A DNA stretch of 64,000 nucleotides, taken from positions 332,506,001 to 332,570,000 of the forward strand of contig OZ024740.1 of assembly GCA_964016885.1 (NCBI GenBank). The letters are read 5' to 3'. The notes beneath the pieces were generated by a model. The model was not told the origin of the DNA and did no database searches. It worked only from the letters and a program-made list of their open reading frames with translations. Made by a program: the position numbers and the translations under genes. This DNA is from Eledone cirrhosa (lineage: Eukaryota). Shown here one piece after another: positions 1 through 64,000 of this stretch (within the stretch, counting starts at the first letter, position 1; each line of letters opens with the position of its first letter).

Positions 1-77
<77 letters not shown>
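1..77. repeat. (TA)n microsatellite; representative of dozens of (TA)n, (CA)n, (GA)n and (TACA)n tracts in the window
   Basis: Pure dinucleotide run. Similar tracts at e.g. 785-892, 1960-2155, 10505-10613, 21915-22030, 47283-47540, 50627-50722 and 58075-58284. Confidence 0.99.
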
Positions 78-78
<1 letters not shown>

Positions 79-107
79 CATGTATTCATTTTCTACTAGC
101 ATTACAA

Positions 108-195
108 GGGGTCCGACGAGTCGCAGATTATAGAGTCGGGTAAGGTCGATACAGATCAAACCTTGAGCTGCACAGTGGCGAAACACACGTATTCA
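108..195 (+). ncRNA. Possible degenerate hammerhead-like motif in a short TA-flanked insert
   Basis: CCGACGA (U4C), GUCGC...GUGGC, GAAA, CACACG, UA, then AATAAA shortly after. Helix I does not pair convincingly. Confidence 0.3.
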
Positions 196-338
196 ACCAA
201 TAAAAGCAATGAAGGATTAACCAATCGTCCTTGTTATCTTTTCATTATAAAACACTCTGTCTATCTCTACGCCTCGACGCTACTAAACATCGAGTGCTCA
301 CCCGGGTGAACCTACAGTAACTCCAAGTTACACTCCCT

Positions 339-383
<45 letters not shown>

Positions 384-506
384 GGAGGTGAGTGTTATTG
401 TAGTACAATAAAGCAATGCAGATATCGGATAAGAAGCACTCTACAGTTTGTAGGACTGGAGTATACATAATATATAAGATCAAAAGATGGTTAAATGAGT
501 TCCATG

Positions 507-577
507 TATTTTATTATGCGCATTTCAAAAACAAATATCATCATGCAATAACATTTGTGTTTTCATCAGATAAAATA
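507..577 (-). ncRNA. Minimal type I hammerhead ribozyme (family E)
   Basis: Reverse complement of the motif at 684-754. Confidence 0.85.
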
Positions 578-683
578 GGAAGACATGATATGAAGGTTAA
601 AAACACTTGTGGATAGTGCAGTTTTAAATCAACATAAAACTGCACTATCCACAAGTATTTTTAACCTTCATATCATGTCTTCC

Positions 684-754
684 TATTTTATCTGATGAAA
701 ACACAAATGTTATTGCATGATGATATTTGTTTTTGAAATGCGCATAATAAAATA
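684..754 (+). ncRNA. Minimal type I hammerhead ribozyme (family E)
   Basis: Helix I UAUUUUAU/AUAAAAUA, core CUGAUGA, long helix II with GCAU loop, GAAA, palindromic helix III UGCGCA, cleavage triplet AUA. Confidence 0.88.
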
Positions 755-782
755 CATGGAACTCATTTAACCATCTTTTGAT

Positions 783-895
<113 letters not shown>

Positions 896-997
896 CATGG
901 AATGACTTCTAAAGAAATAGAACAGGACGTTTTAACTATATGTAATCCAATTTGTTTGTTTTTTTGTAGACTGAATAAGAAAATATATAACACTTAC

Positions 998-1165
998 TTG
1001 TTGAGGCGAGCTCGTAATTATTCTTTCTGGAGATTTGGCTGATCGTGGCGTCCAGCTCTAGTTTGAAGCGGTCCTGTTGTTTAGGATCCCGGTTGTGGCG
1101 GCCGATTGCATATCGAAAACCTGTATGGTATGGCACCACATACTTTTCCACTTCAAAAATAGCAC
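998..1165 (-). CDS. Internal exon of a probable ionotropic glutamate receptor (AMPA/kainate-like), start of the amino-terminal domain
   Basis: Acceptor tttacAG, donor GTAAGT, 168 bp, phase 1-1, open frame: (G)AIFEVEKYVVPYHTGFRYAIGRHNRDPKQQDRFKLELDATISQISRKNNYELAST. This fits the iGluR ATD pattern GAIF...FRYA...HN...F.L. Confidence 0.75.
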
Positions 1166-1977
1166 CTGTAAATATTGGAAAGACATGATTATGTTATTTG
1201 TCTAATATGCACTGGTTATAGAATACATAACTTGTATATCCTATATTTCTTAAACCACTTCCAAACAATACATACGTCACAAGACATGGAATTTTCATGG
1301 ATATGAACATCGTTTGACCTGGGTAATGCTCAATTAACATAACACCCACAAACTTGGATACCGTTTAGTTATTAATAACCTTTTTTTTCAATCGGACCAT
1401 TATGAACAGCAACCGATACTAGGATGAAGATATGGCTGTGACACTTGTTCTCAGTGTAAGGCTTATTTCTGAATCGATTAAATACTTCTAGGTTTATGAC
1501 AAAACCTATTCGTCGCTGCTATATGTGTCGGTGTATTGTATTCACTACATGCAAATCTGTCTGTACACATTTATGTATAATATAATTTGGTTACTCATAT
1601 ATACATGCACACACAGAATATCTTACGTATATGTATGTTTGCATGTATGTATGCATGTATGTATATATGTATGCGCGTGCAAACTCCTTAATGCTTCGTA
1701 CTTTAGCCAGGTTTATTTAACAAATCTATTTTCACGATCAAATCCTCTAAAGAGTTGATAATTAGCGGGAAGAAACTCTTTGTCATACTATCTTTATACG
1801 GTCATTCGAAATAAGTGACAATTGTGGTACGATTCCGCGATATAATTATAATTATATATATCTGAATGATGGTGATTATACTTTAATCTCTCTCTCTCTC
1901 TCCCTCTCTCTCTCTTTCACTGTCTCTCTCTCTCTCTCATGAGTATATACATATATATGTATGTGTATATATATATA

Positions 1978-2057
<80 letters not shown>

Positions 2058-2097
2058 GTGTGTGTATATATATATATGTATGTATATATATATATAC

Positions 2098-2147
<50 letters not shown>

Positions 2148-2155
2148 ATATATAT

Positions 2156-2334
2156 GAAAAAGTATGACCCCGACGGCAGAGCTCAAGCCGTTTCGACAGT
2201 CCAGAAATAGCCGTCGAAACGGCTTGAGCTCTGCCGTCGGGGTCATACTTTTTCCTATTACCCACTCTACTACCCTTAGTATTGATTACTCGGGTGCGTT
2301 ATGGTCCATCTGGTTCGTTAACACATCTCGTTCG

Positions 2335-2337
<3 letters not shown>
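2156..2337 (+). mobile_element. Family A short element (probable PLE 3' end) with 5' fold-back
   Basis: Palindrome 2156-2252 followed by a tail shared with 5663-5847, 6545-6645, 42262-42458 and 57935-58074. TA-flanked. Confidence 0.8.
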
Positions 2338-2377
<40 letters not shown>

Positions 2378-2382
<5 letters not shown>

Positions 2383-2462
2383 ATAATAATATATTTGAAG
2401 ACTAGAATCCAAAAAGGGCTCGATAAGGATAAATATATATCAAATATATAAGAACCGTAGAG

Positions 2463-2468
<6 letters not shown>
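2378..2468 (-). mobile_element. Extreme 3' terminus of PLE family D
   Basis: Matches 37510-37600, which is contiguous with the family D element. Also at 5955-6035, 34325-34420 and 42150-42205. Confidence 0.8.
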
Positions 2469-2527
<59 letters not shown>

Positions 2528-4392
2528 ACACACACACCCATACAAAAACATATATATATACATGAAAATACATACGTACATACATGCATATATGTTACAT
2601 AAATAAAAATAATTGAAAGTGTATATGAAAATAGCATTATCATTAAATATAAAGCGATATTATCATTTTATGGTGTTATCTAATTTTACTATTCCTGTTC
2701 ATGATCGTTTGAGTTACAACTCTTATTGGACCATTAATTTTTCTTTAAAATATTCCATCTAATTTTCGATATTTGTAAATCATGTCATGCCTGTTTGAAC
2801 GTATTTTCAAGACGTTGAATTTCACAGTAAACTTAGAATTGACTTCTATGAACGTGATAATAAACGAGCGGGAACATTAAAATAAAATTTCCATATTTAT
2901 CCATCATAAAATAACATTGTGATAAATGATGATACGCATGAGAATGATGGTAATATTTGTTTTAACTGCAAAGTTAGCGAAATTTTAAAATGGTATTTTA
3001 TGACTGTATCTCATTTGTATTTTATGTGAATTCTGTTTACTAGTAAAAATTATAGTGACTAATATATCAACCGGCATGTGGTCGCTAAGATATTTCCTGT
3101 TATTGCTATGATTTATCGAGAAAACTGGCACTTTCTTGAATAAAAACCAAACAAACCTTCTCACTCAAATTGCGTAACTAGAATAACAGTTTTAGGAGCG
3201 ACGAGTTTATTGATGCAAATGATTTGGTTATTTGCATTGCTGTCTTTAAGAAACCAATAAATCAATTAATATTTCACTTACTCAGGTGGAATAGGAAGTC
3301 AGATCAATAAACTAGTGACCGGCAAGCGTAACAAGAAGTTGGGAAAACAATCCAAACCGTAAAGTAAACTGCATAATGTGAACAAGTCAAATACAAACTA
3401 TGTGAGTGAACACTTCATATATTTGAGTAGGGAATTGTAGCAACGCAAGAAAAATATCAGATTCTTCAACTGTGTTTCTGTAACAAAATATCTTCATATT
3501 TAAAACAACGTCAAATATATTATTGTCATTATGAGCAGTGATTAGTACAATCATTGGTAAAATATGTTGACTATCTTCTTTTATTGGCAGATATATGTAA
3601 AACACGACAAATGATTGCACGTTTCTGTCTAGAATATTTTCCCCATATGAATACAAATATATTTACGTATAATCAAAACGGATATGTAATCTACAAATAG
3701 AATATTTAGTTTTAGTCAAGGTTTTGCCCTCTTTATTGTTTTACTACAATTACAATGTGTATGGAATCCATTGCATTTCTGTGCTCTGAATATGGGATTT
3801 AAACTTCACGTTATTTGATGTTATTGTATAGAACACGTGCGATAGAGTATCGGAGAAACGTTAGCCCGAAGGGATTTCTTTGAAGTAGCATTTTGATACT
3901 ACATTAGCAAATCTGATACAAGAAATAGCTGCATCAGCCCTCGTCTAGGGTTAGATATTGACAATGTTATTTATGTTCTGAACGAAGAAGACAAGACGAA
4001 ACAAGCGACGGATCGGTAGTAAAAGCATCAGAAGTAGCTTAAGAGATCAGATCAACAAATATTACGTAGTTAATGGCACCCAAGTCGAACATAACTGCTA
4101 AAGACATGCCGACTATAGGCAGGAAAGTTAGATTATATTGTCAGTATACGTATCAAATAGCTACTTTAAAAAGGAATGAATAGGCAACGTAGGATACACA
4201 GAAAATTATGCACAATGTATATCATTTTCGATATACTTAAATATATTTCAGTTCAAAAATACACATCAATCCATCTGTACATACATAGATACATACATAG
4301 ACACATACGTACTTGGATACATAGATACATACATACATACATACATACATACATACATACATACATACATACATACATACATACATACATGT

Positions 4393-4995
4393 GGTGGCTG
4401 CCAACTCGTTTTCGAGTACGGCCACTACTTTATATCCATGTAGGAGAACTCCTACTGATGCGCTAAACAAGTGTGACTTTCTAGTCCAGCCAGCGACCTG
4501 AAAACCCCGGCACAAACACTACACCCGTTACAATCACTGACACATAGTGCTAGGCCCATGGCGCCATGTGACGACAAGTGCAGAGAGATCTCCAGATATA
4601 AAGCAATGCCTGTGCCATGAAGCTTTTACGGTGAGCAAAGGCACTGCACAAAGCCAGTCCCACTCTCTTAACCAAGATGATATTTACCAAAAAGAAGAAC
4701 AAGTCAACATCATTGGATACCATCAGGGTTGCAGGTGATATATCAGAGTTTTCCTTCTCCTAGAATTTTGCCTTGACAAAGGCTAAGGGGTCATCTCTCC
4801 CAGTGATTTTGGATGACAATTGACTCTTAAGAGCTCCTTTGCCCTTTGACAGGTTTTGTTTTTAGTCCTGCAGGATGTCCAAGTCACCCTCCTCACCAAC
4901 AAACCTTGGTGGGGTTGCCAGTTTAGTCGCCAACGACCCGACCATGAGACAGGTTGTACTGGGATACATGTTACCAGTAGCACCAACTGGTGACC
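4393..4995 (-). mobile_element. Family B: ~600-bp non-autonomous RTE-derived retroposon
   Basis: Full-length match to 30086-30690. Contains the RTE 5'UTR-like block TCTAGGAGAAGGAAAAC. Has no ORF and ends GGCAGCCACC next to a microsatellite. Confidence 0.75.
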
Positions 4996-5634
4996 TGACA
5001 TACATACATACATACATACATACATACATACATACATACATACATACATACATACATACATACATGTTTGTGAAATTATAAAACCAGAAAAACATACATA
5101 CATACAGGCATCATTCCATCCAGTAATACGTAAGTTCATACGGGTATTCATCCACACAGGCATATATTACGTACATACGCACACGGGTACGTATATCTCC
5201 GGTAATTTTTGAAAATCATAAAAATGCAAACCTGTTATAGTTATTGTAAATAAATCCTCTTAAAAAGACTACAGATACATTTTCAATTACTTTTCTCTAT
5301 ATTCTTAACAGTATGGGATATATACACATATTTAGTGGCAAGTGTTTACGAGAAATACATAGATGAAGGAAAGCAAATCGCTATATGTAATGTATAGAGC
5401 CAAAATATATTATATGAATATGATCTCAACTTAAATGCAAGAACACACATTCTATTTTCGTAGTTATTTTCAGACAAAACCGAAATAGCCAAACGTAATT
5501 TCATGTATGAGATCTCGTCATATAAAGGTGAGGTAGTTATGTGACGATACATTTGGTATGTTTGCTACACACGTAAGCAGCTGATGTGTCTATAAGCTGC
5601 ATACATACATACATATATACAGGTCCGATTCCAT

Positions 5635-5662
<28 letters not shown>

Positions 5663-5666
<4 letters not shown>

Positions 5667-5842
5667 CGAAGTAAATGTGGTAAGGAACCAGGTGGACCAT
5701 AACGCACCAAAGTACTCAATACTTAGGGTAGTAGAGTGGGTAATAGGAACGAGTAGGACCCCGACGGCTGAGCTCAAGCCGTTTCGACGGCTAATTTCTC
5801 CGTCGAAACGGCTTGAGCTCAGCCGTCGGGGTCCTACTCGTT

Positions 5843-5847
<5 letters not shown>
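5663..5847 (-). mobile_element. Family A element with fold-back
   Basis: Inverted arms around GACGGCTAATTTCTCCGTC, with the shared family A tail. Confidence 0.8.
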
Positions 5848-5908
<61 letters not shown>

Positions 5909-6039
5909 AAAGTAAGGATATATATATATACACAGACACGGTTACATACGCACACGGTTCTTATATATTTGATATATATTTATCCTTATCGAGCCCTCTT
6001 TGGATTTTAGTCTTCAAATTTATTATTATTACTATATAT

Positions 6040-6232
6040 AGGGCGGTGAATTGGCAGTATCAGTAGAGGGTTGGATGCCATGCTTTCTAGCATAGTTACG
6101 CCCCTTTACGTTCTGAGTTCAAATCCCGCCGAGGTTAACTTTGCCTTTCATCCTTACGGGGGTCGATAAAATAAAGTACCAGTAATATACTGGTTAATTG
6201 CTGGCCTTGTGCCTAAAGTAGAAACAATTACT
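6040..6232 (+). mobile_element. tRNA-derived SINE (family C, octopus-type)
   Basis: A-box-like TGGCAGTATC, B-box GAGTTCAAATCC, central GCCTTTCATCCTTACGGGGGTCGATAAAATAAAGTACCAG, 3' end GTAGAAACAATTA. Nine copies or fragments in the window. Confidence 0.9.
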
Positions 6233-6275
6233 ATATATATATATATATATGCTTATATATATATATATATATATA

Positions 6276-6470
6276 TAGTGGTAGAACACTGGAAGGTAAT
6301 ATCCGTAGTGGAAGACCACACAATCCATGGGACGAGTTAGGTAGAAGTGGTTACACAACAATTAGTTCACCACACCGAGAACAATTGTTTCACCTTAGCG
6401 GATCCTCAGCTCGTCCCTTGGACTGACTGCTCTACCACAACGGATATTACCTTCCAACGTTCCACCACTA
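6276..6470 (-). mobile_element. ~195-bp element with ~60-bp imperfect terminal inverted repeats enclosing a hammerhead
   Basis: TAGTGGTAGAAC...GGGACGAG pairs with CTCGTCCC...GTTCCACCACTA. Embedded in (TA)n. Confidence 0.75.
6376..6413 (-). ncRNA. 38-nt minimal hammerhead ribozyme
   Basis: CGAG CUGAGGA U-CC-GCUAA-GG-U GAAA CAAUUG UU CUCG. Helix I CGAG/CUCG, palindromic helix III, GUU triplet. Confidence 0.85.
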
Positions 6471-6889
6471 TATATATATATATATATAATTATATATATA
6501 TATAATTATATATATATATATAATTATATATATATATATATAAAGTGTCAGGGTCCTGACTCTTTTCCTATTGCCCACTCTACTACCCTAAGTATCGAGT
6601 ACTCTGGTGCGTTATGGTCCATATAGTTCCTTATCACCTTCGTTATATATATATTCATGAAGAGTACAATTTGGCGGGATTTAGTCTCCCATTGCAACTC
6701 CTCTATTGGCTGGCCTGAATATATATCAGCTCTGACTTACCTCGTTTTTATTTAAAATTTTATTTGATATGAGTCGTGAAATTGATTAATTGTAGCATAC
6801 ATTCACACACACACACATACACTCAGATACAGACACACACGCACATATATATATATAAATATATATGTATATATATATTTATATATATA

Positions 6890-7126
6890 TCTTTGTTTAT
6901 TTTTATTTTTATTTTTATTTGTACTCCTTCCACCGTTTTTGCTCCCCCCCTTTTTTTCTAAATGTCTTTCCACCACTCCCCCACACACCCTCGGATCTCT
7001 CTTCCCATCCACTTTTCTCCTGAGAAGGGCTTATGTCCGAAACGCCCCCCCCCCCCACTCTCAAGACCGTGAAAGTAATAAACCTTTGTTTGTACTGCCT
7101 CTCTCTGTTTGTTCCCGTTCCAGTTT

Positions 7127-7130
<4 letters not shown>
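6890..7130 (+). mobile_element. 3'-end fragment of PLE family H
   Basis: Similar to the reverse complement of 23693-23935. Includes a decayed CTGAG-AAGGGCTTATGTCCGAAACG hammerhead remnant at 7020-7045. Confidence 0.7.
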
Positions 7131-7187
<57 letters not shown>

Positions 7188-7235
7188 CATTAAAATAACA
7201 GGATGCTGGACTGGCATACTTCCTTAAGGTTTATT

Positions 7236-7293
7236 ATACTATGAACATTTCAGTGACAGGGTTCAGTATGAATCCGGTGACATCATCAGGTAT
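7236..7293 (-). ncRNA. Minimal hammerhead ribozyme (family J)
   Basis: AUAC CUGAUGA U-GUCACCGGAUUC-AUACU-GAACCCUGUCAC-U GAAA UGUUCA UA GUAU, then AATAAA. Confidence 0.8.
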
Positions 7294-7829
7294 TCGAAAT
7301 TTAACAAAGGAATATAATCCATAGGGCTGAAAAGGCTGAGTGACAAGAAGCCGGCCACACATTTATCGGTTTCTAGTTCGGTCGTCCGTCCTCTAGTGAC
7401 AACTACCAATTTTTCTTATGTCTTTCTGGTGAAAGGGCCTAAGATTATAGTGTACTACTACCACCCCGTCACGAACAGAGGCAAGCGGTGGCATCAGGTT
7501 ACATTGAAGTTGGTCAGAAGTGCTAAAAAGTGCTGGAGAAATATATTTTTTCAAAAAACATATATCTTTAACAAAGCTAATCACAGTGGGCGCCTGTACA
7601 GTATATTTTTCATTGTAGGGTCAGAAATTACGATTAACGATTAGAAATGTAAAATTTAGACTTAAAATATGTCATTAAAGATGAAGTTAGAAAAGTAAGA
7701 TTTCGGTTTAAATTTGGGAGATTTAGTTAAAGAATGTACAGAAGGAGGCGTTTATGAAAAGGTTAAGTGTATTATTGATAGTCACGATAAAGTTTCAGTG
7801 TAGAATATAATGTCAAGACTAAGCCCATT

Positions 7830-8326
7830 TTTGGCTGTCAGTAACCAGTGACGTGCGGAATCCCAGCCCACCCGGGGCCCAATGGCGTGTCAACCGTTCT
7901 GAGTATTTTCGTCTACCGAAAGAAAGGGAAATTTATTTTCCGAGCACTCCAGGAATGTTAACTGTCTCAAGCGCCGGGGGTGCTAGCGGGAAGCCCGCAC
8001 CGTCGGCTGATCATCGTGTATACCAAACGATTCTTAGTTATTCACACTGGTGGGCGATTTAGTTAAAGGGCTAGTAGAAGGAGGTATGGTAAATATTAAA
8101 GTTATGATTAAGCCTAGAATTTAAAAGTACTGTTTGGCGGTCAATAACCGGTGGCACGGCGGATTCCAAGCCAGTCCAAGGGCGTAACAGCCGTTCAGAG
8201 TATGTTCGTTTACCGATTGAAGGGGAAATTTATTTTTCCAAGCACTCTAGGAAGGCTGATTGACTCGAGCGCCTGGCGTGTAATCGGGAAAGCCGCTACA
8301 TCAGTCGGATCATCGCGTGTACCAAA
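7830..8326. ncRNA. Two tandem copies of a putative ~200-nt structured RNA domain (7830-8027, 8133-8326)
   Basis: Nested complementary segments closing a GAGT/ACTC three-way junction. Pairing is retained in four diverged copies. Confidence 0.6.
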
Positions 8327-8847
8327 CGATTATTAGTTATTCACACCCGTGATGTGAAGTTTAAAACTGGCAAAATCTGATGAAATGGGTAGGAATACTA
8401 TATTTAGTCCCCAGTTAGCCCGGGTTATATGTAGTGTGATTCCTGAGTGCGTATGGGGAGTGATTAAATATAAACAGATATAAAGGGTACAGAGAATAAT
8501 ATTCTAGGGTCGTGTGCTAATTTTAGGTAACAGATGAGTTCAAGGATAAGTATATAAGGAGAGTAACGTGAATAAATACATAAATACAAACATAAAGATA
8601 TAAAACGCAGTCATACACAGGGTGGTAATTGTGGGAGTAAAAATGGAAGTAGATAAAAACATATCGAATGTATCAAAATACAGAAGAAATAAAATACATA
8701 TCAAGGTGTAGCAAATAAAACAATATATAACACGGTTGGAGATTACATGGTTATAAATATAGACATAGAGGATGAAAGAGTTGGAGTGGTATCAGGTGTT
8801 ACTTAGTGACACACACACACACCCACAACCAGACACACACACACACA

Positions 8848-8880
<33 letters not shown>

Positions 8881-8886
<6 letters not shown>

Positions 8887-9066
8887 ATATTAAATAAATG
8901 GAAACTATATTTATAAAACCATATTTAATTATATATTTCAAGGGTACCAAAAGACTTTGGTACGCTTTCTTCAGATAAATCACAAAATTTATTTTATAAA
9001 TAGAGACATACCCAGTAAAATCATACCTTATCAGTTGGATATTCTCTGGATAGTGGAAATCTAGAG
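8881..9066 (-). repeat. Dispersed repeat family K fragment
   Basis: Similar to 23172-23360 (AAATGGAAACTATATTTATAAAACCATATTT ... GGATAGTG(G)AAATC). Orientation inferred. Confidence 0.6.
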
Positions 9067-9099
9067 AGAGAGCGAGAGAGAGAGAGAGAGAGAGAGAAC

Positions 9100-9157
<58 letters not shown>

Positions 9158-9556
9158 GTATGACTAGAATTTTTATGACTGCCCAAATAGAATGGATCTG
9201 CATCTAAACAACAGCCGCATCGTTGTATATAATTATTGAACGATTTAGTTAACTCCTTCGTCAACGATATTATAACTCCATTATACCGCACGTCGATACT
9301 CTAATTTATGCACTTTTACTTCACGCATCTCGATATAATTTGAACGCAATAAAAGTCTAAAAACAAAATCTATCAATTGAGAGACTTAATTATGTGTTAG
9401 TGATTCTATGTTCATTATATCATTGCGTCGTAGATTAAGGAAATGTGTCAAAGAAATGGATTAATAACTTTGCGGAAGCTTAATTATTTAAAGCACGAGA
9501 TGAATTTAGCGAAAAAAAGCAAATACTCATGATCAGTTCTGATCTTTACGTATTAA

Positions 9557-9737
9557 TGATTGGCAGTATCGGTAGAGGGTAGGATATGCTTTCCAGCATA
9601 GTTACGTCCTTTTACGATCTGAGTTCAATTCCCGCCGATGTTTACTTTGCCTTTCATCCTTACGGGGTCGATAAAATAAAGTGCCAGTAATGTACTGGGA
9701 TAATTGCTGGCATTGTGCCAAAAGTAGAAACAATTAA
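9557..9737 (+). mobile_element. tRNA SINE family C, slightly 5'-truncated
   Basis: Matches 6040-6232. Confidence 0.88.
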
Positions 9738-10504
9738 TTAGGTTGACGAATGAATGCCTGGCAGGAATATCTGAGGTTCAAATTCCACAGAAAACACTTT
9801 CGCAGAGAAGTGACCGATATCAGCTCAAAATACTTGCAACATGTTAACTTTGTGAAACTCACGAAAGGACAATGTAGGGGTATTAAATCGGGGAGTTTTT
9901 ATTAGCTAATTAAGATCTACTGCCCAATTTGATAAAAAGATTTTGCTCTGGTTTGTGAAACTAAATATCCAATAAAATTCAATTTCCTTTAGGAAAACAT
10001 TAATTTACACTTTATAACGTATCTCAGAATATATATATATATATATATCGATTTTATAACTTTGAGTAGACTACATATCATCGATTTTAGTCGTCTTCAG
10101 TAATATCATTTTACTTATTTTATCGACACTTAACTGATAAAAACTGAAGATGATATGTGTGGATTTTGATCGAATACTGTACAGATATGAAATGAACTGT
10201 TTCAAAACTTTTCGACCGTTACAATATAGGTCCATAGTCGTAGGGGGAAACAAATATCAAATGGTAAGAGCATATTTGTAAGCTTCCTCTATATCTTTTA
10301 ATATAATTTTTAACTTCGAAATGTAATGATTTAAAACGAAGTCGGAATACTACACAGAAACAATATATCAAGGAATGCTTTTATTTCTGTCGGAATATAT
10401 GATAAACGGGAAACGAATTCTCTAAATATCGTCATTAAATTTCAGCTGTGCAATATATTATCAAAGAGACACACTAATATACTATATATCTATATATCTA
10501 TCTA

Positions 10505-10617
<113 letters not shown>

Positions 10618-12087
10618 CTATTGGTGCTGCGTGTGTTTGTGTGTGGTTGGGTGTGTATAGCGAACATTCACTAGGATTCATTTATATAAATCTCAACGGA
10701 ACTATTTACTATGTAATTTATATTATACATCTGCCTTTGTATCTCTAAAGAAAGAAAAATGATAATATCAATAGAGAGGTTTACATAGGCTTTGTATCTG
10801 AAAAAACATCTATCCTTTTTAGGATTCTATAGTAACACTATCATTTAAGAAAAGCTGCCGCATTTTAGAATTGAAAAATAGAAATACCCTACTGTAATAA
10901 GTCATATTTAATGGACAGTTTCATTCGGAATCTAGACATATTCTAAAGTAATACAGACGTACACTAATTGGTATTTCATCCCCATGTGGTCGTCATTTTC
11001 TTTAGCTAGACATTCCGGAAAAATTTGGAGAACTGATTAACATTTTCGTCAATATTAATCAGTTCTAGATGACATAACGCACACACACCCGTATGAATTT
11101 ATGTATTTATAAATATATATATATATTTATAAATATATATTAATACTCCTGACATCATATATCTACAAATGCATCTTCATCAATTAATTTTGAATGTTTT
11201 AATTCTAACTTTCACTGATATCAGGAAACTTTATCCTATAATAAATTATATTCTTGCAATATGTTGAATGAATCATAGATTGTAAAGTATATGTACAAAT
11301 ATGTGCATATATGTATACTTATACATGATGGCTGCATTTCGATTTCAAAAATTGCCATTACTTGCATATTTTCTCATATGTGAGTTGCACATATATGACC
11401 TTTTGGCACTACCAAGGCATCTTCCTCCGTTCTCCATACGCTGCAGCGAAAGTTAGAGAAAAGTCGGAAATAAGGAAACAAAACCTTTTCAGCTACGGTC
11501 AGCAATCTTCATGCACCACACACGAACGTCATTAATTATTAAGTGGTGCCTGTACCTGAAGGTCATTTAAGTAAAGAATGGCTTTGATCGGGCCCATTCC
11601 TAATCACTGAACAACAGTGACAGGAATAAGAAAATAACGAAAAACGCTAACATCATTGGTTCCCTTCGAATCACAGGTTTATATAAGTTTTCCATCTAGA
11701 ATTAAAGGCTTACAAGGAACAGGGGTCTCTCAAACGCACGCTCTCTCACTAAACCGAATATTTCTATGCACCTGCATTCAACAAACACACACACACATAT
11801 ATATATACATAGAGAAAACAATACAATTATAAAATCATGTATGTAGGCAAAATGTGAAAGAAAACGATAGATGTATAAAATGTTATATATTACTTTAAAG
11901 ATAAGTAAACGTGTAAAAATATAAGTGCTTAACTCCTCGTGTGCGGTTTTACGATTTACTCGGAAAATCCTCAAAGGAATACTTATTAAATGACATATAA
12001 TCATATACTATCCATTTAATATCTAACAAAGTGTTGCCTCGTTAATCTACACACATCCACGCACCTACACTCTCACACACAGAGAGA

Positions 12088-12196
<109 letters not shown>

Positions 12197-12314
12197 GCAG
12201 GTGCATAGACATATTCAGTTTAGTCAATATATATATAAACATTCGTATATATATACATATCTGTATCTTTATATTTATATATATATTTATATATATACAT
12301 GTATACATACGTAT

Positions 12315-12348
<34 letters not shown>

Positions 12349-12807
12349 TGGAGTAACATGTGCTATCACACCGGGATTTGGGTTAGAACGAAAGCCTGTT
12401 GAGAAAGTAAGTCCTCTGTTCGATCTTCCAGAAACCTCACTTAGATATTCAATAATTTCGAAGTGACGGTCCAGGTATGTTACATATACAGATATGTGCA
12501 TATACGTATATGTATATGTATATATATATGTATATGTATATGTATATATATATATAGATAAATATATATGTATACATATATGTGTCTGTATGTATGTGCG
12601 TGTGTGTATTTTTTTCACACTAGGCAGTTCTTTCGTTGCTACAGATCACGCATCTGAAATAGCGGTCGCTATTTTCAATTCGCAAAGCCATTTAAAATGT
12701 ATGTTATTACTCTGAGGTCTATACCTTGTCGAGTGCTTGGCTGCACTAATGAAGGCATTCGTTGGCTTAGCTGCTACTCGAACATCGAATATGCTGTACT
12801 TTTGTAT

Positions 12808-13654
<847 letters not shown>

Positions 13655-14295
13655 ATAAAGATATGTATATATACGAATTTATATATATATATATATTATA
13701 CATTTATACATAGATCTTTATAATCCATGTATTTATATATTTGTCTGTGCGCATTCGTGAGTGTGCGTGTGAGTGTGTGTGTTTGTATGCATTCGTGTTT
13801 ATGTGTATACAGCTATATTGTAATGTATGTGTTTCTGGCAATTTAAAAGAGATATATTAGAATTTTCCAATTGAAATAAGGTGAATACATAAAGATATTC
13901 AATTACGACATCAAATAACACATTCATATAGAAATAATTTGATATATTATATACGGATGTGTAGCAGGTATAAAACATTTAATAACACGAACAGGTATCT
14001 ACGCGGTAGTATCAGATATATATCATTTAATGTATCCAATCTGCAATAGGATTACATCCAAATCGCTATGCCTCCTTATAGAATCTTATAATGATATGCT
14101 GTTGTCAAGAAAATGACTAGCATGTCATATTTTACCCGTTCAGTTTTAGTTAATTAGATTAATTGACAATAGCAGATATATCAGACTACAAGTTCAAGTC
14201 AACAGTGGCAAGCTGAAGGTCAAATTATCTATTATCTTATCTAGTGTTGAAAAAAGTTTGTAGATAAAGAGAAACATACATATCTCTCTCTCTCT

Positions 14296-14391
<96 letters not shown>

Positions 14392-15297
14392 GTGTGTGGG
14401 GTGGGGGGTGCATATATGAAATATACATATATGTGTGTTTGAATGAAAATAATAAGTTGTGACAAGAACGAATTTTGAAATCTGATATATAACGATATAA
14501 TTGATATATGTCTACATCAATAGAGATCTACTGACCTTCTAGCAGGATTTGTCACCTGAGATAACTTGGGTCATAGGTGTTAGATCTTCGTCAATGTCAC
14601 ATGAAAAATCCGAAAATCAAAATTATCTCTTTCCCCCACTCTCTCCCCTTCTCTCTTTTTCTCACTCTGCCATTCTCTCGCTCACTATATAAACCTACAT
14701 AGATGCACATCTATTTACATATATTTACACACAAACAATCACACGCACACACACATATATACATACATACAAACACACACAAAATATATCTATACATATA
14801 TATATATACATATATATGTGTGTATATATATATATATTTATATGCAATCCTATCCTCGATTGCGCAACTAGTAGGAAACTCAAGGTGCTATTTGTTCTCG
14901 CAATATCCATCCACATCGTAATATTTAGGCATTACCCATTGTCCAGCATGATGGATCAGTTGCATGACATTGTGTTACAATGCCAAAGGTGTGATTTATT
15001 AGATTTCGCCACTGATCGCTTACGACATCGTGCTGCCAATGTTTTCGAACATAACACCTGCAGGGGTGGCCTCTCCGTGATAGACCTTGTCAATGTATTA
15101 ACCGTGGTTTGGTCCAGGGCTACTTACTCTGGTATTTACAACTGACACTATACAAGGCCTTTCCCCTAACCAAATCCTAGGAAACCCGTCGCTAAGAGTT
15201 TATGAGATAACGTTACACAGTTAAACATGAGTAAGTTGAAAGTAAAAGAATGAAAAAGTGAAAAAGATTAAAATATATATAAATATATACACGTAAT

Positions 15298-15450
15298 TTA
15301 TTGAATGACCGTTTGACAGGATTTTGTTTTAGATCGCGAGCCTAGTCCCGAAATGACCCTCTTCACAAAGCAGGCTAGGTGAAGTTGCCAGTTTAATCGC
15401 CAACGACCGGACCAGACAACGGGTTGTATAGGGTACATGTTCCCAATACT
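15298..15450 (-). mobile_element. Diverged 5' fragment of family B
   Basis: GGTCGTTGGCGATTAAACTGGCAAC...CCTGTCAAA is shared with 30140-30240. Confidence 0.7.
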
Positions 15451-15580
15451 TCTCAAAAGCCACATGACATATATACAAATACATCTGCGTATATAAATTT
15501 CTACATACACACAAACATATATACACAAAGACACAGATAAACACGCACACTGACACACAAACACAGACACACAGACACAA

Positions 15581-15621
<41 letters not shown>

Positions 15622-15651
15622 GAGAGAGAGAGAGAGAGAGGGAGAGAGGGA

Positions 15652-15696
<45 letters not shown>

Positions 15697-15722
15697 AAAG
15701 AGAGAGATAGAGAGAGAGAGTG

Positions 15723-15760
<38 letters not shown>

Positions 15761-15991
15761 CAGAGAGAATTAGAGAAGGTGAGATATGTAATATCAGCGT
15801 CAAGTAGTTTCGGCTTGTGTCACAAGCCGAAAACGCTTGGCACAGCGATCAGAACTTTATATATCTCTATACTCACTCTTTATTTCCCCATGCATTGAGC
15901 ACTCCCATGATTAGTGGACTCCCACATCTCAGCACAGTAGATCCCTTCTCTCCCTTCTCTCTACCCATGTGTCCCTTCTCTCTCCCTCTCT

Positions 15992-16081
<90 letters not shown>

Positions 16082-16088
<7 letters not shown>

Positions 16089-17768
16089 TAAAATAACAGA
16101 TTAAAGTTTAAGCAAAGAATCGCTGCTTTCACCCTTAACGGGATCTTCTGAAACTAACAAAGTCAATCTGTAAACGCAGAACTGGATATTTCAATGATAG
16201 TCATTAATAGGAGCGGTGAAAAACAATTACGCGCAAAGACAGAACCACGTTTATGGTATAAAAGAGGTCGTAGACTAATGTTCTCTTAGGTGGTGCATAG
16301 AGACCTTCTCTGGCAATGAACGAGAAAAACGAAGATAATACGTCATATATGGATCGTGGAGAACAATAGCACGCAAAGACAAAACCACGTAAATGGTATA
16401 GCTGAAGTGGTAGACTAAAATTCTAACAAGGAGACCGAATGAATCTCCGCTACAGAGTTAAGAACAAAGTACATAAATACAATACAGAAGTAATAGAAAT
16501 AAATAAATACATACACGCAAACAAATACGTACATACACAAGCATACGCAAAAACTTACCATAGGTATACAAAACCACGCACATATAAATATGTGTGTGTG
16601 TGTATGCGTGTATACAAATAAATAAATAATTATATAAACGTATATAAATGTATATAAATAAATGAATACGTATATAACAAGCGTACACACATACCTACAT
16701 GTAAATAAACGAATGTTCGGAGACGTAAGTCAACCAAAACATGAAGTGCACATATACACACACCCTACACACGTACGAACCAACATACTCACACAGACGC
16801 AAAACTCCCGTATACACATAGCCAAACCATATGTACCAGAATATATAAAATTATACGCCATAACAATCAAATATACGTACAAGAAGGTATACGTACCTTC
16901 ACAAAATACGGGTAATATATACTTACCTATGCAAATAAGTAAAGGTATAAACAAAACATATACTTAGCTCCCACATCAAGACGTAAAATATCCACGTATA
17001 GATCGTACTATCCGTTAGGGTATAACGTGGGGCTGTAATACAGGAAAGTCTTGTGCAATTTATGTTTACGAGCCGAAATTGCCTCAGATTTTTTGTTTAA
17101 GATGTGGTCTGTGTCAAAGAGTATTTCCAGGGCCTCAGAGGTCACATGGTCTTTTATTTCCGTTATACGATCTAGCCCTAGCTAGGATCACCCAGTGTAA
17201 CTTATATTGGGTGTGGTTGTCTTTTAGACTCCAGATATAAGCTGAAAGTGACGTCATATTCCTTCTTAGAGGGTAACGAAAAGAATGGGTATGCATGTAA
17301 AGACGCTGCTTGAATCTATTGGCGGTTAACCCTATGTAGGCCCTACGGGACGTGGTTGTTACAACCTTACATTTGTAGACAATGTTACTAGAGAGGCATT
17401 TCCCGGATAGGGGGCAATCAACCCGATTCCTACAATTACAATTAGTACTAATTACAGGGTTGCACGTGTTCCTACGGCTAGGTAGTTAACTAAATTTGAA
17501 GCTGTGATGTTATGTGCAAGGTTAGGAGTCATAGAGTAAGAAATTTTAATAGTATTTCTATTAAAAATTTTACTATATTTATGTGTAGGGGGAAAATGCT
17601 TCGTAATAAGGGAAAGAAAGATCTTAGCTAATGGTGTGGCCACCTCCATATTATAAGATGGGTTATACCAACAAATGCGACGGGATCTATTTCTTCTAGG
17701 TCTATGTTCGTACTCTATATATGCTACCTTATCGACAAATCCACTTCGAGCAAGAGCTTCATTGTAAT
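16082..17768 (-). mobile_element. 5'-truncated PLE family D (RT C-terminus, GIY-YIG, 3'UTR; HHR at 16105-16155)
   Basis: High similarity to 37600-39370. Translates to RRNRSRRICWYNPSYN...KIFNRNTIKISYS and YIGLTAN. Confidence 0.92.
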
Positions 17769-18077
17769 ATACAAATATACAAATATACAAATATACATTT
17801 ACCGAGAATCGCATTTCGGCTAGTAGATAATTAGATAAACGCAGCTTCCGAATTGTGTTGGCGAGCGCTCAATTGATATGAATATACCAGAGCTATAAAC
17901 ATAAGTTAAAAAGGCCATACAAAACTGAGACGATGGTTAAGAAGCCATTAACCACCTAAGCCAAAAAAGCGAGCAAGCTAAGCGGGTGAAACAAAATAAG
18001 ATATGATTGAAATATTTACCTGGACCCCGGGAATGATGGTACAGTCCGATATGGGGTTTCTGCGACACCTAAATCAA

Positions 18078-18261
18078 TAATTGTTTCTACTTTAGACACA
18101 AGGCCAGCAATTACCCAGTGCATTACTGGTACTTTATTTTATCGACCCAGTAAGGATGAAAGGCAAAATCAACCTCGGCGGGATTTGAACTCAGATCGTA
18201 AAGGGACGTAACTATGCTGGAAAGCATGGCGTCCGACCCTCTACTGATACTGCCAATCCAC
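18078..18261 (-). mobile_element. tRNA SINE family C with 17-bp target-site duplication (TSD)
   Basis: ACACCTAAATCAATAAT at 18065-18081 and 18262-18278. Confidence 0.92.
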
Positions 18262-18393
18262 ACACCTAAATCAATAATACTGTCTGCTTATAAAAAATAA
18301 TAAGCTTTTGGTATAATGACCGAAGAATGATATCACTTTCTCAACAGGCATTTTGTCCTGCGTGCACCAGGATCCCATAGTGTTCGAAAGCAC

Positions 18394-18462
<69 letters not shown>

Positions 18463-20033
18463 ATATGCTGACTGAAACAAAGTGCTTTTTTCCCAATTCT
18501 TTTCACGTTCCTATACAACCCCACTCTATCTTTCTCTTTAATCTTTTATTACTCATTCTATCTTCTGGTAGATGTCTAGCGTCCGAAGCGCAAAGAATCT
18601 CTCCGTACTATATCGAGTGCCAAACTAATACACACACAAACACACTCGTCATCATCATCATCATCATCATCATATTCATCATCATCATCATCTTCATTAC
18701 CATCTTTATTTTCAACTTCAGCTTCAGCTGCTTCTTCTTCTTCGCCCACATATTTCTGAGAATATCTCGGTTTTAGAATCCTCAAGCAGGCCTTCCAGAG
18801 CTGTTCTGTTAGAGAATGTGTTGCAGGTGGGGCATAGCACTATGGCCACCATATATGATGGTTAGTTTCAATATTAGTGTGCACCTGCTGCACGAATAAG
18901 CAACCCTGGCCCAACATCGGTAAACTAACTGTGGAAATGGAGGAAAGGGTGACACGTTTATCTTTCAAGAAAACTCTCACAACACAGTAATGTAGCTACG
19001 AAGAGGTGTTTAAAGACCGGCTCTAAAAAGTCCTATCTTCGTAAGTCTGAGAAAAATACGGAATTGGTGAATAACGAGTAAAAGACATCAAAAACCCTGC
19101 CATACCTATGCTAGTTTATTTATGAACTCTAAAATTTCCACCTTCACAACTCTCTAATGAAACGTATTCACTCATGAAATTTTCGGAAGAGGGCATATTA
19201 GTGCTGCTTTATTCGGGTAAAGTGTTTGATTTGTTAACAGGATAAAAACATTTCTGTTACATTCTGAATCATATTAATCTTGAAACATCGTTCCGTTTTA
19301 CTTAGAAATTTCACGTTATATACCTTACCAATGGCGAGTCAACGATTTTATTTAATCTAGAAAGTAAGAAAAAATCATTCGTCATATAGAATGAGTTTTT
19401 CATATAAATAAGCCGAGGTTATATGGAATGTGGCAGTTATATTCTTAGTAATATGTATATTTTCTTTCTCTCTTTCATACACGTACATATTCCCACCATC
19501 CCTTATCACTTTTTGCTACATGTTTTTCAGGCAGATCTACATTCATTATTGTTTATTTTTTCCTATTTGCTTCCTCAATTGGTCATTATCTGCAAATTGA
19601 CGCTTTTATTATGAAAAACAAAAAGAAAATTCGAAAATTTCTGAATATGAGAAATGTGTTTTAGTCGCAAAGGAAATGTAATGGAAGTAGTCGCATCAAA
19701 TGGGGAAATGGTTTGTAAGAAATTGACAAGGATGAAACATGAGAACTGCTGAAGAGAGAAGGAAGAAAGCGTTGATATATGGAATCAAAATTACAGTTGA
19801 AAAGTAAGCCATGTGTACTAACTGCTCTATTAATACCAGAACTCTCAGCGTGTTTTTATTAGTTTTTACGTTGTATCGTAATTTTGATCTTGTTATGAAG
19901 AAATTGACAAGGATTCAATTGTGGTTAGTGATGCTTCCTGCACACATACATACACACATACGCATACGCACATATATACACTCACAAAAACAAAAAAAAA
20001 ATATATATATATATATATATGTGTGTATATATA

Positions 20034-20088
<55 letters not shown>

Positions 20089-20107
20089 ATATATATATAT
20101 ATATATG

Positions 20108-20170
<63 letters not shown>

Positions 20171-20173
<3 letters not shown>

Positions 20174-20466
20174 CATTGACTCTTAAGAGCTACTTTGCCC
20201 TTTGACAGGTTTTGTTTTTAGTCCTGCAGGATGTTCAAAGTCACCCTCCCCACCAAGAAAACTTGGTGGGCTTGCCAGTTTAATCGCCAACGACCGGAAC
20301 ATGGGACAGGTTGTACTGGAATACATGTTACCAATAATTGTCACAAAACAGGGTTTTCAAGTCGCTGGCTCGACTAAAAGGTCGCACTCGTTCAGCGCAT
20401 CGGTAGGGTTTCTCCTACATGGATATGAAATAGTGGCCGTGGTCGAAAACGAGTTGGCAGCCACCA
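20171..20466. mobile_element. Family B copy with inverted 5' part and internal deletion
   Basis: 20171-~20333 is the 5' portion on the minus strand. ~20335-20466 is the 3' portion on the plus strand. Confidence 0.8.
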
Positions 20467-20496
20467 TATATATATATATATGTATATATATGTATG

Positions 20497-20564
<68 letters not shown>

Positions 20565-20679
20565 CATTTGTGACAGACTGCCTCATACACCAATACATAA
20601 ATGATGGTGGCCGGTAACTCGCTTCGAATTTTCAAACAGGCTTCTGCGTTATGTGAATAACCAAGTCCTTAAGTGTCCT

Positions 20680-21780
20680 ACTATTCGTGGTGCAGATTTG
20701 TAAGACATGGCCTTTGGTAATAAGACTTTGTGGTTGCTAGTTGCCATCAGATTTCCTGCTGATCGGGAGATTTTAATATATTGTTGGAAGATTGTTATAC
20801 CTTGTGCACCATGCATTGTCCATTTTTTCACATGTCTCCGCTTTTAACTCATCAATGCAACAGTGATGAGGCACTCTCTCTCCTACATTAATTACATGTC
20901 GGCTCTCTTAGTCTTCCACGTTTCATGGCAATACAATATTCAAACCCTGCCTCGTATCCTTTTTCAACTTTCATAATTCCTTCGGGCAGTTTCAAGTTGT
21001 ATTTTACTTTCATACACGGCTTCCCCCCATCATTCGTAGCTTGCTCTCAGTCTCCTTCTGAGATATTTTCACAGATCCGTGAGCCTCCTCTTAGGTTATA
21101 AGGTGGTCGTTTGCCATCCCTCCGCTTATCATAAAGGAGTCTGTGTAACCCACAGTCCTCTATTCACACTATATATCCCACCCATCGGAGACGATTTTGC
21201 ATTATAATCCATACTCTGACAGAACTTTTTCATGGACCTCAAAATCCCTCGCATACATCCCCCAGTCTAGACCCAAGATTTGACAAGCACAGAACCTTTC
21301 CAGTCTCTGATATCAGGGTATTCATCTCTAATTACTTCCGGCATCCTCCACCCTTTCCATTATACAGGACGACCCGATAAATCTTCCAGTCTTATAGTAC
21401 TATATATTCTGCCCTAACATTCTATATCAAAGTGATCAGGCAACACGTAATGTTTTCACCCCCACATTTAAAGTATCTACAAACAAGTTGCCCTTGGCGA
21501 TAGGCTTGTAACTGTTAAGTTTCTGAACAGTGATTTCCATTACTTCTAATGAAGGAAGATCTGCTTGAGCATCGGCGACTGATCTGCATTTTATGGACTC
21601 AAGATACTCCTTAACGGTCACCGAATGCTTGTTTATGTTAGTAAAAGTGGTGTTTGCATCTGGCCAGCATTTACTTTGGTTGCTCGAGAAAAAATGTTCC
21701 ATCGTTAGTGCGTAATTCTGCAACAGAAGATGAAACTAATAGACCTCGAGAATGAGATTATACAATAACTTTGTTTTGCT
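20680..21780 (-). pseudogene. Heavily decayed non-LTR (RTE-like) reverse transcriptase remnants
   Basis: Minus-strand pieces such as ILYCHETWKTKR (LYG.ETW-like) and LPSLEVMEITVQKLNSYKPIAKGNL...LNVG (pre-RT region). Many stops; boundaries approximate. Confidence 0.45.
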
Positions 21781-21911
21781 GGTATCCGAGGCAGATTGAA
21801 TTTCGTCAGCCCTAGTACTCCACCATGTCCCTTGCATGTTTCTCAACTAAAACTGGACACATTTAAAAGTGTTTGCGTGTTTTATATATACATATACATA
21901 CATACATACAT

Positions 21912-22042
<131 letters not shown>

Positions 22043-22084
22043 CATACATATATATGGATATATATATATATGTATGTATGGATA

Positions 22085-22153
22085 TAAAACATTGCCCACA
22101 GCGATGGGGCGTATGTCACCCTCTTTCTTCCTGAGAGCGGTGAGGCTAGCCGC
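22085..22153 (-). pseudogene. ~70-bp fragment of a CRE-clade-like RT
   Basis: [23 protein letters not shown] resembles the LxALxKKxGGIRPIAVG motif. Confidence 0.6.
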
Positions 22154-22215
22154 ATACATACATACATACATACATACATACATACATACATACATACATA
22201 CATACATACATACAT

Positions 22216-22268
<53 letters not shown>

Positions 22269-23126
22269 GTATGTATGTAAGTATACATACTTGTATATAT
22301 ATATAGATATATATGTATACATAAATACATACATAGACATCAATAGTCCTGGGTAGAGCGTAAATAAAATTTTCTATGTAACAATGATTTCCAAGTTTCA
22401 CATTGGTCGCTTCATAGAGGATGCAAGCAACACGAAACACATGCGCTCCTAGTATTATTTATACGGTTTCCTTCAATGTTAACATACCATTGCACAAGCG
22501 CTACCGCAGCGGAAACTGAAATAATTTCTATAATACATAGATTTAATATATACACAGACACAGGTTCATTCCGCTACACACAGATAGGTACACACACACG
22601 CAGACACACACACACACAGACATACATATGCACACACACACACACATATACACGCACATATATATATATACTGAAATAGTAAGTGAAGGCGTATAGAATC
22701 AGCTTCGAATCTCCTGCGATTGTCTATTAATGAAAATCTACAGTATATTGTGTAATTAAATAGATCCATGTGCACAATATTAAATAACACAGAAATATCG
22801 CCATTCAATGTACTTTATTGTATTGGCAATATTTGATTGTTGATTTCGCTTTTGTCATAACATGCCTGTTCTAAAATATTTGCTATAGATTCTATTATCT
22901 TGAATAAAACCTTGCAAACGGTGTGAAAGGCAATTGTTCTCTCAGTTTATTTCTATAATAGTCATGCTGGTAATTAAATACGCGTACTAATGTTTATAAA
23001 TAGGCGCACATACATACAAACAGAGTGAAATAGACTATCACTATAGTTGAGAAAGTTTGGTGAATTATGATCAAACGAAAAACGTGGATATACATATGTA
23101 TTTTAGGATGCAGATATAAATGATAC

Positions 23127-23171
<45 letters not shown>

Positions 23172-23173
<2 letters not shown>

Positions 23174-23627
23174 GATATTAACAAATGGAAACTATATTTA
23201 TAAAACCATATTTATTTCATTATACATATTTCAAGGACATCAACTTAAATTATGGTGTGCTTTTATAAGATAAAATATAATATAGATCAGTTTTATAAAT
23301 AAATATTGACATACCCTTAAAGAATGCAACCATTACTGTTAGAAGCTCCCGGATAGTGAAATCCGGAAGCTTCCAACAGTAATGGTTGCATTCTTTAAGG
23401 GTATGTCAATATTTATTTATAAAACTTATCTATATTATATTTTATCTTATAAAAGCACACCATAATTTAACTTGATGTCCTTGAAATATGTATAATGAAA
23501 TAAATATGGTTTTATAAATATAGTTTCCATTTGTTAATATCGTATTTTTACTCCAAATATTTGTTGAGTGCTTTATATCAGTTATAAAAATATTTGCTTG
23601 TTGTATCCCAACAATTTAAATAGAATT

Positions 23628-23630
<3 letters not shown>
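23172..23630 (+). repeat. Family K fold-back (arms 23172-23355 and 23362-23545)
   Basis: Near-perfect ~185-bp inverted repeat pivoting at CCGGATAGTGAAATCCGG. TA-flanked. Confidence 0.85.
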
Positions 23631-23695
<65 letters not shown>

Positions 23696-23783
23696 GGAAA
23701 AATTTGAACAGGGACAAAACAGAGAGGCAGTACAATAAATGTTTATTAATTTCACGCTCAGGAGAGTGGGGTGTAGGTGGGGG

Positions 23784-23815
23784 ACGACGTTTCGGGCATA
23801 AGCCCTTCCTCAGGT
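23784..23815 (-). ncRNA. Minimal hammerhead-like motif (family H)
   Basis: AC CUGAGGA A GGGC-UUAU-GCCC GAAACGUC GU. Helix I is only ~2 bp. Confidence 0.6.
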
Positions 23816-24123
23816 GAGAAGTGTGTGGGAACAGAGTTAAAAAGGTGTGTAGGGGAGTCGTGGAGAGACATATAGCGAAAGGAAACGGTGCGAATGAAAA
23901 AATAACAAATAAAGATAAAAATAAAAATAAAGTATGATCAAAATACAAGGAATGAGATAAATTTAAAAATAAAGGCATGATCAAAATAAACTGAAATTAA
24001 AAGGGGGTAAACAGGTGGTGGAAGGGTGTGGGTGAGTAGGGGTGGTGGCGGGTGGAGTGGGGAGAGGGAGACGGGGTGTCCGAGCGGGGAGGGCTGAAGG
24101 TGGTGTGTGTGTGTAGGTGTGCT

Positions 24124-24155
<32 letters not shown>

Positions 24156-25333
24156 AAAGTAAGGGTTGGGGGAAGAACGGGGTTGCATGTTCAGGAAGAG
24201 GTGTGTGTGGGGGGTGTTTTAGTGGGTCGGAGTGTCTGTGCGTGTGTGGATAGGGGGGTGGGGGGAGAGGAATCAGGAGGCTGAGGGTGTAAATATGTGG
24301 TGGAAAGCACGTGTGTGTGGGGTTTAAGCGTGTTGTGGGTATGGGTGGCGTGTGGAGAAAAAAAAATTGTTTCGGGTGTGTGTGTGGGTGTGTTATATAG
24401 GTGATTACGTAAGAGGATGGTTGAAAAGTTGGTAAATTCCAAGGATGTTTAGTGGATTGGTTGTAAGTCAATTTCTGCGTGTGGGTAATCCATGAAGCGG
24501 TGGTCGGAAGAGGAGAAATGTGGGGTGCGCGCGCAACAGGAAGTGGTCAGCAGTGGGAGTGCTGTGGTGTGTTAGTGCTGGGAGGTGGTCAGAGGGCATA
24601 GCAGCAGTCGGTGGAATGGTAAGGGGGCGAGGATGGGTAGGTGTGAAAGTTGGAGTGAAGAGGGTGTGTGTGTGTGTATTAGTAGGGGTGTGTGGGATGA
24701 GTGAGTGTGGAGCGAGGGTGTGGGTGGAGCGGGGAGAGAAGGGTGTGTGTGGTTCTATGGAGGGAGTGTGGTGTACTGGTGTGTGTGTGTAGTTTGATGA
24801 AGAGGTGTTAGTGGGTGTTAGTATATGGGAGGTGGGGAGGGGTTGAATGCAGGTGTGAGTGGGGGTTAGTGGTGGTAGGGTGTGTAGAGTTGGTGGTGTA
24901 CGAGGGTGTGTGGGTACGTGTGCGTGGGGTTGGGGGGTGTTAGTGATGTTTGTTGCGTGTGGGGTGGGTGGTGTAAGTGGGTGCGTGTGTTCGTGTGCTT
25001 GGGGTTAGGGGTGTTAGTGAGGTTAGTTGCGGGGTGGTGGGATGGAGGTGTGGGGGTGAGAGGTATGGGGGTGGGGGTTAGTGGTGGTAGTAGGGTGTGT
25101 GTTTAGTGTGAGCGCGTGTATATATGTGCCGGTGGGTGTGTGCGTGTGATAAGGAGGGGGGAGGAGGAGAGGAGGGGAGGGAAGGGATGTTAGTATGTTA
25201 GTTGGGGAAGGGTGGTCAGATGAGGGGTGGAGTGGAGGTGTTAGTATTGTTAGTGTGGGGTGGGCGATGAAAAGGAGGGGCGTGTTAGTGGTGTGAGTGG
25301 GGGATAAGTGTGGGGGGAGGGGGCGGTCTAACG

Positions 25334-25760
25334 CTAAAGGAATAAGGGTGGGGAGTTCAGGCCGGGGGGAGTGTGGGTCTGTAAGATGAAGATAGTTCGT
25401 TGTTCGACCGTAAGGCGATGGGCGGGTGTTCCGTGGCACTGGAGTAGGCCACAGACTGTGAGATGGCGTGCGGAGTGTCCAGGGCCACCAAAGTGGCGGG
25501 CGATGGGGGAACTGCCCCCGAGACGAATATCCCGGAGGTGCTCCGTGACGCGGTCCGCCAGGCGACGTCCCGTCTGTCCGACATAAGTCGCGCTGCACCC
25601 CGTGCAGCGAAGTCCGTAGACTAGGTTGGAGAAGGTGCAGCGGAAGGCATGCCGGACCGAGAGAGAGTGGCCGTTGGGACCCTGGGAGGTGGTGGTGTTG
25701 GTGATGTGGGTACAGGTGTTGCAGCGGGGCCTAGAACAGGGAAAGGAACCGGGGAGGGGG
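25334..25760 (-). pseudogene. PLE GIY-YIG endonuclease domain with Cys-rich linker
   Basis: PCSRPRCNTC...CTFSNLVYGLRCTGCSATYVGQTGRRLADRVTEH...HF...H...EQRTIFILQTHTPPGLN. Confidence 0.92.
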
Positions 25761-25774
25761 GGGGGGGGGGGGGC

Positions 25775-26755
25775 AGCCACATCCATTTCCTCAGCCGCTG
25801 CCTCCGCCTCCACCTTATCCCCCTCGGCTTCCGTCTACACTTCTACCCCTCCCCCGCCGCTTCCCCCTCCACGCAACGTATCCTCACCCGATCCTCACGC
25901 CTCCTGATGCGCAACTCCATCCGGGCCTCCCGTTCCACCCTCCGCCTACTTGACCACCAACTGACCCCCACCCTCCACCGCCTTTACTCCACCTGCCACC
26001 CCCTCCTCGCCCAAGCCATCCTCTCCTTCATCCATAACCTCAACCACAACTCTTCTCGTTCCTCAGCTCCACCAAAGCCCGCAAGCTACACTCACTCCCC
26101 CCCATCCACCACCACCCGCCCATCCCCATACGCCCACCACTCTCCACCTCTCCCTCGACCCACACACCTACCCAATCGCCACCCTCCACCTCACCCCTCA
26201 CCACAACCTCCCTTCCCCCCAAACCCCCAAACCCCACCCCTTGTTGTCACCATACCCCCTGACCTCCCCCTCTCCGCACCTGAGCGCTCACTCCTTAGTA
26301 GAGGCCTTCGCTTCATACCCCACACTCCGCACAGCGACGAGTTCCGCACCCGAACGGAAGTCGAGCGATTCGTGCGACGCACTAAGCTACAGGCACATTT
26401 CGGCCGAACGCCACCGGCTCCGGACGCCCCAGACCCGTTTCTCGCCCTGGGCCGACGACCATCTTTTTGGACGCCGGCCCCAGGGCAATTTAGCACCCTG
26501 GACGCCTTCGTCGATGCCAGCCGTAGCGCAGTAAATCGTTTCGACTTCCGCCACCGTTCCAAACGGCACAATATCTCACGGGGCGAACTCCTCGCTCTCC
26601 GCTCCCTCCGTAGCCGAGATGACAGCGTCATCAAACCGGCGGACAAGGGAGGCGCCGTGGTGGTATGGCGCGCGGACCTCTACACGGCCGAAGCCCTCAG
26701 GCAGTTCTGTAACCCCCTCTTTTACCGCCCTCTACCCTCCGATCCCACCCCCCTT
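25775..26755 (+). pseudogene. PLE family H ORF N-terminal (pre-RT) part, in opposite orientation to the 3' half
   Basis: HIHFLSRCLRLHLIPLGFRL...LLSRGLRFIP...VIKPADKGGAVVVW...Y..EALRQ...FYRPLPSDPT. Ends abruptly at (TA)n. Confidence 0.88.
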
Positions 26756-26763
26756 ATACATAC

Positions 26764-26804
<41 letters not shown>

Positions 26805-26950
26805 TATATATATATAATATATACATTTATATATTGTGTATGTGTATGGTATGTGAGGTGTGTGTGCCTGTGTGTGTATAACATTGTGCCGTAAGCACAT
26901 CCTATTGCCTGATGTAGGAAACCATACACAGTATACACATAAATACATCA

Positions 26951-27060
<110 letters not shown>

Positions 27061-27096
27061 TGTGTGTTTGTGTGTGTTTCTCTGTCTCTCATTATA

Positions 27097-27197
27097 TGAG
27101 GTTAACTTTGCCTTTCATCCGTACGGGGTCGTTACAATAAAGGACAAGTAATGTACTGGGATAATTGCTGGCCTTGTGCCAAAAGTAGAAAGAATTA
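27097..27197 (+). mobile_element. SINE family C 3' fragment
   Basis: GAGGTTAACTTTGCCTTTCATCC...GTAGAAAGAATTA. Confidence 0.8.
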
Positions 27198-27792
27198 TAT
27201 ATATATATATATAATGAGAGCGAGTGAAACAGACAGAATGAGAGAGAAATAGAGAGAACGCGATATCTGCTCGGTTAGTATTTAGATAACGCAAGTTTTA
27301 TAATATATATATATATATGTGTGTGTGTGTGGGGAGGGGGGTTGTGTGTAAGTGTGTGTGTAGATTCCCGAATTTGTTCGTGGGGTAACAGCTGTTAAAA
27401 CAGGTATTCAATAAATTCGTACAATATAGAGGTCTTTAGAGAAAAATCACTTTTCTAAAGAAGAACTGTTTCATTCATATGAAATCATCGGCCTGAACAA
27501 GAAATATAATTAAGATATTCGTTCCAGCTGTATACATATTAAAATATACATTCGTGTATATATAGAGGCGTCAATACTATAGACTTGCACCTATATTGTG
27601 TCCCATCAGAAAACAAGTTAAAGGGACATTGCCTTGAGAACGAATATATGTCAGAAACAGCCGTCTATAATTCACCCTTGCTTCTTCAGTAACTCTCTCG
27701 TTGGCGCACCAACACCAGCTTCCAAAATTCATAAGTAAAGAATTTCAAATGTCTATGTGAAAACATACAGTATATTATTCGATTTACAAAAT

Positions 27793-27850
<58 letters not shown>

Positions 27851-27969
27851 CTTTCTATAGAGCTACGTTGGAGCAAGCACCTTAATTCTCTCCCCTCTCT
27901 CTGTATATATATATATATATAGTATTAATAATAATAATAATAATAATAGTAATAATAATAATAATAATA

Positions 27970-30068
27970 TATTACAATGAGGCTCTTGCTCGGAGTGGAT
28001 TTGTCGATAAGGTAGCATATACAGAGTACGAGAATAGACCTAGAAGAAATAGATCCCGACGCATTATATGGTATATAAGGGCGGTGGATTAGCAGTATCG
28101 GTAGAGGGTCGGACGCCATGCTTTCCAACATAGTTACGTCCCTTTACGATCTGAGTTCAAATCCCGCCGAGGTTGACTTTGCCTTTCATCCTTACGGGGT
28201 CGATAAAATAAAGTACCAGTAATGTACTGGGTAATTGCTGGCCTTGTGCCTAAAGTAGAAACAATTATATGGTATAACCCACCATATAATATGGAGGTGG
28301 CCACACCATTAGCTAAGATCTTTCTCTCCCTTATTATGAAGCTTTTTCCCCCTACACACATATAGTAACATTTTTAATAGAAATACTATTAACATTTCTC
28401 ACTCTACGACTCCTAACCTTGCACATAACATCACAGCTTCTAATTTAGCTAAACTACCTATCCGTAGGAACACGTGCAACCCTGTAGTTAGTACTAACTG
28501 TAATTGTAGGAATCGGGTTGACTGCCCTCTATCCGGGAAATGCCTCTCTAGTAACATTGTCTACAAATGTAAGGTTGAAACACCCACGTCCCGTAGGGCC
28601 TACATAGGGTTAACCGCCAATAGATTCAATCAGCGTCTTTACATGCATACCCATTCTTTTCGTTACCCTCTAAGAAGGAATATGACGTCACTTTTAGCTT
28701 ATATCTGGAGTCTAACAACCAATATAAGTTACACTGGGAGATCCTAGCTAGGGCTAGATCGTATAACGGAAATAGAAGATCATGTGACCTCTGCGCCGCT
28801 GAGGCTCTGCAAATACTCTACGCCACAGACCACATATTAAACAAAAAATCTGAGGCAATTTCGGCTTGTAAACATAAATTGCTGTATTACAGCCCCACAT
28901 TATACCCTAACGGCTAGTACGATCAATACGCGGATATTTTCCGTCTTGATGTGGTAGCTAAGTATATGTTATGTTTATACCATTACTTATTTGTATAGGT
29001 AAGTATATATAACCTGTAGGTTTTGTGAAGGTACGTCTACTTTCTCGTATGTATATTTGATTGTATATGTTATGGCGTATATTTCATATATTCTGGTACA
29101 TATGCTTTTGGTTATGTGTATACGTGAGTTTTGCGTCTATGTGAGTATGCGGGTTCGTACGTATGTAGGGTGTGTGTATATATGTACTTCGTGTTTTGGT
29201 TGACGTACGTCTCCTAATATATGTGTATTTACATGTATGTATTTATTTATATACGTTTATTTAATTATCTGTATACATGCACACACAAACAAACATATTT
29301 ATATGTGCGTGTATTTGTATACCTATGGCGACTGTTTTCGCATATGCTTGTACGTCTTCGAACATATGTGTATTTACATGTAGTCGTGTGTGTGCGCTTG
29401 TTATATACGTATTTATTTATTTATATACGTTTATTTAATTATTTGTATACACGCACACTCACACACACACACATATTTATATGTGCGTGTATTTGTATAC
29501 CTATGGCAAGTGTTTTCGCGTATGCTTGTGTATGTACGTAGATGGATGCGTGTATGTATTTACTTAATTTCAATTGACTCTGTATTTTATTTATTTTATT
29601 CTTAACTCTGAAGCCGAGAATCATTCGGTTTCCTAGTTAGAACTTTAGTCTACGATTTCAGTTATACCATTTACGTGGTTTTGTCTTTGCGTGCAATCGT
29701 GTACCACGCTCCACATATAACGTATTATCTTCGTTTTTTCCGTTCATTGCCAGAGATCGTCTCTATAACCACCTAATAGAATATTAGTCTACGACTTCTT
29801 TTATACCATAAACGTGGTTTTGTTTTTGCGTGTAATTGTTTTTCACCGCTCAAAATAATGACGTATTAAATTCGTTTTTTCCCCGTTCTTTGCCAGGGAA
29901 CGTTTCCACGAACCAAAGTATCGTCTAACTGTCTTCCTCCAGTTGCAACTTTTTTTTGAAATATTCACTTCTGCGTTCACAGATTGACTTTGTTAGTTTC
30001 AGAAGATCCCGTTAAGGGTGAAAGTTGCGATTCTTTGCTTAAACTTTAATCTGTTATTTTAATAAATA
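27970..30068 (+). mobile_element. 5'-truncated PLE family D with nested SINE; HHR at 29995-30045
   Basis: Reverse-complement homologue of 16082-17768. CNCRNRVDCPLSGKCL and YIGLTAN are visible. Confidence 0.92.
28076..28266 (+). mobile_element. SINE family C nested in a PLE, with 13-bp TSD
   Basis: ATTATATGGTATA at 28063-28075 and 28264-28276. Confidence 0.93.
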
Positions 30069-30085
30069 TATATATATATATATAT

Positions 30086-30690
30086 GGTCACCAGTTGGTG
30101 CTACTGGTAACATGTATACCAGTACAACCTGTTCCATGGTCGGGTCGTTGGCGACTAAACTGGCAACCCCCACCAAGGTTTCTTGGTGAGGAGGGTGACT
30201 TTGGACATCCTGCAGGACTAAAAACAAAACCTGTCAAAGGGCAAAGGAGCTCTTTAGAGTCAATGGCCATCCAAAATCACTGGGAGAGATGACCCCTTAG
30301 CCTTTGTCAAGGCAGAATTCTAGGAGAAGGAAAACCCTGATATAACACCTGCAACCCTGATGGTATCCAATGATGTTGACTTGTTCTTCTTTTTGGTAGA
30401 TATTATCTTGGTTAAGAGAGTGGGACTGGCTTTGTTCAGTGCCTTTGCTCACTATAAAAGCTTAACGGCACAGGCATTGCTTTATATCTGGAGATCTCTC
30501 TGCACTTGTCGTCACATGGTACCATGGGCCCAGCACTATGTGTCAATAATTGTCACAGGTGTAGTGTTTGTACCAGAGTTTTCAAGTCGCTGGCTGGACT
30601 AAAAAGTCACACTCGTTCAGCGCATTGGTAGGGGTACTCCTACATGGATATAAAGTAGTGGCCGTACTCGAAAACGAGTTGGCAGCCACC
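30086..30690 (+). mobile_element. Family B RTE-derived non-autonomous element, full length
   Basis: Same ends as 4393-4995. TA-flanked. Confidence 0.8.
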
Positions 30691-30704
30691 ATATATATAT
30701 ATAT

Positions 30705-31151
30705 ATATTGTTGTACTTGGGGAGGGTGATATTTGTGTAATATTGCCAGAATTAATAGCAGAACACACTCACTGTTTGGTTGGTTTTCGCTTCTGTGTCT
30801 TCCATCTTTATTTAGAAATAAAGATGGCGTAGAAAATACAATGCAACGGGAGGAAACAATAGCACCACTGACGATTGTTGCAGATGCGCAACAAAAGAAC
30901 TTTGATAGACTATATATATGTGTTTGTGTCTATATTGTATCTGTATTTTTGACCGTTGGTCAGACAATGGCAACATTGAGGACCGAATAAATTAAATTAA
31001 GCGATATAAAAGAAACTGAAGCGAAAAGCGAAAACCAATCAAACAGTGAGTGTGTTCTGTTATTAATTCTGGCAATATTACACAAATATGACCCTCCCCA
31101 AGTATAACAATATTTGTTTCGACACACGATTTCATATTAAAAACCTCGCAA

Positions 31152-31156
<5 letters not shown>
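30705..31156 (+). mobile_element. PLE family G pLTR with short inverted 5' arm; decayed HHR at 30864-30906
   Basis: Matches 13310-13610. Ends in [22 protein letters not shown]. Confidence 0.85.
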
Positions 31157-31221
<65 letters not shown>

Positions 31222-31223
<2 letters not shown>

Positions 31224-31434
31224 GTATGTTATTCCGGGTTGAGGTAACCACAGTAAGTAAGGTACTCAAAACATAGCAGAGTATAACAGTTTTAATATAG
31301 ATGAGATTCTACAGGACTAGAACAGTTTCATTCTTTAGAAATCATCAAGAATCTGATGATTTCATTGTTTAGAAATCTAGGAATCTGATGATTTTTAAAG
31401 AATGAAACAGTTTTAGTCCTGTAGAATCTCATCT
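31222..31434. mobile_element. Family I 3'-end fold-back with hammerhead-like cores
   Basis: Arms ~31299-31348 and ~31385-31434. Core CUGAUGA U-UUC-UAAA-GAA-U GAAAC. Related pieces at ~27365-27500, ~44850-44910 and ~48010-48140. Confidence 0.65.
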
Positions 31435-31694
31435 CTCTATCTCTCTCTCTATATATATATATGTAGCATGATCTGAGCAATTCTGGTCATATTTACCACC
31501 AAAATTGCTCAAATCATGCTACATATATAAACAACAAATACACTAAATTGAATGCCACCCTGCATTCGAACCCTCACCCACCCACTGAATCCACAAAGCG
31601 AAAGCGGACCACCCACTTTCTCAAACTCGCCGTACAAAACTGGATTGCAACAGCCATAACATGCGGCGGCTAGATTTTTTACATGAAAATATGT

Positions 31695-31853
<159 letters not shown>

Positions 31854-32031
31854 GGAAGCAGGACATTGCTTATTGTGATCCAGTACATGCTTAAGAAACC
31901 CAGTTTCATGGACGGTTTCAACGTACGGTTAGGGGTAACTCCACAAGTTTGTATGAATTCCGTTCAATCTTGGAGTATAAAGTATAAAAGAGAAAACACA
32001 GGTAAGCATCAATAAAAGGATTTTATCCAGG

Positions 32032-32097
<66 letters not shown>

Positions 32098-32229
32098 GGT
32101 TTGAGGTTCACTACTGGATAGAGCTGGACAATTCCGTATGGTCAATATTAATGTAATAATATGGAGAGTACTCAACTTAAAGCAGTTTTTGTAGTTGGTG
32201 GTGCTAGTACGGAGTTAAATATTATAATG

Positions 32230-34150
32230 AAATGACAGGAGGCTGGACTTGTGTAAATTCTTGAAAGGTTTATTATTCTATGATCATTTCAATGACCGGG
32301 TTCCGTATGAATCCGGTGATATCATCAGGTATTTGAAATATAATAAATGAGTGTAATAGATAAAATCCATTGGGATGCAAATCAAAGACCGGAGGACGAC
32401 CGCCCACCCAGCATCTTCCACCTTTGCCGGTCGCCCTCAAGTGACGTGGCTAAAGCTCATAGTGTGCTACTACCGGTCAAATAGAGGAAAAACAGAAAGG
32501 GAGAGGTGGATAAGTCAGTGTTAATATCATGCCACAAGAAAAAAGACAGAAAGAAGGGGGAAGAGAAGGGAGAAAAGGAAGAAGAAGAAAAGTCAGGGTT
32601 AATGTCGAGCTACAAGAAGAAAGACAGAAAGAAAGAGGAATAAAGGTCGGTACTAATGTCAAACTACAGTCAGGTCAGGAATATCGCGAAAAAAATGTAT
32701 TCTAAGGGACCCGTATCTTAACAGAGGTAAATATAGTGGGAGTCTGCCTGTTATAATGTGTGAGCAGAAGATTGGAACGTTACATTTCTGTTTAGATTTA
32801 TAGGATGAAGTTAAAAAATTAATATTTAATATTAATAATATGAAATTAAAGAAATTAGAAAATTGAAAGTTAAACAGTTTAACATTTTTAAGGTTTGGGT
32901 TGCGAGGTTTAAGCAAAGAAAGCGTCTTTTATGAAGACACTTAAATTGTATTATAGAGTAAAGATTATGTCTCTGTTTAGCAGTCAAACAACATGCGGCG
33001 ACTACAGGCTTTTGCAGCCCATCCACTCCGAGTGATATCGCCTAGCGAAAGATATGGAAATCAATTTTTCCGAGCACTCTAGGAATGTATAACAGGCTTC
33101 ATGTGCGCCAGCGGGAAGGCAACCCTCATCGTTAGGCCATCCTTGTACAAAATCAGCACTATTAATTTACCCAGGAGGGGGATTTGCTTAAGTAGAGGGA
33201 GGCGTGATACATCTAATAGTTATGATTAGATCTGTAATTTAAAGGTACTATATGGCGGTCAAAAAACCGGCTGCGCGCCGGACCCCCGGAGCGAATCGAT
33301 GCGCTCCGAGTAGTTTCATTTACCGAAAGAAGGGGAAATTTATTTTTCCAAGCACTCGAGGTAGGCCTATGTGCCAGGAGGCCGGTCCCGCCGCCAGGAA
33401 AACCAACCCAACAGTCCGACAGAAAATTGGAACGTTAAGTTATTGTTTAGATTTATAGGATGAAATTGAACAAATGCAGAATAACATTATATAATTAAAG
33501 AGTAAGGAGATGGAGAATTGAACAATTAGAACATTGAAAATTAAACATTTAAAAACTTTTTAAGATTTTGGGTTACGAGGTTTAGTTAAAGAGAGAGTAT
33601 TTTATGAAGAAACTTTAATTGTATTATATAGATCCTCCATAAGTTATCCTAGTGGGATGTAGAGTAAAGGATATAGTCGGGTAATATTTATTTTTGTTCT
33701 CAGGGACAGACATTCTAGTGCCGTGTGCTAATGGGAACAAGTGAGTAAAAGTCAAAATAAGAGGAGTAGAAATACATGGATATATAGAAGTAGAATACGT
33801 GGAAAAGCACATTAATAAAGCAAAGGTAGAAAGATATAAATAAACAAACAAGAGTGGTGGTGGACTAAGATGGAGAAATCAAGACATAGGAGAAATAGAA
33901 TATAGTTCAGGTTGCAGTATTTTTGTTCCCAGGGGGAGACATTCTAGTGTCGTGTGCTAATGGGTACACAGGAGTAAAAGTCCGAATAAGAGGAGCAAAA
34001 AGTACATGGATGTATAGATGTAGAATACGTGGAAAAAGCACATTAATACAGCAAAAGTAGAAAGATATAAATAAACAAACAATAGTGGGGTGGAGTAAAT
34101 GGATAGATCAAAACACAGGGGAAATACAAAATATTTCAAGTTGTAGTCAG
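32230..34150 (-). mobile_element. Family J second copy (HHR at 32275-32332; structured units around 33030-33079 and 33307-33358; tandem duplication 33690-34145)
   Basis: Shares the HHR and the GGAAA..TTTTCC.AGCACTC motifs with 7190-8790. Confidence 0.72.
32275..32332 (-). ncRNA. Minimal hammerhead ribozyme (family J)
   Basis: AUAC CUGAUGA U-AUCACCGGAUUC-AUACG-GAACCCGGUCAU-U GAAA UGAUCA UA GAAU. Palindromic helix III. An A-U pair replaces the G-C pair seen in the 7236 copy. Confidence 0.8.
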
Positions 34151-34174
34151 ATAATGCATATATATATATAGTGG

Positions 34175-34420
34175 ATATGTTAAAATAACAGATTAAAGTT
34201 TAAGCAAAGAATCGGTGCTTTCACCCTTAACGGGATCTTATGAGTTTCAGAAGATCCCGTTAAGGGTGAAAGCAGCGATTCTTTGCTTAAACTTTAATCT
34301 GTTATTTTAACATATACACTATATAAATATTTGCTCTACGATTCTTATATATTTGATATATATTTATCCTTATCGAGCCCTCTTTGGATTTTGTCTTCAA
34401 ATTTATTATTATTATTACTA
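34175..34420 (+). mobile_element. Family D terminal fold-back (HHR at 34243-34293)
   Basis: Arms ~34175-34240 and ~34245-34314, followed by the family D tail. Confidence 0.85.
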
Positions 34421-34699
34421 TATATATATATATGGGATATTGAGTTATCGTTATAGGTAATCCAGTTAGAGGTTGTGAGTACTCTGCGTTGTGGACACTT
34501 GTCAGTACTTTAAATAAAGCCCTTATTCTATAGCCAACCATGTTACTGTTCATTCTTTAAATATATATATATAGATATATATATATATACATATATACAT
34601 TGCTATATCATATTGAGACCATCTAGAATTCTTGGAGTTGTTGCGGACGTTAAACCAATCTATGACTACTTGACTACTTGACTACATCTCAGTGATTAA

Positions 34700-35300
34700 G
34701 GCCTGAATGTTGTCTAATAGCTATATTATTGTTTTAAGTATATCTTTATTACCAAGTCCTAATTTCCTTCTGACATGGTTTATGAGACTGCGAGTTGGTT
34801 TAATAATGAATTCATCCTTATGACCCTTAGTGTCATAACCAAGTTTCCTAACTCGTTGTCTACTTTGAGGGTGGCCGCTATATGCTTCGCATCATCGTTA
34901 ATTGTATTGTAAGAAGCAGGATCGGCTTTATTTATATTTAGACTCTATTGACTTGTTTACAAGTTAGTTGCAGGTAGAATGATCAAGTTCATAAATATGG
35001 TTAGTCTTATCTGATAGGATAAACGTTTTATCATAGGATCTGAAGGTGTTTATGTTTCTGATTACTTTATTCTGAATTGAGTTGGAATAGTTACAGAAAT
35101 ATATGTTAGCAACTAGATTAAGAAGATCAACCTTAAAGGTAGAGAGTTCATTTATCTTATGTGGGTAATTCTAGACTTCTGGTTGAATATATAGCTGAAT
35201 TCGATATTTTTCCGCTCGAAGGCTAGTGCTATCCATTTCAATCACTTGACAACCTCTCCAATTTTATGGACCAGGAATGTAGAGTAAATTCTCTGTAATG
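34700..35300 (-). pseudogene. Decayed PLE pre-RT region, Naiad-like, distinct from family D
   Basis: ELSTFKVDLLNLVANIYFCNYSNSIQ...TFILSDKTNHIYEL...INDDAKHIAATLKVD parallels the family D segment LPFENDVLELIRSIKF...HSDKTGNLYQV. Confidence 0.65.
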
Positions 35301-35837
35301 GGGTCGATATTTACATCAGGGAGTATTCAATTTCACGGAGGAATATGTTAACGTTGTGTCATGCACACGGGCAAATATAGCACTGAGATCATTATTGTGG
35401 GTTGCCTATTGTACACAAATGTATGAACCTGATGGTCATAATAGATTTCTGTAGCTGGCTACTATAGTACAACTTTGGTATAAATATCCAAGGGTAAGAG
35501 CACTTCTGTGGAGGTAGCCATCTTTGTTTATATAGCAGGCTGAATACGTTGGAGTGTATAATCTAAGGAAACCTTAGTACCTGTATATGTCACTGTTGTA
35601 ACTACTTTATTTAACCCATCCTATGGACTGAGAGTTCTTACCCGTGAATAATTCTACCTAAATTGTACTGCGGTATATATTTTGGATCGTCAAGTGTGAA
35701 ATTTGTAGAAATTTGTAGAGAAGAAAATTCTACAAATTTCATACTTGACGACTTTATATAATATATATATGTATATATAATAAATCAGGAAAGAAGATTA
35801 CCTAAGTGGACTGCATATAACTATTATTTGTTATCCC

Positions 35838-35914
<77 letters not shown>

Positions 35915-35919
35915 CATAC

Positions 35920-35999
<80 letters not shown>

Positions 36000-36647
36000 G
36001 CCTACATACAGACATATAGACACACAAAAACAGGCGCACATAAACACAAACACACGCACACACATAAACGCACGCATACACACACACACATACACAAACA
36101 CACATATACACAGACACATATATACATATATTTATATACACTCTTGTGCAAGTGTAGTGTAGCCGTTATTTGACTACCGTGTATTCAACATTTAACTAAT
36201 GTATGCTTTATCGTAGTATTTGTTTACATTTCAAGATTTTTTCTGTATTTTAGATGCGTTCTATATACCCGAAAACACACACTTAATATATTAAAACAAT
36301 AGACTATCATGTACCTTTCCTTACGTTTAGGCATTGCTGTTATCTATTTGAATATATTATGTACAATATTCATAAGCAGCAGAAGAATTGGTATTGTAAA
36401 GACGAAAATAATCAATACTTTTCACTCTTCATTTTTCTGTTCTCAATTTCCCATTATCATACACAAACGACTATTCTATACTGCTTCTCTAACTTTTCAG
36501 AATCATTCATCATTTTCTCTCAGCTGTCCAATCTCGTACGCTCCTTCCTTAACATTTAAGAAGTGCTATCGATTTCGATTCCAAAACATTAAAAACAAAA
36601 ACATTCTCGTATTATCCCTCATTTCTCCCCTATTACGACATACACAC

Positions 36648-36705
<58 letters not shown>

Positions 36706-36760
36706 ACACAACACACATGCACACACACGCACCCGTATATATACGCACACACAATGATGG

Positions 36761-36841
<81 letters not shown>

Positions 36842-36945
36842 TTAATAATGATGATAATAATAATAATAACAATAATAATAATAATAATAACAACAATCAC
36901 AACAATACTAACAACAACAGCTATAAAACATAATAATAACAATAC
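36761..36945. repeat. (AAT/AAC)n trinucleotide microsatellite
   Basis: Direct observation. A similar tract lies at 27924-27968 and an (AAG)n tract at ~60687-60768. Confidence 0.95.
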
Positions 36946-37387
36946 TTTTTTTTTATAAAGAAATTCGTATCCATTTCAATACTGTAAATAATTTATTCAT
37001 CGAACAGGCTTAATGCAACCTAATGGTAGTCGTTTAGAAAATTCTTCATATTCTCCAACTTAAATGTCTTCAATAGGAAGAGAAGAGGATAAAAACAACA
37101 AATTCACACTAATATACAAAATCCTATTCATACTTACACAAAAGCATACGTCTCTTCCTTCATACATAAGCAGCAATGCACGCAAACTATGTGTATGGAC
37201 TATTTCCTTCCGGCTATACATATGAGATTGAAAGAATATAAACTATAAACACTCGGCATGCTAGAAATGGCAAATATATATCCCTTATAGTCTGCATATA
37301 TGCAATTCAAAATAATGTATTCGTAAAAAATATTCAGCCTGGGACTGAACAATTATAAAAGTGACACACACACACACATATATATAC

Positions 37388-37513
<126 letters not shown>

Positions 37514-37619
37514 ATAATAATAAAATTGAAGACTAACATCCAAAGAGGGCTCGATAAGGAAAATATATATCAAATATATAAGAACCGTAGAGCAAATATT
37601 TATTAAAATAACAGATTAA

Positions 37620-37670
37620 AGTTTAAGCAAAGAATCGCTGCTTTCACCCTTAACGGGATCTTCTGAAACT
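37620..37670 (-). ncRNA. Hammerhead variant of family D (also 16105-16155 -, 29995-30045 +, 34243-34293 +, 40878-40928 +)
   Basis: AGUUU CAGAAGA U-CCC-GUUAA-GGG-U GAAA GCA-GCGAUUCUU-UGC UU AAACU. All three helices close; the core has U4A. Confidence 0.72.
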
Positions 37671-38598
37671 AACAAAGTCAATCTGTAAACGAAGAACTGG
37701 ATATTTCAAAAAACGTTGCAACCGGAGGAAGACAGGAAGACGATACTTTGGTTCGTGGTAACGTTCGCTGGCAAAGAACGGGAAAAACGAATAATACGTA
37801 ATTAATAGGAGCGGTGAAAAACAATTACGCGCAAAGACAGAACCACGTTTATGGTATAAAAGAGGTCGTAAACTAATGTTCTCTTAGGTGGGGCATAGAG
37901 ACGTTCTCTGGCAATGAAGGAAAAAACGAAGATAATAAGTCATATGTGGAGCGTGGAGAAAAATAGCACGCAAAGACAAAACCACGTAAATGGTATAGCA
38001 GAAGTTGTGTAGACTAAAGTTCTAACTAGGAGACCAAATGAATCTCTGCTACAGAGTTAAGAACAAAGTAAATAAATACAATACAGAAGTAATAGAAACA
38101 AATAAATACATACACGCAAACAGATACGTACATACACAAGCATACGCAAAACCTTACCATAGGTATACAAAACCACGCACATATAAATATGTGTGTGTGT
38201 GTATGCTTGTGTACAAATAAATAAATAATTATATAAACGTATATAAGTAAATAAATACGTATATAACAAGCGCACACAGATACCTACAAATAAATACACG
38301 AATGTTCGGAGACGTAAGTCAACTAAAACAGGAAGTACACATATACACACACCCACCATACGTACGATACTGCATACTCACGCAGACGCAAAACTCCGTA
38401 TACACATAGCCAAACCCTAAATACCAGAATATGTAAAGATTATACGCCATAACAGTCAAATATACGTACGAGAAGGTATACATACCTTCACAAAACATAC
38501 GGGTAATATATACTTACCTATGCAAATAAATAAAGGAATAAACAAAACATATACTTAGCTCCCACATCAAGACGTAAAATATCCACATATAGATCGTG

Positions 38599-40570
38599 CT
38601 ATCCATTAGGATATAAGGTGGGGCTGTAATACAGGAAAGTTTTGTGCAATTTATGTTTACAAGCCGAAATTGCCTCAGATTTTTTGTTTAAGATGTGGTC
38701 TGTGGCGTAGAGTATTTCCAGGGCCTCAGCGGCGCAGAGGTCACATGGTCTTTTATTTCCGTTATACGATCTAGCCCTAGCTAGGATCTCCCAGTGTAAC
38801 TTATATTGGGTGTGGTTGTCCTTTAGACTCCAGATATAAGCTGAAAGTGACGTCATATTCCTTCTTAGAGGGTAACGAAAAGAATGGGTATGCATGTAAA
38901 GACGCTGCTTGAAACTATTGGCGGTTAACCCTATGTAGGTCCTACGGACGTGGGTGTTACAACCTTACATCTGTAGACAATGTTACTAGAGAGGCATTTC
39001 CCGGATAAGGGGCAAACAGCCCGATTCCTACAATTACAGTTAGTACTAACTACAGGGTTGCACGTGTTCCTACGGCTAGGTACTTTATAGCTAAATTTGA
39101 AGCTGTGATGTTATGTGCAAGGTTAGGAGTCGTAGAGTAAGAAATTTTAATAGTATTTCTATTAAAAATTTTACTATATTTATGTGTAGGGGGAAAATGC
39201 TTCGTAATAAGGGAAAGAAAGATCTTAGCTAATGGGGTGGCCACCTCCATATTATATGGTGGGTTAAACCAACAAATGCGACGGGATCTATTTCTTCTAG
39301 GTCTATGTTCGTACTCTGTATATGCTACCTTATCGACAAATCCACTTCGAGCAAGAGTTTCATTGTAATAAGTGGAATGGTCGTTGAAAATGTGCTCGTT
39401 GGTGGAAAGACGGGAAAGCCTCAACGAAACGTTTTTTTACCAGGTTCTTGGTTATGCTGGCAGGATGGTTGGAATGCTTACTTATGTAATTAAGCGTATC
39501 ATTCGGCTTTCTATACGGGTAATACAACCCATTCAATAAATTGAGGGTAACGTCGAGGTAATTAACGACCGAGAGATTGGCCTCAACCTGTATAGAAAGG
39601 TTGAAGCCTTTAAAGAAGGCTGTGAGTTCTTTTCTGAACCTGTCGCAAGCACGAGGTCTGCACTTAGTCATGGTCAAAAGACCATCGTCACGGTACAACC
39701 CACCGCCCGCGTTGGGGAATTCGTCCTTGATAGAGAAAAGAAGGAAAATGCCAATAAGATCAGTAACCTCCGCAGAGTCACTGGCGCCCATACTCACGTC
39801 GAATGGGGTACTATTGGATTTTTTAATCCAAATAGAGTCGTCGAAATTAATCACCGACTTTCGGGCATTAAGGATGACATCATCTTCGAAATCCTTAACC
39901 ACTGTGAGTGTTTTAGCGAAATTGATAGCTCTAAGGAGAAGTGGTAAAGTGATGGAGGAGTAGTAATTGTTGATGTCGAATTGGATAAAACGGCAATGTT
40001 CCTTGTTACATATGCCGTTGAAACAATCAATCACCGCGAAAGAATTGTTCCACAGTGCGAGAGGGGCCAAACTTCTAATTTCAGGTATAATTCTATCAAG
40101 AATCGTTTTACTAAGTCTACCTAAATCGGACTTCGTAGGGTTAATAAGCCGAATAGAGGGGTTGTTCGGAAAATTGGATTTGTGATCCTTCAGGGTAAAG
40201 TGAGGAGAGATAGGGTCCAGAGGTTCTCGTCCGGTCCAGGATGTTGAGATCAGATGTGATTTTAAACCCAGCATCGTTGATTTCATTGATGACACACCGA
40301 TTAGTTTTACGGTAATCCTTAGTTACAGCATTATGTAGTAGTTGATGGTAAGTACTGCGCTCCACTTGATATAGGTTGCCAGTTTTGTCGGAATGGACGT
40401 GCACGGCGTTAGAATCCTTAATAGAACGAATTCTATTCTTCAGGTCTTGCTGGAAGGAATTGCTCCTATGCCGAAATTTGATACTCCGAATGAGTTCCAA
40501 GACATCATTTTCGAAGGGTAGCAATGCTGGGTTCCACGGAGGGTTATTATAGGTTTTAAATCCACATTTG
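38599..40570 (-). pseudogene. Frameshifted PLE RT and GIY-YIG ORF
   Basis: SDKTGNLY, FTLKDHK..F...PSIRLINPTKSDLG, FDINNYYSSI, FDVSMGASDSAEV, GLYRDDGL, YLDVTL, CNCR..CPL.GKCL, YIGLT, CDLCAAE, CKH. Spread over ORFs 40141-40524, 39360-40295, 39050-39424 and 38599-38895. Confidence 0.93.
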
Positions 40571-40949
40571 TCTTTGCGTGCTATTTTTCTCCACGCTCCA
40601 CATATGACTTATTATATTCGTTTTTTCGTTTATTGCCAGAGAACATCTCTATGCACCACCTAAGAGAATATTAGTCTACGACCTCTTTTATACCATAAAC
40701 GTAGTTCTGTCTTTGCGCGTAATTGTTTTTCACCGCTCCTATTAATGACGTATTATTCGTTTTTTCCCGTTCTTTGCCAGCGAACGTTACCACGAACCAA
40801 AGTATCGTCTTCCTGTCTTCCTCCGGTTGCAACGTTTTTTGAAATATCCAGTTCTTCGTTTACAGATTGACTTTGTTAGTTTCAGAAGATCCCGTTAAGG
40901 GTGAAAGCAGCGATTCTTTGCTTAAACTTTAATCTGTTATTTTAATAAA

Positions 40950-40983
<34 letters not shown>

Positions 40984-40984
<1 letters not shown>

Positions 40985-41850
40985 AAGGCGGGTAAAATCC
41001 CGAGATCCATGGACGAGTTCTCTCCAGCGGTCTCTGTCCCTCATTATCGTTGCCATGTCCTGCGACTCCAACAGACCAGTGTCTGTCCTTAGGGCATCAA
41101 CATACGTTAACCTTGGTCTTCCCTTTCCAGTGTGTCCATGTAGGGGCGCCCACATGAGCACTGAGTGCAATGTCAACTCTGGATGTCGGTGAGCATGTCC
41201 TGCTAACCTCAGTCTCCTCTGTGTCACTTTTGAGCTGACATTTGGGAGGCTCCCATACAGCTCTGAGTTTTTAATCCTCAGTGTATACTGATTAATATCC
41301 AGAGCCATCCTCAGCATTCTCGTGTAGCACCCATCCACCATCGTAGTGGACTATTGTATGCGCCTTGCACTGGAGAAACACCAGGACTCTGGCTTTACTG
41401 TAACACCGGCTTAGAGGAGGTGAGTTAAGGCGAAAAGGTATCAGATGCTGAATTTGCCGACGACATAGTCTTGGTGACAAATACAGTGAAGGAGCAGAGG
41501 ATTTGATGCAGGAGGTTGAGACTCTCGATTAGTGTGGGGCTGAGAATGAATGACACTAAAACAAAATATCTGGTAGAGAATATTGAGAAGCCAGAGGGGA
41601 TCAATAATGTAGGCAGGAAGCCGCTAGAATTGGTTGAGGACTTCCTGTATTTGGGAGCAAAGATTGGGAATACGGAAGATGATGTGGTTGAGATGAAGAG
41701 CAAAGCCTGGGCGGCGTGCCACAGCTTGAGATCGGTGTGGGAGTTGGACCTTCGTAAAGACCTGAAAATCCGCCTCTTTATTGCTGTAGTGGAATCTGTG
41801 CTGCTGTACGGGTCTGAGACTTGGACACTGACCAAGAATCTCACTCAGAT
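40984..41850. mobile_element. RTE-clade LINE 3' fragment with 5' inversion
   Basis: Plus strand 41340-41850: FADDIVL...VGLRMNDTKTKY...FLYLG...ESVLLYGSETWTLTKNLTQ. Minus strand 41342-40984: MVDGCYTRMLRMAL...RRLRLAGH...GRPRLTYVD...RDRWR. Confidence 0.9.
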
Positions 41851-41891
41851 ATATATATATATTTATATACATATATATATAATACATCCAT

Positions 41892-41947
<56 letters not shown>

Positions 41948-41949
41948 GT

Positions 41950-42142
41950 AATAATTGTTTCTACTTTAGGTACAAGGCCAGCAATTACCCAGTGCATTAC
42001 TGGTACTTTATTTTATCGACCCCGTAAGGATGAAAGGCAAAAATCAACCTCGGCGGGATTTGAACTCAGATCGTAAAAGGACGCAAGTATGCTGGTAAGC
42101 ATGGGGTCCGACCCTCTACCGATACTGCCAATCCACCGCCCT
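41950..42142 (-). mobile_element. tRNA SINE family C
   Basis: Full-length match to the family. Confidence 0.9.
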
Positions 42143-42261
42143 TATATATAATAGTAATAATAAATGTGAAGACTAAAATCCGAAGAGGCTTGATAAGGAT
42201 TATATATATAATTCTTAGCTTAAACTTTAATCTGTTCATATAATATATATATATATACATA

Positions 42262-42458
42262 TATAACGAAGGAAATGTGGTAAGGACCAGGTGGAACATA
42301 ACGCACCAAAGTACTCAATACTTAGGATAGTAGAGTGGGTAATAGGAACCAGTAAGACCCCGACGGCTGAGCTCAAGCCGTCTCGACGGCTAATTCTGGA
42401 CTAGAATTAGCCGTCGAAACGGCTTGAGCTCAGCCGTCGGGGTCTTACTGGTTCCTAT
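42262..42458 (-). mobile_element. Family A element with fold-back
   Basis: Pivot GACGGCTAATTCTGGACTAGAATTAGCCGTC at 42385-42415. Confidence 0.8.
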
Positions 42459-42470
42459 ATACATATATAT

Positions 42471-42521
<51 letters not shown>

Positions 42522-42527
<6 letters not shown>

Positions 42528-42711
42528 GTTTCTACTTTAGGCACAAGGCCAGCAATTACCAGTGCATTACTGGTACTTTATTTTATCGACCCCGTAAGGA
42601 TGAAAGGCAAAGTCAACCTCGGCGGGATTTGAACTCAGATGGTAAAGGGACGTAACTACGCTGGAAAGCATGGCGTCCGACCCTCTACCGATACTGCCAA
42701 TCCACCGCCCT
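42522..42711 (-). mobile_element. tRNA SINE family C
   Basis: Full-length match to the family. Confidence 0.9.
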
Positions 42712-43490
42712 AAAACTGGGGCATTATATATATATATATAATGCCCCAGTTTTAGGACCATTTATATAAATTGCTCCCCAAATTTGAAATAGGTGTTGTG
42801 TATGATAAGTAACATTTTGTCTCATTCGCAGAGATCAAGTGAGACCGGATATATTAAATCGAGGGCTTATGTAATTAGAAGTCGGTGTCATGTGGGATGC
42901 TGCTCTTCGCAAACCAAATTTCCATTGTTCCAGACGGAGTATTTTGTCTTGTAAATTTCTATTTTTTTAGTAACATTTAGTAAAGTATTTTCTGTTAGTA
43001 CAATTGTTGCTATTTATTTACTGCGTTTGAGATAATCAACTAATGAATATATAAACATTCATTTCAAACATATTCCTTACAACTCCCAGTTCGTGATAAT
43101 TTTCCGTTGGTGTCGAGGTTTTTGTTGAACTTTTGATAAGAAGTAAAGAAAGAAATTTATTTTACAAAACCGGCATCCGTTGACCGTTTCGTAGTTGGTT
43201 TTACATTACGGCTCCTTAAAACGCACATCACCTGAGGCTGCAGATTTATTCCTAACTAAAGTTTTACGTTAATAAATTGTAGAGTAAAAGAACAATGAGC
43301 ATAAATGTGTCAAATCATAAAATCATTTAATTCAAACTGAAATTATTATAGCTTGAAATAAATACATATTTTATCTTCTTTTTCACAAGTCTCGATGTTT
43401 ATGGTATAGGATCGATTAAAACTGAAAACACATGTCTTCAAACATAGGTCCTGTTGTTATAATGGTTATCTTAGTCATCATTATTGATAT

Positions 43491-43562
43491 ACGGGGTCGA
43501 TAAAATAAAGTACCAGTAATGCACTGGTAATTGCTGGCCTTGTGCCTAAAGTAGAAACAATT
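43491..43562 (+). mobile_element. 5'-truncated SINE family C with 11-bp TSD
   Basis: ATTATTGATAT at 43480-43490 and 43560-43570. Confidence 0.88.
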
Positions 43563-44284
43563 ATTGATATTGTTGTCGTTGTTGTTGCTGCGGATCGACG
43601 ATCAAAGGTATAACATTCATGACCTGATTTTAAATGAAGAACAACATAGTTTAATGCATATTTCCTTTTTAAAATTTTGGCGTTTTATTTAAGGAAAATC
43701 TCGCCGCTGGTTCTATCAGTTCAATCGACTATGTAAAAGTTTCCTTATTAACTCTTTAATGTTATTGCTACTTATGTGTCTGTCGTTGTTGTTCGTATTT
43801 TATATTATTAGATGTCTGACAAAAGTCAGGCGTCATATGTAGACCTATAAAATGATGCGTTCGGCTATTAGAGTTGGGATCCCTATATATATAGTCATGG
43901 AAAACATTTCAAAGAAATCACCAGAAATGTATATTTAGTCACATTTATATAACTAAAACGAAAGAAAAGCTTGATTTTTTTCCGGTGACCAAATAATGTC
44001 ATGATAAATCCAGATTTCCATGAATTAGGAAACGACAGAATGTTTTCGGAATTCGATTTCTAAGATGCATTGTGTATTGTCAAATATGAGCTGAGAGAGT
44101 GACAGGCTAATATGAGTAGACACATGTCAAAAGGGGTTAGGAAAACATAATACTATAGAAAATCATCGATTGACAAAGAATAAATGTATTTTCAGTTATC
44201 TATTCCTGTATGTATAAGTACGTGTGTGTGTGTCTATGCGTGCTTATGTCTGTGTGTGTATGTGTGTGTGTGTGTGTCTGCGTG

Positions 44285-44355
<71 letters not shown>

Positions 44356-47280
44356 GTGCATGTGTGTGTGTGTCTGTCTGTCTGTGCATGTGTGTGGATT
44401 TCCTCATAGGGTAAATACATAAGTCGAGCAACACACGAAAGAAATATTTCATACTCATACAATTATTAGTCATATAGTAATTTTATATAACGCCAAGATA
44501 AATTCTATAGAGATGCTGCCATATGACTCTGTGCTGTGTGAGTGTGTGTATGTATGCGTGTGCATGCGTGATGTGATTTGTCTGTGACAATGTGTGTCTG
44601 TGTGTGCATGTTTGATGTAGTATGAGTGTTTATGTGTTGTGTGTGTGTGTCTGTTTGGTAAAGGGTTTTGGGATCTGAATTCGAAACATTCCATTTAACG
44701 CAACTACATAAACTATTTGAAAGCATTATCGTATGTAATCATACACTTACAATTATTTACTAACCTGATCTTTCACGTATTATGTAAACACACACATATA
44801 TTCATACATACATGTAAATATATATATATATGTATATATATATAATTTTATACTCTGCACTGTATTGAGTACCTTACTTTCTGTGGCTACCCCCGATTAA
44901 ACTCGGGATAACTTATATATATTACTGTGTCTGCGAAGTGTATGAATATATATGCGTGCTATCTAGTTTATAGGAAGATGTATGCCCTGAGTGAATTTTA
45001 TTTTGTTAATATGAATATGAAGGCAAGCCGTAGTTTCAGAAGATCAGTTTATGTTTCCTCGCCAAAAGCCTAATTTTATATTGTTGTGTCAAGGGAAATT
45101 CAGCTTGACAGATCATATATATTTGCAATCTGTTGACAATACATCCATGATGTGGAAGGGAAGTAGATTTTGAGAACTGAGAATAACGCGCATATAAATT
45201 GTCACGTTTCTAGAGCATCGCTTAATATAATTTATTGTTTATGATGTACGTAATATACAGCAAACTTGACAATACGTCAAGGGTATTCCACATTTATGTT
45301 TTGATTTGCAAAGTCTATAATAGAGATAAGTTAATATGATATGTCACAGACAGATTTGAATCAGATAGATTTGAAACTTTATGGTAAAAATATGCAAATC
45401 AAACTTTGAACGACTAATCACGCAACTTGTTAATTAATTTCTGCCATCTTGTAGGCTGTAGTGAATTTAAAATCAGTGATGTCTTTTAGATTGTAGGCCA
45501 ATATAGCTGTCAATTACAATGCATTAATAATAAACAGTACAGTGAATGGATATGTTTAAATTACTACGGTTATAGAGAGAGAAAGTGAGAGATAGAAAGA
45601 GAGTGAGAGAGAGCGGGAGAGAGAGAGAGATTAAGAGCTCAAGATGTTAGAATAATGAGAAAAAGCATCTCAAGTTACACGCCATCGTCTAAATATTAGA
45701 GGAATGAATTGTAGGAATGTAGAGTTACGAAGGAAATACTTATCTCAAGATAGATCTATGTGATGTGGTTAAACTAACATTTCAAATGTTGCCATTAAAA
45801 GAAAACGATAGCCAACTACAGATCTTTGTTACCAGATACAGTGTCACAAAATTGATGTTTGTCAAAAGGGTTGGCAAAGTCAGCTAGTAGAGATATGAGA
45901 TTGGAATTCTATTTAATGATATTTGTTAGTGCTATTTTATGTATGTTAGAAGTAATCTTTTGAAATTTAACAAGCGAAAATAATAATATAAATGATTTCT
46001 AATGCAAGTGCAAGGCCGAATATTTTTGAGGAAATGGGAAATTTGCTTATATATGCCTCAATATTTTGCTGGTACATTATTTTATCGATTTCGGAAGAAA
46101 AGAAAAGCAAACATGATTTTGTCATGATTTGAACTCAAATTATAAAGGTCGGAAATGAATATCAAAATATATTTTGACCGACAGCCTAAATATCTTTCCT
46201 GTTCATATAAAAAAACTTTCCATTTGTTGTCAGATACGAGAGCTTCATGTCTTTGGAAACTCACAGGTAAAGGAAATGGGATGGATTTAATATGTAATGG
46301 CTATGGCCACACATATTCTTCTCTAACTGGTATTTTATCTATTCTATAACGTTCGATATTATATTAAACATTCATGTAAATTCATAAAGTCATAATATTC
46401 TTCTGTTAACCATTCGCATAATATACGATTTCGTAGCAAATTGTAAACGCTATAAAGGGTTTCCAGCTCACTGAAGTCTGTATATTTTTTCACAATTGAA
46501 TGCACTTTATGGGATAGTTTTCTTTTTTTCGAAATCTTTCTACGAATTTATACAAAACATAAAGGGTTCTATAGCTTGCTTTCATCCTCAACATGGGCTT
46601 ATGACATTAGCTGTGTAAAGTTGTTAAATATGTTAACTCACCGATATACGTATTCTTATGTGTAAAAAGAATATGGTGAACAAATTATTGTTATTATTAT
46701 TATTCCCACGATTATTATTATTATTATTATTATTAACAAAAACGGTAGCATTATCCTAAACCACAATCATTGACACACGAAGGAAATATTCCAATAATTC
46801 AGGTACGTATATTTATATTTTGTTTTTCAACTGTTATCTGACAAAATACTCGAACGGATATATGAAAGTATAAATAAATCGTGACGGAGTAATAACATTT
46901 TTTACACCTCTTTCAACATATAAGAGTGGGTATGCGGAAATAGAAAAGTTAAAGGAAGTGAAAAGAAAATCAACTCGATTCCGTAACATTCGCAATACTT
47001 GAGCAATCAGAAGTAACATGTTGGATAAAGCAGCAGGAATACGTAGCTCTAAAGCGGATAGATGAATTCACTAGATATGGTAAAATCACTGATAATGATT
47101 AGATTTCGGTTGTTTATGCAGCTCGAATTCGTTTCGGTATTCATATTTGAAGTATATTTAATCTCGATCATTCTTTCATCTCAGATCGTGTGAAACTATT
47201 ATTTTGGAAATTACACACACAAGCGCGTAAACATACACACACACACGTGCACTCACACACACATGCAAATACACGCACAG

Positions 47281-47320
<40 letters not shown>

Positions 47321-47322
47321 AT

Positions 47323-47415
<93 letters not shown>

Positions 47416-47441
47416 CATATATGTATACATATATGTATACA

Positions 47442-47508
<67 letters not shown>

Positions 47509-47664
47509 ACATATATGTATACATATATGTATATATATATTTATTTATATACGGAATTTGAAATGTGGGGATCCCAAAGGAAATAACCATAATAATAGAG
47601 GGCGACTGTAAATTAGTTGTTGAGAAAATTGGGTAAAGTAAAACAGGAGAAAAATAATATTACC

Positions 47665-47875
47665 AAATGCATCTCTCTAATTTTACATCGCCCATGACCT
47701 TTTACTCAATTTCCGTAACTATTGTAAACCTATGTCACGTGGGAGGGTATTTTTCAAATTTCAAATATTAACAGATGTACCTCTGTCCAATTTTACATCG
47801 CCAAGGGCCTTTTACTCGATTTTCATAACTATTATACAAGCTATGTGTCGCGGGCGGGTATTTTCAACTTTGCCC
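47665..47875. repeat. Two diverged ~110-bp tandem units
   Basis: AATTTTACATCGCC...CCTTTTTACTC...TAACTATT...CTATGT...GGGTATTTT occurs twice. Confidence 0.75.
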
Positions 47876-48186
47876 CGTGTAAAGTCAACCAGTCTGTTGA
47901 TTCACAAACACGCACACATATATGCATACACACATACGGACCACGCATGCACACACATATATCTATCTATCTATGTATCTATCCATCTAGCTAGCTAGCT
48001 ATGTGTGAGTCCCGGTTCCAATCGGTATTAACCAGAGTAAATAAGGTACTTAACACATTAGTAGATTACATACAAAATTCAATATAAAAATGGCTTCTAC
48101 AGGACTAGAATGTGTAATTCGAAGATCATCATCAGGGAAGCTTTCTATATTACACACTAACGCACGCGCACACACACACACACACA

Positions 48187-48294
<108 letters not shown>

Positions 48295-48296
48295 TA

Positions 48297-48328
<32 letters not shown>

Positions 48329-48869
48329 CATTTATGTAACAAATTAAGATGATAGATAAGTATTCTAAGAAAACACATTTTAAGAATCCTTATCTTTTTT
48401 CTGAATTTGTTATATATATGTATGTGGTGTGTGTTATATATGTATGTGTTGTGTGTTAAATGACAACTCTTCTATATTTTTATCTTTAACGACATAAACA
48501 CATCGAGCTTAAATATATCATTGATTGGCAATTTCTCTCATGTCAATTATGTATATATATATATACATATATATACTATATTTTTAAGATAGCATATTCG
48601 TATGTATGTATATGCGTATGTCACCGAACGGTTCCGAAACACTGAGCCCAAGTATAAGGTTTCAATGAACTTAGAAAGATAAGATGATGTAAAATATAAC
48701 AAAAAGGTGACAAAGTAAAGTATAACAAATAAGAGACACAATATAACGACAATATTAGCCACTATGGGGTCCCAGAATGTGTGACGAAACATTTTGACAA
48801 TCAAGTAATAGAAAATCATCCAGTTATTGTAATAACCATCCGGGAAATTATAATAATATATTTGATGTA

Positions 48870-49370
48870 AAATATTTTTATTGGCGACATTACCCTCACT
48901 ACGTATAACAATATGTTTCAACACCTGTTTCCCGAACGTTTCACACCGGACATGAAAGCATTCTATAGAGACATCCTCCTTACCGCACTGGTGCTCACAC
49001 TCAATTGTTTTTCCTGTTTGAGTGACCTTTAGTATAAGGTAAACGAAGAGGCCATGAACCCAGAAATGAGTCCCTGATAAGCCAAACCATTTGTAGCCTA
49101 AGTTGGGACCCAATACCTCGCCCACTATAATGACCTCAAGCTCAAGTGTTACGGCTGATATATCGATGAATGTATTGGAACCACCACACTGAGCCTGGAA
49201 TAACTCGATTGCGTTATTTTTTCTTCTGCTCCTTCTACCCTGCCCCCGACTTTATCTCATCTATCTCCAACATTTCCGTCTCTTACGTCCTATTCCTGGA
49301 CTTTTCTCCTTTGATATATTTTGCTCTTTGAAGACGCTATAGATATCACGAATCGTGGAAGAGCGTTGTC
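48870..49370 (+). pseudogene. Ancient decayed PLE RT core, followed by a pyrimidine-rich tail
   Basis: LVLTLNCFS...YKVNEEAMNPEMSP**AKPFVA*VG...YG*YIDECIG resembles LVLTLNCFSF..YKQ.NGVAMGT.MGPSYANLFV...YGRYIDDCIG. Confidence 0.55.
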
Positions 49371-49619
49371 TGATATTCCCAACTGCAACGAAGAAACCTG
49401 TGGCCGATTCACTGTGCAGAAGAGATAAAAATATCATTTCATAACGAAAAAATATTTTTAATTTGATAGCGACTCTCGCATATATTTATTGTATACATAT
49501 TATATACTTTCATATGCAACATTTTTATCGTCATATATTTATATATATTGGGAGTACTAGTTTTGAGTAGTAAGACCGAATTTAGCTATGGATATTGTTA
49601 CTGACTTAAGAGAAATATA

Positions 49620-50125
49620 AATAAATATATAAATAAATAAATATATACACAAGCACAATAACAGCAAACACATATAAACACACACTAGTAAACTAAGATA
49701 AAATACAATAACCAAAACACAGTCACCCAAACGCGAACACACACCTAACAGTATACACATTCGCAAACGCATGCGCAGAGAAGAAGACAAAAATAAATAA
49801 ATAAATAAACAGATGCAATAAAGATGGCGTAGTCATACAATGCAACAGGAGGAACATAATTGTACCACTGGTGATGTTGCAGATGTGCAACGAAATAACT
49901 TTTTTAGACTATATATATGTGTTTATATCTATATTACATCTGTATTTTTCACCGTTGGTCAGTCAATGATAAACATTGAAAACAATGATAAACAAGAAAA
50001 AATGAATTAACTGTGGAGATATAAAAGATACCGAAGCGAAACAAAACCAAACAGTGACTGTGTTCTGCTATTATTTCTGGCAATAGTGTTACAACAATAT
50101 GACACTCCCCAAGTATAACAATTAT
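49620..50125 (+). mobile_element. Older PLE family G pLTR copy; decayed HHR at 49864-49905
   Basis: Similar to 13310-13610. Ends ATGACACTCCCCAAGTATAACAAT. Confidence 0.8.
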
Positions 50126-50324
50126 ATATCCAGTGGGATGGCGTCATCATATGGCTAAAACAGCACGTGCTGTGAGTAGTGCACCGCTCGTCACAGCACT
50201 AAAGCGTTATTCTCAGTGCTTCGACTTATACTGAGTAACATGTTTCTATAAGATTATTTTGCATAAACATTGTAAGATTGAAATATACTAATCTTGTATG
50301 CGTACGGTTCAGAAAAGTTATATG

Positions 50325-50395
<71 letters not shown>

Positions 50396-50485
50396 TTAAA
50401 ACAATGAAATTAAAAAAATCAACTCATTAGAGATATATTTCACTGCTTTACGATCGTTTCTAGATGATGATAATACATTGTAGCT

Positions 50486-52454
<1,969 letters not shown>

Positions 52455-52456
<2 letters not shown>

Positions 52457-53636
52457 TGTTATACTTTGGGAGGGTCATGTTGCCAATAAGAAACACACGC
52501 ACCAGTTGCTTTCACTTCAATTTATTATAATAAATTTATAATAAATTTATAAATTTATGAATTTCTGGTTGGTTGGTTGGTTCCACAACCAGATAGTTGT
52601 TTATATATTGTCATAGGTCTTTCGTCACACACTCTGTGACCTCTTCAGTGACTGGGGATTCCTTTCTTTGTTTCTGTGCTTGACCTTTGTTCTGTCCTAC
52701 GCCATTTTGTTTCTGTGCGTGTGTTGTGTGCTCAGTTTGCGCATGCGCCACATCCGGGTCTCTGTGTGTGTTTATGTTCATTTATTTATTTGTTTATTTA
52801 CATGTTACTGGTTGGTTGTTTGTTCTATGTGTGTGTGTGTTTTCATTTTGTCCTTAATTGTAAGTTGTGATGTTGCTGTTCCATTCATATTTTCTATTTA
52901 ATGTTGGTTGTAATTCTTTTATGTTTATTGCCTCTGTAATTTGTCTGAACATTGCGTCTTTTCTGTGTGTAGATTCTATTTTTATTTTTATGTTCTCTAA
53001 TTTACCCTTGTGTTCTATTTTAGCATGTTGGTAGAGTACAGATGATTCTTTACTATCTTGAAGGTCTCGCCAGTGTTCATTTATCCGTTCCCCTACACTA
53101 CGAGCTGTCTCACCTATGTTCACTATATTTTTGTCTCTACATTGTCCTTCAGTACATCTTATGCTATACACTACATTTCTAGTTTTACAGTTAATATGGG
53201 GGCTTATTTTACAGGTTATACATTTCTTATCTATACATGGGGGTCTTTGAAAAGGGTATGTCTTGCTAATAAGTGTTTTTACGGAGGTACCTGGTCTTTC
53301 TACTATCTTAATATTGAGTTTATGTTTATTTAGGGCCCTTCTAAATTTGTAAGCTAATTCACCTCTAGGGGTTGTATCGATGAACATTACACTCTGGTAT
53401 TTATTGCTATCATACCATGAGTTTATTCTATTAGCCTTGTTCCTAGTTTTTTCTATTCTATTCCAAAATTTGCTCCTATACAAGGGGCAGGTCCCATTTA
53501 TGTCATTATTTACCATTTTTTCCCATTTGGTTCTGGCTCCTCCATACACTCTGATTTTATCTCTCTGATTGTAGCCAGAGAACTGCATACGATGGATGAA
53601 GTGTTGTATGTGTCTCTGTAGTTCTTCGGGGTTGCA
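52455..53636 (-). mobile_element. Inverted duplicate of the 3' ~1.2 kb of PLE family F; HHR at 52610-52652
   Basis: Reverse complement of ~56694-57870, including the GIY-YIG coding region. Confidence 0.95.
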
Positions 53637-53771
53637 TGACAATATATAAACAACTATCTGGTTGTGGAACCAACCAACCAACCAGAAATTTATAAATTTA
53701 TAAATTTATTATAAATTTATTATAATAAATTGAAGTGAAAGCAACTGGTGCGTGTTTTTCTTATTGGCAAC

Positions 53772-56700
53772 ATGACCCTCCCAAAGTATAACAATATCGG
53801 TTTCAACACACGATTTCAGATAAAGAATCTTGCTAAACAAATTCAGAAACGAAATATCGTAAGCCTTAGCCAGGCTAACAAGATACTGAAAACCACCATG
53901 TCTGTTGTCTACGAAAAACCATAACATCTCGACAACTACACTTCATAAAAGAATGTGCCTCGTCCCGAGTTTACACCAACACCATCAACACCGACGTAAG
54001 AAGATTACAACTCACCAAAAAACAAGCAGGTAGGCTAAAACGAACACTAATTCTAAACATAAAAAAGAAGATCTATAGAGAATTAAGTCATCAAGAAAAA
54101 CAAACGTAACCTAATACAAGAAATAGCTAGGATCACCACACCAAGAGAGAAACTAATATTTATAAGCCTTATACGTCCTGAAGAACAGTACATTACTCAA
54201 GAATGTGATAAGCACTTTAACAAGAAACTAAAGTGGCTTAAGCAGATAAAGCTAAATCAGGATACTATAGAGAATACCAATAGATATCCTGACAAAATTG
54301 ACGGTATAAATATGGCCGACACCTCATTAACAGATGAGTTCAACAACAACAACAACACAAATATATACGGCAACACAGGAATAGATGACGATGAGATATC
54401 TGTATTATGTCTACCTCCGAAATTTGTGACATTCAAGAAGGTAAAAATGATTAGTTGTCTGTCAGAAATAGAAAAATCATTTACAAAACTACGCTGGAGC
54501 CTCAAAAACAAAAACAAAAACAAAAGCAACAATATACGCACACACATATACAACACACATCCCAACAACAACAGACACACAGACACAAACAACAATAACA
54601 ACAACACACACACCAACAACAACAACAATAACAACATACCCAGAAACAACAACAACAGACACGCAGACACAAACAACAATAACAACACACACAACAATAA
54701 TAACACACACGGAGACAACAACAACACACATCAACAACAGCACACATCAACAACAACAACACACACACATTCAATGCCTCTCACCACCACCACAATCTTA
54801 ACAAACACACAGACACAGAAAACAAGTAATGACAGTAGCACAGAAATCACAGAAATAAGGGAAAGTAATAGGATTAAAAGGAGAGGGGAGACTAAGGACA
54901 AAGAAAATAACCAAGACGAACACACAGACACACAAAATAGGGTAGATAACAACAATGAGCCAGTGGAAAGAGACAGGAGTAATTATGAGAGACACAGAAA
55001 CAACCATGAGGATGTTGGTGGAAATAGAAATAGAAACACCGCAACTAACAATAACAATAGCACTAGTACACATAAAGCAGCAGCCTGGAACTCTACTTTT
55101 TATAATCCCTCCGATAAATCGTTCGACCTGCGACGAGCCCACGCCACGACTTTACCATTTAACAAACGCACGCAATTGCCGTCGCAGGTCGATGAACAAA
55201 CAGAAGCACTATTTAGTATAGCTAGATCCGAACTTAGAAATATTATAGAACAGTATAGCAAGAAGCATAATAGAATGGAGGCCCAGCAACTGGGAGAAAA
55301 ATCTGCAAATGGCTTGCGTAAACTCATGCAGCGCTCGCGTAATGGAGAGATAGCATGCTTTCCAACAGACAAGTCTAGCAGAATGTCGGTTGACAGCCTG
55401 CCAAACTACATCCAGGCAATGCAACCCCACATCACTAACACAAGAGAGGTAACACCACAGGAGCATGAGGATAGAGAAAAAGCCCTCAATGCCCATATGG
55501 TGACGTGGACGAATATAAGGCAGCCCAACAAAAGGACTGCCAACAACTTCCAGGCCTGGAACAATGACGTGCAGGCGTTGTATGGGCTTCGAAAAGACCA
55601 TAAAACGGGCAGTGACCCTGTCGCGGGACCACCAACACGGCCAGTCTGTGGAGCTAACATTGCTAGTAACTACAGACTGTCCTACTTCCTCTCCCTGATC
55701 ATACGCCCCATCATTGAAATGTCCCCAGATGTATGTGACAGCACGGAGGACCTCCTCAGCAGAATCGGCGTGAGTAACCGATATAGGGACCTAACAAACT
55801 GCATAATAGGTAGTATGGATGTTGTGTCCCTGTATCCATCTATTGACGTGGATTTTGCTGTGGAGAAATGCGTAGAAATGATCAGTGAGAGCAATGTTGA
55901 GTTCCGCGGGATTGATACCAGTGAGCTGGGACTCCTACTTAAACTTACCTATAGTAATAATTACCTAGACACATATGACCTTAGCAACCTGTGCCCTACA
56001 AGACCACCAAGAGGCAGACCACCTACCATTACCTCAATGGCCAAGAAAACCCACACAGATAGATGGAACGGGTGGACCAGAGCCATACGGACACCCGAAA
56101 ACCAGGATGAACTGAAGAAAATGATTGCACATGCGGTAGGGGCCAGCATAAAACTAACCCTTAAGGAACATATGTTCAAATTTAATGGAAAAACATATGC
56201 CCAAGAGGAAGGAGCAGCCATTGGTGTTAGCATTGCAGGCGACATAGCTAACTTCTTCATGGTATGGTGGGACAGTAGACTTAAACTTAAACTTAAAGAA
56301 CAATTAGAAGACCCCTTAACCCTGATAATGTACTCCCGCTACGTTGATGATATAAACATCGTAGTTAAGACACCCCCACTAGAGAACAGTCAGGAACTAG
56401 AGAAAAACACAAGGGAAAGCATCCAGCAAATAGCAAACTCCATCCACCAGAGCATTAGAGTTACTATAGACTACCCAAGTAAACACCCCAACCACCGATT
56501 ACCTTTACTAGACACAGAGCTCTGGTTAGATACCATTAACAACAAAAAATAAATCCTCCATTCCCATTATGCCAAACTTCCAAACATGACTTCCAAACAT
56601 CTGATCCACCGAAACTCGGCCGTTTCGGACCATACCAAAATCAACATACTGATTGCGGATTTGGTACGGGTGATGAGAAACGTGTCCCGCATGTGCAACC

Positions 56701-57476
56701 CGGAAGAACTAGAGAGATACATACAACACTTCATCCACCGTTTGCAGTTCTCTGGCTACAATCAGAGAGATAAAATCAGAGTGTATAGAGGAGCCAGAAC
56801 CAAATGGGAAAAAATGGTAAATAATGACATAAATGGGACCTGCCCCTTGTATAGGAGCAAATTTTGGAATAGAATAGAAAAAACTAGGAACAAGGCTAAT
56901 AGAATAAACTCATGGTATGATAGCAATAAATACCAGAGTGTAATGTTCATCGATACAACCCCTAGAGGTGAATTAGCTTACAAATTTAGAAGGGCCCTAA
57001 ATAAACATAAACTCAATATTAAGATAGTAGAAAGACCAGGTACCTCCGTAAAAACACTTATTAGCAAGACATACCCTTTTCAAAGACCCTCATGTATAGA
57101 TAAGAAATGTATAACCTGTAAAATAAGCCCCCATATTAACTGTAAAACTAGAAATGTAGTGTATAGCATAAGATGTACTGAAGGACAATGTAGAGACAAA
57201 AATATAGTGTACATAGGTGAGACAGCTCGTAGTGTAGGGGAACAGATAAATGAACACTGGCGAGACCTTCAAGATAGTAAAGAATCATCTGTACTCTACC
57301 AACATGCTAAAATAGAACACAAGGGTAAATTAGAGAACATAGAAATAAAAATAGAATCTACACACAGAAAAGACGCAATGTTCAGACAAATTACAGAAGC
57401 AATAAACATAAAAGAATTACAACCAACATTAAATAGAAAATATGAGTGGAACAGCAACATCACAACTTACAATTAA
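53772..57476 (+). pseudogene. PLE polyprotein (RT and C-terminal GIY-YIG), disrupted
   Basis: Starts MTLPKYNN; disrupted before 54312. 54312-56552 has TDKS, LYGLRKDHK, TRPVCGA, SMDVVSLYPSI, GAAIG and YSRYVDDI. After one in-frame TAA (56550-56552) come CITC, NVVYSIRC, YIGETARS, EH, RQITEA and PTLN. Confidence 0.93.
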
Positions 57477-57674
57477 GGACAAAATGAAAACACACACACA
57501 CATAGAACAAACAACCAACCAGTAACATGTAAATAAACAAATAAATAAATGAACATAAACACATATAGACACCCGGATGTGGCGCATGCGCAGACTGAGC
57601 ACACAACACACACAGAACAAAATGGCGTAGGACAGAACAAAGGAGAGGCACAGAAACAAAGAAAGGAATCCCCA

Positions 57675-57717
57675 GTCACTGAAGAGGTCACAGAGTGTGT
57701 GACGAAAGAACTATGAC
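57675..57717 (+). ncRNA. Minimal hammerhead variant (family F)
   Basis: GUCA CUGAAGA G GUCACA-GAGUG-UGUGAC GAAA GAAC UA UGAC. Predicted cut between 57713 and 57714. Confidence 0.85.
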
Positions 57718-57934
57718 AATATATAAACAACTATCTGGTTGTGGAACCAACCAACCAGAAATTTATAAATTTATAAATTTATTATAAATTTGTTATAATA
57801 AATTGAAGTGAAAGCAACTGGTGCGTGTGTTTCTTATTGGCAACATGACCCTCCCGAAGTATAACAATATCGGTTTCAACACACGATTTCAGATAAAGAA
57901 TCTTGCTAAACAAATTCAGAAACGATATATATAT

Positions 57935-58070
57935 ATCCAGAATTAGCCGTCGAAACGGCTTGAGCTCAGCTGTCGGGGTCTTACTGGTTCCTATTACCCA
58001 CTCTACTACCTCATGTATTGAGTACTTTGGTGCGTTATGGTCCACCTGGTTCCTTACCACATTTCCTTCG

Positions 58071-58074
<4 letters not shown>
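57935..58074 (+). mobile_element. Family A element, 5'-truncated at CCAGAATTAGCCGTC
   Basis: Shares the family A sequence; no inverted arm. Confidence 0.8.
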
Positions 58075-58150
<76 letters not shown>

Positions 58151-58213
58151 TTACATATATATATTTATATATATATATATTAATGTATATATATATATTT
58201 GTATATATATATG

Positions 58214-58287
<74 letters not shown>

Positions 58288-58589
58288 AATAACTTTTCTC
58301 AACTGTACGCATACAAGATTAGTATGTTTCAGTCTTACAATGCTTATGCAAATTAATCTTATAGAAACATGTTACTCAGTATAAATCGAAGCACTGAGAA
58401 TAACGCTTTAGTGTTAATTATATGAAGGGTGGTGGACTGACACAATCGTAAGATGATCAGACACTTATTTCTTAACATACTGGGTTCAAATCCCATTAAC
58501 GTAAACTTGGCATTTCATCCTTTCTTCTTTTTCTTCATCATAACCCACTTACTCTTGAGAGGGCCGTGGGGTAGATTGATCCTACGCTC

Positions 58590-59355
58590 CTTTCAGTGGG
58601 TCATCAATTGTGACCACCTAAACTCATGGATGTTATCCAACCATCTTTATCTGGGTCTACCTATGGGTCTCCTCTCAGTTGGCTTTGCTTGTAAAATCTG
58701 TCCAGCGATTCTTTCCTGATACATTCTAACAATATACTCATAGTATCAGAGATGTCATCTCTGAATTCGGAGAAATAGCGGCTCTAACTGGAATGATTCT
58801 CTGATTTCCGGACTATGCACTACATCGAGTAACGTTAGTTTAAAGTTCCGTCGGAGAAAATCCGTATTCGTTTTGTTACTACTCTAGATTCATAACCTTA
58901 AATAAGGGTTGGCACGAATGCTGAATTGAAGAGGGCAAATTGGATTTTACAGATACCTCCCTTCTGATTACCGAATGCTGAAGCTGGCGCATTTCTGCAG
59001 GAGCTCATGTAAATCTTGCACTTAATTCAGCCACTTTCTTTCCATCACACATTAACAGGGCTGCGAGGTACTTTAACTTCCCCACTTCCTTTAGTGAAAC
59101 TCCATTCACATGTTGGTGGCGCTACACAGGTTACCTTGATAGTAAGAGTGTCTCAGTTTTAGCAGCACTGATTTTCATTGCAGTCATGCAGCACACGGCA
59201 TCAAACCTATCATGTGCAAGTTGGAGATCACCTTCTGTTGCGTTAAATAACATGTCCTCTGCAAATTTCAGTCGACTAATTTATACCCACCCGTCGTGAT
59301 ACCACTTCCAACTCTGCTGCGCATGTCAATCCTGTTCAAGAAAATAATAAACAGG
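58590..59355 (-). pseudogene. Decayed RTE-clade RT and C-terminus
   Basis: LFIIFLNRI, SRLKFAEDM, VNGVSLKEVGKLKYL, EIRESFQLEPLFLRI, RMYQERIAGQILQAKPTERRPIGRPR*RWLDNI. Confidence 0.75.
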
Positions 59356-60385
59356 TCGATATATATAATGCCAGAAAACTAAGGGGCTAATCAACTTTGC
59401 TCTTCCCCAAAACGTTGGTCGTGTTTAAAAATTAAAAGGGATTAATTATACGAAATTTTCTGACATTAAAATTTATTTTATTTGCACCAAGAATGAAATG
59501 TGATAGTCATTGAAATTCAGTACTAATCATGTATATTTTAATAGAATTTGATAAATCTACGCAGTTGTAGTTCGATTTAGATTAATATTATACATTGAAT
59601 TTGTTTTGATTTGGCATAAAGCCAATTAAAAATGCATAACACACATTTGAATAGATTAACCTAAAATATTTCTATGCATTTTAGTGACTAAGTGGGTGAA
59701 GAAAGCAAACATCGAGATTTCAACATAGAAATCACAATCGCCAATCATTCGACCATAATCAATCTATGTCGGTTTCTAATGTCGTCCATCGTTATCCAAT
59801 AATAGACAAGTGATAAATGGCACGCATACTGCAGTTAGAGATGGATTCAAAGAGAGAATGGATCGTATAAGAAAAGCCCAGTTGCTGAAACAACCAACGC
59901 AATTTTATAAATCAATAATGCAAAATGGTATGAATAAACAATGATATAGGAGAAAAAATCGAATAATGACAACTTGAAAATAGCCATGTATTTCTAGTTA
60001 TAATATGGTGAAAAGTAGATAGAGTGATTGAGGGAAGGCGGTGTATTTACTCTGAGAGCCAATTCAGTGTACCGTATGATTAAATTAGATGTAATTCTAA
60101 CTAAAATACACACACGCAAACAAAAAAAAAACGGAATAATATATGCAGTAAAGTTTATTATGTTTCTTTAATGTTGGTAATACAATCATCTAATTCACTG
60201 TCACCTCACCAGAGGAGATAATTTTATAGATAATTCGATGAAATGCATAATGTCCAGAATGAAGCAGAGGGAGACGGGATAGTTCCTAATCACGGAAAAT
60301 GTGAAATTTGAATCCAATTATAAATAAATCAGTTTATTTTGCGTAAGTTTATGTATTTGTCGCTTTTTCCACCAACCTGACCGCA

Positions 60386-60447
<62 letters not shown>

Positions 60448-60780
60448 CCTCTCTCTCTCTCTCTCCCCCTCTCTCTCTCTCTCTCTCTCTATATCACGCT
60501 ATATATATATGTGTATGTGTGTAGCTACATGTGGGTTTGTAATGGCATATTGCACGTTCTCACATTCTCTTTCTGTGTATATATTTCACTAATACACCCA
60601 GTCTATATCATACCATGCATCGAGTACTTCTCTGATGTATGGTCTTCCTGGTTCCCGTACCGCAGAAGTGAGAGAGAGTGAGATAGAGAAGAAGAAGAAG
60701 AAGAAGAAGAAGAAGAAGAAGAAGAAGAAGAAGAAGAAGAAGAAGAAGAAGAAGAAGAAGAAGAAGAACGATGTGTATGC

Positions 60781-60835
<55 letters not shown>

Positions 60836-61878
60836 TAGATGCATGGTGCATTTCAGAGAGAGAGAGAAAGAGAGAGGGGGAGTGGGAGAGAATGAGATAA
60901 CGATAATAGTTTTGAAACGTAGGGAGCGTTTAAGCGTGAATAGAGTGAATGAAGATAAAAAATATGTGAAATTACATAAATTTTGTTTTGTCGCAGTAGA
61001 GCAAAATAAAGATTTGACTACGAGATACAATTACGTTATAGTCACTTTGGGTTTTACATTCTTTATGTCAAGAGGGTACAACATTGGGACCAAAAAATAA
61101 GAGATTATTTCTTACAAAACTCATACCATAAAATAAAATACAACTGAATGTGTGTATCATGATTTTTTGCAAACATTCCAAATATTAACGACTTCTATAG
61201 GTGCGCTTTATTATTTATTGTAAATATATATTGTACGTTGGATTGATTGGGACTAATCCATTCAGAAATCATACAATTTATGTTCCTATCGTTTCTCTTT
61301 ACCCTCTATATGTTTTGCGTTAAATGTATTGATGTTTTCTTTATAGGATATGAACAGATATAAATATATATCGTTTTGCTGCTGATGTTGTTTTTTCTAA
61401 TTTATATCCAATTCAAAACATATTTGGGCAACTGTGATAACATGCCCCAATAGATTAAATCCTAGGTTATAACAGATTTTATTCTGGAGGGGAGTATATT
61501 AGTTTACTACATGCTATGCCATGAGAAGATATGATACTATTATGTCTAGCTAGTTAGCTATCGCCCATATCTCTCTGCCCCTATCTCTCATTCACTCTCT
61601 TTCTTTTCCTCTTTATACACACACACACAAGCACGCACCCCCTCCCATATATATAAATATATATATATAATATAATATTAGGAATAAATCGAAGTTGTAG
61701 CTGCCATATAGAAGGTGCTATTCGAGTTGTTTGAGGTAATTACAAAACGCTCAATGATGCGTGAAGTTAGTACATTATCATCCAGAGTAAACGCCATAGT
61801 TAAAAAGTGTGACATTACGAAAAACAACCGAAGGCAGTGGCCATACATATATCACAGCAACGATAAATAAAGAAAGGT

Positions 61879-61953
<75 letters not shown>

Positions 61954-63669
61954 GTATATATATATATATATACGTTCGTTTTTAGAAGATTCTACAATGC
62001 AGATGGATAAATCTACGACTGACAAAATCAGGTGGCATTAGAAAGAAAGGGGGTAAGAAGGGGGGGGGGAGCAAATAAAAAGAGAAATGTAAAATGAAAG
62101 GAAAACCAGAGATGAAGTTACCTTGGAATCAATTTATTAGTTCCTATATTACGTATTTCTCATCCATCATCTGGAAGGAATTTCGGAGGTTCTCGTATAG
62201 TAATCTAAGTGACCGTGTCTTGCTAGTGTCATTCAAAGATCGTCAGGTTTAGCAGTCATAATTAAAGCGTGGATTGGAGTAACATGAAGGTTCCGCGCGT
62301 TGTGCGAGTGTTATTTTTAACAATAGCAAATACTTCAGATTATGAAGCTCATGTATGACGCATAGTTGTGTACTGTTCAGATATCTCAAGCAATGCTGCT
62401 GTTATAAAAGGATGGTCAGTCACTCCAAAATGAAGACAACCTCTCATGGATGCATGAAGCTAGCTCGTCTACTATATTCACTATCTACTCTTATTTGTAC
62501 GTGTGTGGGCTCTGCATCGCAGGTGTGACTGGTCTCCTATCAATTCAACAAAGATACTACCAACTCAGTTCTATTTTCTCTTCCCTCCATTAATATTGCA
62601 TCCACACAAAAGATTTGAATTAAGCAAAACATCCAATCCTTCTTTCCTGAATGTTGCTTGTCTACAAATATATCGCTAACCAGGTTTTTCCTGCAGCTGT
62701 TGACTTGCAACAGTAGAAAGTGAAAGTTGAAAGCCATCAATCTGGCGAAACCTGAAAGGTTGGTGATATCCAATGGCATAGACCATAATAGTAAAATTAG
62801 GCAGCAACAATATGTAATTTAAGGAGATAAAATGTAGGTTATCGTACGATTTAATAGAAAGAGCCGCGAAATATACCTCAAAACAGAGCCCAGCTACATA
62901 GTGGAGCACCGTACTGGACCGTGCATTTTTAGAGGAATCTGGATGACCATACAAGCTCAATAATGGCTTTTCTCGAAATAATAATAGAAAAAGATATACT
63001 CTAATGCCTCTGTTATGATTCTTATACTGACGCATAGCTAAGTCTCAGGAAAATTGTTCCACGAATTATGTTGCGAAAGCCAACATTCTGCTATCCATGA
63101 CATCGCTCTCAGTAGTGCGTTATACTCATCAAAGATAAAAACAGTTCCCTCTATTTGAATATAAAGAATACTTACTTAATTCAGGGATTTATCGGAAAAA
63201 ATCTCCCACTCGAAGAGGCACGTATTTTCATCTCTCTCCCTTTCCTTCTCTCCCATCTCTCTCTCTCTCCACACACACATAATCTATTCAAGCGAATTTA
63301 GATAAATGAGAGCTAAAAGTCTAATGGTTGTGAATCCCACTTTCCTGAAAGTTCAGCTATTGATTAGTAAAACAATCGACTTATGATATATTCAAAGGAA
63401 AGACAAGTCTTGCAAAAATAAATGAAACACGACATGTAGGGTTCACTGCACTGCAATGCATTTGGTGGAGCATTGTTGATGTAATATACGATATTCACGG
63501 ACATATATTGATTCAAAATGTGATACCAGTACTTATCCAATGTACTATTGCGTTCAAAAGCAATTAACTTTCTAAATCAGAGCAATTAAATTACATTTAA
63601 ATAAAGCTATCCATCACAAGAATAATAACTCATTATACAATCCACAGGAATAACAACTCGTAAAACAAT

Positions 63670-63743
<74 letters not shown>

Positions 63744-64000
63744 TTTATTGCTAAGGAAACAACAAAAATGATGGGCTACGCAGTTTTAAGATGCTATACT
63801 CTAAAATCGAAAATCATCTCGAAGGAAATAAGTATTGTCTCATTATCTGAAAGAAGTCATAAATTTCCTTTTTCTATTATAAAGATTGATGCGATCATTA
63901 ACGAAGAGGTATACGGCTTGACATTCTTCAGTGAATAACAACAACAACAACAGCAACAACAACAACAATATTGATAATAATAACAATTGTAATATTAATA

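Follow-up and report, generated by a model that had tools for sequence, protein, structure and literature searches.

Two inverted, 5'-truncated ends of a Penelope-like element as the probable origin of a hairpin with a hammerhead-like motif in a TA repeat

The stretch from 6277 to 6469 of the window, i.e. of the whole 64-kb piece of Eledone cirrhosa DNA that was analysed, folds back on itself and includes a hammerhead-like motif, and it is very likely composed of two 5'-truncated 3' ends (137 + 60 nt) of an abundant Penelope-like element (PLE) family, which lie head to head in a (TA)n repeat and which TPRT from both nicked strands likely generated, with a joint at 4 nt of microhomology. The locus is a dead compound stub of an EN+ Penelope-like element, and its pattern is an ordinary one for PLEs. 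With about four private changes per 60-nt arm, the stub appears to be non-functional and decaying.

Copy 1 (6277..6414, minus strand) comprises the last 137-138 nt of the PLE family, tail included, and corresponds to reference positions 463-600 of a natural long copy (L008; blastn, 96%). Its 3' end points to the left, position N7 of its hammerhead-like motif is G, and its tail (6277..6341, minus strand), which is of the 'AT' type, is the segment between the inner (short) and the outer (long) 3' terminus of the family, ending in ...GTGTAACCACTT and ...GTTCTACCACT, respectively, each then followed by (TA)n. Copy 2 (6410..6469, plus strand) is an inverted second copy with the 3' end pointing to the right, of which only the last 60 nt are present (reference 541-600; blastn, 90%), so that it is tail only. 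This second tail is of the 'TC' type, which marks another subfamily: the right arm is identical to TC-type tails at a mean of 55.0 of 60 positions, as compared to 52.2 of 60 for AT-type tails, and it has both diagnostic states of the 'TC' type. Tail type and motif are linked within the family, as 'TC' tails go with N7 = A in 8 of 9 copies and 'AT' tails with N7 = G in 20 of 21. Judged by these diagnostic states, the arms are derived from two different subfamilies and are not decayed twins.

The two copies have 4 nt in common at their junction (6410..6413), reading CTCG on the plus strand and CGAG on the minus strand. This junction, in which GGGACGAG is directly followed by CTGAGGATCC, recurs in the genome, with 14 places as compared to 0 for the control, and 8 of the 9 other junction loci that were listed (13 others in total) combine a 60-nt tail in inverted orientation with the part that reaches from the motif to the short end. 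On the outer sides, the pair is bordered by (TA)n microsatellites, on the left the insertion target (6232..6276; TRF 6232-6277, period 2, 23 copies), and on the right a repeat with ATTA interruptions (6470..6542; TRF 6469-6542). Nearly all family copies that were viewed adjoin (TA)n in this way, and PLEs of several families accumulate in shared TA repeats. Between the two window copies, no such repeat remains, and a target-site duplication is unreadable inside (TA)n.

A first look at the 3.0-Gb genome gave 1,909 candidates for this sequence. Among the 40 of them that were scored, the window locus alone matches the whole 191 nt, and most of the others match only positions 1-137, with 94-96% identity, and then run either into long internal sequence or into an inverted partner. 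The contigs of four sequencing runs agree with this, as thousands of family copies cover the stretch, most of them continue into internal sequence past 6414, and no piece spans the locus; in the same contigs, the window copy deviates from the family majority at 6320, 6323, 6361 and 6373. The family has two alternative 3' ends, which are 65-68 nt apart, both finish in ACCACT and both adjoin (TA)n: the short end ...GTGTAACCACTT and, 65-68 nt further, the long end ...GTTCTACCACT. By exact-pattern counts in the genome, the short end is followed by A/T at 3,240 places (control 25) and the long end at 3,165 places (control 0), and read-through from the short-end site into the tail is found at 2,953 places (control 0).

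To describe the arrangement of copies, the best 30 loci were mapped by blastn onto the natural long copy, which served as a 600-nt reference. Without the window locus, 15 of the 29 loci are head-to-head pairs of one long-end and one short-end arm, one (L014) has two long ends like the window locus, one (L024) is a direct tandem, three are solo stubs, and nine are longer copies, of which L015 and L021 represent further inverted pairs. The head-to-head arrangement is thus the commonest one in the family, and the window copy is an atypical example of it, as both of its arms finish at the outer terminus, which holds for 2 of the 30 loci. When neighbouring motifs within 5 kb were counted by us for the first 100 places listed, 14 were in (-,+), one in (+,-) and none in same-strand orientation. 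The inner junction points differ from copy to copy, and of about 50 inner arm ends, 35 cluster at reference 437-466, immediately 5' to the motif. One full-length copy (L045) has direct pLTRs on both sides of the ORF (2500-2879, reference 237-600, and 4845-5456, reference 1-600), with same-strand motifs 2,577 nt apart, and junctions of a long end to the element body occur 56 times genome-wide (control 0).

The coding capacity of the long copies speaks for a PLE. They run into an ORF, the RT fragment of which alone gives 59,653 first-look candidates in the genome, and a library search with this ORF found 14,277 representatives at E <= 0.001. An alignment of the genome's ORF with 20 of these library homologues (21 sequences in total) has as invariant blocks DK, FD..FYPSI, YRDDG, C-x-C..C..C, GIY, YIG and K.R..H, and the Cys motif ahead of GIY-YIG has the form C-x-C-x5-6-C-x5-C. 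Of the 21 aligned members, Pfam recognizes RVT_1 in four and GIY-YIG in one; on the genome's own ORF, in fragments and in full, there was no Pfam match. The atlas neighbours of the protein bear RVT_1, GIY-YIG and HTH_animal. An AlphaFold model of the ORF protein (mean pLDDT 86.4) finds telomerase RTs as best matches in the PDB (E 2.9e-8), followed by DRT, retron and group-II-like RTs, the TM-scores being low (0.34-0.39), and a profile of the 21 homologues gave 0 matches to PDB sequences. The single ORF is that of a telomerase-like RT, which is followed by a GIY-YIG nuclease as judged from the conserved residues.

The hammerhead-like motif of 38 nt (6413 down to 6376, minus strand) is a fixed part of the pLTR of this family and not particular to the window locus. 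The inner 3' end follows it after about 35 nt, and the pattern of the motif, CTGANGA-N11-GAAACAATTG, has 6,296 exact copies in the genome, as compared to 1 for the control. In the window it reads CGAG-CUGAGGA-UCCGCUAAGGU-GAAA-C-AAUU-G-UU/CUCG, where the slash symbolizes the predicted cut between 6380 and 6379. The sequence-only reading took this for a complete minimal hammerhead ribozyme, which is true insofar as the CUGAGGA and GAAA boxes and the GUU/C (U-H) cleavage site are present in the correct order, but helix II has only two G-C pairs, the outer helix I is absent, and the MFE shape of the isolated 38-mer is not that of a hammerhead. Helix I has 4 bp (CGAG/CUCG), and helix III has 2 bp that are closed by the palindromic AAUU loop. 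Helix II (UCC-GCUAA-GGU) has U.U at 10.1/11.1 in place of G10.1-C11.1; it is weak and without G10.1-C11.1 in all subfamilies seen, and no compensatory helix II variants were found among 100 motif copies listed. There is an extra nucleotide after A9, and subfamilies differ within the motif at N7 and in loop 2. In long copies, helix I consists of 4-5 bp, an internal loop and a further 3-4 bp, with a 5' strand that varies between subfamilies, and it is the outer part of this helix that the window copy has lost through truncation. The 8-nt palindrome ACAAUUGU at 15.2-16.2 / loop 3 suits a dimeric helix III.

A genuine origin as a PLE-type hammerhead is supported by the position in the pLTR, the retained core boxes, the nucleotide after A9, the palindrome, the helix I of long copies and the restriction of subfamily differences to N7 and loop 2. 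In line with this, when a relaxed descriptor, which was written post hoc to accept the motif, was run on 20,000 shuffles of the terminal 600 nt, it matched 3 of them. Structure predictions, on the other hand, do not favour the hammerhead fold. In a long copy, the hammerhead has -7.6 kcal/mol when constrained, as compared to -12.7 unconstrained, and thus is not the MFE structure, and dimer cofolding gave a trivial extended duplex. A further point against activity is that none of the approximately 50 inner arm ends is at the predicted cleavage site. Searches for the Rfam hammerhead family gave no match at the gathering threshold or at E <= 10, neither for the window copy nor for a long copy. This silence says little, as Rfam likewise missed clear PLE-type hammerheads at 13195-13392 that served as control. 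These belong to other PLE families in the same window, which have the canonical motif with a bulge, G10.1-C11.1 and a helix II of 4-6 bp, namely as pairs at 13195-13222 / 13365-13392 (minus / plus) and 52620-52648 / 57679-57707 (minus / plus), and as a single motif at 23790-23813 (minus). At best, the motif may be a weak ribozyme that cuts full tandem transcripts with the help of dimer formation or of a protein, and it would not do so in the window copy.

How could the two copies have been joined? The protein of an Anolis PLE cleaves and extends both target strands, prefers AT-rich DNA, and has two internal AC-rich RT start sites with the tail between them (Frangieh 2024, PMC11167929). The two 3' ends of the family may well be two such start sites of reverse transcription, like those that were determined in vitro for the Anolis PLE. 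A cDNA begun at the outer one would then halt after 60 nt, leaving a 3' end ...GGGACGAG (...GACGAG), and this halted end would anneal to the CTCG(T) of the other cDNA, a sequence that is present just 5' of the CUGAGGA box in every copy. Extension of the annealed end on the other cDNA would generate the rod and, by accident, an alternative pairing of 8 bp that is described below. Given arms of two subfamilies, one integration event of this kind would require two template RNAs.

This last point could in principle be circumvented if the two copies arrived in two events, in that a 60-nt tail-only stub inserted first in (TA)n, and a copy of the other subfamily later inserted alongside, with its cDNA end joined by microhomology. 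Besides the diagnostic states of two subfamilies (right arm 'TC', left arm 'AT'), it would be in line with such a succession that several PLE families pile into the same TA repeats, and that, in work on D. virilis cited by Frangieh 2024 (PMC11167929), a PLE endonuclease reportedly recognizes the element's own tail or pLTR as a target. However, the private changes are equal in number, four per arm, which is expected for copies of equal age, and no TA repeat remains between them. Moreover, the recurrence of the junction at 13 other places, with the inverted-tail layout in 8 of the 9 listed, is better explained by an integration rule than by chance neighbours. A succession of two events is a possibility that we take seriously, albeit as a rather unlikely one.

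Within the preferred reading of one integration, the recurrent junction permits a further, more speculative step. The joint of GGGACGAG and CTGAGGATCC, with its 14 places, could be the fixed footprint of two Penelope RTs that act on the two opposite strands of one cut, each from its own start site. A tail-primed cDNA would stop 6-8 nt short of the inner start site and then prime the second strand via CGAG/CTCG. The same proposal includes that the hammerhead variant of the family, despite the lack of G10.1-C11.1, may still cut as a protein-assisted dimer. Taken jointly, we regard these two ideas as doubtful. If the footprint reading were true, genomic stubs would record, base by base, a step of integration that so far has been seen only in vitro.

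The head-to-head joint has generated the rod-like hairpin. Its inverted arms (6277-6336 / 6410-6469), which the sequence-only reading had correctly described as diverged and of about 60 bp, are complementary at 49 of 59 positions across 6278-6336 and 6410-6468, and in the repeat search the arm pair (I1) reaches into the flanking TA repeats (105 nt, 84%). The rod fold has -91.9 kcal/mol on the plus strand (z -11.9) and -105.9 kcal/mol on the minus strand (z -12.5), with 0 of 200 shuffles equal in either case. The motif is not at the apex, where it had been placed, but at the right-hand edge of the 73-nt loop between the arms, and it overlaps with the right arm by 4 nt. There are 10 arm mismatches, two of which are subfamily differences, and the other eight, at 6312, 6316, 6320, 6323, 6427, 6439, 6457 and 6458, are private to the window copy, four per arm.

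Four of the mismatches become G.U pairs on the minus strand, as had been noticed before, and none (not one, as had been counted) on the plus strand. A selection on RNA structure, which had been considered on this basis, is not indicated. The polarity of four out of four transitions is not significant (p = 0.125, two-sided, by our own arithmetic), nor did the originally counted four of five give more than p = 0.375, and 6 of the 10 mismatches are transversions, by which the pairing is broken on both strands; two of the ten are the subfamily differences just named. The polarity is accounted for by a bias in the private changes, in all eight of which the original base on the plus strand is G or T (nominal chance 0.004, calculated post hoc and with n = 8). 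ADAR hyper-editing was considered as the source of the G.U polarity and rejected, as A>G accounts for one of the eight private changes when these are read on the minus strand and for none when they are read on the plus strand.

These numbers also bear on the idea that the hairpin was co-opted by the host, in that it is transcribed and then serves as dsRNA substrate, small-RNA precursor or ADAR target. It is indeed long and stable on both strands, and generic miRNA-precursor models give weak scores far below the threshold (e.g. MIR6217 with 26.7 bits, as compared to a gathering score of 110), but the almost complete lack of A>G changes and the fact that the stub is indistinguishable from thousands of others make a co-option very unlikely, and among the sequencing runs on record, none of RNA contains the stretch. 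Searches for known RNA families gave little else: there were no Rfam matches at gathering thresholds in the whole 64-kb window, only generic hairpin or AT-rich chance matches at E <= 10 on 6200-6550 and on one long copy, and no tRNA by ARAGORN on 5800-6800.

A more specific RNA-based explanation had been put forward, namely a retrozyme- or viroid-like non-autonomous RNA in which a rod of about 190 nt is stable and possibly circular, and releases the hammerhead for processing through a switch of its conformation. Several of its elements are real. The stability of the rod is very high, there is a hammerhead-type motif in what is indeed non-autonomous retroelement material, and the CGAG strand of helix I can pair alternatively with the distal arm: the 8-bp pairing of GGGACGAG with CUCGUCCC is used in the MFE fold. 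It also would fit that metazoan retrozymes are small, highly self-paired and PLE-linked RNAs, as described in parts of two sources (PMC7229834; bioRxiv 10.64898/2026.07.22.740005). Rod and ribozyme do compete, as had been noticed. Forcing the hammerhead pairs in the window rod costs +16.6 kcal/mol (-88.0 as compared to -104.6), and nearly all of the rod is retained thereby. The apparent switch is a result of where two copies happened to join, as the GGGA of GGGACGAG, which lengthens the competing pairing to 8 bp, is supplied by the inverted tail and not by the ribozyme. Release of a unit RNA requires two cuts on the same strand, but the 64 kb of the window include the motif of this family only once, with no tandem unit at the locus; TRF finds only TA arrays at 5800-7000, and none of the first 100 motif places listed has a same-strand neighbour within 5 kb. 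As there is no tandem copy, a circle of the retrozyme type is not expected. As for a viroid-like replicon, thousands of copies of the sequence are encoded in DNA, and the ribozyme motif is present on one strand only. Together with the arms being retroelement 3' ends of different subfamilies, the six mismatches that break pairing on both strands, the sub-standard helix II and the uniqueness of the 193-nt structure among the 40 scored copies, this makes an RNA replicon very improbable. Copies with only one arm had been named beforehand as the finding that would refute the sequence-only reading, and one-armed matches are what the other scored copies show.

Likewise very improbable is a MITE, i.e. 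a derivative of a DNA transposon with terminal inverted repeats that captured a ribozyme, which could refer to the inverted repeats of about 60 nt flanked by TA and to the TA target sites of Stowaway-type MITEs, but which is at odds with other copies sharing one arm only and running into the RT/nuclease ORF, with variable inner junctions and one arm that usually stops 65 nt before the terminus of the other, with the lack of an associated transposase, and with TA flanks that are long microsatellites and not a 2-bp duplication.

What follows from the assignment to PLEs? The locus alone matters little, being a decaying by-product of a known class of retroelements. For annotation, rod-like hairpins with a hammerhead motif beside TA repeats in this genome should be regarded as PLE stubs and not as new RNA replicons, and it should be kept in mind that PLE-type motifs go undetected by the Rfam hammerhead models. 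Of more use may be the family. The integration of PLEs is still poorly understood, and work on it could be fed by the two sharp 3' termini that are used about equally, by the recurrent microhomology junction, and by the inner arm ends that accumulate immediately 5' to the motif. The long tail, and a family of >6,000 copies with a hammerhead variant without G10.1-C11.1, are of modest interest.

In comparison with known systems, the family most resembles the EN+ PLEs, for which passages of Craig 2021 (PMC8557442) describe truncation at the 5' end, pLTRs that contain hammerheads, a neighbouring copy that is inverted and likewise 5'-truncated, a tail on one side and insertion into (TA)n. As far as these descriptions go, the window family shares with published EN+ PLEs the direct pLTRs around the ORF, the heavy 5' truncation, the head-to-head inverted copies, the two 3' termini with a tail between them, the AT-rich or (TA)n targets, the AC-rich termini, and a hammerhead-type motif just upstream of the start sites. 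Unlike in the described elements, the tail has 65-68 nt, as compared to published 30-40 bp, and both arms of the window copy end at the outer terminus and belong to two subfamilies. The longer tail and the atypical window copy, the motif without G10.1-C11.1 and with a fold that is not the MFE, the inner arm ends away from the predicted cut, the unreadable target-site duplication, the lack of a Pfam match of the genome's own ORF, the low TM-scores and the profile without PDB matches are among the points that we count against the preferred reading.

For PLE hammerheads, the relevant parts of Cervera and de la Pena 2014 (PMC4209133) report a helix II of 6-8 bp with a highly conserved G10.1-C11.1, and opposite-strand pairs that are 100-700 bp apart. 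Within the scope of that description, the motif of the window family agrees in the CUGANGA and GAAA boxes, the U-H site, the nucleotide after A9, the short helix I (4-5 bp), the ill-defined loop 1, the palindromic 15.2-16.2/loop 3 (ACAAUUGU), and the thousands of dispersed copies with many opposite-strand pairs 100-700 bp apart. It differs in helix II with its two G-C pairs and U.U for G10.1-C11.1, and the supplementary hammerhead alignments of the same publication may contain comparable helix II variants.

Retrozymes have been proposed to derive from PLE pLTRs, as stated in a portion of Li, Clavereau and Pollet 2026 (bioRxiv 10.64898/2026.07.22.740005), and metazoan non-LTR retrozymes are characterized there and in sections of Cervera and de la Pena 2020 (PMC7229834) as tandem same-strand repeats of 150-450 bp, the unit RNAs of which are freed by two cuts. 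Like the retrozymes in these accounts, the window sequence is small, non-coding, highly self-paired and related to PLE pLTRs, and it has a type I hammerhead-like motif. In contrast to them, it consists of one inverted pair, has one motif and lacks a tandem partner.

The proposed route of formation resembles the twin priming of LINE-1, for which Ostertag and Kazazian in 2001 reportedly explained the combination of inversion and 5' truncation by two cDNAs that are primed by the strands of a staggered break and joined by microhomology, resulting in an inverted segment. Two cDNAs, a join at microhomology and an inverted segment would be common to both routes. The differences are that the window copies belong to another class of retroelements, and that their formation would involve two defined internal start sites and, in case of the window copy, two template RNAs.

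The inner (5') arm ends of the Penelope-like element (PLE) family copies at loci L002-L030, elsewhere in the same genome, are clustered in a 30-nt interval of the natural long copy (reference positions 437-466), which lies just upstream of the hammerhead core, and the clustering is seen in both arms of head-to-head pairs. None of the inner arm ends at these loci is located at the predicted hammerhead cleavage site. The interval could correspond to the 5' end of a short transcript of the pseudo-LTR, or it could be a favoured turnaround point. In the stub at 6277-6469 itself, the private substitutions of both arms (6312-6323 and 6427-6458), i.e. those outside the subfamily differences, originate in all eight cases from a plus-strand G or T (G>A and G>C twice each, T>A three times, T>C once), a bias with a nominal chance of 0.004 as calculated post hoc.

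Both TA arrays of the stub adjoin repeats of high copy number. On the left, a SINE-like repeat of very high copy number (6094-6225; ...GTTCAAATCCCGCCGAGG...GGTCGATAAAATAAAGTACCAG...), in which ARAGORN found no tRNA, contributes with its 3' end the (TA)n into which the PLE inserted, and the same repeat also stands before the PLE insertions at L003 and L015. It is hugely abundant in sequencing-run contigs of three organisms, whereas the PLE part is abundant in those of organism A alone. The right TA array is adjoined by a further high-copy repeat (6545-6640; ...CCCACTCTACTACCCTAAGTATCGAGTACTCTGGTGCGTTATGGTCC...), which likewise adjoins TA arrays beside PLE copies at L014, L022, L024, L042 and L051.

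Matches to CTGANGA..GAAA number 10 across the window, as compared with 2.1 expected. A near-perfect second fold-back at 13188-13399 derives from a different PLE family, and its arms carry canonical PLE-type minimal hammerhead motifs at 13195-13222 (minus strand) and 13365-13392 (plus strand), in each of which a U bulges out, helix II spans 6 bp and the G10.1-C11.1 pair is present, and TA repeats follow each motif; Rfam returned only generic miRNA-like hairpins for this fold-back (MIR7996, 106 bits, below gathering). Two identical PLE-type motifs at 52620-52648 (minus) and 57679-57707 (plus), with helix II GUCACA/UGUGAC and helix I GUCA/UGAC, face outward from each other with 5 kb between them, and a single one with helix II GGGC/GCCC is found at 23790-23813 (minus).

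Open reading frames were also noticed beside two PLE copies. Those adjoining a PLE stub at L034 (1617-4044; G000 C28) contain motifs (...DAPGSTGKTF...) that may be those of a PIF1/Helitron-type helicase, and a 362-aa frame upstream of a full-length PLE at L045 (428-1516, minus strand; G000 C2) resembles a mariner-type transposase in its motifs and may encode one.

The sole same-strand tandem among the 30 loci is L024 (1313-1638; G000 C2:185032201-185032522), where a 141-nt stub occurs in two direct copies 185 nt apart, each followed by an identical (CA)n(TA)n. This arrangement could be a local duplication, or it could be a dimer like those of retrozymes.
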